The notes under the pieces: model-generated | What the model saw: only the letters and a program-made list of their open reading frames with translations | Database searches by the model: none | Told to the model about the DNA's origin: nothing | Shown: positions 1-64,000 of the stretch, one piece after another | Layout of the letters: each line of letters opens with the position of its first letter | Numbering within the stretch: position 1 is the first letter of the stretch | Made by a program: the position numbers and the translations under genes | Origin: a virus | Lineage: Duplodnaviria > Heunggongvirae > Uroviricota > Caudoviricetes | Virus record (IMG/VR): IMGVR_UViG_3300001199_000001 | Coordinates: 69,404 to 133,403 of that record | Length of the DNA: 64,000 nucleotides | Reading direction: 5' to 3' (one strand)

Positions 1-2
1 TG

Positions 3-773
3 AGCGGTTCGGCTAAGGTCTTTGTCTCACTCCTAGCCGATAACATCATCCCCATGGCGGGGAACTATGCACAATGGCAGGCTGTCCCACAGGTTACGAC
101 GGTCACGGGTACCCTTACGGGATGGGCGGCGCCGACGCTGGTCGGGACCGGCGGCACGGTCACTCCGGCCGTAACTAACTATTTCACAACGCAGCACCGC
201 TCATCGATCACTAGCGCCACCACCGCCAACGCCTGGGCCGAGATGCGTATCGCCAACGGCCTTTACACCTTTGGCGCCGTCACCAACGCGATGGGTTCCG
301 GTTTTGTTTTCCTAGGACGGTTCGGTATCTTCACGACGGTGACCAACATGCAGATCATGTGTGGCATGGGTCCCACAGGTGCATGGAACGCGGCTGTCGC
401 CACTCAGACGAACGCCATATGGGTGGGGAAAGTAGCTGCGGACACGACTCTTGGTTTCTACACGAATGATGGATCGGGCACAGCGACAAAACAGGCAGAC
501 TTTGGAGCGAACTTCCCGACACCAACCGGTGGTGATGACTTTTACGAAGTCATGATCGAATACGATCCGCGTGACAGTTCCGTCGATGCGTACATCACCC
601 GGTATGCTACAGATTCTGGCGGCGTTCGTATTTTTCACCAAGGCGCAACCGCATCTACCGATCTCCCAGCGGCTGGCACGGCGTTATACCCGCATATGGG
701 GGCCGGATTGACCTCCACGACGGGCACGGCCTGTGTTTTCCACCCTCAGACCATGCAAGTCCGGACCTTCTAA
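3..773 (+). CDS. Virion fibre/appendage protein, 5'-truncated by the window
   Basis: The frame is open from base 3 (SGSAKVFVSLLADNII...), resembling the end of a common phage fibre N-terminal domain. The C-terminal domain (GFVFLGRFGI...FYEVMIEY...DLP...LYPHM) resembles domains in the tail-fibre genes at 44.9-54.8 kb. Confidence 0.6.
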   Translation, partial: SGSAKVFVSLLADNIIPMAGNYAQWQAVPQVTTVTGTLTGWAAPTLVGTGGTVTPAVTNYFTTQHRSSITSATTANAWAEMRIANGLYTFGAVTNAMGSGFVFLGRFGIFTTVTNMQIMCGMGPTGAWNAAVATQTNAIWVGKVAADTTLGFYTNDGSGTATKQADFGANFPTPTGGDDFYEVMIEYDPRDSSVDAYITRYATDSGGVRIFHQGATASTDLPAAGTALYPHMGAGLTSTTGTACVFHPQTMQVRTF

Positions 774-3700
774 GTGATCGGGGGCTATCCCGTTGGCAGC
801 GCTCCTGTTGGGGCGGCTTCTCGTGACCTTACCCAAACGGTAAGGCCGACGGCTACCTATGTCGGTAAAGACAGCGTAACTCCTAATGATTGGGCGAGCC
901 CCACCCCTGGTTTCCATACCGGCGGCGTGCGTACTGCTGCGCCGTCGCAGGCCACTGCTAATTTCCCCACCCCTATTCTTTACACGCCCGAAGGCTCAGA
1001 GGCGAAACTAACGCCGGGCCTTTTGGATACCATCCCGGCTAACACCGATTTCGTGGTGAAGGTCGCCGCAAAGCATTATGAAGCTAATGCGGGCATCGAC
1101 ATTATCGTTGATTGGGGCACGGACTCCGAGGTTTGGTTCGGCAACGACATCCAAACCCCTACGACGTTCATCAATGATACGAACTTCAGTACGTCGTCAC
1201 CACACAGCACGCTCATCACGTCCTCTATCGACGGTGACGGCTACCTAACCCTGGCCTATCGCTATAACGTCCCTAGCGAGGTTGTGTCTGTCCGTGTGAA
1301 CGGGACCAACTCTAATATAGATACCGTTACCCGGTCAGTCTATCTCGGCGGCGTTCAGGTCACTATAGGTTCCGACGACGAACCGTGGTTTAACGTCGGT
1401 GACTCGTACACGACCAACGCCTTCGGCTCGCCTACCGCCAGCGTTAGGTCCGAGCCGTCGTCGGCGACAACGACGAACGACTTCGGCTCGCCTACCGTTG
1501 TTGATACAACCCAGTCGGTCACTGCGTCGTCGGCGACAACGACCAATGACTACGGTACCTACGTAATTAGCAATGAGGCCGCGCAGCAGTTTGCGCCGTC
1601 GTCGGCGACAACGACGAACGACTTCGGTTCGCCTAACGTCCAAAACGCAACGATCCAGCCGTCGTCGGCGACAACGACCAATGACTACGGCTCGCCTACA
1701 GTCCAGTACCCCCCACAAACTATTAGCGTCACGTTAGACCAGCATACCGGTCTTGTCGGCTTCGGTGCTATCGGTCAGGCCTCTCTCGGTGACATCCGCT
1801 TCGCGCATGGTGTCACAGGTAATCAGTTTGGCTCACCTGCGCTCTCTCTCGGAACATCGTCTTTTGAAATCGCAGCTACATCTGCGACAACCACCAACGC
1901 GTTCGGTACGCCGAACGTTCAAAATGCCACCATCCAGGCATCTGGCGCGGCGAACACCAGCCTATTCGGTACCACTGTCCTTACGACCGGTGCGGTCACG
2001 GTCTCGCCCACAAGTGCGACGACAACTAATGCTTTCGGTACAGAGGTTCTGACGACCGGCGCCGTTAGCGTCACACCTGATTCGTCGACGACCACCAATA
2101 CCTTCGGCACTACTGTCCTGACGACCGGCGCCGTCAGCATCACACCTGATTCGGCGACGACCACCAACGCGTTCGGTACTACGGTCCTAACGACCGGAGC
2201 CGTGACCGTCACGCCGGACTCGGCGACGACTACAAACGCCTTCGGTGCGCCGACATTTTCTCCCGACGCGATTAGCGTAACGGCGGACTCGGCGACGACC
2301 ACCAATGCCTTCGGTACTGCCGTCCTAACGACCGGCGCGGTAGATGTTTCTCCGACATCGGCGACGACCACAAACGCGTTCGGCACAACGGTCGTCACGA
2401 CCGGTGCGGTCTCTATCTCCCCCACAAGCGTAGTCGATAAGGTCCCTTCCGCCCTTACGGACACGTTCGGTGATGGGCTGTCGAATTCTGGCGGCTACAC
2501 CACGGTAGCAATCGACACTATAGGTTCGTTCACTAAGACAACGCCTAATGATGGAAATACCAGACAAGTAGATACTATACAGTTCTCAACCGTGCGGACG
2601 GGAATGACTGGCACCGCAACGGTCCGCGCCGTAATATACACGAGCAATGGCAGCCATAATCCGGTAACACTCGTCGGTTATAGTGCTGATCAGTCGATAG
2701 CAGCTAGTTATGTAGGCGCGACTACCTTTACGTTCTCCACGCCGCCTGTACTCGCCCCCAACACGGAATATCACTTCGGTCTCCATATCTCTGGGGGACA
2801 GGTTGGTTTGCGTCTCCCGGCTTCAGTGACCGAGTATTACCGCGAGTTCGCGGACTCCTACGCAGACGGCCCGGCCTCAACTGCTTCTAGCCCAACTACT
2901 TCCGCGAATGCGTATGCCAGGATGCTCGTCAACACGACGGTTCTGTCAGATGCCTTTGGTTCACCAAATGTCCAGCCTGCGACAATCCAGGCATCAGGCT
3001 CGGCAAACACCAGTCTGTTCGGTACGCCCGAACTAGACCGCACTATCCCTCTCACAGGGATTGCGAGCGCCAACGCCTTCGGATCGCCTAACGTTCAAGG
3101 CGCAACGATCCAGGCATCAGGCGCGGCCAACACCAGTCTCTTCGGCACGCCGGAACTAGACCGCACGATCCCGCTGTCGGGCATTGCTAGCACCAACGCC
3201 TTCGGCTCACCGAATATCCAAGGCGCTACCATCCAGGCGACCGGTTACGCTAACGTTAATGCGTTCGGTACCCCGGATGCCCAGAACGCTACGATCTTCG
3301 CTGACGGTGCCGCCGACGCCGACCTGTTTGGTGCGCCAAGCTTCGCTACGGGCGAGGTCATCGTCACCGCCAGCGGCCTGTCCGATGGCGATAACTTCGG
3401 CTCACCTTCTATTACGACCGGTGAAGCCTCCGTTCCGGTCGACGGCTATGCGAATACCAACGCGTTCGGCTCACCATCCATCGCCGTCGGTGAGGTTATT
3501 GTCACCGCGAGCGGTCTGCTGGACGGCGATACCTTTGGCTCGCCTACGGTCACCACCGGAGCCGTCACGGTTACCATTGATGGCTATGAGAACGTTGTTG
3601 CTTTCGGCTCGCCGAACGTCACGACGGGCGAAGTCATCGTCACGGCGAGCGGTCTTCTGGATGGCGATACGTTCGGCTCCCCGACAATCAGCGTCGGAGC

Positions 3701-6700
3701 CGCCACGGTCTCCCCGACCGGCTATGAGAACGTCAATTCATTCGGAGCGCCGGTACTAAATACAGGCGAGGTGATCGTCACCGCCAGTGGACTGCTGGAT
3801 GGTGATGCTTTCGGTACGCCGTCGCTCACCGTTGACGCGGTTACGATCTCGGCCGACGGCTACGCCCTCACGAACGCTTTTGGATCGCCGAATGTCCAAG
3901 GTGCGACCATTCAGGCGAATGGCGCCGCCCATTCCAACGCCTTCGGCACTCCCGATGCGCAGAACGCCACTATCGCCGCGAATGGTGCGGCTGATGGTGA
4001 CGCCTTCGGGGCTCCCGTCCTTACGACTGGCGAAGTCACCGTCACAGCGACCTCGGCGACAACTAACAACGCCTTCGGTACGCCGAACGCTCAGAACGCT
4101 ACGTTCCAAGCAACCTCAGCGACGACGACCAACGTCTTTGGAACGCCGAACGCCCAGAACGCCACGTTCCAGGCCAGCGGCGAAGCCCATACGAACGCCT
4201 ACGGTTCACCGACGATCACCACTTCGGTCGATGTCGCCGTCACCTCCGCGACCACGACAAATGCCTTTGGTACGGCGCAGCTTAATCTCAATATCACGCC
4301 TTCTTCGGTCGACGACGCCACGGATGTCTACGGTACGCCAACCGTCGCAAATGAAGGCGCCGCCGAAATTCTGGCGACCTCGGCGACAACTACAAACGCT
4401 TTCGGCGCGCCCGTCCTTACAGCAGGGGCCGTCACGGTTTCTGCGACTTCGGCGACGACGACCAACGCCTTCGGCTCGCCCAGCCTCGCTTATGTCATCT
4501 CCCCGGATGCAATAGCTTCGACCAACGCATTCGGCACGCTGACCACTATATATAACGTCACGCCGACCTCAGCGACGACAACCAACGCCTTTGGGACCCC
4601 GGCCTACGACACCTCCGTCAACGTAACTGCTGTCGGCGACACCGACGCGGATAACTTCGGCGCGCCGACGATCACAACCGGTGAGGTGTCCGTCTCGCCG
4701 GATGGAATAGCTAGCGGGGTTCTTTATGGCTCGCCGATTGTCACGGCGGGCGAGATTTATGTCGCCCCGATAGCGATCCCCGATACGAACCTCTTTGGGT
4801 CGCCCCAGCTTGACCTGACGATCTACCTACAAGGCGAAGCCGACGCTGACGCCTACGGCACGGCGGTGGTTGCCCTCGAAGTCACGCCGTCGTCGATCAC
4901 AAACACCAGCGCGTTCGGCTCGCCCCAGCTTGATCTGTCGATTTTCCCAACAGCGTTGGCCTCGACGACCTCAGTCTCCAACGTCTCGGTCAGTAACGAA
5001 GCTGCCCAGGATATTTCGGCGACCCCGGCGACGACCACCAACGCCTTCGGTACGCCGGTCCTAGCGTCGACCTATGACATCGCCGCGACCTCGGCGACGA
5101 CCACCAACGCGTTTGGTGATCCCACCGTCACACCGACCTACGATATCGCCGCGACCTCGGCGACGACCACGAATGCGTTTGGCTCGCCAAATCTGCATCT
5201 GGCGATCTTCCCGAACGCCCTGGAGTCAACTGCGGTTGCCTCAAGCCCGACTGTTACGAGCGAAGCAGCCCAGGTTATCGGCGCAACCAGTGCGACGACA
5301 ACAAACGCCTTCGGTTCACCAACGGTTCAAGCTGGCGCAGTCTCTGTCACGCCTGATAGCGCCACATCGACCAACGCCTTCGGTACGCCCTCGCTCTCTT
5401 ACGTCGTTTCTCCCAACGCCATCGCCTCCACGGCGGCGTTCGGTGAGCCGACGCTTGAAGTTCACCTCTATCCGAACACGATTGTTAGCACCAACGCCTT
5501 CGGTGACCCCGCTTACTCCACCAGCATTGATGTCGTGGCGGTCGGTGATACTGACGGCGACCTGTTTGGTGATCCGACGATCACGACTGGCGAAGTCACG
5601 GTTGAACCGAATGGCCTGTCTTCCACCATCGCCTACGGCTCGCCGTTGGTCCTTGGTGACACCGTATACGTCGTTGCGCTGTCGGTCGATAACGTCAATG
5701 CATTCGGCTCCCCGCAACTAGACCTATCGATCTTCGCCGACGGCGTAGCGAGCGCCACCTTCGTTACACCGGTCAGGGTCGATTTCGATGTTCTGCCTGA
5801 TGGGATTGAGCACGCAAACGACTTTGGCGCGCCTGCGGTCGATCACACCATATTCATCGACGGCTACGCCAATACCAATAACTTCGGTAACGCTTCTATC
5901 GTTTCCGATCCCGGCTATACGATTGAAGCGACCTCCGCGACGACAACAAACGCGTTCGGTGCGCCTGATATTCAGCGCGGTGCGGTCACGATCACGCTGG
6001 ATGCAATCGCCTCGACCACGGCGTACGGATCGCCGAGCCTAACAGCCGGAGATGTGACGGTAGCCGCTAACGGCGCCGCGCACACAAATACCTTTGGAGC
6101 ACCGACGCTCACAACGGGTGAAGTAACGCTTTCGCCTGATGGCATCGCTTCCACAACAGCGTTCGGTTCGGTCAGCGTCGAGCGCGGTGCGGTCGCTATC
6201 ACGCCGGATGGCATCGAATCGGTAACTGCTCTCGGTTCTCCGGCCGTCACGGTCGATGTTGTTAATATTGCGCCTAACGGCGTCCCCTCAACGGTATCCT
6301 TCGGCGACGCGACGGTTAACCGAGGCGACGTGACGGTCACGGTCGCCTCGGCCGAGACTGTTAATGCCTTCGGCTCGCCGACGGTGGACGCCGCCGAAGC
6401 CGACCAAATTTATGCAGAGAGCGCGCCGACAACCAATGCGTTCGGCTCGCCTACGGTTCAGGTAGGCGATGCCCTGGTCGAGCCTTCAGGGGCGGCTAAT
6501 GACAACGCCTTCGGGGAGCCCCGCCTAGACCTTTCAGTCTATCCGGACACCATCGCAGAGGCCACCGCTTTTGGGGCTCCCACGGTCGTCCCAGCCTTCT
6601 CCGTGTACCCGGCAGGCATTGAAGCCGGTAACGTCTTCGGCACGCCTGCCTACGGCTACATTATATCCCCTGCCGCGATCTCTGACGCCGACGATTACGG

Positions 6701-6824
6701 CACACCGCAGGTCGCTAACGAGAATCGGGACATCACCGGTTTCGCCGATCCCGACGGATTCGGCAATCCCGCGATCATCCGCCTAAATGGATATGGCCGT
6801 CGTCGTAGGCTGATGATTAACTAG
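774..6824 (+). CDS. 2016-aa repeat-rich virion filament/fibre protein
   Basis: GTG start, N-terminal IGGYPVGSAPVG motif, dozens of ~20-23-aa (S/A)ATTTNAFG(S/T)P repeats, and one inserted globular domain (~2440-2950). Confidence 0.75.
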   Translation: MIGGYPVGSAPVGAASRDLTQTVRPTATYVGKDSVTPNDWASPTPGFHTGGVRTAAPSQATANFPTPILYTPEGSEAKLTPGLLDTIPANTDFVVKVAAKHYEANAGIDIIVDWGTDSEVWFGNDIQTPTTFINDTNFSTSSPHSTLITSSIDGDGYLTLAYRYNVPSEVVSVRVNGTNSNIDTVTRSVYLGGVQVTIGSDDEPWFNVGDSYTTNAFGSPTASVRSEPSSATTTNDFGSPTVVDTTQSVTASSATTTNDYGTYVISNEAAQQFAPSSATTTNDFGSPNVQNATIQPSSATTTNDYGSPTVQYPPQTISVTLDQHTGLVGFGAIGQASLGDIRFAHGVTGNQFGSPALSLGTSSFEIAATSATTTNAFGTPNVQNATIQASGAANTSLFGTTVLTTGAVTVSPTSATTTNAFGTEVLTTGAVSVTPDSSTTTNTFGTTVLTTGAVSITPDSATTTNAFGTTVLTTGAVTVTPDSATTTNAFGAPTFSPDAISVTADSATTTNAFGTAVLTTGAVDVSPTSATTTNAFGTTVVTTGAVSISPTSVVDKVPSALTDTFGDGLSNSGGYTTVAIDTIGSFTKTTPNDGNTRQVDTIQFSTVRTGMTGTATVRAVIYTSNGSHNPVTLVGYSADQSIAASYVGATTFTFSTPPVLAPNTEYHFGLHISGGQVGLRLPASVTEYYREFADSYADGPASTASSPTTSANAYARMLVNTTVLSDAFGSPNVQPATIQASGSANTSLFGTPELDRTIPLTGIASANAFGSPNVQGATIQASGAANTSLFGTPELDRTIPLSGIASTNAFGSPNIQGATIQATGYANVNAFGTPDAQNATIFADGAADADLFGAPSFATGEVIVTASGLSDGDNFGSPSITTGEASVPVDGYANTNAFGSPSIAVGEVIVTASGLLDGDTFGSPTVTTGAVTVTIDGYENVVAFGSPNVTTGEVIVTASGLLDGDTFGSPTISVGAATVSPTGYENVNSFGAPVLNTGEVIVTASGLLDGDAFGTPSLTVDAVTISADGYALTNAFGSPNVQGATIQANGAAHSNAFGTPDAQNATIAANGAADGDAFGAPVLTTGEVTVTATSATTNNAFGTPNAQNATFQATSATTTNVFGTPNAQNATFQASGEAHTNAYGSPTITTSVDVAVTSATTTNAFGTAQLNLNITPSSVDDATDVYGTPTVANEGAAEILATSATTTNAFGAPVLTAGAVTVSATSATTTNAFGSPSLAYVISPDAIASTNAFGTLTTIYNVTPTSATTTNAFGTPAYDTSVNVTAVGDTDADNFGAPTITTGEVSVSPDGIASGVLYGSPIVTAGEIYVAPIAIPDTNLFGSPQLDLTIYLQGEADADAYGTAVVALEVTPSSITNTSAFGSPQLDLSIFPTALASTTSVSNVSVSNEAAQDISATPATTTNAFGTPVLASTYDIAATSATTTNAFGDPTVTPTYDIAATSATTTNAFGSPNLHLAIFPNALESTAVASSPTVTSEAAQVIGATSATTTNAFGSPTVQAGAVSVTPDSATSTNAFGTPSLSYVVSPNAIASTAAFGEPTLEVHLYPNTIVSTNAFGDPAYSTSIDVVAVGDTDGDLFGDPTITTGEVTVEPNGLSSTIAYGSPLVLGDTVYVVALSVDNVNAFGSPQLDLSIFADGVASATFVTPVRVDFDVLPDGIEHANDFGAPAVDHTIFIDGYANTNNFGNASIVSDPGYTIEATSATTTNAFGAPDIQRGAVTITLDAIASTTAYGSPSLTAGDVTVAANGAAHTNTFGAPTLTTGEVTLSPDGIASTTAFGSVSVERGAVAITPDGIESVTALGSPAVTVDVVNIAPNGVPSTVSFGDATVNRGDVTVTVASAETVNAFGSPTVDAAEADQIYAESAPTTNAFGSPTVQVGDALVEPSGAANDNAFGEPRLDLSVYPDTIAEATAFGAPTVVPAFSVYPAGIEAGNVFGTPAYGYIISPAAISDADDYGTPQVANENRDITGFADPDGFGNPAIIRLNGYGRRRRLMIN

Positions 6825-6896
6825 CCGTGTCACTTATGATGACAATGTTTGTTAGAATCCTTGACATAACCGCCGTGTTGTGGCAAGGTTCCCGAC

Positions 6897-7145
6897 ATGC
6901 TCAAGACCGTCTACCATCCTGAGACTAACGAACCCTTCGAACTCCCTGAGGCGAAGGCGAACAAGCTCGTGCTCCAAAAAGGATGGCTTCAGACTCCAAT
7001 CGATCCTACCGCGATCCCGGCGGTTCAGGATGTTGAGCGTCCGCGTCGAGGGAAAAAGACTCCGGAAGTCGAAATCGTTGACGAACCAGTCGTAGTTGAC
7101 TGGCGAGGTAGCGACGAACTTCCCGAGGATGACGCCGACGCTTGA
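6897..7145 (+). CDS. Hypothetical protein, 82 aa
   Basis: ORF with plausible codon usage after TTGACA at 6861; acidic tail. Confidence 0.65.
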   Translation: MLKTVYHPETNEPFELPEAKANKLVLQKGWLQTPIDPTAIPAVQDVERPRRGKKTPEVEIVDEPVVVDWRGSDELPEDDADA

Positions 7146-7170
7146 CGCGTCGCCAATAATCTTTTATACA
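7142..7170 (+). promoter_or_regulatory. sigma70-type promoter for tRNA-Trp/Gly
   Basis: TTGACG-N17-TATACA, 13 nt upstream of tRNA-Trp. Confidence 0.65.
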
Positions 7171-7183
7171 TTGTCAACACCTC

Positions 7184-7259
7184 GTCGGTCTAGCTCATGG
7201 GGTAGAGCGGGAGCCTCCAAAACTCCGCGCGCAGGGTTCGAGTCCCTGGTCCGGCGCCA
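7184..7259 (+). tRNA. trnW: tRNA-Trp(CCA)
   Basis: Cloverleaf, loop CT-CCA-AA, TTCGAGT T-loop, CCA end. Confidence 0.92.
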
Positions 7260-7260
7260 T

Positions 7261-7334
7261 GCGAGTATAGCACAAAGGTAGTGCAGCAGCCTTCCAAGCT
7301 GAGGATGCCGGTTCGAGTCCGGCTACCCGCTCCA
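7261..7334 (+). tRNA. trnG: tRNA-Gly(TCC)
   Basis: Cloverleaf, loop CT-TCC-AA, U73, CCA end. Confidence 0.95.
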
Positions 7335-7414
7335 ATTCGAAAGGCGGATTATGTCCGTAGAAATGAACGTCTCCATCATGTGCGCACGGGTTGCGCCCGT
7401 CAATGGAGAAGAAA

Positions 7415-7648
7415 ATGGAACTGTATATTCCTTGTGAATGCCATAGTGTGGATCATGTGGTCCGCTTTACTAAAGACGAAGAATGGGGCGTGTACGTTAA
7501 CGTCCAACTCGATCCGTATCTTCCTTTTTGGCGTAAGGTATGGGTCGCTTTAAAATACGTCTTCGGACACTATGAGCAGTGTCATTGGGCTGAATGCGTT
7601 CTGACCGATGATACACGAGATAAGGTGGTGGAGTTTCTTCGCCGCTAG
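7415..7648 (+). CDS. Hypothetical protein (MELYIPCECH...)
   Basis: GGAG RBS before ATG 7415. Confidence 0.7.
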   Translation: MELYIPCECHSVDHVVRFTKDEEWGVYVNVQLDPYLPFWRKVWVALKYVFGHYEQCHWAECVLTDDTRDKVVEFLRR

Positions 7649-7659
7649 AAAGAATTACC

Positions 7660-7985
7660 GCCGCGTCGACCCGAAAGGGGAAAAACGCTAGAAGCGCGCT
7701 TCTAAGATCAGACCCCGCAAGGGATTCATTTCGGCTGCGGCTTGAATGGATGGGATGTAGTCCTACCTGCTGGCGGTAAAACATATGCGTCGGGTGTCCT
7801 CCTCTCGTACCGAGAAACCGTGCTGGCCGTACGGGAAGTGTAGGTTGATGCGGCCCCGTCCACGCCGACGACAGCACCGACAAGGCCATACGGTCGGTGG
7901 TCTGTCGTCGGTCACAGTGGATAGCTGGTTCGGGCTAGTGACAATGGTGTAGGGACCCACAAGGTGCCTATTGCATCACCCGAGT
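7660..7985 (+). ncRNA. Candidate structured ncRNA
   Basis: ORF-poor region with GNRA hairpins (7670-7679, 7714-7723), a 17-bp interrupted stem (7865-7911) and a long-range pair 7790-7796/7977-7983. Confidence 0.45.
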
Positions 7986-7990
7986 ATTTT

Positions 7991-8064
7991 GCGGATGTAG
8001 CTCAATGGTAGAGCACGGCGTTGCCAACGCACCGACGAGGGTTCGATTCCCTTCTTCCGCTCCA
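7991..8064 (+). tRNA. trnG: tRNA-Gly(GCC)
   Basis: Cloverleaf, loop TT-GCC-AA, CCA end. Confidence 0.93.
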
Positions 8065-8070
8065 ACCTTC

Positions 8071-8099
8071 TTGACAGTGGTCAACACATTGTGTATGTT
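8071..8099 (+). promoter_or_regulatory. sigma70-type promoter (near-leaderless mRNA)
   Basis: TTGACA-N17-TATGTT; ATG 8 nt downstream with no SD. Confidence 0.65.
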
Positions 8100-8107
8100 G
8101 ACCGCCG

Positions 8108-8578
8108 ATGGAAATCTTGGATTGCTATTCCCGTAGCCCCGATCCGGTTGGTAAAGGGTTATCGAATTTGATCGTACGGCATTTCGTTTTTGACGATATC
8201 GCCTGCGTTTCGATGGAAGGATGGCTGCAAAGCCTCAAATTCGAGGACCCGGAATTTCAGCGCGAGGTCGCGCAGCTTTCCGGGTATCTCGCCTTCAAGA
8301 CCGGACAGACGGGCAACGCCTGGAAACTCCGGCAGACTTTATTCTGGAAGGGTGTGGAATATCCACGGGCTTCCTTAGACTATCAGGAACTGCTCACCCG
8401 CGCGTACGACGCGCAGTATGATCAGTCTCCGGATTTAAAAGACTGTCTATGGTTGTCGATAGGTCAAGCCCTACGGCACACCATGGGAAAACACGATACC
8501 CGAGACACGGTCTTGACCGAGTCCGAGTATATCAGGCAACTGGATCGCCTCCGCTGGCGGCGATACCATAACGAGTGA
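8108..8578 (+). CDS. NADAR/YbiA-like protein (T4 gp30.3 type)
   Basis: LSN...F.FD...C.SMEG.LQSLKF...W...QTL.WKG.EY.R.S..YQ.LL.RAY motif pattern. Confidence 0.8.
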   Translation: MEILDCYSRSPDPVGKGLSNLIVRHFVFDDIACVSMEGWLQSLKFEDPEFQREVAQLSGYLAFKTGQTGNAWKLRQTLFWKGVEYPRASLDYQELLTRAYDAQYDQSPDLKDCLWLSIGQALRHTMGKHDTRDTVLTESEYIRQLDRLRWRRYHNE

Positions 8579-8636
8579 AGCGCATGTGCGAGATCGTCAT
8601 CTTCCGTTGAGGTAATTACCTCAACGGAGAAGTCAA

Positions 8637-9239
8637 ATGTCTACCCGCGACTGGAGCCGTCTTGGCCCCGTGTCCGTGCGGTCGTATACTACTGAACGCC
8701 GCTCGTTTGGGCGGTCCTTCACGTATGAATACGTCCCTATCATCAAACATTATATCAGCTTTGCTGAGGCGGTCATTGCCGTGGGCTACACCCACGTCAT
8801 GGCCCTTCAGTATGACCGCCCGAAGAATATGTATCTTCTTGCGCCGGGTGACGACTATCAGTTCCTTGATGAACTGGGCTTTGTCATTCCGGTATGGCGC
8901 GTCAAGCAAGAAGCCCTGAGCCTTTCCGAAAAGGAATGGAGCAAGGCTCCTCGTTGGATGCGCCCACGGTGGTCGCGTCGTCGCGACTTCGTTTTCCGTC
9001 GTGGGCCTGTTGAAGGGATTCGATGCTACCGGGGTGGGGGCGGGTGGCAAAGGGCCATTCGTACTCACGCTGAAATCCGAGAGAACGAGGCTCTGTATTT
9101 TGACGCTGACGCAAAGGAAGTTGGTATCGAACCGCGCGGTCATCGGCGTAATCTCCGCACTAGCTGGGATGACCCCGGCAGGAGCGACCACGATGTACGT
9201 TCTTGGAAGAAGCACCGCAAAACCCAGTGGAGAGCGTGA
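8637..9239 (+). CDS. Conserved basic phage hypothetical protein
   Basis: 200 aa; Arg/Trp-rich C-terminus (RGPV.G...SWDD...RSWKKHRKTQW). Confidence 0.75.
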   Translation: MSTRDWSRLGPVSVRSYTTERRSFGRSFTYEYVPIIKHYISFAEAVIAVGYTHVMALQYDRPKNMYLLAPGDDYQFLDELGFVIPVWRVKQEALSLSEKEWSKAPRWMRPRWSRRRDFVFRRGPVEGIRCYRGGGGWQRAIRTHAEIRENEALYFDADAKEVGIEPRGHRRNLRTSWDDPGRSDHDVRSWKKHRKTQWRA

Positions 9240-9478
9240 TGGGCAGTTGGAATTATCGATTCGTGCGTATCCCCAACGAGGGCTGTGAAGGTGGCTATGA
9301 ATACGGCCTTCGCGAGGTCTACTACGACGAAGAAGGCACGCCTACGATGATGAGCGCCGAAGACACTACATTAGGGTCTGAGTGCCTAGACGACCTGACT
9401 GACATTCTGGAAAGAGTGTTGGCCAGCCACAAAAAGCTCGGTGTGTTTATTCCACCGGAAACATGGATGAAGGACTAA
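9239..9478 (+). CDS. Hypothetical protein (MGSWNYRF...LREVYYD)
   Basis: ATG overlaps the upstream TGA; WNYR...EVYYD pattern typical of small phage proteins. Confidence 0.75.
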   Translation: MGSWNYRFVRIPNEGCEGGYEYGLREVYYDEEGTPTMMSAEDTTLGSECLDDLTDILERVLASHKKLGVFIPPETWMKD

Positions 9479-9482
9479 GGAT

Positions 9483-10145
9483 ATGACGTTCGTTGAAATC
9501 AGAGCCGCTGAGGGCGGCGAGGACTCCAAGCTTCTAATCAGCGTTCTGGCGGCGGCGTATCGTCGTCGCGCGAGTAACTACGGCTGAAAGGTTGAAGAGA
9601 CGAGGCGCCACGACGGGCTTCTCGTGCTCAAGATCGCCGCTCCTATCGACAAATGGCGACAGGAAGCTGGCGGACATCGCTTTCAACGGGTACCCCCGAC
9701 GGAACGGCGCGGACGAGTCCACACGAGCACCGTGACTGTCGCCGTCGTCGATCACGCTGCGTTCGAGAGCGTCTTTAACGAAGACGACGTAAAGATTGAA
9801 TGGTTTTCTGGCACGGGTAAGGGTGGGCAGAACAGGAATAAGGTCCAAGCGTCTTGCCGCGCACTACACGTCCCGACTGGCATTATCGCCAAGGCTGAAA
9901 CCCGTTCACGCACCTCCAGTCAAAATCTTGCCGTCGCTGAACTAAAGCGGCGTGTCGACGAAGCCGCTCAAGGTTTGGATGCGTCTCGAAAAGCCACCGA
10001 GCGTAAGCAGCAAGTCGGATCAGGCATGCGGGGCGATAAAATCCGTACGTACCGGTTGCAGGACGACACTGTCGTGGATCATCGGACCGAGAAGCGCGCA
10101 ACTTGGAAGCAGATCGAGCGTGGTGAGTTTGCACTTTTACACTAA
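9483..10145 (+). CDS. Class I peptide chain release factor homologue (RF1-like, no domain 1) with in-frame TGA at 9585-9587
   Basis: VEIRAAEGGEDS...YG*KVE, GGHRFQRVPPTERRGRVHTS, GTGKGGQNRNK, RGDKIRTY; all in one frame from ATG 9483. Confidence 0.88.
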
Positions 10146-10183
10146 GTTGACAACTAACATGTAGTGTGTCATCATCCACGTCG

Positions 10184-10477
10184 ATGAAAGAAAATGAAAT
10201 CGACGTGGAACAAGGGTTCTACGAGAGATGTGCCGAACTGCTTGGCGTTCCGTACACCTACCGCTCTTATCCTTATAAGGGCCATACTTCTCGGTGGAAC
10301 AACCGAGACCCCGGCAACGGGAGATTTCCCGGTCGGGGGCTCATTCGCCTTTATGGCGATACCGTTCATATGATGCTGCGGCATCCGATCTGTATCACCA
10401 GAAGGTTTGCATCCTCAGCGGAAGCCCTAAACTTTTTAGAAGAAAAGTGTGTCAACGTTGTTGACATACCGATTTAG
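10184..10477 (+). CDS. Hypothetical protein
   Basis: ORF MKENEIDVEQ...; SRWNNR.PGNGRFPG.G motif. Confidence 0.7.
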   Translation: MKENEIDVEQGFYERCAELLGVPYTYRSYPYKGHTSRWNNRDPGNGRFPGRGLIRLYGDTVHMMLRHPICITRRFASSAEALNFLEEKCVNVVDIPI

Positions 10478-10489
10478 CGGTGCTATAAG
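10461..10489 (+). promoter_or_regulatory. Promoter of module A (Glu/Asp tRNAs)
   Basis: TTGACA-N17-TATAAG. Confidence 0.75.
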
Positions 10490-10498
10490 CTCCACACC

Positions 10499-10564
10499 AT
10501 GACCTACATGATTATCTTCCGAGAACGCGAGGCCCTGTCGGGCCGAGATACGTTCGCCGCCTAG
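10499..10564 (+). CDS. Putative leader peptide A, MTYMIIFREREALSGRDTFAA
   Basis: Near-leaderless mini-ORF after the promoter; contains GAA, GAG and GAT codons, upstream of tRNA-Glu and tRNA-Asp. Confidence 0.5.
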   Translation: MTYMIIFREREALSGRDTFAA

Positions 10565-10592
10565 TTGGCGGCAGGCGTAACCGGCCTTCTGC

Positions 10593-10667
10593 GGCCCGGT
10601 CGTCTAATAGTGAGGATACCTGACTTTCAATCAGGAGACAGGGGGGCAGTACCCCTTCGGGCTTCCA
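10593..10667 (+). tRNA. trnE: tRNA-Glu(TTC), atypical T-loop GGCAGTA
   Basis: Loop CT-TTC-AA, CCA end. Confidence 0.88.
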
Positions 10668-10669
10668 TC

Positions 10670-10743
10670 GCTCAATTCGTCTATCAGTAGGATACTAGAC
10701 TGTCGATCTAGAGAGGCGGGGGCAGCACCCGCATTGAGCGCCA
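10670..10743 (+). tRNA. trnD: tRNA-Asp(GTC), atypical T-loop GGCAGCA
   Basis: Loop CT-GTC-GA, G73, CCA end. Confidence 0.9.
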
Positions 10744-11596
10744 TGGGCCTTAGAAAGTACAACTGGCAAGAAATCCAAGCGGTTTATGACCGTGGTCTCA
10801 CGATCCGTCAGATAATGACGCGGTTCGGTATGTCCGCCGACACGATCTCAAAAGCACGCAAGAGAGGGGAATTCAAGGGACGGACAAGGACTAGAAAAAT
10901 CCCTTATCAAAGAGACTGTCATCGCTGCGGTGATACTTTCAATTTAACCGGGCACGATCAAAAATATTGCTCGCAGTCTTGCGCTGCAAGTTTTAATCAA
11001 CTGGGCACGCGCCGCTCTGATGCAACGAGACTAAAACTTAAAGAATCGGCGATCAGACTCAATGCCGCATCTAATTTCACGGATGCGTGGGGTAAGCCAA
11101 GAAGGGCTCCTCGGAAGTTGCTAGAGCAAGTCTGTCTAGATTGCGGTTCGTGGTTTAGTACGATCCCGAGCGCAAGTCGGATGTATTGTTCGATGGAGTG
11201 TACTAATAAGCACCGTCACCACCCAAACTCTCTCGCAAGACGAGCGTTACTTACTGCGGGGTACCACTCGATTCTGGTGCTGAGCGTCTAATTGCAAAGG
11301 AGTTATCCCTACTTGGGATAAGATGGAAGAAAAACAAAGTTCATATTACCAAGAGTTTCTGTTTTACGGATTTTAACGGAAAATCAAGAATGTATTATCC
11401 GGACTTCTACCTACCGGATGCTGGTGTTTGGGTAGAGGTCAAGGGTAAAAAATACATTCGTCCGGATGATAAACTTCGAATAGCGTCTGTCGACGTTCCT
11501 TGTTACTATTTGATATCGAATGAATTCAGCCAGACGCTACATCCGTTTCTGGAAGAAATTACTTCTACCATTCAATCGCGGCATCCGAAATCTTGA
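10743..11596 (+). pseudogene. Frameshifted PD-(D/E)xK (homing-type) endonuclease with HTH and Cys-rich motifs
   Basis: Frame 1 runs to ...HHPNS. The alternative frame continues RKTSVTYCGVPLDSGAE...MYYPDFYLP...VEVKG. One base appears to be missing in CTCTCTC near 11228-11234. Confidence 0.7.
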
Positions 11597-11599
11597 CCT

Positions 11600-11615
11600 G
11601 AGTCACTTAAAGTGA
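11600..11615 (+). promoter_or_regulatory. Recurrent palindromic motif GAGTCACTTWAAGTGA
   Basis: Copies at 11600, 15003, 15513, 22576, 24696, 26205, 28711, 36402, 44842, 48419 and 62025, mostly upstream of structural or lysis genes. Confidence 0.75.
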
Positions 11616-11646
11616 TATGCAAATAGGTCAGTCATAGGGGATTGTC

Positions 11647-11850
11647 ATGAAAATCGTTTACGGTAAAGCTAAGCCTGCTACCAGCCGCAGCGTCAACGCC
11701 GCGAAGATGTCTTACGGCACTGTCGCCGAGCGTTTCCCTGGCCGGAGCGGCGGTGGATACGGAGCCCTCGGCTTCGCTACCTCGGCGAATGGAACTGGTT
11801 TTGCGAACACTAGCCTGTTCGGTACAGCCGCTGTCGCCAACGCTGCCTAA
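11647..11850 (+). CDS. 67-aa protein carrying one GFANTSLFGT filament-type repeat
   Basis: GGGG RBS, upstream GAGTCAC motif, repeat shared with 774-6824 and 53501-59512. Confidence 0.65.
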   Translation: MKIVYGKAKPATSRSVNAAKMSYGTVAERFPGRSGGGYGALGFATSANGTGFANTSLFGTAAVANAA

Positions 11851-11869
11851 AATAATTCGATTAAAATAG

Positions 11870-11898
11870 TTGACACAGCGAACATCCGCTGTTAATGT
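11870..11898 (+). promoter_or_regulatory. Promoter of module B (Pro/Met/Thr/Lys tRNAs)
   Basis: TTGACA-N17-TAATGT. Confidence 0.8.
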
Positions 11899-11905
11899 AG
11901 CCACC

Positions 11906-12001
11906 ATGATCACCAAGACAACCACGCCAATGACCATGAAGCCCACCAAGCCGGTGGGGCTGTCTCTGCGTGCGTTGAAGGAACAAGAACCCGGCGGGTA
12001 G
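11906..12001 (+). CDS. Leader peptide B, MITKTTTPMTMKPTKPVGLSLRALKEQEPGG
   Basis: Codons 3-16 are all Thr/Lys/Pro/Met; followed by a terminator. Confidence 0.85.
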   Translation: MITKTTTPMTMKPTKPVGLSLRALKEQEPGG

Positions 12002-12030
12002 TAAGTTCCAAGATCAACAAGTTTCGCGAG

Positions 12031-12066
12031 ACGGCCCCGGCATAAAAACCGGGGCCGTTTCTTTTT
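12031..12066 (+). terminator. Intrinsic terminator (attenuator B)
   Basis: ACGGCCCCGG-loop-CCGGGGCCGT followed by TTCTTTTT. Confidence 0.9.
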
Positions 12067-12079
12067 GTCCATCAATCAT

Positions 12080-12157
12080 CTGTGTGTAGCTCAGTTTGGC
12101 CAGAGTACTCCGTTCGGATCGGAGGGGCCGCAGGTTCAAATCCTGCCACACAGACCA
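12080..12157 (+). tRNA. trnP: tRNA-Pro(CGG)
   Basis: Loop TT-CGG-AT, C1-G72, A73, CCA. Confidence 0.95.
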
Positions 12158-12170
12158 ATTCGAGGCGACG

Positions 12171-12419
12171 ATGAGTAGATGCTCCGTAGACCCTGACCAA
12201 CTGATTAAAGCTCGCGAAGATGCGCGCGCTGCGGGAGACCGCGTCTACGTCGAAGCGCAGAAGCTAGCATCTGAGTTAGCGGAGCAAGTGGGTCTGGCCT
12301 TTCGCGGTGTCGACCTCAGTGCCTATGATCACCTCAAGATCGAGGTTGATCGAGATTTTTTGGATAGTCTTCTGCGGGGTGAACACCTCAACGACGACTT
12401 CCTGAGGGGATGTAAATAA
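12171..12419 (+). CDS. Hypothetical protein
   Basis: GAGG RBS, ATG 12171; fills the gap between two tRNAs. Confidence 0.6.
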   Translation: MSRCSVDPDQLIKAREDARAAGDRVYVEAQKLASELAEQVGLAFRGVDLSAYDHLKIEVDRDFLDSLLRGEHLNDDFLRGCK

Positions 12420-12496
<77 letters not shown>

Positions 12497-12513
12497 ACTA
12501 GGAGACGGCAACC

Positions 12514-12819
12514 GTGAGACTTTATCTCGACGATATCCGCACACCGCCTCCGGGCGAGTGGGTTATCTGTCGAGATGTTGAACAGGCGCAGGCGATCTGC
12601 GCCGCTCACGGTTGCCCAGCCTTTATCTCCTTCGACCACGACTTGGGCGAGGACGTAGCCACCGGTTACGATTTCGCCCACTGGCTGGTCGACAACGACC
12701 TAGACACAGGCGGAGCCTTCATCCCGGAAGGCTTCACCTACAATGTACATTCGGCCAACCCGGTCGGCGCCGCGAACATCACGGGCCTGCTGGACGGTTA
12801 TCTGGAGTTTCGGCGATGA
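12514..12819 (+). CDS. Cyclic-phosphate-processing receiver-like domain protein
   Basis: LYLDD.R.PP...ISFDHDLG...TGYD...VHSANPVG motif set. Confidence 0.8.
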   Translation: MRLYLDDIRTPPPGEWVICRDVEQAQAICAAHGCPAFISFDHDLGEDVATGYDFAHWLVDNDLDTGGAFIPEGFTYNVHSANPVGAANITGLLDGYLEFRR

Positions 12820-12929
12820 GCGCGGAAGACCGCATAATAAATGCGACCCTCGCGATCATCGCCTCGTTAGAGGCACAGCTTAACAATCAGCGCGCGGCGC
12901 TGATCAGGCTTGTAGAGGAGAAAAATAGA

Positions 12930-13007
12930 CAGGGTGTAGCTCAGCATGGCGAGAGCGTTACGTCGGGAACGTAAAGGTCGCTGGTTCAAGTCCAGTCACC
13001 CTGACCA
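12930..13007 (+). tRNA. trnP: tRNA-Pro(GGG)
   Basis: Loop TC-GGG-AA, CCA. Confidence 0.93.
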
Positions 13008-13016
13008 AAGTTTTAT

Positions 13017-13092
13017 TGTGGTATAGCTCAGTTGGTAGAGCGTCGGGCTCATATTCCGGATGTCGCTGGTTCGATCCCAGCTACCACAACCA
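13017..13092 (+). tRNA. trnM: tRNA-Met(CAT); could be Ile2 if lysidine-modified
   Basis: Loop CT-CAT-AT, CCA. Confidence 0.85.
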
Positions 13093-13096
13093 ATTT

Positions 13097-13168
13097 GCCG
13101 ATGCCGTGTGGTACGGGCCTGTCCTTGGTATGGACGGTGGCAGGGTTCGATTCCCTGTTTCGGCTCCA
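13097..13168 (+). tRNA. trnT: tRNA-Thr(GGT), compact D-arm
   Basis: Loop TT-GGT-AT, canonical T-arm, CCA. Confidence 0.8.
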
Positions 13169-13174
13169 GTTTAT

Positions 13175-13248
13175 GCCGCTATAGCTCAGTGGTAGAGCAG
13201 CGCCTTCGTAACGCGAAGATCGGAGTTCGATTCCCCGTAGCGGCACCA
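13175..13248 (+). tRNA. trnT: tRNA-Thr(CGT)
   Basis: thrW-like sequence, loop TT-CGT-AA, CCA. Confidence 0.9.
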
Positions 13249-13306
13249 TTATAATTGTAAGCTTCGTGATGCCTTATCACCGGATAATGTAATACGAAGT
13301 TTACAC

Positions 13307-13382
13307 GCCGGATTAGCTCAGTTGGTAGAGCGGCAGTTTTGTAAACTGATGGTCAGGGGTTCGAATCCTCTATCCGGCACCA
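13307..13382 (+). tRNA. trnT: tRNA-Thr(TGT)
   Basis: Loop TT-TGT-AA, CCA. Confidence 0.95.
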
Positions 13383-13386
13383 GTTT

Positions 13387-13473
13387 GGATCAGTCACCTC
13401 AGCGGCGAGAGGCACGGGCTCTTAATCCGTCAGCGTAAGCTCATCGTGGGTTCGAGTCCCACCTGATCCTCCA
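13387..13473 (+). tRNA. trnK: tRNA with CTT (Lys) anticodon and a long variable arm
   Basis: Loop CT-CTT-AA, V-arm AGC-GTAA-GCT, U73, CCA; 87 nt. Confidence 0.82.
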
Positions 13474-13475
13474 AA

Positions 13476-13503
13476 TTCCCGCCGACAGTTTAGTCGGCGG
13501 GAA
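13476..13503. terminator. Hairpin closing tRNA module B
   Basis: TTCCCGCCGAC/GTCGGCGGGAA; the U-tract is on the minus strand only. Confidence 0.6.
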
Positions 13504-13528
13504 AAATCGAATAATCTGTATTTTCTTG

Positions 13529-13557
13529 TTGACATACCCTTAAACACTTGATATAAA
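13529..13557 (+). promoter_or_regulatory. Promoter of module C (Leu tRNAs)
   Basis: TTGACA-N17-TATAAA. Confidence 0.85.
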
Positions 13558-13564
13558 CCTCCCC

Positions 13565-13651
13565 ATGTTCACGAACGCCCACACCTTATTGCTACTTAGC
13601 GACGCCTTCGCCGCGTCCTTGGTTGCGCGTGCGTTTGGCGTTAAACGGTAG
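13565..13651 (+). CDS. Leader peptide C, MFTNAHTLLLLSDAFAASLVARAFGVKR
   Basis: Four consecutive, different Leu codons TTA TTG CTA CTT upstream of five tRNA-Leu genes. Confidence 0.82.
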   Translation: MFTNAHTLLLLSDAFAASLVARAFGVKR

Positions 13652-13717
13652 TCCAGACTGCGCTTAGGCGTCTGAGACTATAAGTCCCAACATCTCTGTG
13701 CAGTCCCTTGCTTTCAA

Positions 13718-13797
13718 GGGTCCCGAGCTAACTCAGGGTGGCTTGGGCGCGGCCTTTAACCGCAGAGCAAGAAGTTCGACTCTTCCGGGACCCTCCA
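13718..13797 (+). tRNA. Degenerate tRNA with TTT (Lys) anticodon
   Basis: GGGTCCC/GGGACCC acceptor, loop CC-TTT-AA (C33), irregular D-arm, U73, CCA. Confidence 0.55.
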
Positions 13798-13816
13798 ATC
13801 TCAAGACCAAATCCAT

Positions 13817-13895
13817 CGTCGCCTAGCCCAACCATGGCAGAGGCAATACGTTGAGAGCGTATCCAGTACGAGTTCGAATCTCGTGGCGACGACCA
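13817..13895 (+). tRNA. trnL: tRNA-Leu(GAG), short variable loop
   Basis: Loop TT-GAG-AG, 5-nt V-loop, A73, CCA. Confidence 0.85.
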
Positions 13896-13896
13896 T

Positions 13897-13981
13897 GCGG
13901 ATGTGGCGGAATTGGTAGACGCCCTGGTTTTAGGTACCAGTATCGCAAGGTGTGGAGGTTCGAGTCCTCTCATCCGCACCA
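13897..13981 (+). tRNA. trnL: tRNA-Leu(TAG)
   Basis: Class II cloverleaf, loop TT-TAG-GT, CCA. Confidence 0.95.
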
Positions 13982-13990
13982 TTCATTCAC

Positions 13991-14065
13991 GGCCTCGGAA
14001 GTCAAAGAATCGAGACAGCCCGGTAAGGGAACTGAAGTCGGTGTAAGTCCGGCCCAAGGCCACCA
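13991..14065 (+). ncRNA. tRNA-like RNA (8-bp acceptor plus 5-bp T-stem, CCA end)
   Basis: GGCCTCGG/CCAAGGCC, T-arm GTCGG-TGTAAGT-CCGGC, irregular anticodon arm, ACCA end. Confidence 0.55.
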
Positions 14066-14073
14066 TGTTTTAT

Positions 14074-14151
14074 CGCTGGGTAGCCCAACTTGGTAGAGGC
14101 GACGCGCTCAGAATGCGTACAGTGAGAGTTCGAATCTCTCTCCAGCGACCA
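14074..14151 (+). tRNA. trnL: tRNA-Leu(CAG), short variable loop
   Basis: Loop CT-CAG-AA, 5-nt V-loop, A73, CCA. Confidence 0.85.
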
Positions 14152-14168
14152 ATCTTAAGGGGACTAAA

Positions 14169-14375
14169 ATGACTCTGAAGACCCACGTCACCGGAATGGT
14201 CACGTTCCAGTATTATCGCGACGGTAACCTCTGGTACAAGACGGATTCAGGTTTCAGCTTCCCCGTCCCGGTAGACGACACAGGATCAGCGACGTTCTCG
14301 GCGTTGGATAAGGCGCTGCTTTTCATGCGGTACATCCGTAAGCATATGGATGTCATCGCAGCGAAGGTAAATTGA
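14169..14375 (+). CDS. Conserved small phage protein
   Basis: F.YYR.G.LWY.T..GF.FPVP..D.G.A.F...DK...FMRYIRK pattern; GGGG RBS. Confidence 0.75.
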   Translation: MTLKTHVTGMVTFQYYRDGNLWYKTDSGFSFPVPVDDTGSATFSALDKALLFMRYIRKHMDVIAAKVN

Positions 14376-14379
14376 TCAC

Positions 14380-14462
14380 GCGGGTATGGCGGAATTGGTA
14401 GACGCGCTGGCTTCAAGTACCAGTGTTAATTCGTGCCGGTTCGAGTCCGGCTACCCGCACCA
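14380..14462 (+). tRNA. trnL: tRNA-Leu(CAA)
   Basis: Class II, loop TT-CAA-GT, CCA. Confidence 0.93.
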
Positions 14463-14468
14463 ACCTAT

Positions 14469-14545
14469 CCCCTGGTAGCCCAACTGGCAGAGGCAACGGA
14501 TTTAAGCTCCGTCAAGTCTGAGTTCGAATCTCAGGTAGGGGACCA
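14469..14545 (+). tRNA. trnL: tRNA-Leu(TAA), short variable loop
   Basis: Loop TT-TAA-GC, 5-nt V-loop, A73, CCA. Confidence 0.85.
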
Positions 14546-14554
14546 ATCATAAAT

Positions 14555-14588
14555 AAAGCCCCGGTGGACCCAACTCCGCCGGGGCTTT
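14555..14588. terminator. Bidirectional terminator
   Basis: AAAGCCCCGG/CCGGGGCTTT with A/T-rich flanks. Confidence 0.8.
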
Positions 14589-14594
14589 AAAATT

Positions 14595-14910
14595 GGAGAG
14601 GGGCGGAGGACTTTCGCCCGCCGCCCCTCATATGCCGTGTGTTGCTCCAAAATTCCACCTAGCAAATCTGAGATACATCTTCCCGTGAAGGTTAATGCAT
14701 CCGGCCTCCTACGCAGCCCAGTACGGGACCTTTCGGTTTCCGCCCGGCGTCTGTTTCGGCCTTACCGCCATCTCCCTATTTCTAAGGAGCGGCAGGTCCG
14801 GTAGAGCCATGTTCCTCGCCCGAAGCGTTAGGACCGGAGGGCTCCAAACCCGTTTGGTTCAGACAAATAGACCTTACCCAGCGACCCTGTTCGGGTCAAC
14901 GCTCTTTTGT
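14595..14910 (-). ncRNA. Candidate structured ncRNA on the minus strand
   Basis: GAAA tetraloop stems (14595-14628, 14725-14745) and a C(UUCG)G loop (14817-14827) read correctly only on the minus strand. Confidence 0.45.
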
Positions 14911-15070
14911 AGTTATCCACAGTTTCGAGAAACTGTGGACGGTTTCCAAAGCGGTCTTGACAGCGTGCGTGAGATTGACTAGGCGCGCGCATTTCTTGAC
15001 ACGAGTCACTTTAAGTGAGAGTAAAGAGGGCGGCTACCCGTTACGCGCCATTCCAACCCCCGAAGGCCCC

Positions 15071-15511
15071 ATGTATCTTTCTCCGCACTTCAGCTTGGCT
15101 GAGCTAACCGCCTCGAACACCGCAAAACGTCGCGGTTTCGACAACACCCCGTCGCCTTATGTGCTGGAGAACCTTCGCGTCACGGCCGAAGCTATGGAAG
15201 AAATCCGCGCCATTCTCGGAAAGGCGATCATTGTCACGTCCGGGTTCCGCAGCGCCATCGTCAATCAGCTTGTTGGCGGCTCTCAATCATCCGCCCACGT
15301 TCAGGGCTTTGCCGTCGACTTCATCAGTCCGGGATTTGGCACGCCCTTCGAGGTCGCCCGCGAGATCGCCAAGCACAAGGATGAACTGAAGTACGATCAG
15401 TTGATCCACGAGTATCGCGACTGGACGCATATCAGCTTCGATCCCCGCGCTCGGAAGATCGATAACTCGATCTTTACACCGGGCCGTTATCTGCTCGGTA
15501 TCTTGCCGTAA
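15071..15511 (+). CDS. Peptidase M15 family cell-wall hydrolase (endolysin-like)
   Basis: LSPHFSLAEL...VTSGFRS...S.H..G.AVD...DQLIHEY..WTHIS. Confidence 0.9.
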   Translation: MYLSPHFSLAELTASNTAKRRGFDNTPSPYVLENLRVTAEAMEEIRAILGKAIIVTSGFRSAIVNQLVGGSQSSAHVQGFAVDFISPGFGTPFEVAREIAKHKDELKYDQLIHEYRDWTHISFDPRARKIDNSIFTPGRYLLGILP

Positions 15512-15541
15512 CGAGTCACTTTATCCTAAGGACACCTGCAT

Positions 15542-15814
15542 ATGTTGCCTGCAATAAGACTCGGCGCGACGACCGTCGAAACCGTCACTGACGAGTCGGC
15601 GTCGTTCACCCAGTCGCGTCCGTGGACCCAAGTGATGGTCCGCGCCAACGTCGCCGTCTGCCTGAAGACTGGTTCGACAGCGACGGAAGACGACTTCTAT
15701 CTAAAGGAAGATACCTATCTCGCCGTTGAACTGACTGAGGGCGAGACGCTACACTATATCCTTGCTACCGGGGAATCCGACGGCGAGATCAGAATCACCA
15801 CAATCGCCTATTAA
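15542..15814 (+). CDS. Small beta-rich, probably virion protein
   Basis: GAGTCAC motif upstream, AAGG RBS. Confidence 0.6.
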   Translation: MLPAIRLGATTVETVTDESASFTQSRPWTQVMVRANVAVCLKTGSTATEDDFYLKEDTYLAVELTEGETLHYILATGESDGEIRITTIAY

Positions 15815-15818
15815 ATTG

Positions 15819-15847
15819 TTGACACAGCGGAAACGCTGTGTTAAAAC
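15819..15847 (+). promoter_or_regulatory. Promoter of module D (His/Ala/Ser tRNAs)
   Basis: TTGACA-N17-TAAAAC. Confidence 0.75.
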
Positions 15848-15854
15848 CCCCGAC

Positions 15855-15959
15855 ATGATCAAGACCGCAACCCATTCGAGCGCCCATAGCTCCGCCGCAT
15901 CAGCGGCGTCGAGTACGGCTGCTCGTGCGGTCTCCGCCTCCGCCAGCAGCCTCTCCTAA
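15855..15959 (+). CDS. Leader peptide D, MIKTATHSSAHSSAASAASSTAARAVSASASSLS
   Basis: 12 Ser, 11 Ala and 2 His in 34 codons, upstream of His, 3 Ala and 4 Ser tRNAs. Confidence 0.88.
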   Translation: MIKTATHSSAHSSAASAASSTAARAVSASASSLS

Positions 15960-23129: not shown

Positions 23130-23520
23130 GGCAATGGATAGGTTGCGTGATGCCGAAATGCGCCTGTTCGCAGAGATCGGCACGCAACTTAAAACGCTTG
23201 GTGAAAACTTCCGTGATTTCACCGATAAGATGTCATCCCAGATGCAAGACGTGCGCGAACGTCTAGCGCGGATCGAATCGGCGACGGACAACGAATCCGG
23301 ACGTATCGACGACATGAGCAAAGAAATCGAAGACCTCGAAAAGAAGCTCGGCGAGACCGTCGAGAAGTACGAGGTTAAGCTTGGCCGTGAAACGGACAAG
23401 CACGTCGAGCTAGACAAGCGGGTCCTGCGCATGGAGTCGGTGATCATCCCGCTAACAACACTTGGCGCCGTCCTCGCGAGCGCCGTTATCTCGGCCATGG
23501 TGGACAGGGTGGTAGGCTGA
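23113..23520 (+). CDS. Coiled-coil protein with C-terminal transmembrane helix
   Basis: Heptad-rich, hydrophobic tail VIIPLTTLGAVLASAVISAMV. Confidence 0.7.
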   Translation: MDDKDRAMDRLRDAEMRLFAEIGTQLKTLGENFRDFTDKMSSQMQDVRERLARIESATDNESGRIDDMSKEIEDLEKKLGETVEKYEVKLGRETDKHVELDKRVLRMESVIIPLTTLGAVLASAVISAMVDRVVG

Positions 23521-23676
23521 TTTGTAGGCAGACTGGGCGTTTCTGGCGATCTTTTATGTCGCAGCTTAACAATAGGAAAAAATCCTTCCCTAGCGTTAAG
23601 TTTAGATGCATCTTTGGATTGTGGATCGGTTCGCGTCGGGCGTCGGCCGTGTCCACCCCAGAAAGGAAACGTCAAC

Positions 23677-23886
23677 ATGGAAGCTGCAATTCAAGCGGTT
23701 AATTTGCGACTGATCGTCAACCCGTTCGATTTGGAAAGGGCGCTGACGGAATGTGATCAACTCAAGGACATTTTTCTCGGAGAAAACCTCAGCAGTAATC
23801 GAAATGTTCTTTTGCTGGAGAACGCGCTACTCCGCCTTGCCGATCATGTCGAGCGTCTGCGGTCGGAGATTCCCCTCCCCTCGTAA
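23677..23886 (+). CDS. Hypothetical protein, 69 aa
   Basis: AAAGGA RBS. Confidence 0.6.
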   Translation: MEAAIQAVNLRLIVNPFDLERALTECDQLKDIFLGENLSSNRNVLLLENALLRLADHVERLRSEIPLPS

Positions 23887-23899
23887 CGAGTAACCTTTC

Positions 23900-24718
23900 A
23901 TGCAAGCTCCCTCGGACGCCTTCCAAGAAGGCGCCCCGCCGCTGACAAAATCACAGGCTAGAGCCCTTCGTCGGCAAAAACGGAAAACAGAAGCGCATCA
24001 AGGCGTCCGCCCTCTTGAGGCGAAGACGCAGAAGCAAAAGCTTTATTTGCGCTACCTTTTCGAGGGACAAAGCATTATCGCCGTTGGAGGCGCGGGCGTT
24101 GGTAAGACCTATATCGCAGCCCGCGTCGCCGCCAAGAAGTTGATTGAAGGCAAGGTCGAGCGCATCGTCATCTGCCGCGCGACGGTCTCCAAAGCCAAGC
24201 ACGCGCTCGGTTTCCTGCCGGGGAATCTTGAGGCCAAGCTCAAGCCTTGGCTTGTGCCCATCCTCGACGGCTTTAAAGCCGAAGTCTCCGCCAAGACTAT
24301 TGACGACTGGAAGGCGCAAGGGATCATCGAGTTCCTGTCCTTCGAGCACATGCGGGGCCGCACCCTCGGCGACGCGTTCGTCATCCTCGACGAAGCACAG
24401 AACTGCGACATCGGCGACCTGCAACTGTTCCTGACCCGTGCAGGTGAAAATTCCCAGATCGTCATTACCGGCGATATGGATCAGATCGATATCCCGGTCT
24501 CCGGCCTGCAAGAAATTGTAGAGATGGTCGAAGACAACTCCGACATTCCGATGGAAGTTGTTCAGTTTAGCGACGAAGATGTTGTTCGCTCACCGCTTGC
24601 GAAAGCTTGGGTCAAAGCGTTCAGCCGTCGTAAAAACGGAATCGAAATCAATAGAAATCTTGACGTTCTCCCGAATTTCATTACAAATGGTCCACGAGTC
24701 ACTTTAAGTGATGAGTGA
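23900..24718 (+). CDS. phoH: PhoH-family ATPase
   Basis: GGAGVGKT, LGFLPG.LEAK, MRGRT, ILDEAQN, LTR.GE, GD..Q.D, DVVRS. Confidence 0.96.
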   Translation: MQAPSDAFQEGAPPLTKSQARALRRQKRKTEAHQGVRPLEAKTQKQKLYLRYLFEGQSIIAVGGAGVGKTYIAARVAAKKLIEGKVERIVICRATVSKAKHALGFLPGNLEAKLKPWLVPILDGFKAEVSAKTIDDWKAQGIIEFLSFEHMRGRTLGDAFVILDEAQNCDIGDLQLFLTRAGENSQIVITGDMDQIDIPVSGLQEIVEMVEDNSDIPMEVVQFSDEDVVRSPLAKAWVKAFSRRKNGIEINRNLDVLPNFITNGPRVTLSDE

Positions 24719-24740
24719 TAGCGCTTCGGGGATTTAAGAA

Positions 24741-25262
24741 ATGGCGTTTACTTTTGCTGTAGAGACTGGGATGGCTGACCCCGATGCCAATTCCTATGTC
24801 ACTGTTGAATATGCGGATGACTATATAGAAACCAACATCCACTCCTCGACGGAATGGTTGGCGCTATCAGATGGGACTAAGGAAAGACTTCTGGTCCGGG
24901 CATCGAAGATTTTGGATGTCCGCGTGGCGTGGGAAGGCGAGCGGGTCGATCAGGACTCAGGCCTTCGCTGGCCCAGGTCTGGTGTCTATGACCGCGACGG
25001 CTTCCTGATTGCGGAAGACTCGATCCCGGTTGCCCTGATGGACGCGGTCGCTGAATTCGCTTCCTACCTTATGGGCAGTGACTGGACCGCGCCGTCCTCG
25101 AACAACGGGTTCAAAGAAATTCAGGTCGGCCCCATCGAGATCAAGTTCGATCACGAATATCGCCAGATCGCCATCCCGGACACGGTTACCATGCTGCTTG
25201 AAGGACTCGGTCTTGCGAACAGCGGACGCCGTCCGGCCTTCAAAAAGATCATCAGACACTAA
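24741..25262 (+). CDS. Head-tail adaptor (DnaT-like domain)
   Basis: ANSYVTVEYADDY...Q...L.WPR.GV...IP..L..A.AE.A; first gene of the neck block. Confidence 0.8.
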   Translation: MAFTFAVETGMADPDANSYVTVEYADDYIETNIHSSTEWLALSDGTKERLLVRASKILDVRVAWEGERVDQDSGLRWPRSGVYDRDGFLIAEDSIPVALMDAVAEFASYLMGSDWTAPSSNNGFKEIQVGPIEIKFDHEYRQIAIPDTVTMLLEGLGLANSGRRPAFKKIIRH

Positions 25263-25645
25263 TGGGCCTTCGTTCCGTCATCGAAGCGGGCATTGACGCC
25301 GCTTTCAACGCTGTCGGTGGCGACGACGGCTTGCTGGTGGCTGTCACTTACAAGTCGGTGACGGGGTCGACCTACGATGTCGATACCGGATCGATTTCAG
25401 TCGCCTCAACCAATGTCAATCTGACACGGGCGCTACTCTACGATTTCGATCAGAAGGAAGTCGATAACGACGTGGCGATCAAAACCGACCAGAAGTTCTG
25501 CGCCCCGGCCAAGGACTTCGGCGGGATCGTTCCGAAATCGCTGGACACCTTTGTCGATGATAAGGGACGCAACTGGGAAGTCATCAAGCTGATGGGTGTC
25601 CCTGCCGACCTCTTGTACATCCTGCACGTCCGGTCGACGCGATGA
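25262..25645 (+). CDS. Head-closure/neck protein
   Basis: Position, size and beta-rich pattern (YDVDTG). Confidence 0.6.
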   Translation: MGLRSVIEAGIDAAFNAVGGDDGLLVAVTYKSVTGSTYDVDTGSISVASTNVNLTRALLYDFDQKEVDNDVAIKTDQKFCAPAKDFGGIVPKSLDTFVDDKGRNWEVIKLMGVPADLLYILHVRSTR

Positions 25646-26139
25646 GAAAGACCCACACCTTCGGGGGGTCTCGCATGAAAGCTGCCTTTGTTGAAGATTT
25701 TGATCTGTTTAAGCAGTTCAAGGAACTCGCAAAAGAGCGCTATCGCCAGCGGGTGAACCTCATTCTCCACCGCCTCACCGAACGGGTGATGATCAGCACG
25801 GCGGTCTGGGAAGGCGAGACTTTGGCCAACTGGCGGTGGTCTGTCGGTTCACCTGCGACGGGCAATATCGAAGCATTCGGAACAGACGACCCTGGCCCGA
25901 CCAATACGATGCAGCTTGGCGCAGAACCACGCCGTGGCGCCAACGAGCGCCCGATGCTGGCGTCCCTTTCCCGGATCAAAGCGCTCAAGACGCTGCCGGA
26001 TAAAATCTTTCTGACCAACACAGGGACCATCGCCATGGAAATGGAATACGGCATGGTTCCCGGCGCTCCCGGTCAGCGGGTCCGCTCTGAGGGCATGCTG
26101 CGTCTTGCAGTAGCCGAAGCGGCGATACTGAGAATTTAA
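25642..26139 (+). CDS. Neck/tail-completion protein (HK97 gp10-like)
   Basis: T.VWEG...ANW.WSVG...N...Y...MEYG...Q...GM.R. Confidence 0.7.
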   Translation: MRKTHTFGGSRMKAAFVEDFDLFKQFKELAKERYRQRVNLILHRLTERVMISTAVWEGETLANWRWSVGSPATGNIEAFGTDDPGPTNTMQLGAEPRRGANERPMLASLSRIKALKTLPDKIFLTNTGTIAMEMEYGMVPGAPGQRVRSEGMLRLAVAEAAILRI

Positions 26140-26229
26140 AAATGCCGATCCTGATGTCCACCATCCTTCTTTTCCACGTCTGGCAGTCGCTCTGGTTTCC
26201 GACCGAGTCACTTAAAGTGAAATCCTTCT

Positions 26230-26715
26230 ATGAGTAATGAATTCGATACACTGCGGAAGGTTCTCGTCGGCCGAGCGATTGCGGTGGCGACGGAACTCGG
26301 CATGTCTGATGATATTCAGGTCCCGAACGGCCCTCCGCCGATGAGCGCGCTGCCGGATAGCGACGCGAGCACCGCGCCGCCCTGGATTAATTTCTGGTAC
26401 AAGCTCGGCCCTAACAGCCAGTTGGCTGAACTCGGCGGGCCTAAGGCGCTCGAAATAACGCCCGGTATCCTCCAGTTCGATATTCTCGTCCCAGAAAAGA
26501 CCGGCGACGGCGCCGCTATAACCTTGGCCAATCGCATCAAGAAGAAGATCAACCGAAAGCAGTGGCTAATACCGCCCGACGGTTACGTAACGCTCCAACC
26601 AGCGGGCATCGTGACTAACCTTCCAGCTAAGTCTGGATGGTACAGAGTATGCGTTGATTGTACCTTTTACTTCTATCATAGAGACCCTGACGCCGATCCT
26701 CTACAAGACTTCTGA
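26230..26715 (+). CDS. Tail terminator protein
   Basis: PW...Y...G.LQFDILVP...GDGA...A..I; precedes the tail tube gene. Confidence 0.72.
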   Translation: MSNEFDTLRKVLVGRAIAVATELGMSDDIQVPNGPPPMSALPDSDASTAPPWINFWYKLGPNSQLAELGGPKALEITPGILQFDILVPEKTGDGAAITLANRIKKKINRKQWLIPPDGYVTLQPAGIVTNLPAKSGWYRVCVDCTFYFYHRDPDADPLQDF

Positions 26716-26871
26716 TTGGTTCAAGAACGCGATGACAGTTATACTGGAATCGCAAGTCTAAATTCTTGACAAACTATAAGCTTCAGAGTAGGGTGCCGTT
26801 ACTCGCGGCGTGGACCGGGTCGGTGAACGTTAGCGTCCTTCCATCATTAATCATAAGGGTGGTGACTCCTC

Positions 26872-28710
26872 ATGGTCGCAATCTTCGCCGACTCCAACCG
26901 CGCTCGCCTCCGTCTTCTTAAGGAAGACAACAGTGCTTGGGGTGAAATTCCTTCTACTGGCTCGTCGCGGGAACTCCGCTACACCTCTTCGTCGGTTACG
27001 CCCGCGAAGAACACCGTCATTTCCGAAGAAATTCGGGCGGACCGGATGGTTGCCGACCACATCGAAGTGGGCGCTAACTCGACCGGTGAAATCGCCTTCG
27101 AATTCTCGGCTGGCTCGCACGACGACCTCCTAGAGTCGTTCATGTACGGTGCTTGGACCCGTCCGATGACCTTTGACTCGGTCAAAGGCACGTCGCTTTC
27201 ATGGGCCGACACCAACACGCTGCATGTCAATGGTAAGGACGTTTCCGACTACTTCGTGGTTGGTCGTCGCGTTCGCACCAACGGCTTTAAGACCCCTGCC
27301 AACAACAACTACTGGCAGATCAGCGCCGTGACGTGGAACTCTGGAGCCAACCGTACTGAGATCGACATGTCGACCTCGACGGCTGTCGCCGAAGTGGGTA
27401 ACTCCAAGTCAGTCATGTTCGACGCGAACGACGTTATCGTCCTGAAGAGCACTGCGATCCGTTTCGGTACCTCGGGTGCTTCGACCATCGACTCGAACAG
27501 CGGCAACGCTTTCGCGGCGGCTATCGCGGCTGGTCAACTGGTCGCTGGTCAGAAGATTTACGTCGAAGGTCCCCAAGGCCTTGAAACCGGTGCAGTCACA
27601 CTGACCACTGATGCTCCGACTGCGGGAGCCAGAGTCACTATAAATGACGGCGAAAAGTCGTGGATTTTCCAATTCGGTGGATCGGGCGGCAACAGCGTCA
27701 CCGTCGTCACCCTTGGCTCAGATCACGAAGACTCAGCCGTTAATCTCGCCGCTGCGATCAACAACGAACGTATCCGTGGCAACCTGGATTGCTCGGCGAC
27801 GGCTGCGGGTGGCGTGGTCACCGTTCGGAACCTTATGGTTACTGGCGGCACGATCACCGAATCTGTTGCGGACGCGAACGTCGCGGTCACCAACTTCTCT
27901 GGTGGCGTTGCTTCGATCCGTGGCGTCTTCACTGTCACGACGGCAACTGACGACATTCTGACCGTCAGCCCGGCTCCGGCGACCTTCGCTAACGCTGGCG
28001 CGCTTGCGGTCACGATCAAGGGCTCGATGCTGCGCAACCCGTCCGATCCGGACGACATCACGCCGCAATCGTGGGTCATCGAAACGGCTATCGAAGACGT
28101 TAGCCAGTTCTATATCACCCGTGGCCTGCGCGTCGGCACCTTCTCGTACAGCTTCGCGGCTAACTCGATCCTGACCGGCAGCTTCGCTTTCAACGGCGCC
28201 GCTTCCACCCGTCAGATCACCACCCTTCTGGGTGACACGCCGTATACGCCGCTTGAGACGACTTCGACCCCCGTCATGAACGCGACCGTCAACGTCGGCT
28301 ACGTCAAGGTTAACGGTGAAGCCCTCACGACCGCCATCCAGTCGCTGGAACTGAACGGCACGAACAACCTGCGTGACCAGAACGCGATTTCCTACAAGTT
28401 CCCTGCCGGTATCGGTGCGGGTCGTATGGAAATCAGCGGTTCGATGACTGCCTACTTCGCCGACGGCGCTCTGTGGGACAAGTTCATCGATCACGAAACG
28501 ATGTCGCTGGAGTTCAACGTCGTTGACGTTGAGGATCACCGCTACGAGTTCACCATCCCAGCCGTTGTCTTCTCGGCCGATGGCGTGGCTCCGTCGGGCG
28601 GCAACCAAGACATCATGGAAAATCTGGAATGGATGGCCAAGCGCGATCCGGCGACTTCCTGCCAAATCCAGATCGACCGCTTCTCCTGCACCTATCCGGT
28701 TACGGCGTAA
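26872..28710 (+). CDS. Major tail tube protein
   Basis: 612 aa, ISEEIRADR, G.I.FEFS, G...ISGS.TAYFAD; precedes chaperone and TMP. Confidence 0.88.
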   Translation: MVAIFADSNRARLRLLKEDNSAWGEIPSTGSSRELRYTSSSVTPAKNTVISEEIRADRMVADHIEVGANSTGEIAFEFSAGSHDDLLESFMYGAWTRPMTFDSVKGTSLSWADTNTLHVNGKDVSDYFVVGRRVRTNGFKTPANNNYWQISAVTWNSGANRTEIDMSTSTAVAEVGNSKSVMFDANDVIVLKSTAIRFGTSGASTIDSNSGNAFAAAIAAGQLVAGQKIYVEGPQGLETGAVTLTTDAPTAGARVTINDGEKSWIFQFGGSGGNSVTVVTLGSDHEDSAVNLAAAINNERIRGNLDCSATAAGGVVTVRNLMVTGGTITESVADANVAVTNFSGGVASIRGVFTVTTATDDILTVSPAPATFANAGALAVTIKGSMLRNPSDPDDITPQSWVIETAIEDVSQFYITRGLRVGTFSYSFAANSILTGSFAFNGAASTRQITTLLGDTPYTPLETTSTPVMNATVNVGYVKVNGEALTTAIQSLELNGTNNLRDQNAISYKFPAGIGAGRMEISGSMTAYFADGALWDKFIDHETMSLEFNVVDVEDHRYEFTIPAVVFSADGVAPSGGNQDIMENLEWMAKRDPATSCQIQIDRFSCTYPVTA

Positions 28711-28923
28711 GAGTCACTTTAAGTTACCTCCGGGCTTCGGCCCGGAGTTTTTGCCTTCCCCCGACCTTCTTGTCATCGACAGAAGTCAAGCGCGCTTGCA
28801 GGGAGGAGCGAGGAAGTCGGGGCCTCGCTCCTCCCAACCTTTCCCAAAAACCAGTGAACCGGGTCGTGTCCTCCGACCACTGGTCCCCTCGTAGGACATA
28901 ATCCCCCTGACAGGACTATTACA

Positions 28924-29358
28924 ATGATCTTCAAGACGAACCTCGACGAAATGTTCCTTACCGATAAGGAAAGCGAAGAAGACGGCATCTGGGTCGAAGT
29001 CGACACCACCAAGTCGCTCAAGATTCGCGCCAACTCGGCCAAGGCGGTTACGGACCTGCGCGAACAACTGATGAAGCCCTATGCGATGCTTCAGCGTTCG
29101 GGCGGCAAGCTTTCTGACGATAAGTCGGAAGAAATCGGCCTCCGCGTCATCGCTGGCGGCGTTATCGCCGACTGGAAAGGCATCGAGAGCATCGAAGGTG
29201 AAGGCGAAGACGCCAAGGCCGTGCCAATCAACTACAGCGCCGACAACGCCTACAAGCTCCTGAAGGCCATGCCGCGTTTTGCAAACTTCGTGGTCGGCAT
29301 CTCGATGGACGGCCAGATGTACAAGGACACGGTCCGTGAGGACGGCGTAAAAAACTAA
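28924..29358 (+). CDS. Tail assembly chaperone (gpG-like)
   Basis: Between tail tube and TMP; ends ...GVKN at a slippery site. Confidence 0.85.
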   Translation: MIFKTNLDEMFLTDKESEEDGIWVEVDTTKSLKIRANSAKAVTDLREQLMKPYAMLQRSGGKLSDDKSEEIGLRVIAGGVIADWKGIESIEGEGEDAKAVPINYSADNAYKLLKAMPRFANFVVGISMDGQMYKDTVREDGVKN

Positions 29359-29747
29359 TCGACGCGCTGGTCTCGACCGTCAAGCAACAGGACAAAAAGG
29401 CGACTTATCGGAAGAAGCTCGCCGAAGCCGGATTGTTAGGTCGAGACAACCTGCCGCCGGAAGACCCGCCAGTAGAACCGTACGATGACCTCATGTGGGT
29501 CTGGTCCGGCTTCTGGCGACTTTCGGCGAGCCGTCCGATCATTGCCATGGTGGGACCAGCCCGTCTTCCCCCGTCTGAAATCTACGCCTTTTGTCAGCTT
29601 CAGGGGTGGGATTTCACAAAACAACGAGACTTTCTTTTCTACGTAGACGCCCTGGACGCCAAGTTCATGGAAGTCGTCAACGAGGAGCAGGAAAAGGAAC
29701 AGAAGAAGCGAGAAGCCGCGAGCAAAAAGCCTAACGGAAGAAGGTAA
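29349..29747 (+). CDS. -1 frameshift extension of the tail chaperone (gpGT-like)
   Basis: Slippery A AAA AAC at 29349-29355; the -1 frame is open to 29747 (W..FW.LS..R...LP.SEI). Confidence 0.82.
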   Translation, partial: KKLIDALVSTVKQQDKKATYRKKLAEAGLLGRDNLPPEDPPVEPYDDLMWVWSGFWRLSASRPIIAMVGPARLPPSEIYAFCQLQGWDFTKQRDFLFYVDALDAKFMEVVNEEQEKEQKKREAASKKPNGRR

Positions 29748-32700
29748 TGGCAGAAAATCAACTCCTAGCTCTGACAGTAGATACCGGGCAAGCCCGCGTC
29801 GATCTTACTGCGCTCGGCCGGGCGTTCGAACAAGCTGCCAACCACGCTCGCGGTTTTCGTGAGACTATCAAAGGCGCTACTGCTGGCGCCGACAAGTCTC
29901 TGGGCGGTCTAGCGAAGTCGTCCGAGAAGCTGATCGCGACGACGAACGCCCTCTCGAAGGTCAAGCTCGATGGGCGGACCGCTGACAACCTCGTAAAATT
30001 CTCCAAGGCGATGGACGCCATCGCCGGAACGAAGACGATCTCGAAGGCGAAGGTCACCAACTTCACGTCCTTCGTTGAGTCACTTAATCGTGTGACGGCA
30101 GGTGGCAGCGCCGCAAGTCAACTCCATGCCTTCGCTGGCGCGATCAACGCTGTCGCCAACACCAAGACCATTTCAAAGGCGCAAGCCGCTAACCTCCTCG
30201 CCTTCAATAAGGCGTTGAAGGGTCTCGTCGTGCCGAAGGGCGCAGCCGAACTCGGCCGCCTCGGCACCGCCCTCGCATCATTCAAGGCTCCGACGACCAG
30301 TCAGGTGACGCGCCTGCGTTCATTCTTCAATGTGCTGGGTAAGTTCGGAGCCATGGCGGTTCCGGCTGGAGCCATCCGTTCGATTGCGCAGCTTTCGACG
30401 GCCCTTAGCAGTCTCGGTAATTTCAGCCCCCCTTCCCCTGCTAAACTCCAGCGCATCCGTGATCTCTTCACGATGCTATCCTCGATTCAGCGCATTCCGA
30501 ACGCGTCGGCAATCGCTCGCGATCTAGATATGATCGGTCAGGCCGCTCAGCGCGCGTCTAACGGCTTCGCTGGCCTCCCGCCACGCCTCGGCCAAGCGCA
30601 ACAGGCCATGAACAAGAGCCGTGCCGGTGTCATGCACCTCGGCAACGATCTTCGTGGGCTGAGCGCGCGATTCTCACTTGCCTACCAGTCAGGAACGTTG
30701 TTCGGGACGATGTTCTCGGCGTTCACGCTCGGGACTTTTATCCGCAACATCTATGAAGTGAACACCCAACTCCAGAAGCTTGAGTTGTCGATGTTCTTCG
30801 CCTCCGGATCGATGGCAGGCGCTGAAAAAGCTATGGGTTCGTTCTCAGCCATGGCTTACGAAATGGGCCTTGATATGAAGAAGGCCGCTGACCCGTTCTC
30901 GCGGTTCGTTATCTCGGCCAAGACATCAGGAATTGAGCTTGAAAAAGCTCAGAAAATCTTCGGCAGTGTCTCTAAGGTTCTGACCGTGGTTGGCGCGTCT
31001 AGTGCTCAGATGGAACTGGCCTTCTACGGCCTGAGCCAAATGATCATGAAGGGCAAGGTCTCCTCGGAAGAATTTAACCGTCAGATCGGTGAACAAATTC
31101 CGGGTAACGCCGTGATTGGTGCGAAGGCCTTGAGCAAGCTCGAAGGTCGCTTTGTCAGCGTTGCCGAATTCTTCAAGAAGATGTCCCTCGGCGCCATCAT
31201 GTCGAAGGAATTCTTGATTGAGTACGCGAACGCTCTCGAAGAGCGCTTCGGCCCTATGCTGGAACTCGCTCTTGAACGTCCGGCAGTTAAGCTCGCCCAA
31301 CTGAAAAACGCATTCACTATCTTTGCTAAAGAGGTAGGTGACGCTGGATTCATGGCTGCCGTCGGTTCAGGTCTAGACACCATCCTCGATAAGATCATCG
31401 TTCTTGATGAAAACAAGGTTCCTCACCTAACCGCAGAAGCCAAGAAACTGGCTAAAGAGATCGGGCAAAACCTTGGGGGTATTATTAGAAAGACCGCCGA
31501 CGCTTTCGCGTACATGGCGGAGAACATCGATAAGGTAGTTCTTGCTGCAAAAGCATTGATTGCACTTGGGCTCGCCAAGAGCGTCATGGGCCTTGGAGTA
31601 GCCGCGTCGTCGATGGCTACAGGCGGGTTGCAGAAAGGCGCGAAGTTCTTATCACCGCAAGCAGCGGCGGCTATGGGCGGCAATCCGTTTGCTCCGGTCG
31701 CCGCTGGCGCTGCCGGAGCAGCGGCTGCGGCTGGGGGACGAGGGGCAGCCGGAGCCGCGTCGCGAGGGATTTTCGGTAGGATCGCGGCTCCCTTTACCAC
31801 AGCATTGACGGCTGCTGGGGCGGCTAGAGACGCGTTCGCGAACGGCACTGTCGCAGGTAACCTTCGCCGCACCCAACGTACCTTGGGATCAGCAGACCGC
31901 ACAGGGGTAATGCTACGCCGGGCGGGGCTCGCTAACTCGGCGATGGGTATGACTGGTCGTGCGGGTGTCGCTGCGCGTCTCACCACAGCTATTCCCGCAA
32001 CAGCCTTCGCCGCGAACGTACGCGGAGCCGGGATGCTTATGGGTGCTCTCGGTAAGCTGACTAAGGTTACCGGTTTGGTGGGCATAGCTTTCGGTGCTAC
32101 CGCCCTTGCGATGTCTGTCTTTAGCCAGAAGCAGGTCCAACTTGAAGGCCGCACGGTAAAGGTAGGGCACATCCTCACCGGAACTTTCGCGGTTATCGGC
32201 GACAAAGTCAAAGACGCGATGGAGAAGGCCTCAAAAGGCGGGGGAGCTTTCGCTAAGTTCTTGACCTACCTTCAGACAAACGGCGGCACGCTGCTGGCCA
32301 AACTGATGGCTGCCTTCATCACATTCGGTGAGGTGATCTTTAACGTGTTCGGCGGTGTCGCCGATGCGATGCATACCATGCTTGTTAAGCCTTTGTTGGA
32401 GGTGGTCGCGCTCGTCGACGCCATCATGAAAAAGGACTGGTCCAAAGCAGGCGAAAGCGCCGTATCCCTCGTTAAAGGGCTCCTGGGCGGTAACATCATA
32501 AAGGCTGGCGGGCAAGTTGTAGGCGGGGCGAAGGCCGGTATTGATGCTGTCGGAAACTTTGACGAAACCTACAAGAGTATTGTAACACAGACAGGTGTTG
32601 CGGCTGACGCTGAAGCAGCCGAACTAGCTAAGCAAAAAGCTAAAAGCGACCAGATGAAGCAAGCCGAACTCGCCATGAAGGCGATGGACGCGGCAGATGC

Positions 32701-35700
32701 GCAGATGGTGGCTTCACAAGAGTTGGTCGCGGCGGCGCGTATCCTTAAGGCAAACGCCGCTGATCTTGACTATGCCGATCTTCATGCAAGTCTATCAAGT
32801 CTGGCCGACGGCTCATTCATGAAGGGATTGATTGACAAGCGTCCGGCTGGCTCGACTGATCCGGCGGGTCCTGCACCAGTCCTCGATGCAACAGGTAAGC
32901 CGATTGCAGCTATTCCGATCCAAACCGACCGGGATAGCTTGCGCAATATCATGGATTGGGCGCACTCGTCCATCATCCAGCAGGAGTCCCACGGACGCGC
33001 GGGAGCCGTCGGCGGTCAGACTCAGTGGGGCCGTGCTATCGGTGCTGGGCAGATGCTGGAGAGCACGGCTGTATCTACGGCTAATCGTCACGGCGTCCAG
33101 TACAGCCGTTCAAAAATGCTGGGGAAGACTGAAGAAGATAAAGCCTATCAAATCGATCTGTCCCGTAAGCATTTCGAAGACCTTTTCAGGGACAACCACA
33201 AGAAGCAATTTAACAGCAGGCCACTAACGTCGGAAGAATTCCACTCAACTCTTGAGAAGTCGATCCTGCAATACCACGCCGGTCCCAACGAAAAACTGTG
33301 GGGACCGAACACATACGCATATCTACGCGAGACCCTAGCACGTACCGGTTTGTCGATGAGCGGTACGACCACCGGATTCAATCGAGAAGACGTTCAGGCG
33401 CGCTTGAAGCAGCAAGGCAGAATAGATGGCGTCGCTCCTAACTTCCAATATCTCGTAGCACCGGGTGCTCAGACAGCCGGTAACCTTATCGCCGGTAACA
33501 CGATGCCTACAATTGGCGCGGGCGGAACCGGCGGCGCGACCATCAGCGAGGGCGAAGAAGAAACCATAACGAAACAGCGCCGCGCAAACATAGAACGAAT
33601 CACGTCCGCGATGGGTCGTATGAATCCGTACGAGCGCGCTAATGCCGAGATGTTCGACTGGTTGGCGGAATGGCAGAAGATTAACGACGCCGAACAGAAG
33701 ATGCTCACCGCAGCTTCCCAGCAAGGCGGAGACGCTGCCAAGGAATTCAAATCACTGATCACGCCTGAAGTCCTCGCTGATTTCGAGCGTGGTTATGAGA
33801 TCATGATGAAGAAGCGCGAGGAGGCCGCGAATCCTCTCGGCAAAGAAAATCGTCTCATGGAAGATCAGCTTAAAATTCAAAAGCTAATCGTTTCAGGCAT
33901 GGACGATGAGGCAGAATGGCAGGGCAAGCTAAATGCCCTGAAAGAAGAATTCCAGGTTATCAACGAAGAGACCCTTCGTACTGAGAAGGCTCGCTTCCTT
34001 CAACTCAAGGACATGGAACGCGTGATGCGGGCTCAAAACATGTTGAAGGACATGCAAGAGACTGTGCGCGACCGTAATATGAGCCCGTCTCAGCGCCAGT
34101 CGACAAGCTATTATCGTCAGACGCTACAGGACATCACCGGCAAGCAATCCAATTCGGTTACGGACCTTGAGAACGGTTTGAGCGACGGTATCAAGGAAGC
34201 TGCCAAGGAAGTCGCACGCCTAAAGGAAGAGATCGAAAATCCACCGGGCTTCCAGCGTTGGGTGCAGGGCCTTGAGCCGTTCGCCAAGCGCCTCGAAGAT
34301 ATCAAGGCCACGTTTGTTGAAGACCTCTCCAACGGCATCACCGACTCCCTAATGGGGGATAAAGTTGACTGGCGTGCCATCGCCAAGAAGGCCGTCCGTG
34401 ATATGACCAAGGCCCGCGTCGATGAGATGCTTGGCCAAGTGATGAAGAACTTTGGCGTTGGCGGTAAAGATAAGACCCTAGAAGGCCAGATGGTCACCGC
34501 GCAGGACAAGCTCAACAAGATGCTTGAAGCGCAGACAGGGCGTCTCAACAGTTCCATCGCCACCAATGTCCAGCAATCAGCAGCCAAGTTGACGAGTGCT
34601 GGCGATCACTTGATCGAAGCGGCGAACGCACTCAAAATGGCGGCAGGGAAAGAGCCTAGTCCTAAGGACGCCGCTGAGGAAGCTGCTAAGGCTGGTAAGG
34701 AATCAGCAGCGCCACCCCAGGCTGGTGCGGGAACGACGCCGACGGCGGCCAATGCCGGTGTTACGCCTTATATGCATCCTGGCGACCTCGATCAAAAGGT
34801 AACCGAGGTTGAAGAACTCGTCATCTCGGCTAAGCGTCCGGACCGCTCTAAGACCAGCTTCGTCGACATGCTCATGCCGCAGATCAAGGACTTTGCCGGT
34901 GGGCCTAACGCTAAAGGCGGCGGCTTCATGAAGCAGATATTGCTCATGATCGGCTCCGCTATTGGTGGTAAAGGCGACCTGAAGAAATCCCTTGGAATCT
35001 ACATGGGCGTTAACGCGCTCGGCGGTGTCTTCAAAGCCTTGACTGGTAAGAAGGGCGCGTCTGCTATTACAGAGGATGTGCCTGAAGACGTTGCGGAAAT
35101 TCTAACGACCCCCGCACAGCAAATGACCGAAGCTGCCACAAATCATAACACGGCGGCAGAAAATCAGAACACGGCGGCACAGAAGACGCTAGAAGGAGCC
35201 GTAAAGCTCGGAGAAGGTAGCGACCAGTTGAAGGCGGCGGCAAACGCTGTTTCCAAAATGGCGGCCTCTGGCGGTGGATCGGGCGGCGGTGGTGGCGATG
35301 TCGCCGCAGCTATCAAGCAAGCTGGATCAGTGGTCGCGAGTAGCGGCGGCAGTGGTGGTGGTTATTATTCGGATGGCTCGAATAATGCACTCGATGACCT
35401 TGTCAATTCATCTATGGACCGGAGCGGTGACTGGGGAGGCTTCCAACCGCACAGCATGCCGTCAGCAGAGTTCGTCCCGCAGGACATGATCGACATGTCT
35501 CAGGTCCAGCCTTTCGACGCCCCGATCTCAGGCGATTCTGGTGGCGGCATGATGTCTTCGATCATGAGCATGGGCTCGAAGCTCATGAGCATGTTCAGCG
35601 GCGGCAGCGGTGGTGGTGGAGCATCAGGCGGGGATGGCGGTGGCATGATGTCCTCCATCACGAGCATGTTTGGCGGCGGTGAAGGCGGCGGTGGCGGTGA

Positions 35701-36403
35701 AGGCGGCGGCATGATGGACATGCTGAAAAACGTTGGCCAGATCAGCTTGATGTCGATAATCGGCAAGGCTCTCGAAAAGAAGCCAAAGAAGGAAAAGCCG
35801 CTTCCGCCTATCCATGGCATCATCGGCGAAATGCGTGAGATCAGGACCACAGGTGAGTTCATTGAGGGCCATTCGAATCCCATCGCGGATGTCCTGAACA
35901 TGGCGCTCCAAATGGCTGGCGCGAGCTTCGGCGCTGGTAAGGGCGGCGTTTCCGGCAATAGCGGCATGGCCGCCAGTATCTTCGGCGACGGTACAAAGGG
36001 TAGTGGCTTCTCCCTGCCCGGTGCTAATACCGACTTCGCGAAAGGCGCCATGCAGTTTGCCAAGTTCGCCGGGTTCTCAGAAGGAGGCTACGCGACGAGC
36101 CCTGTCAGCTTCGTCAAAATGCCGACATGGCGTGACGCCCCGCACTACGCTGAAGGTACCGCCAACACCTCCGGCATCCCGGCGGTCCTGCACCCGAACG
36201 AAGCGGTCATCCCGCTCTCGCGCGGTCGCAAGATTCCTGTGGACATGGGCGACAGCGGTCGAAGCAAGTCCAACACCTTCGTCACCAACTTCACCATCAA
36301 TAGCCCTGACGCCAACAGCTTCCGCAAGTCGGAAGGTTCTATCCGCACTTCACAAAGCCGCACCCTCAAGCGTGCTGCCATGCGCAACCTGACGCCCAAC
36401 TGA
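29747..36403 (+). CDS. Tape measure protein with an internal lytic-transglycosylase-like domain
   Basis: 2218 aa, Ala/Gly-rich helical; tape-measure domain (QMIMKGKVSSEEFNRQIGEQIPG); IIQQES...AIGAGQM...YHAGP at ~32950-33340. Confidence 0.93.
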   Translation: MAENQLLALTVDTGQARVDLTALGRAFEQAANHARGFRETIKGATAGADKSLGGLAKSSEKLIATTNALSKVKLDGRTADNLVKFSKAMDAIAGTKTISKAKVTNFTSFVESLNRVTAGGSAASQLHAFAGAINAVANTKTISKAQAANLLAFNKALKGLVVPKGAAELGRLGTALASFKAPTTSQVTRLRSFFNVLGKFGAMAVPAGAIRSIAQLSTALSSLGNFSPPSPAKLQRIRDLFTMLSSIQRIPNASAIARDLDMIGQAAQRASNGFAGLPPRLGQAQQAMNKSRAGVMHLGNDLRGLSARFSLAYQSGTLFGTMFSAFTLGTFIRNIYEVNTQLQKLELSMFFASGSMAGAEKAMGSFSAMAYEMGLDMKKAADPFSRFVISAKTSGIELEKAQKIFGSVSKVLTVVGASSAQMELAFYGLSQMIMKGKVSSEEFNRQIGEQIPGNAVIGAKALSKLEGRFVSVAEFFKKMSLGAIMSKEFLIEYANALEERFGPMLELALERPAVKLAQLKNAFTIFAKEVGDAGFMAAVGSGLDTILDKIIVLDENKVPHLTAEAKKLAKEIGQNLGGIIRKTADAFAYMAENIDKVVLAAKALIALGLAKSVMGLGVAASSMATGGLQKGAKFLSPQAAAAMGGNPFAPVAAGAAGAAAAAGGRGAAGAASRGIFGRIAAPFTTALTAAGAARDAFANGTVAGNLRRTQRTLGSADRTGVMLRRAGLANSAMGMTGRAGVAARLTTAIPATAFAANVRGAGMLMGALGKLTKVTGLVGIAFGATALAMSVFSQKQVQLEGRTVKVGHILTGTFAVIGDKVKDAMEKASKGGGAFAKFLTYLQTNGGTLLAKLMAAFITFGEVIFNVFGGVADAMHTMLVKPLLEVVALVDAIMKKDWSKAGESAVSLVKGLLGGNIIKAGGQVVGGAKAGIDAVGNFDETYKSIVTQTGVAADAEAAELAKQKAKSDQMKQAELAMKAMDAADAQMVASQELVAAARILKANAADLDYADLHASLSSLADGSFMKGLIDKRPAGSTDPAGPAPVLDATGKPIAAIPIQTDRDSLRNIMDWAHSSIIQQESHGRAGAVGGQTQWGRAIGAGQMLESTAVSTANRHGVQYSRSKMLGKTEEDKAYQIDLSRKHFEDLFRDNHKKQFNSRPLTSEEFHSTLEKSILQYHAGPNEKLWGPNTYAYLRETLARTGLSMSGTTTGFNREDVQARLKQQGRIDGVAPNFQYLVAPGAQTAGNLIAGNTMPTIGAGGTGGATISEGEEETITKQRRANIERITSAMGRMNPYERANAEMFDWLAEWQKINDAEQKMLTAASQQGGDAAKEFKSLITPEVLADFERGYEIMMKKREEAANPLGKENRLMEDQLKIQKLIVSGMDDEAEWQGKLNALKEEFQVINEETLRTEKARFLQLKDMERVMRAQNMLKDMQETVRDRNMSPSQRQSTSYYRQTLQDITGKQSNSVTDLENGLSDGIKEAAKEVARLKEEIENPPGFQRWVQGLEPFAKRLEDIKATFVEDLSNGITDSLMGDKVDWRAIAKKAVRDMTKARVDEMLGQVMKNFGVGGKDKTLEGQMVTAQDKLNKMLEAQTGRLNSSIATNVQQSAAKLTSAGDHLIEAANALKMAAGKEPSPKDAAEEAAKAGKESAAPPQAGAGTTPTAANAGVTPYMHPGDLDQKVTEVEELVISAKRPDRSKTSFVDMLMPQIKDFAGGPNAKGGGFMKQILLMIGSAIGGKGDLKKSLGIYMGVNALGGVFKALTGKKGASAITEDVPEDVAEILTTPAQQMTEAATNHNTAAENQNTAAQKTLEGAVKLGEGSDQLKAAANAVSKMAASGGGSGGGGGDVAAAIKQAGSVVASSGGSGGGYYSDGSNNALDDLVNSSMDRSGDWGGFQPHSMPSAEFVPQDMIDMSQVQPFDAPISGDSGGGMMSSIMSMGSKLMSMFSGGSGGGGASGGDGGGMMSSITSMFGGGEGGGGGEGGGMMDMLKNVGQISLMSIIGKALEKKPKKEKPLPPIHGIIGEMREIRTTGEFIEGHSNPIADVLNMALQMAGASFGAGKGGVSGNSGMAASIFGDGTKGSGFSLPGANTDFAKGAMQFAKFAGFSEGGYATSPVSFVKMPTWRDAPHYAEGTANTSGIPAVLHPNEAVIPLSRGRKIPVDMGDSGRSKSNTFVTNFTINSPDANSFRKSEGSIRTSQSRTLKRAAMRNLTPN

Positions 36404-36518
36404 GTCACAATAAGTGACCCGGTTGAGTCAATCTCCTTAACATCTCATGTCGCAATCCTTGACGCCTGTCACTTAATATGACAGGTTTCAGGTCCCTCGA
36501 CACATTCCCGGTGATATC

Positions 36519-37247
36519 GTGCCAGCCTTCCATGAGGTTCTTTTCCCGACCAAGATTTCCTACGGCTCGTCTGGCGGGCCGAAGTTCAGTACGTTTATCT
36601 TCACCGCTGACTCAGGGTTCGAAAACCGTACGATTCACTGGGAAGAGGTCCGGGCTGAATATAACGCCGCCTTCGGTATCAAAGACCATGCCGACATGGA
36701 TGAGATGCGCGCGTTTTTCATGTGTCGCCGGGGGAGGGCCTATGGTTTCCGCTTCAAGGATTGGGGCGATTTTAAATTAAGTCTCCAGGTCATCGGCGAG
36801 GGCGATGGGACTGAGACGGAATTTCAAATCGTCAAGACCTACATCTCGGCGCAGACCGAGTCCGGCGATACCCGTACGTACACGCGGAAAATTCACAAAA
36901 TAGCGTGGGACACCATCGCAGGTGTGACCGTAGGCGGTGTCGTCGTAACCTCGCCGGACGATTACACCGTCGATCACAACACGGGGATCATCACCTTCGC
37001 CGATCCTCCGCCGTTCGGAGATGCCATCCAGATCGGCTACGGCGAGTTCCATGTGCCGGTCAGATTCGACACCGACGTTCTCGATGCCCAGCACGAGTTT
37101 TGGAATACGGAAAGCTGGCCTGATATCCCGCTCGTTGAGGATCGTATGGGCTGGGCCGACCTATTCACCTTCGGCATCCAAGCCACTGTCGCTGCCGGGT
37201 TCTCTGACCCGCCGACCTTCGGCACGCCTACGGTGTCCAACGCCTAA
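36519..37247 (+). CDS. Distal tail protein, DUF2460 (GTA g12-like), copy 1
   Basis: FHEVLFP..ISYGS.GGP.F.T...SGFE.R...GFRFKDW.D...EFHVPVRFDTD. Confidence 0.92.
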   Translation: MPAFHEVLFPTKISYGSSGGPKFSTFIFTADSGFENRTIHWEEVRAEYNAAFGIKDHADMDEMRAFFMCRRGRAYGFRFKDWGDFKLSLQVIGEGDGTETEFQIVKTYISAQTESGDTRTYTRKIHKIAWDTIAGVTVGGVVVTSPDDYTVDHNTGIITFADPPPFGDAIQIGYGEFHVPVRFDTDVLDAQHEFWNTESWPDIPLVEDRMGWADLFTFGIQATVAAGFSDPPTFGTPTVSNA

Positions 37248-37984
37248 TGGTTACGATTCCCTACGAAAGACCCGAACCATACGCCCTTCTCGACTTCGAG
37301 AACGGTGAGTATCGACTCGCCAATGCGCCAAGCACGGCTGGGGCGATGATCAGTGACACGTCAAACATCGCTGATGGCGCTCTCCGCCTTTCTGCGGGCG
37401 AGTACGTAAGCATCATCGGCGATCTCCTAGACATGTTGATTGACCTGCAATGGACTGTCGTCATCAAGATTGCTCACCCTCTGCCAACCATCGCCTTTTC
37501 CGTTTTCCACTCGGCGCTACAGCACAGGGTCAGTCTAGCTGGCGACACCCTGTCGGCGAAAATCATGCGGGACGACGGCTTTTCTTACGGGGACTTTGTT
37601 CTATTCGAATCTCCAGCTAGAGCGGCTGAGCTTTATGAGACAGCAACACTCACTGCGCATGAGACAATAGATTATTATAACTATTGTATTTCATACGACA
37701 ATATAACTGAGACTTTATTGAATTGTGTCAGTGGAGGGCAAGGTTTTGTTATAGGGGAAACTATCTATCCCTGGACCTCAGACGAGGAGGTCGATTATTA
37801 TGCCAGTCATTTACTCGAAGTAGACAGTGCCTCCATTGGAGCCCTAGGAACCAACATTAACAACACGGATATCGTCATCTACAAACTCGAAGTTTTCGAA
37901 AGACAACCCGATGACGAATTACCGTACCTCTCTTATGACGAAATCGAGCCCGTCCTTCTTTACCCCTACGAAGCAGTCCGCTGA
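37247..37984 (+). CDS. Hypothetical tail-associated protein
   Basis: Translationally coupled between the two DUF2460 genes. Confidence 0.65.
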   Translation: MVTIPYERPEPYALLDFENGEYRLANAPSTAGAMISDTSNIADGALRLSAGEYVSIIGDLLDMLIDLQWTVVIKIAHPLPTIAFSVFHSALQHRVSLAGDTLSAKIMRDDGFSYGDFVLFESPARAAELYETATLTAHETIDYYNYCISYDNITETLLNCVSGGQGFVIGETIYPWTSDEEVDYYASHLLEVDSASIGALGTNINNTDIVIYKLEVFERQPDDELPYLSYDEIEPVLLYPYEAVR

Positions 37985-38622
37985 TGTTTGATGAAATTCT
38001 TTTCCCTGAAGAAATCAGCTACGGCTCCACTGGCGGCCCGAAGTTCAAGACTTCGGTCTTCACCGCTGCGTCGGGCTTCGAACAACGCAATGTCGATTGG
38101 TCCCGTGCCCGATACGAATTCAACGCGCAATGTGGCATTCGCCACGTTGACGATATGGAATTCGTCCGCAGGTTCTTCATGGCCCGCAACGGCAAGGCTG
38201 TCGGATTCAGGTTCAAGGATTGGGCGGATTACCGGTTGATAGAGGAGTTGATCGGCACTGGCGACGGAGCCGAAACCGATTACCAAATCATCAAAACCTA
38301 CACCTCGGATCAAGGCGCATCGGGTGAGAGCTATAGCTTCGTGCGTGCTATCAACAAGCCAGCCTGGGACACGCTCGAAGTATCTGTCGGTGGAGTCATC
38401 TTAAGTGAAACCACGGATTATGAGGTCGCCTATTCCAGCGGCCTGATCGTCTTTTCGACCCCTCCGGCTGATGGGGATGAAATCACCGTCTCCGGTGAAT
38501 TCCACGTTCCCGTGCGGTTCGACACCGACCAACTGAACATCGAACACGACGGCTACAACGCCCAATCGTGGCCTTCAGTCCCTTTGATAGAAGACTTTAA
38601 CTGGGAAGAGATTTTGTTTTGA
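37984..38622 (+). CDS. Distal tail protein, DUF2460, copy 2
   Basis: Same motif set as copy 1. Confidence 0.92.
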   Translation: MFDEILFPEEISYGSTGGPKFKTSVFTAASGFEQRNVDWSRARYEFNAQCGIRHVDDMEFVRRFFMARNGKAVGFRFKDWADYRLIEELIGTGDGAETDYQIIKTYTSDQGASGESYSFVRAINKPAWDTLEVSVGGVILSETTDYEVAYSSGLIVFSTPPADGDEITVSGEFHVPVRFDTDQLNIEHDGYNAQSWPSVPLIEDFNWEEILF

Positions 38623-40298
38623 AGGATATCTCCACAGCCTTAGCAACACATCTTAAGCAACAGGTCACCACGGTGTGCACCTGTGTCTCTATCCGTCGTA
38701 AGCGGGACGATGTGTCGTACCATTTCACGGATCATGACCGCCCTCTGACCATTCAGGGTCAGCGGTTCATGCCCTACAATTCGTTCCAGCGTTTTTCGGT
38801 GAACTCCAGCGTCGATATGGATGTCGATGGTATGGAAATTCGCGGCATGATCCGCGAGAGTGGCATCGAGCGGGAGAGCGTCGCTTCGGGTCTTTTCGAC
38901 TTTGCTGAAGTCGAAGTTTTTCTGATCAATTACGAAGAGCCTGATGAAGGGTCGCTGATCCTGCGGCGCGGCTGGCTCGGCGAAGTCGTCATGGATGAGG
39001 ACGGGACTTTCCGCGCTGAAATCCGTGGACTGTCTCAGGTCTACGCTACGCGCGTTGGCGAGGCGTACTCGCCGGAATGTCGGGCCGACCTAGGCGACCG
39101 TCGTTGTAAGATCGGCCTCAGCCCGGAGCCTTGGAAAGCCAACACCAATTACTGCACAGGCGACAGCGTACTCGGCGTGGTCGAGGCAGCCAACGCCTAC
39201 CTCAACGTCTCAATCGAAAACCACAGTTTCGAGGAAGACCTCAATCAAGACTCCATTCGCGACATCACCGGGTGGACGACGCGGGGAGATTCGACGGGCG
39301 AATGGGCTATCGTCGCCAGCGCGAACGTTGCCGGTATTTCCGGCCCCCGTCATGGCGATTATTTTATCATCCACATCAACCCGATGGAAAATTCCCGTTC
39401 GCGTAACCTCGCAATCTATCAGGACATTGACCTAGTCGATCAGGGCGTCCTGATCTCTGATCTCGACACTGGCCTTTGCCGAGTGGTCTTTGAGATGTGG
39501 GCCGCCTGTCTTTTGATCGACCACCGCTGCCAATATCGCATGCGGCTATACGCTCTTAACGACGCAGACGGCATCATCGGCGGCACGCCGATATGGGACA
39601 CCGGGTACAAATACACAGCCTATGACAGGTGGTACCAAACCCGTGTGCAAGACCGACTACTCCCGGTAGGGACACGAAAAGTACGCATCGACATCGAATC
39701 TCAGAAGCAGGGCTTCAAGCCAGAAGGCTGCGCATTCGACCTCGCTCGGATGATCGTCAACACACCGTCTGGTACGTTCTCCAATGCCGATCAATATGCA
39801 GGCGTGATGTTCCAATGCATTACCGCAGGCACATCTGGGGACTCCGAGCCTAGCTGGACGAATGCCATCGGCAACACCTTCTCGGACGGCTCGGTCGTTT
39901 GGAGATGCGTTAATGGCTGGAAATCCATCGGGGTGGTCAGTATTATCGACGAGGACGCACCGAAGGAATTCAACGTCACGGGATTGGTTAACCTCACGGG
40001 TTACTTCGATGGCGGCCTCCTCCAATGGGAGACTGGACAAAATGCCGGGCGGGTTCAGGAGGTCTTCACCTACGTAAATGACGGTGGCGTCAGCATAAAG
40101 CTGTTCCAGCGGACCTTCTACCCCATCACCGTGGGTGATCGGTTCGTCGTCCACCCTGGTTGCGATAAGCGCCGGGCGACCTGTTCCGACAAGTTCTCCA
40201 ACATCATCAATTTCCGAGGTGAGCCGGACGTACCGGGAACCGATGAGTATATGCGTACGCCGAACGCCAGCGGCGGAATGCAGTTCACGTCGCGGTAG
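38619..40298 (+). CDS. Baseplate hub protein DUF2163/BR0599 (GTA g13-like) with a large insertion
   Basis: Y.FTDHDR.L, YSPECRADLGD..C, PGCDK...TC..KF.N..NFRGEP.VPG. Confidence 0.92.
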   Translation: MKDISTALATHLKQQVTTVCTCVSIRRKRDDVSYHFTDHDRPLTIQGQRFMPYNSFQRFSVNSSVDMDVDGMEIRGMIRESGIERESVASGLFDFAEVEVFLINYEEPDEGSLILRRGWLGEVVMDEDGTFRAEIRGLSQVYATRVGEAYSPECRADLGDRRCKIGLSPEPWKANTNYCTGDSVLGVVEAANAYLNVSIENHSFEEDLNQDSIRDITGWTTRGDSTGEWAIVASANVAGISGPRHGDYFIIHINPMENSRSRNLAIYQDIDLVDQGVLISDLDTGLCRVVFEMWAACLLIDHRCQYRMRLYALNDADGIIGGTPIWDTGYKYTAYDRWYQTRVQDRLLPVGTRKVRIDIESQKQGFKPEGCAFDLARMIVNTPSGTFSNADQYAGVMFQCITAGTSGDSEPSWTNAIGNTFSDGSVVWRCVNGWKSIGVVSIIDEDAPKEFNVTGLVNLTGYFDGGLLQWETGQNAGRVQEVFTYVNDGGVSIKLFQRTFYPITVGDRFVVHPGCDKRRATCSDKFSNIINFRGEPDVPGTDEYMRTPNASGGMQFTSR

Positions 40299-40301
40299 CC
40301 G

Positions 40302-40724
40302 ATGACCAGAGATGAAATCTGCACGGAGGCACGGCGTTTTCGCGATTTGAAGACTAAGTGGCGTCATATGGGCCGGAACGAGCAGGCATTAGATTGCCTC
40401 GGCTTGTTGGTGATGATCGCTAAGAAATTCGAAATCCCCTACGTTGAGCCGGAGGAGAACTACCGGAGGACACCGGACAGCAACCTTCTGGTCGAGATGT
40501 TGACGAGTCAGCTTATTCTGAGACGCCCGCCTTTGAAGATAGGCATGGCTGTCGCCCTTCGTGACAAGGTTCAGCCGGTACACGTCGGTATTATCGGCGA
40601 ACGCTACGGTGAGCTTTCGTTGATCCACGCGTGCGCCTCTCGTGGCTATGTTTATGAAGAGCCGTGGGCTAACTGGTCATCGCGTCTGCGTATGTGCCTC
40701 GACTTCCCCGGTGTGGAGGACTGA
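40302..40724 (+). CDS. NlpC/P60 tail-associated peptidase (GTA g14-like)
   Basis: W.H.GR....LDCLGL...HVGI...LIHA. Confidence 0.9.
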   Translation: MTRDEICTEARRFRDLKTKWRHMGRNEQALDCLGLLVMIAKKFEIPYVEPEENYRRTPDSNLLVEMLTSQLILRRPPLKIGMAVALRDKVQPVHVGIIGERYGELSLIHACASRGYVYEEPWANWSSRLRMCLDFPGVED

Positions 40725-43700
40725 GTGGCCGATCCGTTTACATGGTTCATTGTTTCCACCATCGCTCAAGTCGGAATCAGTTATCTGTTCCCGGCTGAAG
40801 GGCCGCGTATGCGTGACCTGCGGGTCTCGGCATCGACATATGGTGCGACAATCCCCATTGTCTTCGGCACAGCCCGCGTTGCCGGTAACCTAATTTGGTC
40901 CGCAGGCATCACCGAGAAAAAGCAGAAAAAGAAAGCCGGTAAAGGCGGCGGCTATTATAACGAATATACGTACTACGCGAGTTGCGCCTACGCCTTCTGC
41001 CAAGGCCCGGTCACAGCCATCATGCGCATCTGGGCGGATTCCAAGCTGATCTATTCCTCCAGAACGGAAGATAAGCGGAATTCGACAAGCGAACAGTTTC
41101 AGGCGAACCTCGCTAATTTACAACTAATATCAGATGCGATCAGAAGCAGCTTCGCTACAGACCAGGGCGCTAAAACTATCTCAGGATGGTCGACGAAGTT
41201 CGGAAACACCGTCCGCAACAGCTTTTACCTAGGGACGGAAGAGCAGCTTCCTGATCCCGTTATCGAGGCGATTGAAGGTGTCAATAACGTCCCGGCATAT
41301 CGTGGTCTTTGCTACATGGTGGTTAAGGACTTCCCACTCGCTGACTTCGGTAACCGAATTCCCCAATGCGCGGCCGAGGTTTTGGCAGGGGAATCCGACA
41401 ACAAAATCCGTAGAGTAGGTCTCGACGAACATGTTTATGATTGGAATGCTGAGCAGCGCGATGACGATTGGACCTACTACGATCCTTCCGCAGACGGGTC
41501 AGGGACCAAGCATATAATCGACTGGTCTAGAAGCCTTATGTATGGGCAGGGCCGGGAGACATATATAGGCTACGACGATGACGGAAACGTCGTCCAGAGT
41601 AATGATTATTACAGACATGAAGACGGTATATCCGTCTGGGATATGGTGTCCGGCAAGTTGAAGCGGTGGATTCCAGCGAGTGTTTTTATCCCGAGAGAGA
41701 TGTACAGCATCGAGGGAGACGGTCTAGGTGCCTACGGGGCCACAGGTGTTTATAGTTATTATGGATGGTGGGGGACTCACTTTCCGTCGTTGAGTACCAA
41801 CACTGACGCTAACCAACCGTATTTCCGTCTTCTAACGATTACGCCTGACGGGCTGCCAGTCATCGAATATTCTGGATGTTACGCGTTTGGGGAAGCGTTC
41901 ACGGTCAGGATCGCAACACTCAATCCGTACACCTTGCGTCGACATAAAGACACCATGACCGCTATCGTCGACGATAGCGAGTACGAACAGCCAGTGATGC
42001 TACCTGAGGAGGACAGGGAACAGCCTGTTGATCTCGGCGGCGGATGGATCATCCGAAGCCCTTCGTTGACCAGTCCGCTGGATTCAGTCTGCAAGACTGT
42101 GGATGGAAAATCCTACCTTTTGCATATATCCGAAGGGTATTCAGTCACTGCACCGGTTTATTACGATATGCCGTGGAGTTCGACTGCTTATTGGCGCAGA
42201 TATTACATAATCGACCTTGACCGTGGTCAAATGGTAATTGCCGGTATGCTCCCTTATCAGAGCGCCGACTATTTCCTTCTACACGGGATTGTGCCTGTGC
42301 ATGGGCGCAAGGACCCAACATGGTACGTACGTACCCAATATTATAATGTGTATGATGGGTACAAATCCAGTGGAGAGCCCGGCCATCTCCTGGAGGGAAA
42401 CGAAGTCGTTGAGCTACCGCTTTATCGGGTGACTCCCAATGGTTGGGAAATGATCATCAGCGCGGCTATTGAGGAACATCCACAAGGTACCGGCCAAGGC
42501 TCATTTCCGGCTTACTGGTACGGCCCCCGCGCGATCTTCTACGATGTTAACGATCCAGGCGTTATCACTATATGGTGGAATGGCGGTCGTTTTTGGTTGC
42601 ATAAGTGGTCGGAAGACACTGAAGAAACTCTTTATAATATAGAATACACCGAAATCAGTCCGTCCACAGCCAATCCTGAGGTGGAGTATAGCGATTACAA
42701 TACTGATTGGGACAATGCCGGACAAAGCGACTACGGTGTTGTTGTTTCCGGCGTCTTGTACGATAGCTGGCTCGCGTGGCCGACTACCGTAGAAAATTTT
42801 GTAAAAATTCACACATTCGACACAACGACTGGCGCATATAAAGACTACAGGATGTCTGAACCCTGTCAAATACTCGCCCTCGATCCGGATGATGCTGACA
42901 CGGCAAATATAGAAGAGGAGATAATATTCGACGGTGAGATTGGGTACTACGACTATCTCTACAATAGCGTATTATACATAGCACCAGACAGCGGTTTTGG
43001 TCTTGAATGGTCTTTCGACACGATCACGGCGCGGTTAGTTGTTGCCGGAAGAAACCCAATAACGTTGATTTACGACTTTTCGACTTTGGTCAACAAACCG
43101 TTGAGCCTGGGCGATATCGTGGAACGTCTCTTGCGCCTTGGCGGCCTAAAGCAGAGAGACTTCAATCTCGGGCCTTTATACGATGTCCCGGTGACGGGTT
43201 ACGGCTTTGCGAATATCACCGATATTCGCGCGATCATCGACGATCTACGCAGACTGTTCGTGTTTGATCTTCGGGAGAGCAATGGACAAATCACCGCTAG
43301 CATTCGAGGCGACTCTGAGCCGGTAGAGACCATCCCCCAAGCCCTGCTTGGCGGGCAGGAAAATTCCGCTGGCTGGCTGGAGACACGCGTACAAGAAGCC
43401 GAACTGCCCGAACGCGTCCAGCTAGTCTACATGAATTACAGCCGAGACTTTGAAAACGCTACGGCGACCAGCAAGCGGATCACAAATCCGATGCCCTCGA
43501 TGTTTTCTCGCCAGCAATTTCAAATCACGTCAAACGCCATATTCACACCCAAAGAGGCAAAACAACGCGTCACCAAGATGCTCTATACCCAATGGTTGGA
43601 GCGCACCAAGCACGACACCGTATTGCCGTGGGCGTTCCTTACTCTCGACCCCGGCGATACCGTCACTGTCAATATGGACGACGGGCGTAGTTATATCGAG

Positions 43701-44843
43701 CGCATCCAGCGTGTTGAAATGGGCGCCGATCTAAACCTCGCAACCGAGACGTTTGGACAAGACTCCGGTGCTTACGAGGTGATCGATATCGAAGCCGATG
43801 GGGGCAACGGACCGACACAGCCCGCGTTGCCGGAGCCGGGCGTCGCCATCCCGCTTGTGTACAACGGACCTCTTCTGCGCGACGCGGATGACGCTGGCGG
43901 CGGGGTGTCGATGTACTACACCGCCGTGGGTTCTGTCGAAGGCTCTCCGTGGCGCAACGGCACTCTGTGGCGTTCAGTCAACAACCTAGATTACGAACCT
44001 CTTTATTCCGAGAGCGATGAAGCCGAGTGGGCCATTACAACCTACGCCACGCCCGCGCCATTGTACGGCATCGGCGGCATCGACTGGGACACCGAAATCA
44101 CCTTGAGCCCGCAAGTCGATTGGTTTGATCTGTCGTCGATCACCACCGAAGAACTTTGGGCAGGCGGCAACCCTGCGATCCTTGGTGGCGAGCTTATTCA
44201 GTTCCGGGATGCTGTTCAGGCCTACGATGGTAGCTGGATCATCAAAACGCTTCTACGCGGTCGACGTGGAACGGAGTATGCTGCCTATACGCATGATGGC
44301 GGCGAATCCTTCATCACCCTTGATCCTCTATGGATAACAGGGAACGCGGAAAGCCTGGACGCCGCAGGTCAGACGCGGTGGTTCGCTGCTTCTACCGCAG
44401 GGGTAGCGGTAAGCGATGTCGTCGCCGATTCCATCGTCTATTATCCACGAGACCTGATGCCATACTCGCCCGTTCACATCGAACGTGAATTCGCCAGCGG
44501 ATTTGGCTCGAATATCACCATCTCGTGGACGCGCCGTACGCGCACAGGAGGCGGCTGGCAGGATGCGGTGGGAGATGTCCCGCTTAAAGAGACCGTGGAG
44601 GCCTACGAGGTCTATATACTGGGTACCGAGTACACGGGTGATCCTTCTATGCCCCTGGAGCCTGCCGAGTACCTTCGCCTGTATCATGTGACCGGAGCGA
44701 CGGAAATCGTCTATACGGCCAGTGAACAAGGCGAAGATGGATTTGATGCTGAAAACGACACCTTATATGTGGTCGTTTTCCAAATCTCTGGTACGGTCGG
44801 TAGAGGGTTCCCCGGTGTTGTCGCTATCAGCCCTATTGAATGA
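40725..44843 (+). CDS. Central tail fibre/megatron (GTA g15-like), copy 1
   Basis: STYG..IP.VFGT.R..GN.IW, PAYRGL.Y.V, FGNRIP, LLRGRRGTE. Confidence 0.9.
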   Translation: MADPFTWFIVSTIAQVGISYLFPAEGPRMRDLRVSASTYGATIPIVFGTARVAGNLIWSAGITEKKQKKKAGKGGGYYNEYTYYASCAYAFCQGPVTAIMRIWADSKLIYSSRTEDKRNSTSEQFQANLANLQLISDAIRSSFATDQGAKTISGWSTKFGNTVRNSFYLGTEEQLPDPVIEAIEGVNNVPAYRGLCYMVVKDFPLADFGNRIPQCAAEVLAGESDNKIRRVGLDEHVYDWNAEQRDDDWTYYDPSADGSGTKHIIDWSRSLMYGQGRETYIGYDDDGNVVQSNDYYRHEDGISVWDMVSGKLKRWIPASVFIPREMYSIEGDGLGAYGATGVYSYYGWWGTHFPSLSTNTDANQPYFRLLTITPDGLPVIEYSGCYAFGEAFTVRIATLNPYTLRRHKDTMTAIVDDSEYEQPVMLPEEDREQPVDLGGGWIIRSPSLTSPLDSVCKTVDGKSYLLHISEGYSVTAPVYYDMPWSSTAYWRRYYIIDLDRGQMVIAGMLPYQSADYFLLHGIVPVHGRKDPTWYVRTQYYNVYDGYKSSGEPGHLLEGNEVVELPLYRVTPNGWEMIISAAIEEHPQGTGQGSFPAYWYGPRAIFYDVNDPGVITIWWNGGRFWLHKWSEDTEETLYNIEYTEISPSTANPEVEYSDYNTDWDNAGQSDYGVVVSGVLYDSWLAWPTTVENFVKIHTFDTTTGAYKDYRMSEPCQILALDPDDADTANIEEEIIFDGEIGYYDYLYNSVLYIAPDSGFGLEWSFDTITARLVVAGRNPITLIYDFSTLVNKPLSLGDIVERLLRLGGLKQRDFNLGPLYDVPVTGYGFANITDIRAIIDDLRRLFVFDLRESNGQITASIRGDSEPVETIPQALLGGQENSAGWLETRVQEAELPERVQLVYMNYSRDFENATATSKRITNPMPSMFSRQQFQITSNAIFTPKEAKQRVTKMLYTQWLERTKHDTVLPWAFLTLDPGDTVTVNMDDGRSYIERIQRVEMGADLNLATETFGQDSGAYEVIDIEADGGNGPTQPALPEPGVAIPLVYNGPLLRDADDAGGGVSMYYTAVGSVEGSPWRNGTLWRSVNNLDYEPLYSESDEAEWAITTYATPAPLYGIGGIDWDTEITLSPQVDWFDLSSITTEELWAGGNPAILGGELIQFRDAVQAYDGSWIIKTLLRGRRGTEYAAYTHDGGESFITLDPLWITGNAESLDAAGQTRWFAASTAGVAVSDVVADSIVYYPRDLMPYSPVHIEREFASGFGSNITISWTRRTRTGGGWQDAVGDVPLKETVEAYEVYILGTEYTGDPSMPLEPAEYLRLYHVTGATEIVYTASEQGEDGFDAENDTLYVVVFQISGTVGRGFPGVVAISPIE

Positions 44844-44864
44844 GTCATTATAAGTGAGTAGACC

Positions 44865-46256
44865 GTGAGCAAGACCGCCATTCTCGGCATGCCCGAGATC
44901 ATGCAGAACCAGACCCAGAAGGAAGCCGCCGCTAACACCGCGCTGCAACTGCTGGAGACCTCCGCTAACGCCGCGACGACGCACGACCTCTCGGCGGCTA
45001 GCGTCACTTGCACCTCCATCAAGTTCACCCGGTTCTTTTTACACCGCCTGCAAAATCACACGACGGAACGGACCTTCACCGTCCCGGCGAGCAAACGTCT
45101 TTTCTGTGTCAAGAACGAAACGACATACGATGTGACTGTGGAAGTTACGGGCGGGGATTCCGTTCTTGTAGGAGGGGAACAAACGGCCATCATTGCTTCG
45201 GATGGCGAGACGCCGATGGTTATTGCGTACACCACAGCGCTCAACGACACGTTCCTATCTCTAACCGACACGCCGGACGACTATACGACTCACGCTGGAA
45301 AATACCTCCGCGTCAATATGGCGGGGACGGGCATTGAATTCATTACGGCGTCTGGACTTGTCACTAGCGGCCCCGACACCGAAACAGAGTATGAGACGAC
45401 AAATCCTACAACGCCTGGGACGGGTTTGCGCCTGTTCGCACGCAAACGAGCCGGTCGTTCGAATCTAGGCGTGCTGACCTCTACCGGCTCCTCCTATGAG
45501 ATTCAACGGTCGTTGTCGCATGGCGACTTCTTCTTGGTCAGGGCTGGCGGCACCACGAATAACCTCACTACTGTCGGCACATCGGTGCAGCACCAATGGT
45601 CAACCAGTGGTACGGCGATTCCAACTGCTCACGCAGCAGATTACACAACCTTGGGACGCTCCATGCGCGGGACCGGGCCAAGCGTGTACGGGCGTGGCAA
45701 TAACAGCTATTCCCGGATGTACGTAAACTCGCCGTTCTTCTATCGTGGCGACGGCTCAGACCCGGCAGGCGGATTCGAGTATTGTGTCAGGTTCACCTCC
45801 TCCATTTCGTCTGGAATGCGTGCCTATATCGGGCTTTTAGGTGCGCCCCTCGGTTCCTCTGCTGCCACCTTCTCGTCGACGACCCAGCCCAGCACTCTAC
45901 GAGCCGGGTCGGTCATCCTTTATAAGGATACCACCGATCTAAGCTGGCGGCTGGGCTGGGGCGATGCTTCGGGAAATCTTTCGTCGGTGAGCCTCGGGTC
46001 AGACTTCGCTGTCGATTCTGCACGCAGCACCGTCATAGAGTTCTCCCTATCTTGTGAGAAGAACGGGAACATTCACTGGTCAGTTCATGATCTGGATTCC
46101 AACGACTATCAAAGCGGGACTATCAGCACAAACCTCCCGCCCACCGATTATTATATGTGGGCCAGCCAAGCCGTCGCTATCACCACTAACGGCTTCACGA
46201 ACGTAAACGATGGCGGGATATTTATCGGTTCGCTCTACGGCGCGAGGGACTTCTGA
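44865..46256 (+). CDS. Tail fibre protein with DUF2793-like N-terminus
   Basis: T..LG.PEI..NQ.QKE..AN.AL..LE; LTDTPDDY motif. Confidence 0.78.
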   Translation: MSKTAILGMPEIMQNQTQKEAAANTALQLLETSANAATTHDLSAASVTCTSIKFTRFFLHRLQNHTTERTFTVPASKRLFCVKNETTYDVTVEVTGGDSVLVGGEQTAIIASDGETPMVIAYTTALNDTFLSLTDTPDDYTTHAGKYLRVNMAGTGIEFITASGLVTSGPDTETEYETTNPTTPGTGLRLFARKRAGRSNLGVLTSTGSSYEIQRSLSHGDFFLVRAGGTTNNLTTVGTSVQHQWSTSGTAIPTAHAADYTTLGRSMRGTGPSVYGRGNNSYSRMYVNSPFFYRGDGSDPAGGFEYCVRFTSSISSGMRAYIGLLGAPLGSSAATFSSTTQPSTLRAGSVILYKDTTDLSWRLGWGDASGNLSSVSLGSDFAVDSARSTVIEFSLSCEKNGNIHWSVHDLDSNDYQSGTISTNLPPTDYYMWASQAVAITTNGFTNVNDGGIFIGSLYGARDF

Positions 46257-48397
46257 TGCAGGTTGATGTCATCATCATCGCTGGGGAAGCAAATGCGCTT
46301 GGAAGAGGACTGACGGCGGAGGATGTTCCAGCCTCTTACGTCGCCGGTCACTCAAACGTCAGAATTTACAATCCCACGAGCGGCACGTTCGTGCAAATGG
46401 TGGCGGGTACCAATACCGGCGTAGCGGGGACTGATGTCGAGTGCTGGGGGCCGGAGGTGGCGTTCGGCGAACATTGGTACGCCGATAATAGAACCTCCGA
46501 TCTCTACATTATAAAGTATACCGCCACAGGGGTCGGCCTCGATCAAAGCACCACAGAGAACGATTGGCACCCTAGTTCCACAGGCGATGCCTGGGACTTG
46601 ACGAGCACGCGCATAGCGGCTGCAAAATCGGTTATCACGGGGGCCGGAGACACGGCAAAGGTCCGTGCGGTCATCTGGGTCCACGGCGAAACTGATGCTG
46701 GCGTCGAGGCGAAGGCCTTGGACTATAACCGCAACCTAGTCAGCTTTCTCAATGCTATTCGGGATGAATGGGGGGATGCGGACACCCGATTGATTTTGAC
46801 CAGGGTTAGCGCAAAACCCGATTATGATTTTGCCGCCGAAGTCAGGAGGGGGCAGACCAATGTCGCCTCGCTCGCCGAGAATGTTCTTATTCTCGATACC
46901 GATACTCTCCCGATGCAAGACGACATCACGCTGTACGCGGCAGGCGGACAAATCCGCATCGGTACGGTGGCTTACGAACGTTATAAAGAAAGCTATGGAA
47001 CCGCACGGGATGATATTACCGCCAGCGGCTCTACGGAATATCTCGGCCTCACGCTACTAAATGCAACGGATAGCGCAAAAGCGGCAATCCTTAACCAACA
47101 ACTCGCCATACTAGAAGAGGCGTCAAACGACACTCAAACTTTTGATGCTGGCTCAGGTAACGTCACTTGCACACTTGCGGTATTTCGGACGGCGCAAACG
47201 CTGATTGTCGAAAATCACAGCGTCACAAGAACACTGACTATCCCAGCTAACAAACGGGTTTTTACCGTCGTCAATCGTGGGACGGGGGCTCTGAACATCA
47301 CGGTGTCAGGAGGCTCCACAATCACACTCCCAGCGATCTCGTGCGGCATCGTCGTCAGTGATGGAACGACGCCTGAGTTCCTGACGCTCTTCGATAATGA
47401 CAGTGCAAGCGGCTTCGAGCTTCTGACCGACGCCTTTTCATTCTCTGGGCAAGCCGGTAACGCCGCTAAAGTCAATGCGACAGCAGACGGCCTGGAGGCC
47501 GTGGCCCCAGGATCGGAGACTCTTCAGTCTTGGGATACGACGACAGAGTGGACGGGAGTGACGGCCCCGACAAACACGGCGGGCGGGGTCATTCCTTTCG
47601 CTCGCTCACGTATGGGCGCCCACCTGGGGATCGTTCCAGCTAATCACGCAGCGGTTGAGTTGCAGCCGCATCTAGCGAAGTGCGGCTACGCGGCGATGAC
47701 CCTCTCTGGCGTCAGCAACGGAAATCCTACCATCCTGGGTCTAGGATGCGCACTTTCTTCGAGCGCGGGGACGGGCAATGATTTCGGTCCGTTCGAGTTT
47801 ACTAACAACGTCGGTGCGAACATCTCCTTCTCGAATCTCTATCATTCGATAGGGAAATACGATCTTCAGGTTTTCACCGCCAACACTGTTGTAGGTCGTT
47901 ATACGACGCAACCGGTCTGCGCTATCGGCGGCGGCTTTTCTTACACAGCGAAATTCGGCTTATCCGGAGTGGTTCCGACAACGCGGGCTTTCGTCGGTCT
48001 TACGGTGAGCGGTGCTGATATGACCGCCAGCACTACGCCTTCGACCAACCTGACCGGAGCCTACTTGGCGATGGTCAAGGACCAGTCGGAAACGACTTGG
48101 CGCATCGTGCAGCGAGGTATCGCCGGAGCCGTCAAACTAAACACCAGCTTTCCCGCAAACACGTCGGGTGTGGATTTCTATGTGTTCAGGATGTTTTGCT
48201 CGCCGGGCGGTACCGTCTACTATTCGATTTTACGCATGAATACCGGAGCGGTTTACGAAGGCTCGTTCGTGGCTGGTACCGACATGCCGACGAACACCGA
48301 GCCCCTTTATATGCGCTATCATGCCAGCAACACCACCGGTTCGGCGAATTACACTTGGATCGGCGTCAACCTGATTGAGTGCATAACGCCAGTTTGA
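46256..48397 (+). CDS. Tail fibre with N-terminal SGNH/SASA acetylesterase-like domain
   Basis: IIIAGE(Q)ANA.G, WGPEV.FG, IW.HGETDA; fibre domains downstream. Confidence 0.78.
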   Translation: MQVDVIIIAGEANALGRGLTAEDVPASYVAGHSNVRIYNPTSGTFVQMVAGTNTGVAGTDVECWGPEVAFGEHWYADNRTSDLYIIKYTATGVGLDQSTTENDWHPSSTGDAWDLTSTRIAAAKSVITGAGDTAKVRAVIWVHGETDAGVEAKALDYNRNLVSFLNAIRDEWGDADTRLILTRVSAKPDYDFAAEVRRGQTNVASLAENVLILDTDTLPMQDDITLYAAGGQIRIGTVAYERYKESYGTARDDITASGSTEYLGLTLLNATDSAKAAILNQQLAILEEASNDTQTFDAGSGNVTCTLAVFRTAQTLIVENHSVTRTLTIPANKRVFTVVNRGTGALNITVSGGSTITLPAISCGIVVSDGTTPEFLTLFDNDSASGFELLTDAFSFSGQAGNAAKVNATADGLEAVAPGSETLQSWDTTTEWTGVTAPTNTAGGVIPFARSRMGAHLGIVPANHAAVELQPHLAKCGYAAMTLSGVSNGNPTILGLGCALSSSAGTGNDFGPFEFTNNVGANISFSNLYHSIGKYDLQVFTANTVVGRYTTQPVCAIGGGFSYTAKFGLSGVVPTTRAFVGLTVSGADMTASTTPSTNLTGAYLAMVKDQSETTWRIVQRGIAGAVKLNTSFPANTSGVDFYVFRMFCSPGGTVYYSILRMNTGAVYEGSFVAGTDMPTNTEPLYMRYHASNTTGSANYTWIGVNLIECITPV

Positions 48398-48462
48398 GGC
48401 GTCGCATTTCTTGACTTTGAGTCACTTTATCCTTAAGAATTAAGGTTCACCCGGAGCCAACA

Positions 48463-51400
48463 TTGGCCGATCCCGTTACATGGTTTATCGTCTCTACCAT
48501 CATTCAGGTGGGAATCAGTTATCTGTTCCCAGCCGAAGGTCCCCGCATGCGCGATCTGCGGGTGTCGGCTTCGACCTACGGCGCGGTGATTCCGGAGATT
48601 TGGGGGACCTGCCGCGTCGGCGGGAACCTGATCTGGTCGGCGGGTATTCGCGAAGTCAAGCAAAAGAAGCGAGCGGGTAAAGGCGGCGGCTATTATAACG
48701 ATTACTCGTATTTCGTAGATTGCGCGTTCGCCTTCGCTAAAGGTCCGGTTGTAGGTGTCCGCAAGCTATGGGCCGATGGTAAGGTCATCTACAACGGCGG
48801 TCTTCATTCATACTCCATCGCACTGCTGTGCGGCGGCTCCGCTGCCATTTACGTAGGCTCTGAGGAGCAGTTACCGGACCCTACGATGGAAGCGGCTGAA
48901 GGAGCCGGAAACGTCCCAGCTTACAGGGACTTATTCTACCTCGTCTTCAACGATCTACCGCTCAAGGATTTCGGTGGTCGTGTGCCTCAGATGGCAGCCG
49001 AGGTGTACGCTACTAGCAGTACGGTGGCGATAACGCCGATTTTCTTCGAGAAAAATAACGAAGACGACGATCCAGTCTATATCCCCGATAGTGACTGGCA
49101 ACAGCTTCTCGTCGATCCTATTCGATCTCTGCGTTATGCGGCGGGAACTCGCTATAACTATGATGTCAGTGATGGCTTTGGGTTCGAGCAGGGCCTGATT
49201 ATCTACGAACTAACCACAGGGACAGTCACGCAATTTATCCCCGATCACCAAATGACGACCCTCGATCTAGGGGCGACGACGACCGACTCTGATGGACTAA
49301 GCCACAGAGCGGGATATTTCCGTCCCCTAGCGCTCACTTATATGGGCGATATGATCGTCGAGACCAGTGCTCTTAACGAAGGCGACACCGCAGGGGTCAA
49401 GCTTGCGCGTGTGGACAGCATCACTGCGCAAGCTGTCGCCACTGTGGGTGAAGAACTCGATATTGCCGACTATGTCGAACCCGTTTACCCGGCCGAAGTG
49501 GATGCAAGCGCATCGCTCATCCTGAAGTCGTTTGGCCCCTACACGGGTTCCGTGTGCGCCAATGATTATTCCGGCATCGAATATTATCTGCACATCTCGG
49601 ACGGATTTGATGGCGCTTCACACCCGGAAGGCGATCACAAGCCGCTGAGATGGTATATCGTTCGCACAAGCGACATGACTGTGGCGGCGAAAGGCTTCGT
49701 TCCTAACTCTCAGCCGTACACTTATTTCCACGTGGCGCAGCGCTACCAACAATTGGTGTCGCCTACTTGGTACGTGATGATCGGCCGTTCGGATTTCGAT
49801 GAAACTGGCGATCACACCATCAATAACCTAGACCTCTACCGGGTCGACCTAGATGGGTGGAACAGGCAGACATTCCTGTTCAATCCGCCGGAGGGCGAGG
49901 CTACAGACTCTGATCCGCACAACTACCGCGTAATACAGTGTCATTGGGATTTCGGGGACAACGGCGTTGTCGTGTTCTGGAAAAACGGCGGGCGCACCTT
50001 CATCTCGAAGTGGATGGAGGAGGGTAATTACTGGGATTGGGAAACGGAGATAACTGAACTCGGAGCAGTCGGCGGCGACTCCTCGCCGCCGTCTTATATC
50101 GGCATTTACGATAACCGGGTTGTTTTCGCGACGACGAACAATGTCCTCCATTATTTGGATTCCCTGACTGGGGAATTCGTTGTTGAAACTTCCGAGCCCT
50201 GCCGCAACGTCACAGTTGATCCAGACGATATCGGCGACTATGAGGATGCGAGTGTTTTGTTCGATGGCTACGGCGGGTTTCCGCTCGAACCGTCCATCGG
50301 TACTGAAACAATGTGGATTGAGCCTACACTCAAAATTTATGTGGGCGTAAATGGGGGGCAGAGAGAAGGGGCCTTCAGCACCGCCGCGCTGATTAACACC
50401 ATCGGAGACGACGGCAACCCGTTGTCGTCTGTCGGGAACATCGTTGAACGTCTTCTTCGTCGAGCGGGCCTTAAACGGCGAGATTTCGATCTCACCGTTC
50501 TCTACTCCATCCAAATTTATGGCTACGGTTTCGCGGCTAACGCGGACGTGCGTTCTATCCTGGACGATTTGCGTCGCCTTTATCAATTCGATTTGCGTGA
50601 GAGCGATGGTCGAATCACCGCTTGCCTGCGTGGCAACGAGGACCCGCGTCTGACGATCCCTCAAGCCTTGCTTGGCGGCGAAAGCTACTGGCGCGAAACC
50701 CGCATCCAAGAGGCGGAGCTTCCTGAACTGGTCGAACTAACTTACATGAATTATCAACGCGCTTTCGAGAACTCGACGGCGCGTTCAAAGCGCATCGTGA
50801 ATCCACATCCGACGATGTTTTCACGTCAGCGGCAGGTGTTCCAGTGCAACGCCGTCATGGAAGCGGTAGAGGCCAAACAAAGGGTCCAGAAGCTTCTCTA
50901 TTCGCAATGGCTTGAGCGCACGAAACACGAAACCAGCTTGCCATGGGCCTTTTTAACTCTAGACCCCGGTGATGTCGTCGAGGTCGCTATGGATGACGGC
51001 CGGACCTATCTTGAGCGCCTGCACCGCCTGGAGCTAGGTTCCGATCTCTCGATTGAAACCGAATGTTATGGACAGGACTCAGGCGCTTACGAGAGTAATA
51101 TTGTCGAGTCCGACGGCGGCGACGGCGGTGATTACGATGGCGAGACCCCTATCGCAAAGCCAGCCTATCCACTCATCCTAAATACGCCTCTCCTGAGAGA
51201 CGCCGATGATATGGGCGGCACTGTGTCGACGTACTACACGAGCGTCCTCAACTCCGTTAACGGCACCTTCAATGGAGCGGGGCTTTTCCGCTCGACGAAC
51301 GGCTTGGATTTCACCAACATTGATTCCTATACCCAAGACGCGGAGTGGGGCGTCGTTGTCGGTAAGCTTGAAGAGCCCTCCAGTATTTGGGCTCCGGACG

Positions 51401-52152
51401 AGACTACCGTTCTGACCATTCGTCCGCTGGTTCCATGGTTCGAGCTTGAGACCATTACCGAGGAAGACCTCCTTAGTGGCCAGAACGCCGCAATGGTCGG
51501 CAATGAGCTTATCCAGTTCCGCGATGCTGTGGAAAATGCCGATGGAACGTGGAACGTCTCGTACATCCTGCGCGGACGCCGGGGGACTGACTACGCTGTC
51601 GGTACCCACGCAAACGCTGAGCGTTTTGTCACGTTAAGTACATCGTGGATTACGGCGCAGACCGAAACTACCGATGTCATAGGTCAGAACCGGTACTTCA
51701 AAGCCGTCGGGAGCGGTCTGTCGGTTCTTGAACAGCAGTCCCATATGATCACTTATTATCCCCGCGATCTTATGCCGTATGCCGTTACCAACATCACCCG
51801 CGAATTGTCGGGCAGTGACATCGTTATCGAATGGTTCCGGCGCAGTCGTCTTGGCGGGGGCTGGCTAGACTACGTCGAGGACACACCTCTGCATGAGACT
51901 TCAGAAGAGTACGAGATTTATATTTTATCAAGCGCCTTCGATGGCGATTTGTCCCTCCCAACAGCGCCGTCGCCCTACATCCGTCGCCTGACCGCGACGA
52001 CCAACACAGTAACCTACACGCTAGCGCAGCAGGCGGCAGACGATTTCTCCTACGCCACCGACACCTTGCATCTCGTAATTTATCAACTTTCCGGCGTGGT
52101 TGGCAGGGGTTTCCCGGCTCCGCGCTCAATTACTCCGACAGATATAGAGTAA
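48463..52152 (+). CDS. Central tail fibre/megatron, copy 2
   Basis: Near-identical N-terminus and C-terminal third to 40725-44843; TTG start; own GAGTCAC motif. Confidence 0.9.
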   Translation: MADPVTWFIVSTIIQVGISYLFPAEGPRMRDLRVSASTYGAVIPEIWGTCRVGGNLIWSAGIREVKQKKRAGKGGGYYNDYSYFVDCAFAFAKGPVVGVRKLWADGKVIYNGGLHSYSIALLCGGSAAIYVGSEEQLPDPTMEAAEGAGNVPAYRDLFYLVFNDLPLKDFGGRVPQMAAEVYATSSTVAITPIFFEKNNEDDDPVYIPDSDWQQLLVDPIRSLRYAAGTRYNYDVSDGFGFEQGLIIYELTTGTVTQFIPDHQMTTLDLGATTTDSDGLSHRAGYFRPLALTYMGDMIVETSALNEGDTAGVKLARVDSITAQAVATVGEELDIADYVEPVYPAEVDASASLILKSFGPYTGSVCANDYSGIEYYLHISDGFDGASHPEGDHKPLRWYIVRTSDMTVAAKGFVPNSQPYTYFHVAQRYQQLVSPTWYVMIGRSDFDETGDHTINNLDLYRVDLDGWNRQTFLFNPPEGEATDSDPHNYRVIQCHWDFGDNGVVVFWKNGGRTFISKWMEEGNYWDWETEITELGAVGGDSSPPSYIGIYDNRVVFATTNNVLHYLDSLTGEFVVETSEPCRNVTVDPDDIGDYEDASVLFDGYGGFPLEPSIGTETMWIEPTLKIYVGVNGGQREGAFSTAALINTIGDDGNPLSSVGNIVERLLRRAGLKRRDFDLTVLYSIQIYGYGFAANADVRSILDDLRRLYQFDLRESDGRITACLRGNEDPRLTIPQALLGGESYWRETRIQEAELPELVELTYMNYQRAFENSTARSKRIVNPHPTMFSRQRQVFQCNAVMEAVEAKQRVQKLLYSQWLERTKHETSLPWAFLTLDPGDVVEVAMDDGRTYLERLHRLELGSDLSIETECYGQDSGAYESNIVESDGGDGGDYDGETPIAKPAYPLILNTPLLRDADDMGGTVSTYYTSVLNSVNGTFNGAGLFRSTNGLDFTNIDSYTQDAEWGVVVGKLEEPSSIWAPDETTVLTIRPLVPWFELETITEEDLLSGQNAAMVGNELIQFRDAVENADGTWNVSYILRGRRGTDYAVGTHANAERFVTLSTSWITAQTETTDVIGQNRYFKAVGSGLSVLEQQSHMITYYPRDLMPYAVTNITRELSGSDIVIEWFRRSRLGGGWLDYVEDTPLHETSEEYEIYILSSAFDGDLSLPTAPSPYIRRLTATTNTVTYTLAQQAADDFSYATDTLHLVIYQLSGVVGRGFPAPRSITPTDIE

Positions 52153-52156
52153 CGTC

Positions 52157-53497
52157 ATGACAACACCCCTCCTTGGTCTACCTGAGATCACGGCTAATCA
52201 GAATCAAAAGGAAGTTACCGCCAATAAAGCGCTCAATATGCTTGAGGCGGCGCTCAATGATTCCTTGACGCATTCTCTAGCTTCAGGTAATTTGACCCTC
52301 TCTTCGCAGCAGTTTCAGCGGTACTTTCTACACCGCATGCAGGGGCACTCCGTGCCTCGTGTATTGACCGTCCCAGCCACAAAACGGACGTTCGCCGTCA
52401 CCAACGAGGGAACCGGTCAACTGACGGTTCAAGTCTCTGGTGGCAGCAGCACCATTTTGGATACGGGCCAGTCTGGAGTGCTCAACACCGACGGGTCGTC
52501 GGTGTTTCCTCTAGCAGTCGTCGGCGAGAGCGTCACCGCTCCTGAACTGGACTTCACTGACCTCGTTGATGTGCCTGCCTCCCTATCTGGGCAGGCCCTT
52601 AAATATCTTCGGGTTAAGGCGGATGAGAGCGGGCTAGAATTTACGGAAGACACCGCCGTGGCGTTGGGAACGCCAGACCTTTCTACGGAATACACGACAA
52701 CGCCGCCGACGGCACCCGCAAATGGCATTACTCTCTATACTTTAAACAGAGGGGGAAGGAATCGCCTCGCCGTACGTGATCCTGATGGCGGTAATTATGA
52801 ACTTCAACCAGCGCTTTGGAACGGTAACTTCGTCCTTTGGAGAAACGCTACCGCTCTTGGAATGAATTTCACGGCAGCCGGAACCGCGTCTACCCCTTCG
52901 TTTAGCACGGGGACTTATTTCGGATCGACGCGACGCACACGCTACACGTCGTCCGCATCAACAGGGGCGGTTGGGGGGATTCGGGGGGATACCCTGGCTT
53001 TCAAGCGCGGGGCGGGGGCTGACAGTTTCGGTGGGTTTGAGTTTATTGCCCGCTTTGGCATCGGTACCAATCAAACGAACAGCCGCGTGTTTGTCGGATT
53101 AGTGGGTACTACGTCGGCACTGGTTGGGTCATCGGACTACAGCGGACAACTGGTTGCTACGGGCGGAGCTTTCGGTCTCTGTAAAAATGCCGCCGACACA
53201 AATTTCAGGCTGGTGGCTGCCGACGGAACTACTCTCAGTCAGGTGGATTTTGGGTCATCTTATCCTGCAAACACGTCCGCCACAGACCTCTACGAGTTCC
53301 GCTTGTATTGCCCCAAAAACGGCAATGTCGGCTATTCATTGCACCGCCTAAACACAGGCGCCCTAGCAGAAGGCACGCTCTCCTCGAACCTCCCCACATC
53401 GCAGTATCTTGCACCCCACGCCGTCATGACCACAGGGGCGGGGAGCGCCGCAGTCGCAATTGACCTCATCACCCTTTGGGCTTTCTCGGAAATCTAG
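52157..53497 (+). CDS. Tail fibre protein with DUF2793-like N-terminus, paralog of 44865-46256
   Basis: TP.LGLPEI..NQ.QKEVT.N.AL..LE; same domain order. Confidence 0.8.
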   Translation: MTTPLLGLPEITANQNQKEVTANKALNMLEAALNDSLTHSLASGNLTLSSQQFQRYFLHRMQGHSVPRVLTVPATKRTFAVTNEGTGQLTVQVSGGSSTILDTGQSGVLNTDGSSVFPLAVVGESVTAPELDFTDLVDVPASLSGQALKYLRVKADESGLEFTEDTAVALGTPDLSTEYTTTPPTAPANGITLYTLNRGGRNRLAVRDPDGGNYELQPALWNGNFVLWRNATALGMNFTAAGTASTPSFSTGTYFGSTRRTRYTSSASTGAVGGIRGDTLAFKRGAGADSFGGFEFIARFGIGTNQTNSRVFVGLVGTTSALVGSSDYSGQLVATGGAFGLCKNAADTNFRLVAADGTTLSQVDFGSSYPANTSATDLYEFRLYCPKNGNVGYSLHRLNTGALAEGTLSSNLPTSQYLAPHAVMTTGAGSAAVAIDLITLWAFSEI

Positions 53498-53500
53498 TCT

Positions 53501-56500
53501 TTGCCGACCTCCATCCTTGGCATCACAGAGCTTACCGGCACGCAGGCGAACAAGTACGCCACGTGGAACGCGGCTCTGCGCGCCATCGAGAATTCAATCA
53601 GTGAAGTCGGCGACACCGTTGATCTGAGCGGCGCCAACTACACGATTTTACCGAGCGATTTTACCTCTAACTGCTATTGGACGGCGATCAATAATAGCGT
53701 TACTAGGACGATCACCGTCCCTGCAACGAAGCGGGTGTTTTCCATCCGTAACGGCGGTTCGGCCGATCTCAATGTCACCGTCTCAGGTGGCGCCACAACA
53801 TCGGTGACGGTGGGATCAACCGCTTACATCTTCAGCGACGGAACAACGCCTGTCGCGCTGGCGTCGCAAGAAGGTGCGACCTACAGCTTCACCTCTTTGG
53901 GCATGACGCCGGATAGTTACACCGGGTTGAACCAGACGCGGCTACGGGTGAATGCAGCGGCGACCGGCCTTGAACTCGTCAACGATCCTGACATCACGGC
54001 AAACGACTACGACCTCACCACAGAATATTCCACGACCAGTCCATCTGCTCCCGGCCTGGGTGACGGTATGGATATCTTCTGTCGCGAACTCCCTACCCAA
54101 CGGCTTGCCAGCACCACGTACTCGCGTGGACCGGAAATCTTCGAGCCCTTGATCGCCACCGAAGGTTTCGGAATGCTCTGGCCCTTCCTCGACGGGACCA
54201 GCGAGCTTACAGGTATCGGTCTTGCCTTCACACAATCAGGCCAAACCAACGCCGTAACCGCACCAACCACTGGCTCTGCTCTCCTCGAAATCCCAAGAGC
54301 TTCTATCTGGACAGCGACCACTGTCGGTAGCGGTGCTTACGTCCTAGGGTCTGCCGCCTTCGCGCGTGGCGCGACGCTGAGCGTTGGTGGTTTCGATGTC
54401 GTCCTGCGCTTCGGTATCGAGACCTTCGTCGCTTCGAGCCGTTCTTTCGTCGGTCTACACACCTCGACGGCTTATGTCGCTGGCGACGCCAATTTGGAGA
54501 CCGCTACGGGTGCGGGAATTGGTATTTATCGCGCCGCTTCGGGTTCGAACTGGCAGCTATTCCAAAAGGCAACAGGTTCCAGCGCTGTTCTTACCGACCT
54601 CGGAGGTAATTTTCCGGCTAACACCACGAACACCGACGCCTTCGAACTCCGTCTTCATTGCGCTCCAGGCGGAGTTCCCGAGTACACGCTACGTCGTCTA
54701 GGCACAGCACACGTCGTCGACGGGGTCTTCAGTGGGAGCAACCTTCCGACAACATCGGAAACCCTCCAGCCCGAATTCTGGCTGAGCAATGGGACCACAT
54801 CCACGCAATGTAAAATAGCGGTCATTGGACTTTACGCCTCTAAGGCTGATGCACCTTCGACCGAGTTAGAAATATCAGCTACCGGTACCGCTGATGCTGA
54901 CGCCTTCGGCTCACCGACGATGTCGGTTGAAGGCCAAGGCGTCGCAGCGACATCGGCTACCACCGTCAACGCCTTCGGCTCTCCTCTTGTCGCTGACGCG
55001 GCGGCGGCGACATCCATCCTCCCTGTTGCCATCTCGGATGCTGACGCATTCGGTACCCCGCAACTTGATCTGGATATTCTGCCGACCGGCGCAGCATCGG
55101 CGGAGGCCTTCGGAGAGCCCTTGCTCTCCGTGGGTGAGAATGTCGTCATGGATGGGTTCGCGGAGACGAGCCTTTTTGGTACGCCCGTCGCCGAACTTAG
55201 TATCGCGCCGACAGCAATTAGCGACGCCGACGGGTTCGGGGTACCCGTCCTCAGTCAGCCCGTTCAAACCGTCACACCGACCTCCACGGGCGGAAGCTCC
55301 AGCAGAAAGTTGGGGTATGTTGATTCCTTTGAAACCTCGGAGGCCTGGGTTGCTGGTGCGGCCAACCGCAAACTGGTCACCCACGTTAGGACCTACAGCG
55401 ATGCTGGCAAGATCGCGGATGTGAAGGTCATCTTCCACGCGATCACGACAGGCAACAAGGTCAAGGCCGTTCTCTATAACTCTAACGGGGATGTCGGCTC
55501 AACGTCATCGTGGCGCCCCACCACTCTTATCGCTACCGGGACTGAAGTCACACTCGATAGCTCTGATGTCGGCAAGATCGTGACGCTGCCATTCTCCGTC
55601 CCTGTCGCTCTTGCGGCGAATGGTTCGTACTGTATCGGCCTCCACATCGAAAGTTCAGGTACGTCTGTAAAATCGGCGGTGGGAGCCTCGCGCCTCGGCG
55701 GATACATCGACGAGTACTCCTATAGCGGTCGTAATACCTGCTATAATACGGATACCTACTCCGACGGCGCGGCTGCATCATTTGGCACGCTAACGCAAGA
55801 TGGTACCGCAATTGCTATATGGACTGATTATTATGATGACGAAGCCTTCGGCTACCCAGTCACGACATATTCTGGTGATGTCGGTCAGCGACTTGAGCCT
55901 GCCTCAGTAAACAACCGACCTGCCGCGTCCACCGGAGACCTGGGCTTAACGACAGCAGCCGCCGGAAATTCGGTAAGTGACAATAAAAAGATTGCTCAAG
56001 CGATTACCACCGGTACCGTCCCCGTGCGTATTTCGGCAATTACGGGGAACTTCACGAGTATCGGTGCTGGCGCAGCCATGCGGCCCTTTGTTTATAAGGC
56101 AGACGGTGCAAACGTTGTAAAATATGCAGGGTTCAATGGGGATACGTATGTCGATCACCAGACCAGCGGTCCGCACACGCTACTCGCGGTTGGTCCGACG
56201 CAAACCTACGTGAGTTCAACCAGCGGCATAAAAACCTTACCGCTTTACAACACGCTCATCCTTGAGCCGAACACGGTCTACTGGATCGGATTCCATCGCA
56301 ATACCACAGGAACTATACAATATCGCTATTCGAATGGCGGTGCACCTGTGGGCTCTCCACTCGTGGAATCTGTTGCGCTGTTCAATGCTTACGCTAGTGG
56401 GTCTTCGCTCACCTGGGGTTCGTCGTTTGATGTTCTAGGCCTCGGGGCTGGTAACCGCGCTGCCTTCTATGTCAGTTACGAAGTCGAAGGCGACAACGTC

Positions 56501-59500
56501 GGCGCAGTCGCCATGGCTCTCGACCAGGAGATTGCTCCGAGTGGTATAGCGTCCGTCAACGCCTTTACCGCCCCGATCTACAACCAAGACGCAAACACGC
56601 TCTATATAACGGCGCATGTCAATGAGGAGGCCTTCGGGACGCCAGACGCGCGCCACGACATCGGCGCCACCTCTGCCACCACAACGAACGCCTTCGGTAC
56701 CTTCACATATGTCCTTGATCCGCGCATCGACGCCACCGGTATTCCTGCGGCAAACGCTTTCGGTGCGGTCCTTATCGGCGAGCCCGGTGAAGATCAGGAC
56801 ATCGAGCCGACCGCTATGGCTCCGTCCCTCGCCTTTGGTTCATTTACGCTAGAACAGGCTCCGACGCCTGTCGTCGAGACCTTCGATTATACCGGCGCGT
56901 CTGACACCTACACGATCCCGTCAGGGTACGACACCCTCACCCTGAATTTGTGGGGTGGAGCCGGTGGCGGCGGTATCTACGATGAAGGCGCTTACTCAGG
57001 CGCTGGCGGTTATGTCGAAGCGACCTTCGATGTCGATGTAGGCGACGTAATCAAGGTCGAAGTCGGTCAAGGCGGTGGCGGTGGCTCCACCATAGCGGAT
57101 TCCGGTGGTGACGGCGGTTGGCCTGATGGTGGGCCTGGAGCCCTCGGCGACGTGTGGGCTGGCGGCGGCGGCGGATCGACACGCGTCTATATCAATAACG
57201 TCCTGATGGCTGTGGCGGGCGGCGGTGGTGGTTCTGGCGGGTACTCCGGCGCGGGTAATGCTGGCGCGGGCGGTGGCTTGCTGGGGCAGAACGCTGATAC
57301 TGGTGGCGGTACCGGCGGTACTCAGAGCGCTGGCGGTGTTGATAGCAGCGATACAGGCGACGCCAACAAGACAGGCCGCTCTATCGTCGCGTATCCAGGC
57401 GTTCAGCGGACAGGCGGCTGGGGCGCGAGCGACGCTTCGCAAATCATCAGCACCTCCGATGATGGTGGTGGTGGCGGCGGTGGCTACTGGGGTGGTGGCG
57501 GCGGTGGTGGCGACGCTGAGTCCGGTGGTGGTGGCTCCTCGTGGACGCACGCCTCTGCGCAGAACGTCGTCAATGAAGCAGGCGAATACGACCTGCCGTT
57601 CACAACCACGAATGCCGCGCCGGGTACCGCTACCGGCGTGAACTCGACAGATGGTAGCGTCGCCGATAGCGGTGGTGATGGCTATGCACGCTTGGTTCTA
57701 GACGGTCCGTATACCCTGCCGCCGCTGTTCATCAATCCTAACGGTATTGCTTCCACCAGCGGCTTAGGTACGGTCACCACTGAACTCCGAGTCATTATAA
57801 ATGCCGTCAACGATACGGTAGATGCCTTCGGTTCTGTCTCTATTGTTGCTGGCACGGTCGGCGCTGACGGCTTTGCTGAGACGACTTCTTATGGTGCGCC
57901 GTCGATTGAATACGTCGTACATCCTGCTTCGCTTGATGACAGCGCCGATGCATTTGGCACCTATGCCATGGTGGATGGCAGCCAAAGCGTCGCCATGGAT
58001 GGCTTCAGCGATGCCGACGCCTTCGGCGACGTAGCCACTGAGTACGTTGTTGCGCCTTCTGGTGTTGACGATTCCGTTGATGTTTTCGGAACGATGTTGA
58101 TCGGCGGGGACGGCCAATCCATCGAGCCAACGTCTGTGGAGAACACGACGGCCTTCGGTGCTCCTGAGCTTGCACTCGGCTATGTCCTTCAAAACGCCCT
58201 GCTCTACCGTTCAACAGCAGGGACGGCGTCCCCGATTCCGCTGGACACCACTACCGTCGATCACGGGCGTTGGCGCGATTCGGTCACTCAAACTCAGATG
58301 CGCACGCCTGAGGGATCGACGCTGGTGCGCGTCGTCTCAAACGTTGTCGATAATAACGGCTCCTCACACGCGATCCTGCTCAACGGTGGAGTGTATCGTG
58401 GCATGGCGCGCGGCGGCACAGCCACTGGCGGCGCCGATGTTTCCGGTGCACTATCTGCCATCGTCGAAGTTCCGCAGGGTGATGCTTTCACCCTAACGTC
58501 GGCTGGCGGCAGCTACGATGCCTTGAGCCGGACTTGGCTTGGCGGCGAGACCATTGACCCGGCGCTAAAGCGTTGCTTGATCTACCCGACTTCAGGCACC
58601 ACCATCGCCGCAACGACCAACGTCACGATCCCGATGACGGGTGTTACATACGACGTTGGTGGATGGCATGCGACAGACAAAATTGTCGTGCCCAGCGGCG
58701 TCACTTTGATGCGTATCAGCGCTGGTCTCTCCGTGCCTACCGGCGCCACGTCGTTCCAACTGAGCATCCTCAAGAACGGCGCGAACTTCACCGGTATGCC
58801 TCAGCGTGACCTCCAACTGGGAACAGACATCTACAACAACCTCATATCGTCCATCGTTGTCGTCACACCCGGAGATGAGTTCACCGTAGTCGCTCGATGC
58901 GACAACGCAACGACCAGCCACTTTGCTGAACATTGCTGGCTATGTGCGGAAGAGGTTTCGACGGCGGCTGGCGGCTACGTTATGGTGACCAAGTCAGTCG
59001 ACCAGACGGCCAACGCCAGCGTCGCCACTATCATTACATTCCCGACTGAAACCACAGACGCGCTCGGGCTGCACGATCCGGTCACCAACAACGAAAGATT
59101 TACGATCCCTGTCGGTTCAGGGATTACTAAAGCCAGATTCTCGTTCGGTATCGGCGCGACAGATTCCGACACGGGTCAGGTGTACGCCGGAGTCTATAAG
59201 AACGACGCCATTGAAATCGGACTTCCGCAGTATGAAAACGACACCAGCGGCGGCGAATTCCTGAACGCTATCGGGGCCTGGGTTGATGTCGCCGAAGGCG
59301 ATTACTTCGATGTACGCATCACCCCCGGCGCCACCCGCACGATAGCGGCGGCTGAATATACTTGGTTCTGCATCGAGTATGTGACCACGGGCGATCCGAC
59401 CCCAGCCGTCACCTCATCCCCCTCGTACTGGCTGAGAGGCCAAGAAATCAATGAATTTGGGACCGGTGGCATGGACCATTGGCTCGAAGGTAAGCCCGTA

Positions 59501-59512
59501 GGAACAATCTAA
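53501..59512 (+). CDS. 2003-aa mosaic fibre protein
   Basis: DUF2793-like N-terminus, NAFG.P repeats, two globular inserts, Gly-rich domain (~56860-57710), three tandem C-terminal beta-sandwich repeats. Confidence 0.8.
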   Translation: MPTSILGITELTGTQANKYATWNAALRAIENSISEVGDTVDLSGANYTILPSDFTSNCYWTAINNSVTRTITVPATKRVFSIRNGGSADLNVTVSGGATTSVTVGSTAYIFSDGTTPVALASQEGATYSFTSLGMTPDSYTGLNQTRLRVNAAATGLELVNDPDITANDYDLTTEYSTTSPSAPGLGDGMDIFCRELPTQRLASTTYSRGPEIFEPLIATEGFGMLWPFLDGTSELTGIGLAFTQSGQTNAVTAPTTGSALLEIPRASIWTATTVGSGAYVLGSAAFARGATLSVGGFDVVLRFGIETFVASSRSFVGLHTSTAYVAGDANLETATGAGIGIYRAASGSNWQLFQKATGSSAVLTDLGGNFPANTTNTDAFELRLHCAPGGVPEYTLRRLGTAHVVDGVFSGSNLPTTSETLQPEFWLSNGTTSTQCKIAVIGLYASKADAPSTELEISATGTADADAFGSPTMSVEGQGVAATSATTVNAFGSPLVADAAAATSILPVAISDADAFGTPQLDLDILPTGAASAEAFGEPLLSVGENVVMDGFAETSLFGTPVAELSIAPTAISDADGFGVPVLSQPVQTVTPTSTGGSSSRKLGYVDSFETSEAWVAGAANRKLVTHVRTYSDAGKIADVKVIFHAITTGNKVKAVLYNSNGDVGSTSSWRPTTLIATGTEVTLDSSDVGKIVTLPFSVPVALAANGSYCIGLHIESSGTSVKSAVGASRLGGYIDEYSYSGRNTCYNTDTYSDGAAASFGTLTQDGTAIAIWTDYYDDEAFGYPVTTYSGDVGQRLEPASVNNRPAASTGDLGLTTAAAGNSVSDNKKIAQAITTGTVPVRISAITGNFTSIGAGAAMRPFVYKADGANVVKYAGFNGDTYVDHQTSGPHTLLAVGPTQTYVSSTSGIKTLPLYNTLILEPNTVYWIGFHRNTTGTIQYRYSNGGAPVGSPLVESVALFNAYASGSSLTWGSSFDVLGLGAGNRAAFYVSYEVEGDNVGAVAMALDQEIAPSGIASVNAFTAPIYNQDANTLYITAHVNEEAFGTPDARHDIGATSATTTNAFGTFTYVLDPRIDATGIPAANAFGAVLIGEPGEDQDIEPTAMAPSLAFGSFTLEQAPTPVVETFDYTGASDTYTIPSGYDTLTLNLWGGAGGGGIYDEGAYSGAGGYVEATFDVDVGDVIKVEVGQGGGGGSTIADSGGDGGWPDGGPGALGDVWAGGGGGSTRVYINNVLMAVAGGGGGSGGYSGAGNAGAGGGLLGQNADTGGGTGGTQSAGGVDSSDTGDANKTGRSIVAYPGVQRTGGWGASDASQIISTSDDGGGGGGGYWGGGGGGGDAESGGGGSSWTHASAQNVVNEAGEYDLPFTTTNAAPGTATGVNSTDGSVADSGGDGYARLVLDGPYTLPPLFINPNGIASTSGLGTVTTELRVIINAVNDTVDAFGSVSIVAGTVGADGFAETTSYGAPSIEYVVHPASLDDSADAFGTYAMVDGSQSVAMDGFSDADAFGDVATEYVVAPSGVDDSVDVFGTMLIGGDGQSIEPTSVENTTAFGAPELALGYVLQNALLYRSTAGTASPIPLDTTTVDHGRWRDSVTQTQMRTPEGSTLVRVVSNVVDNNGSSHAILLNGGVYRGMARGGTATGGADVSGALSAIVEVPQGDAFTLTSAGGSYDALSRTWLGGETIDPALKRCLIYPTSGTTIAATTNVTIPMTGVTYDVGGWHATDKIVVPSGVTLMRISAGLSVPTGATSFQLSILKNGANFTGMPQRDLQLGTDIYNNLISSIVVVTPGDEFTVVARCDNATTSHFAEHCWLCAEEVSTAAGGYVMVTKSVDQTANASVATIITFPTETTDALGLHDPVTNNERFTIPVGSGITKARFSFGIGATDSDTGQVYAGVYKNDAIEIGLPQYENDTSGGEFLNAIGAWVDVAEGDYFDVRITPGATRTIAAAEYTWFCIEYVTTGDPTPAVTSSPSYWLRGQEINEFGTGGMDHWLEGKPVGTI

Positions 59513-61992
59513 TGGCAACACTTATTGCATGCGCAGACGGTAATCTGACTTCAGCGTCCACATGGCAGACGGTTGACGCTACTTCGCTGTTGAATTCGTC
59601 GGCGAACAACACGGCACTCACCACGTCGATGGTTTCGTCGTCGGGCTTTACTCCCGGTGCAATTACCATAGACGGTTTTACCGTGTTCCTTGCGTCCAGG
59701 GCGGCTTCGCCCTCAGGGACTATGACAGTCGACCTCGCGACTGGCGGAGTCTCGGTGTCAGGTACTTCAGTCACTATAAATGTGTCTGATCTCCCGACCT
59801 GCGGTACGACGGAGTCGGAGGGGGGATTCATCTTCTTCAAATTTGCCTCTCCCGTCACATTACTTGCGGCCACCTCTTACGTTGTGCGGGCTTCAACCTC
59901 GGTGACCGCGCAGGTAAATCTCTACCGGGACGCTACTGCTGGCAACTGGTCTAGATTCCTGAGGACGACAACTACGGCTGCGCCTGTAGCTGGCGACATC
60001 CTCCGAATCTGTGGGGAGTTTACTGGAGCGGGGGCTATTACGACCCGGACGGTTACGATGGATTCAACCGCCGCTACGGATTATGGGCCGGGTTCAGCCG
60101 GTTCAGCGGGCCTGACGATCTCAAAGGGCGGTACGCTGTCTTACGGGACCAGCGCCGCAACAAACTACATTCTGAGGCTTTCAGGCCTGCTCGTAGTTTA
60201 TAACGGTGGAACATTGAATATAGGCTCGTCAGGGGCGGAAATTCCTCGAACGAGCACCGCTGTGTTGGAGTTCGACTGCGCCGCCGATAACCAATATTAC
60301 CTGCAAATTAAGAACGGCGGCACGTTCAATGCGCACGGACTTTCCCGGACCGCCGGAAAAGATATCTGGTACTGCAAGCTTAACACCGATGAGGCGGTCA
60401 ACTCGACTTCGCTCGGCGTGGATACCGATACTGGTTGGCTGGACAACGACGTTATCGCCATCGCTTCGACCTCTCGTACCTACACCAACAGCGCTAAGGG
60501 GACGCTTAACGGCGACGCTGGAGCATCCACGCTTACCGTAGATGGTTTTGCTGGTACAGGCGGCGGCCTAGCTTTCGCCTACACAGGCACGAGTCCGCAG
60601 CAAGCCGAGATCATATTGTTGACCCGCAACGTCGTCATGCGGGCCGTGACGGCTGGTTTCGTGACCTATTTCGAATGCCGCCCGACTGCCGTCGTCTCGG
60701 TTAAGTGGGCTCAGTTCTATTACATGGGCGGAACCTCTATCCATGGATTTAATATCAACACGACGACGGGTTCATGCAGCTTTCAATACTGCTCGGTCCA
60801 CGACGGCGACAACGGCGGGGGTTTCCTGTGTTTCGGCTCCACTTGGAACAACGTGACGCTGCAATACATCGGAACTTACGCTGCTAGCACGGTGTCGAAC
60901 TTACCTACCGTAGACTTACGCGCCACGACCGGTACAAATTATCTCATAGACAACATTATCATCATCCGTACCGTTTTCACGACCTATGCCTTTACCTCAT
61001 TAGACATGGGTGGAACAATCACGAACATAACCGCCGCTGGTTGCTCAGGCGGCGGTATTCAAATCTCAGAAGAAGGCGCTACGGTAGGGACCATGGGTCC
61101 GTTCACGGCGCATAGCTGCGCCAGTACAGGTATGCAGGTCAGTGGTGGATTCAGTACGGCCCAACCAATTACAATCTGGAACGGCAACGTTATCGCTTTT
61201 GCCACAACATCCCTTAGTTATACCCCTGTAATTCTTGACACGCTCACGATGTTCGGTGGCGCAACAGAGCACATCCGCGCCTACGGACCGCTAAAAATCC
61301 GTGAACTGTTCTCGGCTGGAACAACGACATTCTCCACAACGAATATGGTCGCCTTGTATGAGGCGGGTAGCGTCATCGTTCAAGGCGGCAGCATCGGTGT
61401 GGTAAGCGGTATCTTCACTGCGCATACAAATCTCTTTGCCCCTGCTGCGACGCTTTACGGAACTAATGATTCGGCAATCAACAACTGCTTGATCGGTACC
61501 GGGCAAACGGACCTTTCCGCAGCGACTTCTCTACGTGGCGGCACCATATCCTTCACGCGCTACAATCAAGTCGATGGCAGCCATCGCATCTATTCCCGCA
61601 ATGGCTCCTCCTACGCGAACTCCACGGTGTACAATACCACCGGCCCGTCAGAAGAGCTTCGCCCTGCCGTCCTGACCTCCGTCGAAGGGTGGTATGATAG
61701 CACCCCTGCTAGGATCAAGGTTGACGCGAGCGATACTCCCGCCGTTTCTGTTTTTGTCCGCAAGGATGGGGCCTATGCTGGCGATCAACCGAAGCTGATG
61801 ATCCTCGCCAACGGCGCTGTCGGTGTCGATGAGGATACTCTCCTAGATACCATGGCTGGCGGCTCAGGATCGTTCGAAGAGTTAACTGCGACACTCCCTG
61901 CGGCTCTATCAGACGGTGTTTATGAAGTAGTTGTGCGGGTGACCGGTACGACTGGTTCAGTATTTGTCGATGACTGGAGTTCAACCCCTTAA
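59512..61992 (+). CDS. Virion protein with G8-like and right-handed beta-helix regions
   Basis: GN..S..TW, P.AGD...I, AEI.LLTRNV, repeating beta-helix pattern. Confidence 0.65.
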   Translation: MATLIACADGNLTSASTWQTVDATSLLNSSANNTALTTSMVSSSGFTPGAITIDGFTVFLASRAASPSGTMTVDLATGGVSVSGTSVTINVSDLPTCGTTESEGGFIFFKFASPVTLLAATSYVVRASTSVTAQVNLYRDATAGNWSRFLRTTTTAAPVAGDILRICGEFTGAGAITTRTVTMDSTAATDYGPGSAGSAGLTISKGGTLSYGTSAATNYILRLSGLLVVYNGGTLNIGSSGAEIPRTSTAVLEFDCAADNQYYLQIKNGGTFNAHGLSRTAGKDIWYCKLNTDEAVNSTSLGVDTDTGWLDNDVIAIASTSRTYTNSAKGTLNGDAGASTLTVDGFAGTGGGLAFAYTGTSPQQAEIILLTRNVVMRAVTAGFVTYFECRPTAVVSVKWAQFYYMGGTSIHGFNINTTTGSCSFQYCSVHDGDNGGGFLCFGSTWNNVTLQYIGTYAASTVSNLPTVDLRATTGTNYLIDNIIIIRTVFTTYAFTSLDMGGTITNITAAGCSGGGIQISEEGATVGTMGPFTAHSCASTGMQVSGGFSTAQPITIWNGNVIAFATTSLSYTPVILDTLTMFGGATEHIRAYGPLKIRELFSAGTTTFSTTNMVALYEAGSVIVQGGSIGVVSGIFTAHTNLFAPAATLYGTNDSAINNCLIGTGQTDLSAATSLRGGTISFTRYNQVDGSHRIYSRNGSSYANSTVYNTTGPSEELRPAVLTSVEGWYDSTPARIKVDASDTPAVSVFVRKDGAYAGDQPKLMILANGAVGVDEDTLLDTMAGGSGSFEELTATLPAALSDGVYEVVVRVTGTTGSVFVDDWSSTP

Positions 61993-62036
61993 TTCTTGAC
62001 ATTAAACTTAAAGTGACTACAGTCGAGTCACTTTAA

Positions 62037-62684
62037 GTGAGCAAAGTTATGAACCTTTCCGAGGAAGGCCTGAAGCTCATTCAGGCGTGGGAAGGGATCG
62101 AAGACGGTAATCCTGCAACGGTCCTTCTCGAACCTTACATCTGTCCAGCAAATGTCTACACCATCGGGTGGGGACATGCTTTGACGACACCGAAAGGTAC
62201 CTTGATCGATACCGACGTTCAGGGTCCTGCACGAGCCGCCGAACTTGCCATGCAGGCGATGGATCGATTGTTTGGAAAACAGGCGATCTCGAAGGCGGAT
62301 GCTGAGCGGCTGCTCTACAACGACGTTGAAGAGTGGGGCGACAAGGTGTTCGCCAGACTACAGGGACCAACCTCCCAGAACCAGTTCGATGCGATGGTCG
62401 CTTTGGCCTTCAACGTCGGCATCGGCGGATTCAATGAATCCGCCGTTAGGCGTTTCCATAACGAAGGAAACCGCAAAATTGGCGATGTCTCGATCAGCGA
62501 GCTTTGCCAGCTTTCGAAGGCACGGGCCACCTCGACCACCATGCCGATTGCATTCACACGCTGGTCTTATTCCAACGGCCGATGGCTGCTGGGACTCTTC
62601 CGGCGCCGCGTTTCGGAGATGATGATCTATGGCGGACACGATTACTCCAAGTCCATCGCCACGGCGAAGGGTTTCCGGGGTTAG
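62037..62684 (+). CDS. Endolysin, phage lysozyme (GH24)
   Basis: GLKLIQAWEG...YICPA..YTIGWGH...QNQFDAMV.LAFN.G...W....GL.RRR..E. Confidence 0.95.
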   Translation: MSKVMNLSEEGLKLIQAWEGIEDGNPATVLLEPYICPANVYTIGWGHALTTPKGTLIDTDVQGPARAAELAMQAMDRLFGKQAISKADAERLLYNDVEEWGDKVFARLQGPTSQNQFDAMVALAFNVGIGGFNESAVRRFHNEGNRKIGDVSISELCQLSKARATSTTMPIAFTRWSYSNGRWLLGLFRRRVSEMMIYGGHDYSKSIATAKGFRG

Positions 62685-63036
62685 GCAGTCGACTAAGAAC
62701 CACGTCAATCGGACGCGGCGCTCGGTCTTTGCCTTTTTCACCGTCAGCTTTTCCTTGATCATGATGGCATATCTGGCTGTCGCGGCTCACGGGAAAGGCA
62801 TCACCAACGAGGCCGCTATGTCCGCGCTCGAAGGCTTCAAGGAAGTCGCGATCTGGATCGGCGCAGCTTACATCGGTGGTTCGGCGGTCGACTACTCAGC
62901 AGCGATGATCTCGCGCCGCTATCAAGGTGGTGGCGGTAGGGGCCGTTTCGATGACGGCGAAGAGCAATTTGGTGAAGAGATGTACGGTCGTGATCGTTTT
63001 CGTGACGAGAGGCCCGATGGAAGGATAAGCGACTGA
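62629..63036 (+). CDS. Holin-like membrane protein
   Basis: Two hydrophobic segments, charged C-terminus, between endolysin and spanins; start uncertain. Confidence 0.6.
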   Translation: MADTITPSPSPRRRVSGVRQSTKNHVNRTRRSVFAFFTVSFSLIMMAYLAVAAHGKGITNEAAMSALEGFKEVAIWIGAAYIGGSAVDYSAAMISRRYQGGGGRGRFDDGEEQFGEEMYGRDRFRDERPDGRISD

Positions 63037-63518
63037 TGTTCGACCTCGTCTGGATGTTCATCAAGAATCCCATGACGTTGTTCGTGATTTTCGCAGCGGT
63101 CGTCGTGCTTGCGGGAATTTTCTTCGCGGCGGGACCTAAGGCCGTTCTCAAACTACTCGTCGAGCCTCGCTTATGGCTAATCGGCCTCTTGGCGGCTGGG
63201 ATGCTCGGATATCAGCACCTTGCTAAAGAGAACGCCGATCTCAAGGCTAAGGTCGAGCAACAAGCCTCTATAGACCGGGCGCACGATGACGCCCTCAAAG
63301 CAATTCGTAGCCGTCAAAGTCGCCAAAAAGAGCGCCAACGGCAATCTGACCGTCTGACTGGAGTGATCGACGATGCCGAACCGGGAACCGCCTACGACGC
63401 CGTCCTTGATGAGATCGACGCGATCCAGAAAGGCGGGACCGCTGCTCCTGACGGCGTTGCTAAGCTGCCTGCTCCTGACGGGATGCCAGTCCAGCCGGAT
63501 GGTGTGGTTAGACCCTAA
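63036..63518 (+). CDS. i-spanin (Rz-like)
   Basis: N-terminal TM segments followed by a coiled coil. Confidence 0.7.
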   Translation: MFDLVWMFIKNPMTLFVIFAAVVVLAGIFFAAGPKAVLKLLVEPRLWLIGLLAAGMLGYQHLAKENADLKAKVEQQASIDRAHDDALKAIRSRQSRQKERQRQSDRLTGVIDDAEPGTAYDAVLDEIDAIQKGGTAAPDGVAKLPAPDGMPVQPDGVVRP

Positions 63519-63780
63519 CGACCTTTATCCCAACGAGATCACCGTATGCGCCGAAGAACCTCCGGTCCCGCCACGTCCGGCTCCCGGCCTACCCCGCGAA
63601 GACGAAGTGAAGGCAGGCTACACTCGCGATCTTCGTACGGCCTGGGCCGACTGTTACGATACCGTCAAGGTGACCAAGGAGCGCAAGGCCGGTTACCAGC
63701 AGCAATACGACAACGCCAGAGCTTCGCCCATTGGGCGCTTCTGGCGGGACCTCACAGGCAAGAACAAGCCGCTGCCGTGA
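63409..63780 (+). CDS. o-spanin lipoprotein (Rz1-like), overlapping the i-spanin
   Basis: Signal peptide with lipobox LLTGC, Pro-rich mature part. Confidence 0.78.
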   Translation: MRSTRSRKAGPLLLTALLSCLLLTGCQSSRMVWLDPNDLYPNEITVCAEEPPVPPRPAPGLPREDEVKAGYTRDLRTAWADCYDTVKVTKERKAGYQQQYDNARASPIGRFWRDLTGKNKPLP

Positions 63781-63890
63781 TCACCGACATCTTCATTTTC
63801 TTAGGTGGAGTAGTGACGGGGGCTGTTATGGGGCTTGGCGGACTGGCGTTCTTTATCGCTTTTGTGTTCAAGGTGTGGTCGCGGAATTAA
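63777..63890 (+). CDS. Small membrane protein, 37 aa
   Basis: GTG overlapping the upstream TGA; single hydrophobic helix. Confidence 0.45.
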   Translation: MITDIFIFLGGVVTGAVMGLGGLAFFIAFVFKVWSRN

Positions 63891-64000
63891 CCACACGTGC
63901 GACCTTCTTACGCAACACGGCGTCCTCCGGGAAATCATTGTCGATCCACCAGCTTTTCAGCTTCGTCAGGGTCTCGCCGATCTCGCGTCCCGGAGACATA
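63868..64000 (-). CDS. C-terminus of a probable CCA-adding tRNA nucleotidyltransferase (truncated by the window)
   Basis: PGREIGETL..LKSWWIDNDFP resembles the alphaproteobacterial CCA/poly(A) polymerase C-terminal motif. Confidence 0.55.
   Translation of the reverse strand, partial: MSPGREIGETLTKLKSWWIDNDFPEDAVLRKKVARVVNSATTP

Follow-up and report, generated by a model that had tools for sequence, protein, structure and literature searches.

A phage release-factor gene of RF1 type with an in-frame UGA at a conserved tryptophan codon, a probable case of gating by UGA read-through

A class-I release-factor gene with a stop codon at the position of a conserved tryptophan raises the question of whether the gene is broken, misread or gated by that stop. 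Such a gene was located at 9483-10145 (plus strand) of the window, the 64,000-nt stretch of DNA analysed here, which corresponds to bases 69404-133403 of a single phage contig of 278,859 bp (56% G+C) originating from a groundwater metagenome. The gene runs from ATG 9483 to TAA 10143-10145 and its 220 codons are open except for one TGA at 9585-9587 (plus strand). This codon, number 35, is preceded by GGC (Gly) and followed by A (AGT AAC TAC GGC TGA AAG GTT GAA, translated as SNYG*KVEE). The TGA aligns with the Trp of the solved RF1 structures, and the aligned codon was TGG in 71 genes of a control set of 78 full-length cellular RF1 genes from bacterial genomes. At its three other Trp positions the gene has TGG. 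The description given by the first-pass annotation, a UGA in the UGA-A context at the conserved Trp codon with EIRAAEGG upstream, was borne out by the sequence and by the RF1 alignment.

The same annotation had placed the true start of the gene at 9483. A Shine-Dalgarno-like AAGGA (9470-9474, plus strand) lies 8 nt before ATG 9483, and the upstream ORF (9203-9478), a member of an unrelated phage family of unknown function, ends with a stop at 9476-9478. The start at 9483 was adopted because the upstream ORF is unrelated and AAGGA lies 8 nt ahead; the homologues likewise begin 3-8 codons ahead of the EIRAAEGG motif. Translational coupling of the release-factor gene to the upstream ORF is possible.

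According to the alignment to RF1, the first 34 codons (9483-9584, plus strand) encode EIRAAEGGED and helix alpha-5, including, where that helix begins, the counterparts of RF1 Gly116 and Glu119. In RF1-ribosome structures these two residues contact U, the first base of the stop codon. The remaining 185 codons and the TAA (9588-10145, plus strand) contain the decoding loop QRVPPTERRGRVHTS, GGQ and domain 4, with PPT (within RVPPTE) at 9693-9701 and GGQ (within GKGGQ) at 9822-9830, residues 114-116. When Trp was put at the TGA, the product matched PCRF (PF03462, 60 bits) and RF-1 (PF00472, 65 bits), both above the cut-offs. The NCBIfam scores were 168 bits for prfA, 92 for prfB and 47 (46.8) for prfH, and this order was repeated in six relatives. 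The prfA match begins at position 107 of the 347 positions of the model, and its 168 bits are far below the cut-off of 400 because domain 1 is absent. As judged from these matches, the predicted protein belongs to the RF1 type but lacks domain 1 and is not a prfA equivalog.

Residues 3-202 aligned to residues 108-317 of Thermus thermophilus RF1 (4v4r) with an E-value of about 1e-32. The decoding loop reads FQRVPPTERRGRVHTS, and PxT is present together with the neighbouring RF1-type residues (QRVPxTE...GR(I/V)HTS). The middle residue of PxT is Pro, which was not seen in any of the 78 cellular RF1s. The RF1-like PPT specificity loop that had been noticed earlier was confirmed by its position at 9693-9701 and by prfA being the best NCBIfam match. 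Under the tripeptide rule, Pro-x-Thr reportedly stands for UAA and UAG, and the factor is predicted to read these two stops.

A read error was also considered in the first-pass annotation. The Logan assembly of the probable source run gave the same letters at a depth of 27, although this assembly is of the same sample as the window and is not independent evidence. The sequencing runs holding the locus were one DNA run, the probable source, and no RNA run was listed. At the site itself a prfB-type cassette is absent: the sequence is TAC GGC TGA AAG, the downstream ORF continues in the same frame, and there is neither CUU nor an SD-like element. No Rfam match was obtained in the window at 9300-10300.

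The phage uses the standard code, and TGA is its normal and commonest terminator. The table-11 frames of at least 150 codons between stops sum to 94% of the 278,859-bp genome, and they are closed by TGA in 146, TAA in 100 and TAG in 69 cases (146 of 315 by TGA), in agreement with the earlier statement that TGA is an ordinary stop in this genome. The 43 tRNA genes of the whole contig (39 lie within the window, at 7184-20658) include neither one with a UCA anticodon nor tRNA-Sec. With relaxed thresholds, ARAGORN output 331 predictions, most of them spurious, of which four were 'tca' calls and none was a credible UGA reader; the 'tca' call inside the tRNA island was rejected due to its poor cloverleaf and location within an ORF. 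Genome-wide recoding of TGA to Trp (code 4) was ruled out, TGA being a common terminator and a UCA tRNA being absent. A genome-wide hunt for TGA-joined gene pairs gave 23 matches which resembled ordinary same-frame neighbours; the codon-usage score employed was crude, failed to recover even the release-factor gene and was uninformative. The release-factor gene is the sole place found in the phage that requires recoding, as far as a genome-wide search with this crude score goes.

The gene sits inside the tRNA island, and a link of the gate to tRNA leader modules is proposed from this position. The phage tRNA-Trp(CCA) gene (7184-7259, plus strand) is situated 2.2 kb upstream; its product would be the near-cognate tRNA expected to read UGA and may have a role in the gate. 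A Hirsh-type D-arm (U11-A24) was not found in the phage tRNA-Trp, where the corresponding pair of the D stem is C11-G24, and a C31-A39 mismatch is present at the bottom of the anticodon stem. The release-factor gene is flanked in the island by a T4 gp30.3-like ORF (PF08010, 136 bits) at 8108-8578 and by an HNH or NinG-like ORF with an N-terminal HTH at 10734-11291. A promoter-like TTGACA-17-TATGTT was observed at 8071-8099.

A profile search of IMG/VR resulted in 176 relatives, the best 80 of which were read, and seven more were taken from the first single-protein IMG/VR scan and from INPHARED phage records. In total 88 genes were reconstructed, 73 of them distinct, and all the counts given for the family refer to this set (the best 80 of 176 plus the seven). 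Most relatives come from phage contigs that span 100-500 kb and have 26-68% G+C. One or two in-frame stops per gene, within roughly codons 32-54 of about 225, were detected in 55 of the 73 distinct relatives. A +1 frameshift at CTT-TGA or CTT-TAG is needed in a further 14, and 11 of these 14 have an SD-like stretch ahead, for example cGGAGG-N3, as in the architecture of the prfB site; this full arrangement is present in L006, L069, L076, L079, L082, L087, L091, L092, L096 and others. Only four of the 73 have no gate. Stops further downstream were absent from the family except for one decayed-looking copy with TAA at codon 182.

The gates of the family are confined to about 25 codons and to three hot spots. 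The frameshift cassettes of other clades occupy the same codon as the TGA of the window, with CTT at position 35, and the remaining two hot spots (around codons 46 and 52) each occur in read-through and frameshift versions. As a gate codon TGA ranks far above TAG, and TAA is never used. The later Trp codons stay TGG even in relatives with genomes of 29% G+C. No in-frame stop was found in the 78 cellular RF1 controls; since these have neither such stops nor Pro in the middle of PxT, gate and PPT loop are both associated with the short form.

In a maximum-likelihood tree (quick search), the gene of the window fell into a clade of 12 distinct genes with an SH-aLRT of 95 and 44-49% identity. The path lengths from the window gene to its nearest relatives were 1.7-1.9 changes per site. 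TGA occupies the Trp-equivalent codon in all 12 distinct members and TGG in none. In 11 of the 12 a Gly codon (GGY) precedes this TGA; after the TGA comes A or C, and the protein is conserved on either side. The comparison with homologues, which the first-pass annotation had suggested as a check on whether the TGA is kept, was therefore strongly positive, with the stop present throughout the clade and nearly all relatives gated. Retention over 1.7-1.9 changes per site without a single TGG, together with the conservation of both protein flanks, indicates that the stop was selected as a stop. From this pattern of sequence conservation it is concluded with high confidence that the stop is a selected, built-in expression gate and that the gene is not a broken one.

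The nucleotide following the gate was also non-random. Family-wide, the fourth base after the in-frame TGAs was A in 36 and C in 35 of 71 cases and no other base was found, while the first codon positions of these genes contain 35% A, 19% C, 34% G and 13% T, corresponding to an A+C fraction of 0.53. Of the four possible fourth bases, A and C are reportedly the weakest two for UGA termination in E. coli. The occurrence of A or C in 71 of 71 cases against the background of 0.53 points to selection of the UGA termination context for leakiness.

An RNA hairpin was predicted by folding at 9597-9629 (plus strand), starting 9 nt after the UGA, a spacing close to the distance at which structures stimulate recoding. 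The 90-nt fold had an energy of -30.6 kcal/mol and a z-score of -1.9, and the best 42-nt window, with -17.1 kcal/mol, was in the top 5% of the positions in its own gene. In the clade, structures after the UGA were commoner than by chance (mean percentile 0.25), with values near the median in four of the 12 members. RNAalifold on the codon alignment of the 12 clade members detected no consensus structure and no covariation. The hairpin is possibly a read-through stimulator, for which the predicted fold gives a hint.

Several loci of the relatives had further features. One of the closest relatives of the window protein (49% identity) was found at 2501-3158 of locus L175, a 25-kb contig of a Hydrogenophilales MAG (NCIF01000008.1), which probably represents a phage that was binned into a bacterial MAG. 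To be translated in full, its gene requires a +1 shift at the second hot spot, around codon 46, where GGGGG-CAC-CTT-TGA-C all but reproduces the E. coli prfB cassette. At L030 (845-1587) the gene has one UGA at codon 45, and a tRNA-Trp(CCA) gene starts 13 nt past its end. ARAGORN reported a tRNA with a four-base anticodon (ccta) at 984-1060 of L024, beside a release-factor gene with two UGAs. In the low-GC two-UGA clade, a CUA-anticodon (amber-reading) tRNA was called by ARAGORN about 1-2.5 kb downstream of the release-factor gene (L034, L038, L042, L056, L059, L067, L070, L072-L074, L078), and the table-11 coding density was low (56-70%) in several of these loci. The two-UGA, CUA-tRNA phages, represented here by short loci of 5.6 kb, may be amber-recoded, which would fit oddly with a UAG-reading factor. 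Five genes on contigs of Gottesmanbacteria and Roizmanbacteria MAGs (L179, L181, L188, L246, L253) are RF1-like, with PTT, PST or PIT loops, no in-frame stop and just 5-16 open codons before EIR; some candidate-phyla bacteria may possess ungated RF1s that lack domain 1.

Taken jointly, the product of the gene is probably a functional class-I release factor, RF1-like but lacking domain 1, whose synthesis is gated by programmed UGA read-through and tied to weak UGA termination. The particular mechanism and the signal sensed are proposed with moderate confidence. Ribosomes initiating at 9483 would meet UGA-A at codon 35, where the host RF2 would compete with a near-cognate tRNA, most likely of the phage-encoded tRNA-Trp(CCA) type. 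Termination there would release a useless 34-residue peptide, and read-through would insert Trp, the ancestral residue, and give the 220-residue factor. The level of the factor would be low and would rise with a shortage or overload of RF2 or with plentiful tRNA-Trp. In the related phages with the prfB-type +1 frameshift cassette, the same job would be done at the same place. The occurrence of read-through, the identity of the inserted residue and the RF2 level as the signal together form what appears to be the most economical reading of the sequences, in line with the first-pass suggestion of a read-through possibly sensing RF2 shortage. Because the first 34 residues carry stop-reading elements, a protein initiated beyond the UGA would lack what a decoding factor needs.

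In bacteria, UGA is typically read through at a basal rate of no more than a few per cent, and the yield of the factor may therefore be very low. The relatives with two UGAs would produce far less if unaided, which hints at a helper factor that has not been found. The regulatory logic is also not self-evident, as a predicted UAA/UAG reader is gated by a codon read by RF2, and a few relatives are gated by TAG though their decoding loop is identical. Two rationales can be offered. The extra UAA/UAG capacity might free RF2 from UAA for the many UGA stops of the phage, as we infer; or UGA, being the leakiest stop, might keep a potentially harmful factor scarce. The latter would fit the ranking of TGA far above TAG and the absence of TAA among the gates. 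In a bolder reading, which is tentative and carries well below even confidence, the short PPT factors would form a separate, RF3-independent termination system and the gates would be feedback sensors of termination capacity. This could work by either of two routes: the factors would read UGA besides UAG, giving true autoregulation, or RF2 shortage would switch on factors that assume the work at UAA and UAG, leaving RF2 available for the numerous phage UGA stops.

The main rival to the proposed gating through weak UGA termination is true autoregulation, modelled on prfB and on the Mimivirus eRF1-like gene. The PPT factors would then read UGA themselves (UGA and UAG, or all three stops), and the stop would be a negative-feedback sensor. 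Such an arrangement would agree with a gate that is mostly TGA and sometimes TAG while the decoding loop remains unchanged, as in the sisters L048 (TGA) and L058 (TAG) and in L096, which has TAG among TGA relatives. The prfB-type cassette at the same site in relatives, the PPT variant of PxT unseen in the 78 cellular RF1s, and the two-UGA clade with its CUA-anticodon tRNA beside the gene, odd for a UAG-reading factor, point in the same direction. However, all the alignable RF1-type decoding residues are kept (Pro and Thr of PxT, Gln before the loop, GRVHTS), and TAA, which is readable by both specificities, is never a gate, which fits the leakiest stop better than the factor's own codon. Autoregulation in this strict form was judged unlikely. 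It is very unlikely that UGA is efficiently read by a suppressor or modified tRNA during infection, so that the gate would reflect a local or timed code change and act as a timer instead of an RF2 sensor. Two serial UGAs, as in many relatives, would be hard to pass by basal read-through, the gene is located in the tRNA island, and stop-recoded phages with 'code-change modules' exist (bioRxiv 10.1101/2021.08.26.457843). Against this, the genome has no UCA tRNA and the relaxed search gave false positives only, one of them inside an ORF; TGA closes 146 of the 315 long frames; and the TGAs of the family are limited to about 25 codons, with the later Trp remaining TGG even at 29% G+C.

The 173-codon ORF starting at GTG 9624 could suggest a split or restarted gene, with separate synthesis of the 34-residue peptide and of a C-terminal protein such as the 173 aa from GTG 9624. 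But there is no SD ahead of 9624, no start codon is conserved there in the clade, and the codons between the stop and GTG 9624 are conserved as protein. The C-terminal piece would be without helix alpha-5, and the relatives with two stops or a +1 shift would not be accounted for, which makes such a split highly improbable. A pseudogene, a sequencing error or a selenocysteine codon can be conceived, as a single TGG-to-TGA change would suffice and a hairpin follows the UGA, and yet this group of explanations is close to refuted already. Twelve distinct and distant relatives share the stop and conserve the protein sequence of both halves, the re-assembly showed the same base (in the same sample), and selenocysteine is opposed by the lack of tRNA-Sec on the contig, of an Rfam match and of conservation of the hairpin.

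The favoured gating by UGA read-through can be compared with the bacterial prfB (RF2) gene, where an SD-like element, a 3-nt spacer and CUU UGA C direct an autoregulatory +1 programmed frameshift. Both are class-I release-factor genes with an early stop and a yield set by recognition of that stop, and relatives of the window gene carry the prfB cassette (cGGAGG-N3-CTT-TGA-N) at the codon of the window's TGA, one having GGGGG-CAC-CTT-TGA-C at the second hot spot. In contrast to prfB, the gate of the window is in frame and needs read-through without a shift, the stop comes after EIRAAEGG of domain 2 instead of lying in domain 1, UGA is not among the codons predicted for this RF1-type protein, and some relatives are gated by TAG. 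In a 2025 survey, no programmed frameshift was evident for prfA and TAG was not found in the prfB motif (PMC12421855). The closest viral analogue is the eRF1-like gene of Mimivirus and Megavirus, likewise a virus-encoded class-I release factor with internal stops, which are passed by frameshift and read-through; tight buffering of the factor's level was the reading given (Jeudy et al. 2012, PMC3521657). The Mimivirus factor is of eukaryotic/archaeal type, belongs to amoebal giant viruses and presumably reads all three stops, allowing direct autoregulation, whereas the factor of the window is of bacterial RF1 type, is found in a phage and needs one read-through.

Phage RF1/RF2 genes beside tRNA genes have been termed 'code-change modules' and proposed to reshape termination (Borges et al., bioRxiv 10.1101/2021.08.26.457843). 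Their release factors are described as standard-code genes in phages that recode a stop genome-wide; the phage studied here shares a release factor near tRNA genes but is not recoded. RF1/RF2 are listed with no mention of internal stops both in the huge-phage survey (PMC7162821) and in the recoded-phage survey (bioRxiv 10.1101/2021.08.26.457843), in which the release-factor genes were called with table 11 or described as standard-code. PrfH (RF-H) and ArfB are short GGQ-bearing relatives of release factors, and PrfH is also without domain 1. Unlike PrfH and ArfB, the window protein has retained a complete RF1 decoding domain with PxT, and its match to PrfH is weak and limited to the GGQ domain. 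Identity with PrfH was rejected, as the 46.8 bits are below the TIGR03072 cut-off of 166.65. No RtcB gene was found among the scanned neighbours. Literature searches returned no description of gated RF1-type phage release-factor genes.

For bacterial RF2, recoding within the release-factor gene is textbook knowledge; in Mimivirus it is a curiosity. A phage-borne gene of RF1 type gated by UGA read-through would be a variant on such recoding-gated release-factor genes. The finding also explains a systematic annotation error, since table-11 callers give fragments of 140-175 aa or miss these genes, and it raises the question of what use a factor without domain 1 is to a phage that brings about 40 tRNAs. 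The family would serve as a natural collection of bacterial read-through and frameshift signals. In this RF1-type factor of large phages, UGA read-through, UAG read-through and a prfB-like +1 shift appear to be interchangeable at three hot spots, which suggests strong and repeated selection tying the synthesis of the factor to termination efficiency.

What the first reader, a model, noticed from the sequence alone, without database searches (positions are those of the whole stretch)
13387..14545. Swapped tRNA architectures: long-arm Lys, short-arm Leu
tRNA(CUU) has a class II variable arm and U73. Three of the five Leu tRNAs (GAG, CAG, TAA) have only a 5-nt variable loop, share a TAGCCCAAC...GGCAGAGGC-type D-arm and have C1-G72/A73. 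Normally Leu is class II and Lys class I in bacteria. These bodies may evade host anticodon nucleases or be charged with non-cognate amino acids; the leader codons argue they are meant to decode AAG and Leu codons.
Basis: partly seen in the sequence, partly recalled or inferred. Interest (0 to 1): 0.7.

Follow-up and report, generated by a model that had tools for sequence, protein, structure and literature searches.

The report
Short-arm Leu, long-arm Lys phage tRNAs
A 279-kb Caulobacter-type phage carries three leucine tRNAs that lack the usual extra arm and a lysine tRNA that has gained one; both designs are real but belong to widespread tRNA families that databases already annotate as ordinary Leu and Lys tRNAs.

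Summary
tRNA(CUU) 13387-13473 has a long variable arm, U73 and an encoded CCA. The Leu tRNAs GAG, CAG and UAA have 5-nt variable loops, C1-G72, A73 and a shared D arm.

Neither design is a one-off.
- The short-arm Leu genes belong to the type I tRNA-Leu family. Their D-arm signature sits almost only on Leu anticodons: 111 of 113 viral tRNAs and 102 of 102 bacterial ones. The family is native to Actinomycetota, and LeuRS leucylates it in Streptomyces (Fan 2019). More than 100 cultured-phage records match it, and those listed mostly annotate it as tRNA-Leu.
- The long-arm tRNA(CUU) is about 90% identical to genes annotated tRNA-Lys in phiCbK-like Caulobacter phages since 2012. It belongs to a phage family in which all 13 members aligned read Lys codons. 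The extra arm is kept by compensatory changes.

The phage encodes no matching synthetase, so host enzymes must charge these tRNAs. Cognate charging is most likely: strongly so for Leu, less surely for Lys.

Nuclease evasion remains an untested motive. This scan has already reported both designs on other DNA.

What is new here:
- C1-G72 in all three Leu copies, which is rare in the family.
- An unannotated tRNA-Sec-like 8/4 gene with a UUU loop at 13718-13797.

The parts
13387..13473 (+). Long-arm (class II shaped) tRNA-Lys(CUU), with U73 and an encoded CCA
   Evidence: ARAGORN. RF00005 45.2 bits. It is 90-91% identical over its full length to genes annotated tRNA-Lys in phiCbK-like phages. Covariation across 13 family members supports the fold.
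13433..13447 (+). Variable arm of tRNA(CUU): C, then a 3-bp stem AGC/GCU with a GUAA loop, then four unpaired nt CAUC
   Evidence: All 3 stem pairs show two-sided changes and are 100% paired across 13 sequences.
13718..13797 (+). Unannotated tRNA-like gene with an 8-bp acceptor stem, a 4-bp T stem and a 6-bp D hairpin with a 4-nt loop. Its anticodon-type loop is CC-UUU-AA. It ends in U73 and CCA. It is probably this phage's tRNA-Lys(UUU).
   Evidence: Found by eye and confirmed. Homologues occur in Kikimora, Kabachok and Colossus. In the alignment 94.6% of cells are paired and 11 of 23 pairs covary. It aligns end to end with RF01852 (tRNA-Sec) at 23.7 bits, E=0.01, below that family's gathering score.
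13817..13895 (+). Type I (short-arm) tRNA-Leu(GAG), with C1-G72 and A73
   Evidence: RF00005 43.8 bits. It carries the family D-arm signature.
13897..13981 (+). Canonical class II tRNA-Leu(UAG)
   Evidence: It is 86.5% identical to the tRNA-Leu of Rhizobium phages.
14074..14151 (+). Type I tRNA-Leu(CAG), with C1-G72 and A73
   Evidence: RF00005 50 bits. It is 83% identical to the annotated tRNA-Leu of Erwinia phage phiEa21-4.
14380..14462 (+). Canonical class II tRNA-Leu(CAA)
14469..14545 (+). Type I tRNA-Leu(UAA), with C1-G72 and A73
   Evidence: RF00005 43.8 bits. It matches 172 phage records, and those listed mostly annotate it as tRNA-Leu.

Best explanation
All four genes are working phage tRNAs that read their cognate codons. 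They are built on two non-textbook but widespread body plans.

**Leu(GAG), Leu(CAG) and Leu(UAA).** These are type I tRNA-Leu.
- They keep the elements that bacterial LeuRS reads: U8-A14, A15-U48, G18G19 with a standard T loop, and A73.
- They lack the variable hairpin. Fan 2019 found that removing its base pairs did no harm with the Streptomyces enzyme, and I recall the same from minimal-tRNA work on E. coli LeuRS.
- Host LeuRS therefore most likely charges them with leucine (inferred).

**tRNA(CUU).** This is a member of a phage-specific long-arm tRNA-Lys family.
- LysRS identity rests mainly on the anticodon, so host LysRS most likely charges it with lysine (inferred).
- Its 3-bp arm followed by four unpaired 3' nucleotides is unlike the arms of the phage's own Ser tRNAs, so SerRS probably ignores it (inferred).

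**What is shown:** the structures, family membership, covariation, the tie between body and anticodon, and the absence of a matching phage synthetase.

**What is not shown:** the amino acid attached, and why the shapes were selected.
For: **Leu**
- The D-arm signature occurs on 111 Leu anticodons out of 113 viral tRNAs, all 74-79 nt. They cover both Leu codon boxes: UAA 36, UAG 32, CAA 26, CAG 8, GAG 8, AAG 1. In bacterial genomes it occurs on 102 of 102 Leu anticodons.
- A73 is present in 207 of 213 family members.
- Invariant columns of the alignment include U8, A14, A15, G18G19 and the T loop.
- A Streptomyces tRNA-Leu(CAA) has the ACAGC variable loop described by Fan 2019 and nearly the same D arm. 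Fan 2019 (PMC6614811) shows that this type is leucylated.
- 172 and 122 phage records match two of the window's copies, and those listed mostly annotate the match as tRNA-Leu.
- The window's five Leu anticodons are non-redundant. GAG and CAG serve 74% of the phage's Leu codons.

**Lys**
- Full-length homologues at 85-91% identity are annotated tRNA-Lys in phiCbK-like Caulobacter phages and two Brevundimonas phages.
- Thirteen distinct family members from phages of six host genera and from metagenomes all carry CUU or UUU. In their alignment 98.5% of cells are paired, and 15 of 20 pairs show two-sided changes, including all 3 variable-stem pairs.
- The bodies nearest to the window's CUU tRNA are other long-arm Lys tRNAs, not Ser, Tyr or Leu.
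- The variable arm is 3 bp followed by 4 unpaired nt. The window's Ser tRNAs have 5-6 bp followed by 1 nt.
- AAG makes up 71% of Lys codons.
- Lys identity rests on the anticodon plus A73 (PMC9976931).

**Synthetases.** The genome, rated 100% complete, has no hit to Pfam families PF00133, PF00152 or PF00587.
Against: - No aminoacylation data exist for any of these genes.
- E. coli LeuRS could not charge the Streptomyces type I tRNA-Leu in vitro.
- The presumed host class seldom carries the Leu signature: 3 of 301 genomes. The host LeuRS has therefore not obviously co-evolved with type I tRNA-Leu.
- C1-G72 is rare in the family, in 2-3 of 213 members, and I cannot explain it.
- The CUU tRNA has U73, whereas Lys identity uses A73.
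- The CUU tRNA also has G1-C72 and G2-C71, as bacterial Ser tRNAs do. Mukai 2017 treats a long V-arm with G73 or U73 as SerRS-compatible. The phage's own Ser(CGA) also has U73.
Confidence: 0.7

Rival explanations
1. The reshaping is a counter-defence. The tRNAs are cognately charged, but the shapes were selected because they escape host tRNA-cutting defence enzymes, or a nuclease of the phage's own. The added arm on tRNA-Lys would hinder enzymes that grip ordinary tRNA-Lys. Removing the arm from tRNA-Leu would hide it from enzymes that recognise class II tRNAs. This adds a motive to the best explanation and does not replace it.
For: - tRNA-Lys(UUU) is a repeated target of anti-phage tRNases, namely PARIS AriB and the bacterial Schlafen RorSlfn5 (PMC13056530).
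- Human SLFN11 cleaves type II tRNAs (title cited).
- The long-arm Lys signature was found in phages but in 0 of 151 genomes of the presumed host class.
- Several huge-phage contigs carry an ordinary and a long-arm copy with the same anticodon side by side.
Against: - No defence nuclease is known to discriminate by the variable arm in bacteria. The enzymes cited cut the anticodon arm, which is ordinary in these tRNAs.
- Type I tRNA-Leu is also a native chromosomal gene in most genomes of one actinobacterial family, where phage counter-defence cannot be the reason.
- Nothing was tested here.
Confidence: 0.3
2. Mischarging. The long-arm tRNA(CUU) is recognised through its class II shape by SerRS (or by TyrRS or LeuRS) and inserts a non-lysine residue at AAG. 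For the Leu genes, C1-G72 with A73 would let ProRS charge them.
For: - SerRS ignores the anticodon and reads the variable arm (PMC9976931).
- Allo-tRNAs with Leu anticodons insert Ser in E. coli, and Mukai 2017 considers U73 compatible with SerRS.
- The CUU tRNA has G1-C72, G2-C71 and U73, and the phage's Ser(CGA) also has U73.
- Nematode class II tRNAs with non-Leu, non-Ser anticodons are described in PMC3333845 (abstract).
Against: - The body is tied to Lys anticodons in 13 of 13 family members. Allo-tRNAs, by contrast, span 35 codons.
- The arm is 3 bp followed by 4 unpaired nt, unlike the phage's Ser arms.
- AAG is the main Lys codon, so mischarging would corrupt the phage's own proteins.
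- For Leu, ProRS needs G35 and G36, which are absent. The D arm is the Leu-family one and not that of the phage's own Pro tRNAs. GAG and CAG read 74% of Leu codons.
Confidence: 0.1
3. They are decaying or non-decoding tRNA-like genes. They could be pseudogenes, decoys for host enzymes, or processing signals within the tRNA transcript.
For: - Their shapes depart from the canonical forms.
- Relatives (Karma, Rogue, Colossus, Kikimora) use class II tRNAs where the Leu slots were read.
- The 8/4 element has C33 in the window and a weak anticodon stem in Colossus.
Against: - All helices are intact, the anticodon loops are 7 nt with U33 and A37, and CCA is encoded.
- Covariation across distant phages shows purifying selection on the whole cloverleaf.
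- The Leu anticodon set is complementary and not redundant.
Confidence: 0.05

Closest known systems
Type I tRNA-Leu(CAA) of Streptomyces coelicolor (Fan et al. 2019, NAR 47:6369, PMC6614811)
   Same: Both have a Leu anticodon, a 5-nt variable loop, a 3-bp D stem in the motif UAGCCCA(A/G)C..GGYAGAGGC, U8-A14 and A73.
   Different: - The window copies have C1-G72 where that tRNA has G1-C72.
- They sit in a phage whose presumed host class seldom has this tRNA (3 of 301 genomes).
- They cover the anticodons GAG, CAG and UAA.
- The paper reports that E. coli LeuRS cannot charge the Streptomyces tRNA, so charging in a proteobacterial host is unproven.
tRNA-Lys(AAG) and tRNA-Lys(AAA) genes of Caulobacter phage phiCbK and its relatives (JX100813 50139-50226 and 50233-50323; Gill et al. 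2012, PMC3556154)
   Same: - The CUU gene is 90% identical to the window's and is 87-88 nt.
- It has the same 15-nt arm, U73 and CCA.
- It occupies the same place in the array, after the Pro and Thr genes and before the Leu genes.
   Different: - phiCbK pairs it with a 90-nt long-arm Lys(UUU). The window has the 8/4 UUU element in that slot.
- The phiCbK paper lists the tRNAs and does not mention variable arms.
Allo-tRNAs and (8/4) tRNA-Ser and tRNA-His of alpha-proteobacterial phages (Mukai et al. 2017, PMC5389517)
   Same: - These are non-canonical tRNA shapes in phage tRNA clusters.
- A long arm is combined with anticodons other than Leu, Ser or Tyr.
- The element at 13718-13797 shares the 8/4 branch and the tRNA-Sec-like 6-bp D stem with a tetraloop.
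   Different: - The CUU tRNA has a 7/5 branch, not 8/4 or 9/3.
- The 8/4 element lacks the long V-arm.
- Allo-tRNA anticodons are scattered over 35 codons, with Ser or Ala identity. The family here is restricted to Lys.
Nematode-specific V-arm tRNAs (nev-tRNAs; Hamashima et al. 2012, PMC3333845)
   Same: Both are class II bodies carrying an anticodon for neither Leu nor Ser.
   Different: They are eukaryotic. By the paper's title they decode an alternative code for leucine, and they carry other anticodons. No sequence kinship was tested.
Phage tRNAs that evade tRNA-targeting defences (PMC11555353; AriB and Schlafen cleavage of tRNA-Lys in PMC13056530)
   Same: These are phage-encoded copies of tRNAs that host immunity targets, above all tRNA-Lys.
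   Different: Those cases involve ordinary class I tRNAs. No role for the variable arm has been shown there.

Membership tests
Type I (short-arm) tRNA-Leu | Leu anticodon on a body of about 74-79 nt with a 4-5 nt variable loop | tested here: met
   The anticodons are GAG, CAG and UAA. The genes are 77-79 nt with loops CCAGU, ACAGU and CAAGU.
Type I (short-arm) tRNA-Leu | D arm UAGCCCA(A/G)C..GGYAGAGGC, which includes U8, A14, A15 and G18G19 and forms a 3-bp stem | tested here: met
   All three copies match exactly. The motif is tied to Leu anticodons in 213 of 215 tRNAs.
Type I (short-arm) tRNA-Leu | Discriminator A73, with position 1-72 being G-C or G-U | tested here: inconclusive
   A73 is present; the family has it in 207 of 213 members. 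Position 1-72 is C-G in all three copies, against about 1% in the family.
Type I (short-arm) tRNA-Leu | Leucylated by the host LeuRS | not testable with these tools
   This has been shown only for Streptomyces LeuRS. E. coli LeuRS failed on that tRNA.
Long-arm phage tRNA-Lys | CUU or UUU anticodon in a CU-NUU-AA loop on a 7/5 cloverleaf | tested here: met
   All 13 aligned members share this.
Long-arm phage tRNA-Lys | Variable region of about 15 nt: 1 nt, a 3-bp stem, a GNRA loop, then 4 unpaired nt ending in C48 | tested here: met
   The window has C-AGC-GUAA-GCU-CAUC. All three stem pairs covary.
Long-arm phage tRNA-Lys | Charged with lysine | not testable with these tools
   This is inferred from the tie between anticodon and body and from the anticodon-based identity of LysRS.
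Bacterial tRNA-Ser (as the identity of the CUU tRNA) | Long variable stem of 5-7 bp with about one unpaired nt on each side, and G73 | tested here: not met
   The CUU tRNA has a 3-bp stem, 4 unpaired 3' nt and U73. The window's four Ser tRNAs have 5-6 bp stems followed by 1 nt. G1-C72 and G2-C71 are shared.
Allo-tRNA (Mukai 2017) | 8/4 or 9/3 acceptor/T branch, with a tRNA-Sec-like D arm and a long V-arm | tested here: not met
   The CUU tRNA has a 7/5 branch. The element at 13718-13797 has the 8/4 branch and the D arm but no V-arm.
tRNA-Pro (as the identity of the short-arm genes) | C1-G72 and A73 together with anticodon G35 and G36 | tested here: not met
   The acceptor end matches. The anticodons are NAG and NAA, and the D arm differs from the phage's three Pro tRNAs.

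The most novel reading that the evidence does not exclude
Host SerRS, or another synthetase that reads class II tRNAs, charges the long-arm tRNA(CUU) (G1-C72, G2-C71, U73) at least in part. On this reading phiCbK-type phages would deliberately put a non-lysine residue at some AAG codons during infection. The type I Leu tRNAs and the 8/4 UUU tRNA would belong to the same programme of phage tRNAs kept separate from host enzymes.
Probability: 0.08. Interest if true: 0.85.

Novelty: new member of a known kind. Interest (0 to 1): 0.4.

Why it matters
A current identity review still states that tRNA-Leu carries a long arm everywhere except in animal mitochondria (PMC9976931). It names only Leu, Ser and Tyr as long-arm tRNAs.

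This window shows both rules broken side by side in one phage tRNA array. The family searches show that the exceptions are common in phages.

The Leu exception has a published biochemical precedent. I found no published description of the Lys exception, although it has been in GenBank annotations since 2012.

The open questions are which host enzymes charge these tRNAs and whether the shapes protect them from tRNA-cutting defences. phiCbK on Caulobacter is a ready model for both.

For this window itself the news is modest, because this scan has already reported both designs on other DNA.

Tried and rejected
- **Host family has type I Leu natively: rejected.** A contig titled 'Brevundimonas sp.' (L182) seemed to show it, with 179 of 201 genomes of its family matching. 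That genome carries 5 WhiB genes, so it is an actinobacterium.
- **Host proxy used instead.** I used the class of a Hyphomicrobiaceae MAG. Its taxonomy rests on the record title and the absence of WhiB. I could not obtain a verified Caulobacter genome.
- **Descent of the CUU tRNA from a Ser, Tyr or Leu body: no support.** No such body lies closer to it than the general background level. Only the arm geometry is Tyr-like.
- **Close relatives of the phage through the 68-aa ORF at 14169-14372:** none found.
- **BLAST of the 8/4 element against cultured phages:** no match. Homologues came from reading flanks and from a pattern scan.
- **Streptomyces matches to the D-arm pattern:** these turned out not to be tRNAs but a conserved sequence carrying only a Leu-like 5' half. 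The real Streptomyces type I Leu(CAA) was found by similarity search.
- **Literature searches** for long-arm Lys tRNAs or type I Leu tRNAs in phages found no description.
Full report
**What the window is.** The window lies in a single 278,859-bp contig with 56% G+C. It is an IMG/VR virus record that CheckV rates 100% complete. It carries about 41 tRNA genes in one array. ARAGORN finds 39. Rfam adds a Glu and an Asp gene at 10593-10740. Gene order and tRNA sequences tie it to the phiCbK, Colossus and Brevundimonas jumbo phages of the subfamily Dolichocephalovirinae.

tRNA(CUU) at 13387-13473 is 87 nt.
- It has a 7/5 acceptor/T branch and three unpaired nucleotides before the D stem.
- Its anticodon loop is a normal CU-CUU-AA.
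- Its 15-nt variable region forms a 3-bp stem with a GUAA loop.
- It ends in U73 and an encoded CCA.

Leu(GAG) 13817-13895, Leu(CAG) 14074-14151 and Leu(UAA) 14469-14545 are 77-79 nt.
- They have 5-nt variable loops and the shared D arm UAGCCCAAC..GGYAGAGGC.
- They have C1-G72, A73 and CCA.

Leu(UAG) and Leu(CAA) are ordinary class II tRNAs. All four odd genes score 43.8-50 bits on Rfam's tRNA model, above its 29-bit cut-off.

**The short-arm Leu genes belong to a large family.**
Of the 113 tRNAs that carry it, 111 have Leu anticodons from both codon boxes, and all are 74-79 nt.
- The same scan of one genome per prokaryotic species also hit its limit. All 102 tRNAs found have Leu anticodons. 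Most are single chromosomal genes of Actinomycetota, and 19 lie in tRNA arrays.
- In one actinobacterial family, 179 of 201 genomes have one or two copies.
- Among cultured phages, 172 and 122 records match two of the window's copies. They include Felix O1-like phages of Erwinia, Salmonella and E. coli, cluster C mycobacteriophages, and Serratia and Pseudomonas phages. The records listed mostly annotate the match as tRNA-Leu.
- A ten-sequence alignment keeps U8, A14, A15, G18G19 and the T loop invariant, while the stems covary.

**There is a published precedent for the Leu design.** Fan et al. 2019 showed that Streptomyces coelicolor has a type I tRNA-Leu(CAA) with variable loop ACAGC and that its LeuRS leucylates it. 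A Streptomyces genome searched here holds a 74-nt tRNA-Leu(CAA) with that exact loop and nearly the same D arm. The window's genes are therefore members of that kind.

**Three points about the Leu genes remain open.**
- All three window copies have C1-G72. Only 2-3 of 213 family members do; the rest have G-C or G-U. I have no explanation for this.
- E. coli LeuRS could not charge the Streptomyces tRNA.
- The presumed host class seldom has the signature: 3 of 301 genomes, one of them inside a tRNA array.

The phage encodes no class Ia, IIa or IIb synthetase, so the host LeuRS must do the charging.

I still rate leucine identity as very likely, for three reasons.
- The body is tied to Leu anticodons only.
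- The five Leu anticodons are complementary, and GAG and CAG read 74% of the phage's Leu codons.

ProRS is an unlikely suitor because G35 and G36 are missing.

**The long-arm Lys gene is also one of many.**
- It matches over its full length, at 90-91% identity, genes annotated tRNA-Lys in phiCbK, Karma, Magneto, Swift, Rogue and newer Caulobacter phages. It matches at 85% in Brevundimonas phages Kikimora and Gurke.
- Genes of 82-89 nt annotated tRNA-Lys also occur in Xanthomonas phages XacN1 and X1, Mesorhizobium phage Cp1R7A-A1, Rhodobacter phage RcXuper and Microcystis phage Mwe-JY26.
- Thirteen distinct members all carry CUU or UUU. In their alignment 98.5% of cells are paired and 15 of 20 pairs show two-sided changes. 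All three variable-stem pairs covary, and no shuffle out of 500 reached these values.
- The family signature was absent from 151 genomes of the presumed host class.
- The 2012 phiCbK paper lists the tRNAs and does not mention variable arms. My searches found no description of the design.

**Which amino acid the CUU tRNA carries is inferred, not shown.**

For lysine:
- LysRS identity rests on the anticodon plus A73.
- The body occurs only with Lys anticodons. One-step GUU (Asn) relatives exist.
- AAG is 71% of Lys codons.
- The arm is 3 bp followed by four unpaired nucleotides. That geometry matches the tRNA-Tyr of XacN1. It is unlike the phage's own Ser tRNAs, which have 5-6 bp followed by one nucleotide.

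Against lysine:
- The discriminator is U73, not A73.
- G1-C72 and G2-C71 are shared with bacterial Ser tRNAs.
- Mukai 2017 holds that a long V-arm with G73 or U73 suits SerRS, and shows that allo-tRNAs with Leu anticodons insert Ser in E. coli.
- The phage's own Ser(CGA) also has U73.

I put lysine at about two in three and mischarging at about one in ten.

**Why the shapes exist is open.** tRNA-Lys is a favourite target of anti-phage tRNases. That makes nuclease evasion attractive. But those enzymes cut the anticodon arm, which is ordinary here, and type I tRNA-Leu is native in actinobacteria.

**An extra gene lies within the finding's coordinates.** At 13718-13797 sits an RNA that both ARAGORN and the first Rfam scan missed.
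- It has an 8-bp acceptor stem, a 4-bp T stem with loop UUCGACU, and a 6-bp hairpin with a GUGG loop where the D arm should be.
- It has a hairpin with loop CC-UUU-AA, a 6-nt variable region, U73 and CCA.
- Homologues follow Lys(CUU) in Kikimora and Kabachok, where the loop is a proper CU-UUU-AA. In Colossus a copy precedes Lys(CUU) and has a CUU loop on a weak stem.
- Across the four sequences 94.6% of cells are paired and 11 of 23 pairs covary.
- It aligns end to end with Rfam's tRNA-Sec model minus the variable arm, at 23.7 bits and E=0.01, which is below that family's cut-off.
- In Karma, Rogue and phiCbK the same slot holds a 90-nt long-arm Lys(UUU).
- It is most likely this phage's tRNA-Lys(UUU) in an 8/4 shape. 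Mukai 2017 reported that shape for Ser and His tRNAs of alpha-proteobacterial phages.

**Standing.** This scan has already reported long-arm phage Lys tRNAs and short-arm phage Leu tRNAs on other DNA several times, with the same reading. This window is therefore a further, tidy example of both designs. The rare C1-G72 Leu variant and the 8/4 UUU gene are its own contributions.

Noticed in passing
window 13718-13797 (+): An unannotated tRNA-Sec-like 8/4 RNA with a UUU anticodon-type loop (C33), U73 and CCA. It is conserved with covariation in Kikimora, Kabachok and Colossus, and GenBank does not annotate it in Kikimora or Kabachok. It is probably an 8/4-shaped tRNA-Lys(UUU). By eye, the nucleotides after the acceptor stem (GCU or GCG) can pair with the variable region (AGC or CGC), with a U-A to G-C swap between lineages.
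   Followed up: partly
window 10593-10667 and 10670-10743 (+): tRNA-Glu(UUC) and tRNA-Asp(GUC) genes that Rfam found (45 and 41.6 bits) and ARAGORN missed. Their T loops read GGCAGUA and GGCAGCA where a normal tRNA has UUCRANY. The Glu gene has G1-U72 and U73.
   Followed up: no
window 17018-17112 (-): A 95-nt class II shaped tRNA(UAU) with U73, the only tRNA in the array on the minus strand. The loop of its long arm reads AGAUUAG, which contains GAU. The same motif recurs in seven long-arm tRNA(UAU) genes of other viral contigs.
   Followed up: no
window 13097-13168 and 16103-16174 (+): Thr(GGU) and Ala(UGC) are only 72 nt and have shrunken D arms. Ser(CGA) 16547-16634 has U73 where the other three Ser tRNAs have G73. 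His 16019-16093 has A73.
   Followed up: no
L182 / G001 (JBCECL010000009.1, titled 'MAG: Brevundimonas sp.'): This genome carries five WhiB genes and an actinobacterial-type tRNA-Leu, so the public name appears to be wrong.
   Followed up: partly
L144, L170, L179, L207, L214 (Streptomyces and Streptacidiphilus): A conserved sequence begins like the 5' half of a type I tRNA-Leu (GGUAGCCCAAC..GGCAGAGGCAG) and continues with GGUCAAUCUCAGACUCU.GCUCCAG and no tRNA 3' half. ARAGORN does not call it.
   Followed up: no
L250, L253, L241, L116, L245, L249 (viral contigs): Huge-phage arrays hold long-arm versions of Asn, Gln, His, Thr, Arg, Trp and Met tRNAs, often next to an ordinary copy with the same anticodon.
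   Followed up: no

What the first reader, a model, noticed from the sequence alone, without database searches (positions are those of the whole stretch)
13529..14545. Module C: four different Leu codons in a row control five tRNA-Leu genes
TTA TTG CTA CTT matches the anticodons TAA, CAA, TAG and GAG; CTG, the common codon in GC-rich hosts, is absent. A late AAA codon matches the degenerate TTT tRNA that is first in the block. There is no U-tract terminator. Instead there are competing hairpins (GACGCCT in the leader versus AGGCGTC at ~13666; CCCTTG/CAAGGG at 13705-13720 overlapping the first tRNA), so the mechanism may be Rho-dependent or act at tRNA folding.
Basis: partly seen in the sequence, partly recalled or inferred. 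Interest (0 to 1): 0.85.

Follow-up and report, generated by a model that had tools for sequence, protein, structure and literature searches.

The report
Leucine leader before phage tRNA-Leu genes
A giant phiCbK-like phage puts a 28-codon mini-gene, holding one copy of each of its four rarest leucine codons, between a promoter and its five leucine tRNA genes; it is most likely a ribosome-speed sensor of leucine-tRNA supply, but unlike its sister modules it has no recognisable transcription stop, so how the signal is read out is unknown.

Summary
The core observation is real. A near-consensus promoter (13529-13557) sits 7 nt before a 28-codon ORF with no Shine-Dalgarno (13565-13651). Codons 8-11 are TTA TTG CTA CTT. 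This codon set occurs once in the 279-kb genome, and these are the phage's four rarest Leu codons. Five tRNA-Leu genes follow (GAG, TAG, CAG, CAA, TAA).

Two details fail. The "TTT tRNA" is only a weak tRNA-like fold of unclear anticodon. The proposed GACGCCT/AGGCGTC pairing is 9.4 kcal/mol worse than the best fold.

Context supports a sensor reading:
- Five other modules in this phage pair a leaderless mini-ORF with matching tRNAs.
- All phiCbK-like relatives carry one combined leader plus terminator before Pro-Thr-Lys-Leu-His-Ala-Ser tRNAs. This phage seems to have split it into modules B, C and D.
- Unrelated phage contigs show the same logic, some with Leu runs and clear terminators.
- This scan has noted the same class on other phage DNA.

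The mechanism in module C is unresolved. There is no U-tract terminator. Three mutually exclusive hairpins exist, one pairing the CUA codon with the UAG stop. Thermodynamics alone does not show a switch.

Verdict: probable new variant of leader-peptide control, applied to tRNA genes. Confidence 0.55.

The parts
13476..13503 (+). Strong hairpin without a U tract after tRNA-Lys(CTT). It marks the boundary between module B and module C.
   Evidence: 11-bp stem, -22.4 kcal/mol, z -5.7. It is followed by A-rich sequence, not U-rich.
13529..13557 (+). Sigma-70-type promoter: TTGACA, 17-nt spacer, TATAAA (11 of 12 consensus positions).
   Evidence: Modules A, B, D and E and about 30 ordinary genes of this genome have the same architecture. 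The consensus scan missed it only because the last base of the -10 hexamer is A.
13565..13651 (+). Leaderless 28-codon leader ORF, MFTNAHTLLLLSDAFAASLVARAFGVKR, ending in a TAG stop.
   Evidence: The ATG lies 7 nt after the -10 hexamer. The sequence just upstream is CCUCCCC, which is not a Shine-Dalgarno. No Pfam match.
13586..13597 (+). Sensor run TTA TTG CTA CTT: four different rare Leu codons, one per isoacceptor (TAA, CAA, TAG, GAG).
   Evidence: The set is unique in the genome. The four codons have synonymous-use shares of 0.04, 0.12, 0.10 and 0.19.
13591..13652 (+). Hairpin H1. Its 5' arm is the CUA-CUU codons and its 3' arm covers the UAG stop.
   Evidence: -27.1 kcal/mol. The base pair at the foot of the stem has probability 0.82.
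13648..13681 (+). Hairpin H2'. It shares bases with both H1 and H2, so it cannot coexist with either. It forms first during transcription.
   Evidence: -17.3 kcal/mol. It is the minimum-energy structure for transcripts ending at 13684-13702.
13656..13705 (+). Hairpin H2, followed by the tail CCUUGCUUUC. It is not a canonical terminator.
   Evidence: -21.2 kcal/mol with an 8-bp basal stem. It forms in the minimum-energy fold whether or not a stalled ribosome is masked out.
13706..13719 (+). Small hairpin H3 (CCUUG/CAAGG), touching the acceptor stem of the tRNA-like element.
13719..13797 (+). tRNA-like element with a 7-bp acceptor stem, a UUCGA T-loop and a 3' UCCA.
   Evidence: cloverleaf in the minimum-energy fold. 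(no Rfam tRNA hit at E<=10). (ARAGORN calls it only at -ps80). (z -0.31).
13817..13895 (+). tRNA-Leu(GAG), short class-I-like form.
   Evidence: Rfam tRNA model, 43.8 bits.
13897..13981 (+). tRNA-Leu(TAG), class II with a long variable arm.
   Evidence: 54.6 bits.
14074..14151 (+). tRNA-Leu(CAG), short form. Its cognate CTG codon is absent from the leader.
   Evidence: 50 bits.
14169..14375 (+). 68-aa protein gene with its own Shine-Dalgarno, embedded in the tRNA block.
   Evidence: PHROG 20427, unknown function. 172 homologues, some of them also inside tRNA arrays.
14380..14462 (+). tRNA-Leu(CAA), class II.
   Evidence: 52.7 bits.
14469..14545 (+). tRNA-Leu(TAA), short form.
   Evidence: 43.8 bits.
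14554..14589 (+). Strong terminator that closes module C.
   Evidence: 15-bp stem, -29.1 kcal/mol, z -7.4, with flanking A and U runs.

Best explanation
Module C (13529-14589) is a separate transcription unit of a new phiCbK-like (Dolichocephalovirinae) giant phage. In order it contains:
- a near-consensus sigma-70 promoter;
- a transcript that probably starts at or next to the A of the ATG, so the mRNA is leaderless;
- a 28-codon ORF;
- about 165 nt of structured RNA;
- five tRNA-Leu genes and one small protein gene;
- a strong terminator.

The ORF most likely acts as a ribosome-speed sensor for the minor Leu codons. Codons 2-7 are preferred codons. Codons 8-11 are the four rarest Leu codons, one for each of four isoacceptors.

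Proposed working:
- If these codons are decoded slowly, the ribosome stays on them. That covers the 5' arm of hairpin H1 and most of the 5' end of the RNA.
- The stop-codon segment is then free to stay in hairpin H2', the competitor of H2. More transcript reaches, or matures into, the tRNA-Leu genes.
- If decoding is fast, the ribosome leaves, H1 and H2 form, and output falls. This gives negative feedback on tRNA-Leu supply.

H2 has no U tract. The output step must therefore depend on a factor (Rho or NusG termination, or pausing) or on RNA processing.

Shown here: the sequence features, their uniqueness, the alternative folds, and the homologous and analogous leaders elsewhere.
Inferred: the transcription start site, translation of the ORF, stalling, and every step of the read-out.
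For: 1. The LLLL run with the set {TTA, TTG, CTA, CTT} is unique among 557,718 six-frame codon positions. It lies 220 nt before the first called tRNA-Leu, on the same strand. These are the phage's four rarest Leu codons.

2. The promoter-to-ATG geometry is that of about 35 promoters in this genome, most of which lead straight into genes of 57-642 aa. Leaderless translation is therefore normal for this phage.

3. Six modules in this window pair such a mini-ORF with tRNAs that read its codons. Of 720 leader-to-block assignments, the true one scores best.

4. All six relatives examined (phiCbK, Bajun, Colossus, CcrPW, CcrBL9, Gurke) carry one homologous leader rich in S, T, L, A, P, K and H. It precedes the syntenic Pro-Thr-Lys-Leu-His-Ala-Ser block. 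In phiCbK an annotated terminator follows it, and Bajun shows a hairpin with a U run.
- Each relative's three Leu isoacceptors have cognate codons in its leader.
- Only the CcrBL9 leader contains Trp, and only the CcrBL9 block contains tRNA-Trp.

5. Unrelated phage contigs show the same logic:
- L153: LLL = TTA CTA TTG, then a terminator, before tRNA-Leu TAA, CAA and TAG.
- L195: ...SLLLLSLLSWC, then a terminator, before Trp, six Leu, Cys and Ser tRNAs.
- L216 and L105 show matched leaders for other amino acids.

6. A permutation-controlled scan of 114 tRNA blocks found 6 matches at -log10 p >= 4, against 0.4 expected.

7. The leader RNA is more structured than shuffled sequence (z -2.65). It holds three mutually exclusive hairpins. 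Masking a stalled ribosome lowers the advantage of H2 over H2' from 6.8 to 3.7 kcal/mol.
Against: - No intrinsic terminator lies between the ORF and the tRNAs.
- In equilibrium folds H2 forms whether or not a stalled ribosome is masked, so no switch is demonstrated.
- No homologue of this leader was found, so neither conservation nor covariation can be tested.
- Over the whole ORF, only 22% of codons are read by its own block, against 33% read by block D.
- LLL runs in upstream ORFs are not significantly more frequent before Leu-tRNA blocks in a broad phage sample (14/153 against 19/353, p = 0.086).
- The five tRNAs read all six Leu codons, so a codon-anticodon 'match' was guaranteed.
- The peptide is fairly hydrophobic and could have a role of its own.
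Confidence: 0.55

Rival explanations
1. Coincidence. The short ORF behind the promoter is not functional, and its Leu run is a chance feature of a 5' leader that simply drives constitutive tRNA-Leu transcription.
For: - LLL runs occur in about 5% of ATG-started upstream ORFs before blocks that have no Leu tRNA.
- The genome holds 23 six-frame LLLL windows.
- No terminator and no demonstrable switch.
- No homologue was found.
Against: - The rare-codon set is unique in the genome and lies at the right place and on the right strand.
- All five other short ORFs in the same promoter context in this window match their tRNA blocks.
- The ancestral combined leader in relatives also carries Leu codons for each Leu isoacceptor.
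Confidence: 0.13
2. The ORF is translated but does not sense codons. Its ribosome may only protect the 5' end or shield the nascent RNA from Rho in an unconditional way. Alternatively the 28-aa hydrophobic peptide has its own function.
For: - Leaderless genes are the norm for this phage.
- The first 28-40 nt are C-rich, G-poor and unpaired.
- The peptide contains a hydrophobic stretch.
Against: - This does not explain why exactly the four rarest Leu codons are used once each (p = 0.002 under phage usage).
- It does not explain why leaders track tRNA content across modules and across phages.
- No protein family matches the peptide.
Confidence: 0.14
3. The read-out acts on tRNA folding or processing rather than on transcription. 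Leader RNA segments would compete with the first tRNA-like element, or expose or hide a cleavage site, depending on where the ribosome sits.
For: - H3 touches the acceptor stem of the tRNA-like element.
- GUCCC occurs three times (about 13682, 13701 and 13721) and could compete for the GGGAC 3' acceptor strand (read directly).
- Modules A and F also place a tRNA within about 30 nt of the leader stop, with no U tract.
Against: - The overlap of H3 with the acceptor stem is only 1-3 nt.
- The tRNA-like element is itself doubtful.
- The five real tRNA-Leu genes lie further downstream and fold independently.
Confidence: 0.1
4. Classical intrinsic-terminator attenuation through the reader's competing hairpins (GACGCCT in the leader against AGGCGTC at about 13666).
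For: The two 7-mers are perfectly complementary. Sister modules B, D and E have U-tract terminators after their leaders.
Against: Forcing that pairing costs 9.4 kcal/mol, and its probability is about 6e-6. No hairpin with a U tract lies anywhere between 13652 and 13816.
Confidence: 0.03

Closest known systems
leuL, the leader peptide of the enterobacterial leuABCD operon (from my own knowledge: 28 residues with four consecutive Leu codons, several of them the rare CUA)
   Same: A promoter-proximal ORF of 28 codons with four consecutive Leu codons, using rare Leu codons. The logic is the same: slow decoding of Leu codons signals a shortage.
   Different: - leuL has a Shine-Dalgarno and the 1:2 / 2:3 / 3:4 hairpin set with a U-tract terminator. 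It controls biosynthetic enzymes and reports leucine through charged tRNA.
- Here the mRNA is leaderless, the codons are four different ones (one per isoacceptor), the genes controlled are the tRNAs themselves, and no U-tract terminator exists.
- Rfam's leader models gave no hit.
Sister modules B, D and E of this phage, and the combined leader of phiCbK-like phages (phiCbK gp335, CcrBL9 gp552, both annotated as hypothetical proteins)
   Same: The same tRNA-array synteny. A short ORF whose residues and codons mirror the tRNAs behind it. In this phage, the same promoter type and a leaderless start.
   Different: - Those leaders are followed by GC hairpins with U tracts.
- They poll several amino acids at once.
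- Module C polls one amino acid at the level of isoacceptors and lacks the terminator.
- No sequence homology to module C's leader was detected.
Rho-dependent leader-peptide control (tnaC-tnaA of E. coli; mgtL-mgtA and mgtP-mgtCBR of Salmonella; from my own knowledge, and PMC3641672 as listed)
   Same: A short leader ORF whose ribosome position decides downstream transcription without an intrinsic terminator. In mgtL the sensed codons are those of one amino acid (Pro).
   Different: Rho dependence is untested here. The regulated genes are tRNAs, not mRNAs. The only clearly C-rich, unpaired stretches are the translated 5' end and 13780-13816.
pheM-pheST attenuator and T-box leaders (from my own knowledge)
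   Same: Both control a component of the translation apparatus in response to the state of the cognate tRNA.
   Different: - pheM controls a synthetase through a classical terminator.
- T-boxes bind uncharged tRNA directly and need no ribosome.
- Neither controls tRNA genes.
- E. coli pheV, checked here, has no leader ORF.

Membership tests
Ribosome-mediated leader-peptide transcription attenuator (trpL/leuL/hisL class) | A short ORF with a run of regulatory codons, promoter-proximal and on the same strand as the regulated genes | tested here: met
   ORF 13565-13651 with LLLL at codons 8-11, 7 nt after the -10 hexamer and upstream of five tRNA-Leu genes.
Ribosome-mediated leader-peptide transcription attenuator (trpL/leuL/hisL class) | An intrinsic terminator (GC-rich hairpin followed by a U tract) between the leader ORF and the regulated genes | tested here: not met
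   None in 13652-13816. H2 is followed by CCUUGCUUUC.
Ribosome-mediated leader-peptide transcription attenuator (trpL/leuL/hisL class) | Mutually exclusive RNA structures whose choice depends on ribosome position | tested here: inconclusive
   H1, H2' and H2 are mutually exclusive, and H1's 5' arm lies in the Leu codons. However, the equilibrium fold keeps H2 with or without a masked ribosome.
Ribosome-mediated leader-peptide transcription attenuator (trpL/leuL/hisL class) | The leader ORF is translated, and output responds to supply of the cognate aminoacyl-tRNA | not testable with these tools
   Only the source DNA metagenome holds this sequence.
Ribosome-mediated leader-peptide transcription attenuator (trpL/leuL/hisL class) | The ORF and its structures are conserved in relatives | tested here: not met
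   No homologue of this leader was found. Relatives have a different, combined leader.
Rho-dependent leader-peptide attenuators (tnaC, mgtL type) | A C-rich, G-poor, unstructured Rho-loading site whose access depends on the ribosome or on refolding | tested here: inconclusive
   C-rich, G-poor stretches lie at 13560-13600 (the translated, unpaired region) and at 13780-13816. The stretch 13682-13705 is single-stranded only in the H2' state.
Rho-dependent leader-peptide attenuators (tnaC, mgtL type) | Termination requires Rho (bicyclomycin-sensitive) | not testable with these tools
   This needs an experiment.
Codon-matched leader/tRNA modules of phages (the class seen in this window, in relatives and in other contigs) | Leader codons are those read by the tRNAs of the block behind it and not by other blocks | tested here: met
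   The run of four Leu codons sits before the only Leu block. The true leader-to-block assignment is the best of 720. For module C alone the whole-ORF fraction is weak (22%).
   No ARAGORN call at default settings. No Rfam tRNA hit at E<=10. At -ps80 ARAGORN gives anticodon CGG with three G-U pairs in the stem. z -0.31.

The most novel reading that the evidence does not exclude
Module C is a terminator-less tRNA-supply sensor that resolves individual isoacceptors. Each of four rare Leu codons would poll one phage tRNA-Leu species. The ribosome's dwell time on them would be converted into tRNA-Leu output by refolding of the stop-codon segment (H1 against H2' against H2), acting through Rho, pausing or processing rather than through an intrinsic terminator. 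The phage could then top up, or replace after host anticodon-nuclease attack, exactly those Leu isoacceptors that a GC-rich host lacks. The module would have arisen when an ancestral multi-amino-acid leader split into three specialised ones (B, C, D).
Probability: 0.3. Interest if true: 0.85.

Novelty: new variant of a known kind. Interest (0 to 1): 0.75.

Why it matters
Phage tRNA genes are usually treated as passively expressed helpers for codon usage or against defence. A leader peptide that measures how fast specific codons are read and feeds back on the genes for those very tRNAs would be a new use of attenuation logic: homeostasis of the decoding machinery itself.

I found no published description of it.

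Module C is the sharpest single-amino-acid case, with one rare codon per isoacceptor. It is also the odd one, because it lacks a terminator. It is therefore the module most likely to reveal a second read-out mechanism.

phiCbK, a laboratory phage of Caulobacter, carries the homologous combined leader (gp335). The idea is therefore directly testable in a model system.

Tried and rejected
- Close relatives of module C were sought in several ways, without success.
  - blastn of 13000-15600 against 50,697 phage records found only tRNA matches.
  - Protein-anchored scans of IMG/VR with the 68-aa ORF and with the endolysin found no relatives.
  - A promoter-plus-ATG pattern in IMG/VR gave 10 unrelated leaderless genes.
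  - A pattern of the tRNA-Lys 3' end followed by a promoter found nothing in metagenomes.
  - A degenerate HTLLLLSDAF pattern in metagenomes gave 15 chance hits, because YTN also covers Phe codons.
  - blastn-short of the leader and the tRNA-like elements against six relatives found nothing.
- Expression: no RNA holder is listed for this sequence. Only the source groundwater DNA metagenome holds it.
- A crude whole-ORF composition screen of 455 tRNA blocks showed no excess over permuted controls (6 against 6.1). The windowed statistic with a local background did show an excess.
- LLL runs upstream of Leu blocks are not significantly enriched (p = 0.086).
- RNAduplex between the leader and downstream RNA was not better than with shuffled sequence.
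- My recollection that E. coli pheV has a leader peptide was checked and is wrong for K-12.
- Rfam found no known leader, riboswitch or sRNA family in 13480-14160.
Full report
WHAT IS THERE

The window comes from a 278,859-bp viral record, 56% G+C, rated complete. Its tail-tube protein is 62-66% identical to those of all phiCbK-like phages of Caulobacter and Brevundimonas (Dolichocephalovirinae). It is therefore a new lineage of that group.

Between 7.2 and 20.7 kb the window carries 39 ARAGORN tRNAs. Only Rfam sees two more, Glu at 10593 and Asp at 10670. Reading the sequence suggests at least one further tRNA that neither tool found, a Tyr-GTA-like element at about 19224-19307.

The finding concerns the stretch after tRNA-Lys(CTT). 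Its parts, in order:
- a strong hairpin without a U tract (13476-13503);
- TTGACA, 17 nt, TATAAA (13529-13557);
- 7 nt (CCTCCCC, not a Shine-Dalgarno);
- an ATG opening the 28-codon ORF MFTNAHTLLLLSDAFAASLVARAFGVKR (13565-13651).

Codons 8-11 are TTA TTG CTA CTT. Downstream lie tRNA-Leu GAG, TAG, CAG, CAA and TAA, with a 68-aa protein gene between the third and fourth. A very stable terminator closes the unit (14554-14589, z -7.4).

IS IT MORE THAN CHANCE?

- In all six frames of the genome there are 23 LLLL windows. Exactly one uses the set {TTA, TTG, CTA, CTT}, and it is this one.
- These are the four rarest Leu codons of the phage's own long ORFs (shares 0.04, 0.12, 0.10, 0.19). CTC and CTG (0.26, 0.29) are absent from the leader.
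- Four Leu codons drawn at the phage's usage form that set with probability 0.002.
- Codons 2-7 are preferred codons.

Three caveats apply:
- The five tRNAs read all six Leu codons, so a 'match' was certain. The information lies in distinctness, rarity and place.
- Over the whole ORF only 6 of 27 codons belong to the module's own block.
- In a broad sample of phage tRNA regions, LLL runs occur in about 5% of upstream ORFs even without a Leu tRNA behind them. The excess before Leu blocks is not significant (p = 0.086).

Taken alone, module C is suggestive (p roughly 0.0005-0.01), not conclusive.

WHAT DOES NOT HOLD

The 'degenerate TTT tRNA':
- Position 13719-13797 has a 7-bp acceptor stem, a UUCGA loop and a 3' UCCA, and it can fold as a cloverleaf.
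- ARAGORN at default settings and Rfam's tRNA model (E<=10) do not call it.
- At a relaxed threshold ARAGORN assigns anticodon CGG on a weak stem.
- The fold is no better than shuffled sequence.
- The AAA-codon argument therefore has no support.

The 'competing hairpins':
- GACGCCU and AGGCGUC are complementary. Forcing them to pair costs 9.4 kcal/mol, and the pair has equilibrium probability about 6e-6.

CONTEXT THAT MAKES THE SENSOR READING LIKELY

1. Promoter type. About 35 promoters of the form TTGAC-N16-18-TAnnnn-N6-9-ATG occur in the genome, and most open real genes of 57-642 aa. Leaderless mRNAs are therefore this phage's normal early design, and an ATG at the transcript start is a credible start codon.

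2. Sister modules. Six short ORFs in that context precede tRNA blocks:
   - A: Glu, Asp.
   - B: Pro x3, Met, Thr x3, Lys.
   - C: Leu x5.
   - D: His, Ala x3, Ser x4.
   - E: Tyr-like, Phe, Val, Ile, Gln, Asn, Arg, Cys.
   - F: Ile-TAT, on the minus strand.

   Scoring each leader against each block, the true assignment is the best of 720 permutations. B, D and E are followed by hairpins with U tracts.

3. Relatives. phiCbK, Bajun, Colossus, CcrPW, CcrBL9 and Gurke keep the same block order.
   - They carry one homologous leader before the whole Pro-Thr-Lys-Leu-(His-Ala)-Ser block. An example is phiCbK gp335, MFALSHNSLSTKAASPASLSLAPLATATKPSTKPTTSASHSTDHL.
   - phiCbK has an annotated terminator after it, and Bajun has a hairpin with a U run.
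   - These leaders are almost free of residues served by other blocks.
   - Each contains codons for all three of its Leu isoacceptors.
   - Only the CcrBL9 leader has a Trp, and only the CcrBL9 block has tRNA-Trp.
   - The present phage appears to have split that unit into B, C and D. Each has its own promoter and a leader holding only its own share of the codons.

4. Unrelated contigs show the same logic:
   - L153: ...A-LLL-SLSYL with LLL = TTA CTA TTG, then a terminator, then tRNA-Leu TAA, Tyr, Ser, Leu CAA, Leu TAG.
   - L195: CLTSLLLLSLLSWC, then a terminator, then Trp, six Leu, Cys, Ser.
   - L216: QNHQWDNCEQNH, then a terminator, then Trp, Cys, Glu, Gln, His, Asn, Asp.
   - L105: QRRQQRDRRD behind a TTGACA promoter, then Gln x3, Arg, Arg, Asp.

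   A windowed statistic with local background and permuted controls was run on 114 multi-tRNA blocks, excluding this phage and its relatives. It gave 6 matches at -log10 p >= 4 against 0.4 expected (maximum 2 in 30 permutations).

5. Earlier notes of this scan describe the same class on several other phage genomes. I treated them as leads only.

MECHANISM IN MODULE C

The leader RNA (13563-13720) folds better than shuffled sequence (z -2.65). Its hairpins are:
- H1 (13591-13652, -27.1 kcal/mol). It pairs G-CUA-CU of the Leu run with GG-UAG-U at the stop codon.
- H2 (13656-13705, -21.2).
- H3 (13706-13719).
- H2' (13648-13681, -17.3). It uses the stop-codon segment and the 5' base of H2, so it excludes both H1's base and H2.

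H2' is the minimum-energy form while the transcript ends between 13684 and 13702. This is the 1:2 / 2:3 / 3:4 topology of classical attenuators, with the regulatory codons in segment 1.

Masking a ribosome stalled on codons 8-11 removes H1. It lowers the gain from switching H2' to H2 from 6.8 to 3.7 kcal/mol. H2 still wins at equilibrium, and H2 is followed by CCUUGCUUUC, not a U tract.

A switch is therefore possible kinetically but is not demonstrated. Its output cannot be ordinary intrinsic termination. The candidates are:
- Rho- or NusG-dependent termination. C-rich, G-poor unpaired stretches lie at the translated 5' end and at 13780-13816.
- Pausing.
- Processing or folding of the precursor.

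Modules A and F likewise lack U tracts. The B/C boundary hairpin also lacks one, so non-canonical stops may be common in this phage.

COMPARISON AND NOVELTY

The closest textbook case is leuL (from my own knowledge: 28 residues, four consecutive Leu codons). Module C shares the ORF design. It fails the terminator criterion, so I do not file it as a member of the classical attenuator family. It plausibly works like one.

Literature searches found nothing on leader peptides controlling tRNA genes, in phages or in cells. The phiCbK genome paper (PMC3556154) mentions neither attenuation nor leaders. E. coli pheV, which I suspected as a precedent, has no leader ORF.

VERDICT

- The sensor interpretation is likely (about 0.55-0.7), mainly because of context.
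- The read-out mechanism is open.

Noticed in passing
window 11593, 14996, 22567, 24660, 48411, 61996 (+ strand): A second recurring motif: TTGAC followed by the palindrome GAGTCACTTTAAGTGA (TCACTT-T-AAGTGA). It looks like an operator or a second promoter class, distinct from the leaderless TTGACA-N17-TAnnnn-ATG promoters.
   Followed up: no
window 11870-11898 and 15819-15847; 10461, 13529, 18756: The promoters of modules B and D share an inverted repeat, ACAGCG-N5/6-CGCTGT, inside the spacer. This could be a repressor site. Modules A, C and E share GTTGACATACC. The leader modules thus fall into two families of paralogous promoters.
   Followed up: no
window 13817-13895, 14074-14151, 14469-14545: Three of the five tRNA-Leu genes (GAG, CAG, TAA) are 75-79-nt paralogues. 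They lack the long variable arm but keep a Leu-type D arm (TAGCCCAAC..GG.AGAGGC) and the discriminator base A73. That D-arm pattern occurs in more than 119 IMG/VR contigs. Whether they are charged with leucine is untested.
   Followed up: partly
window 13387-13473; L098 8140-8324: tRNA-Lys(CTT) is 87 nt long with a long variable arm, which is unusual for tRNA-Lys. phiCbK has the homologous Lys(CTT), plus a Lys(TTT) of the same long type.
   Followed up: no
window 13586-13597 versus 13817-14545: The order of the four Leu codons (TTA, TTG, CTA, CTT) is the exact reverse of the order of their cognate tRNA genes (GAG, TAG, [CAG], CAA, TAA). This may be coincidence (1 in 24).
   Followed up: no
window 14169-14375; L105 4313-4543; L106 254-487; L108 8001-8249: The 68-aa protein (PHROG 20427, unknown function, 172 homologues) again sits inside or next to tRNA arrays in other phage contigs. 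This suggests a tRNA-related role.
   Followed up: partly
window 9624-10145 and 12514-12819: The tRNA region also encodes an RF-1/PCRF-domain protein that looks like a truncated release factor. Between two tRNA-Pro genes it encodes a cREC_REC protein ('cyclic-phosphate processing receiver').
   Followed up: no
window 10593-10664, 10670-10740, about 19224-19307, 13988-14070: Several tRNAs or tRNA-like elements escape one or both detectors. Glu-TTC and Asp-GTC are found only by Rfam. A Tyr-GTA-like element is seen only by eye. A second tRNA-like spacer lies between Leu-TAG and Leu-CAG, and its fold is no more stable than shuffled sequence (z -0.44).
   Followed up: partly
L098 7541-7678 (phiCbK gp335); L101 7252-7371 (CcrBL9 gp552): Small CDSs annotated as 'hypothetical protein' in published Caulobacter phage genomes are the combined leader peptides in front of the Pro-to-Ser tRNA block. 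In phiCbK an annotated rho-independent terminator follows.
   Followed up: yes
L105 3465-3603; L216 (- strand) 348 and 2170; L195 (- strand) 2209; L153 2583: Unrelated uncultured phage contigs carry leader ORFs spelled in the residues of the tRNAs behind them. Most have clear U-tract terminators, and some sit behind TTGAC-type promoters with no Shine-Dalgarno.
   Followed up: partly
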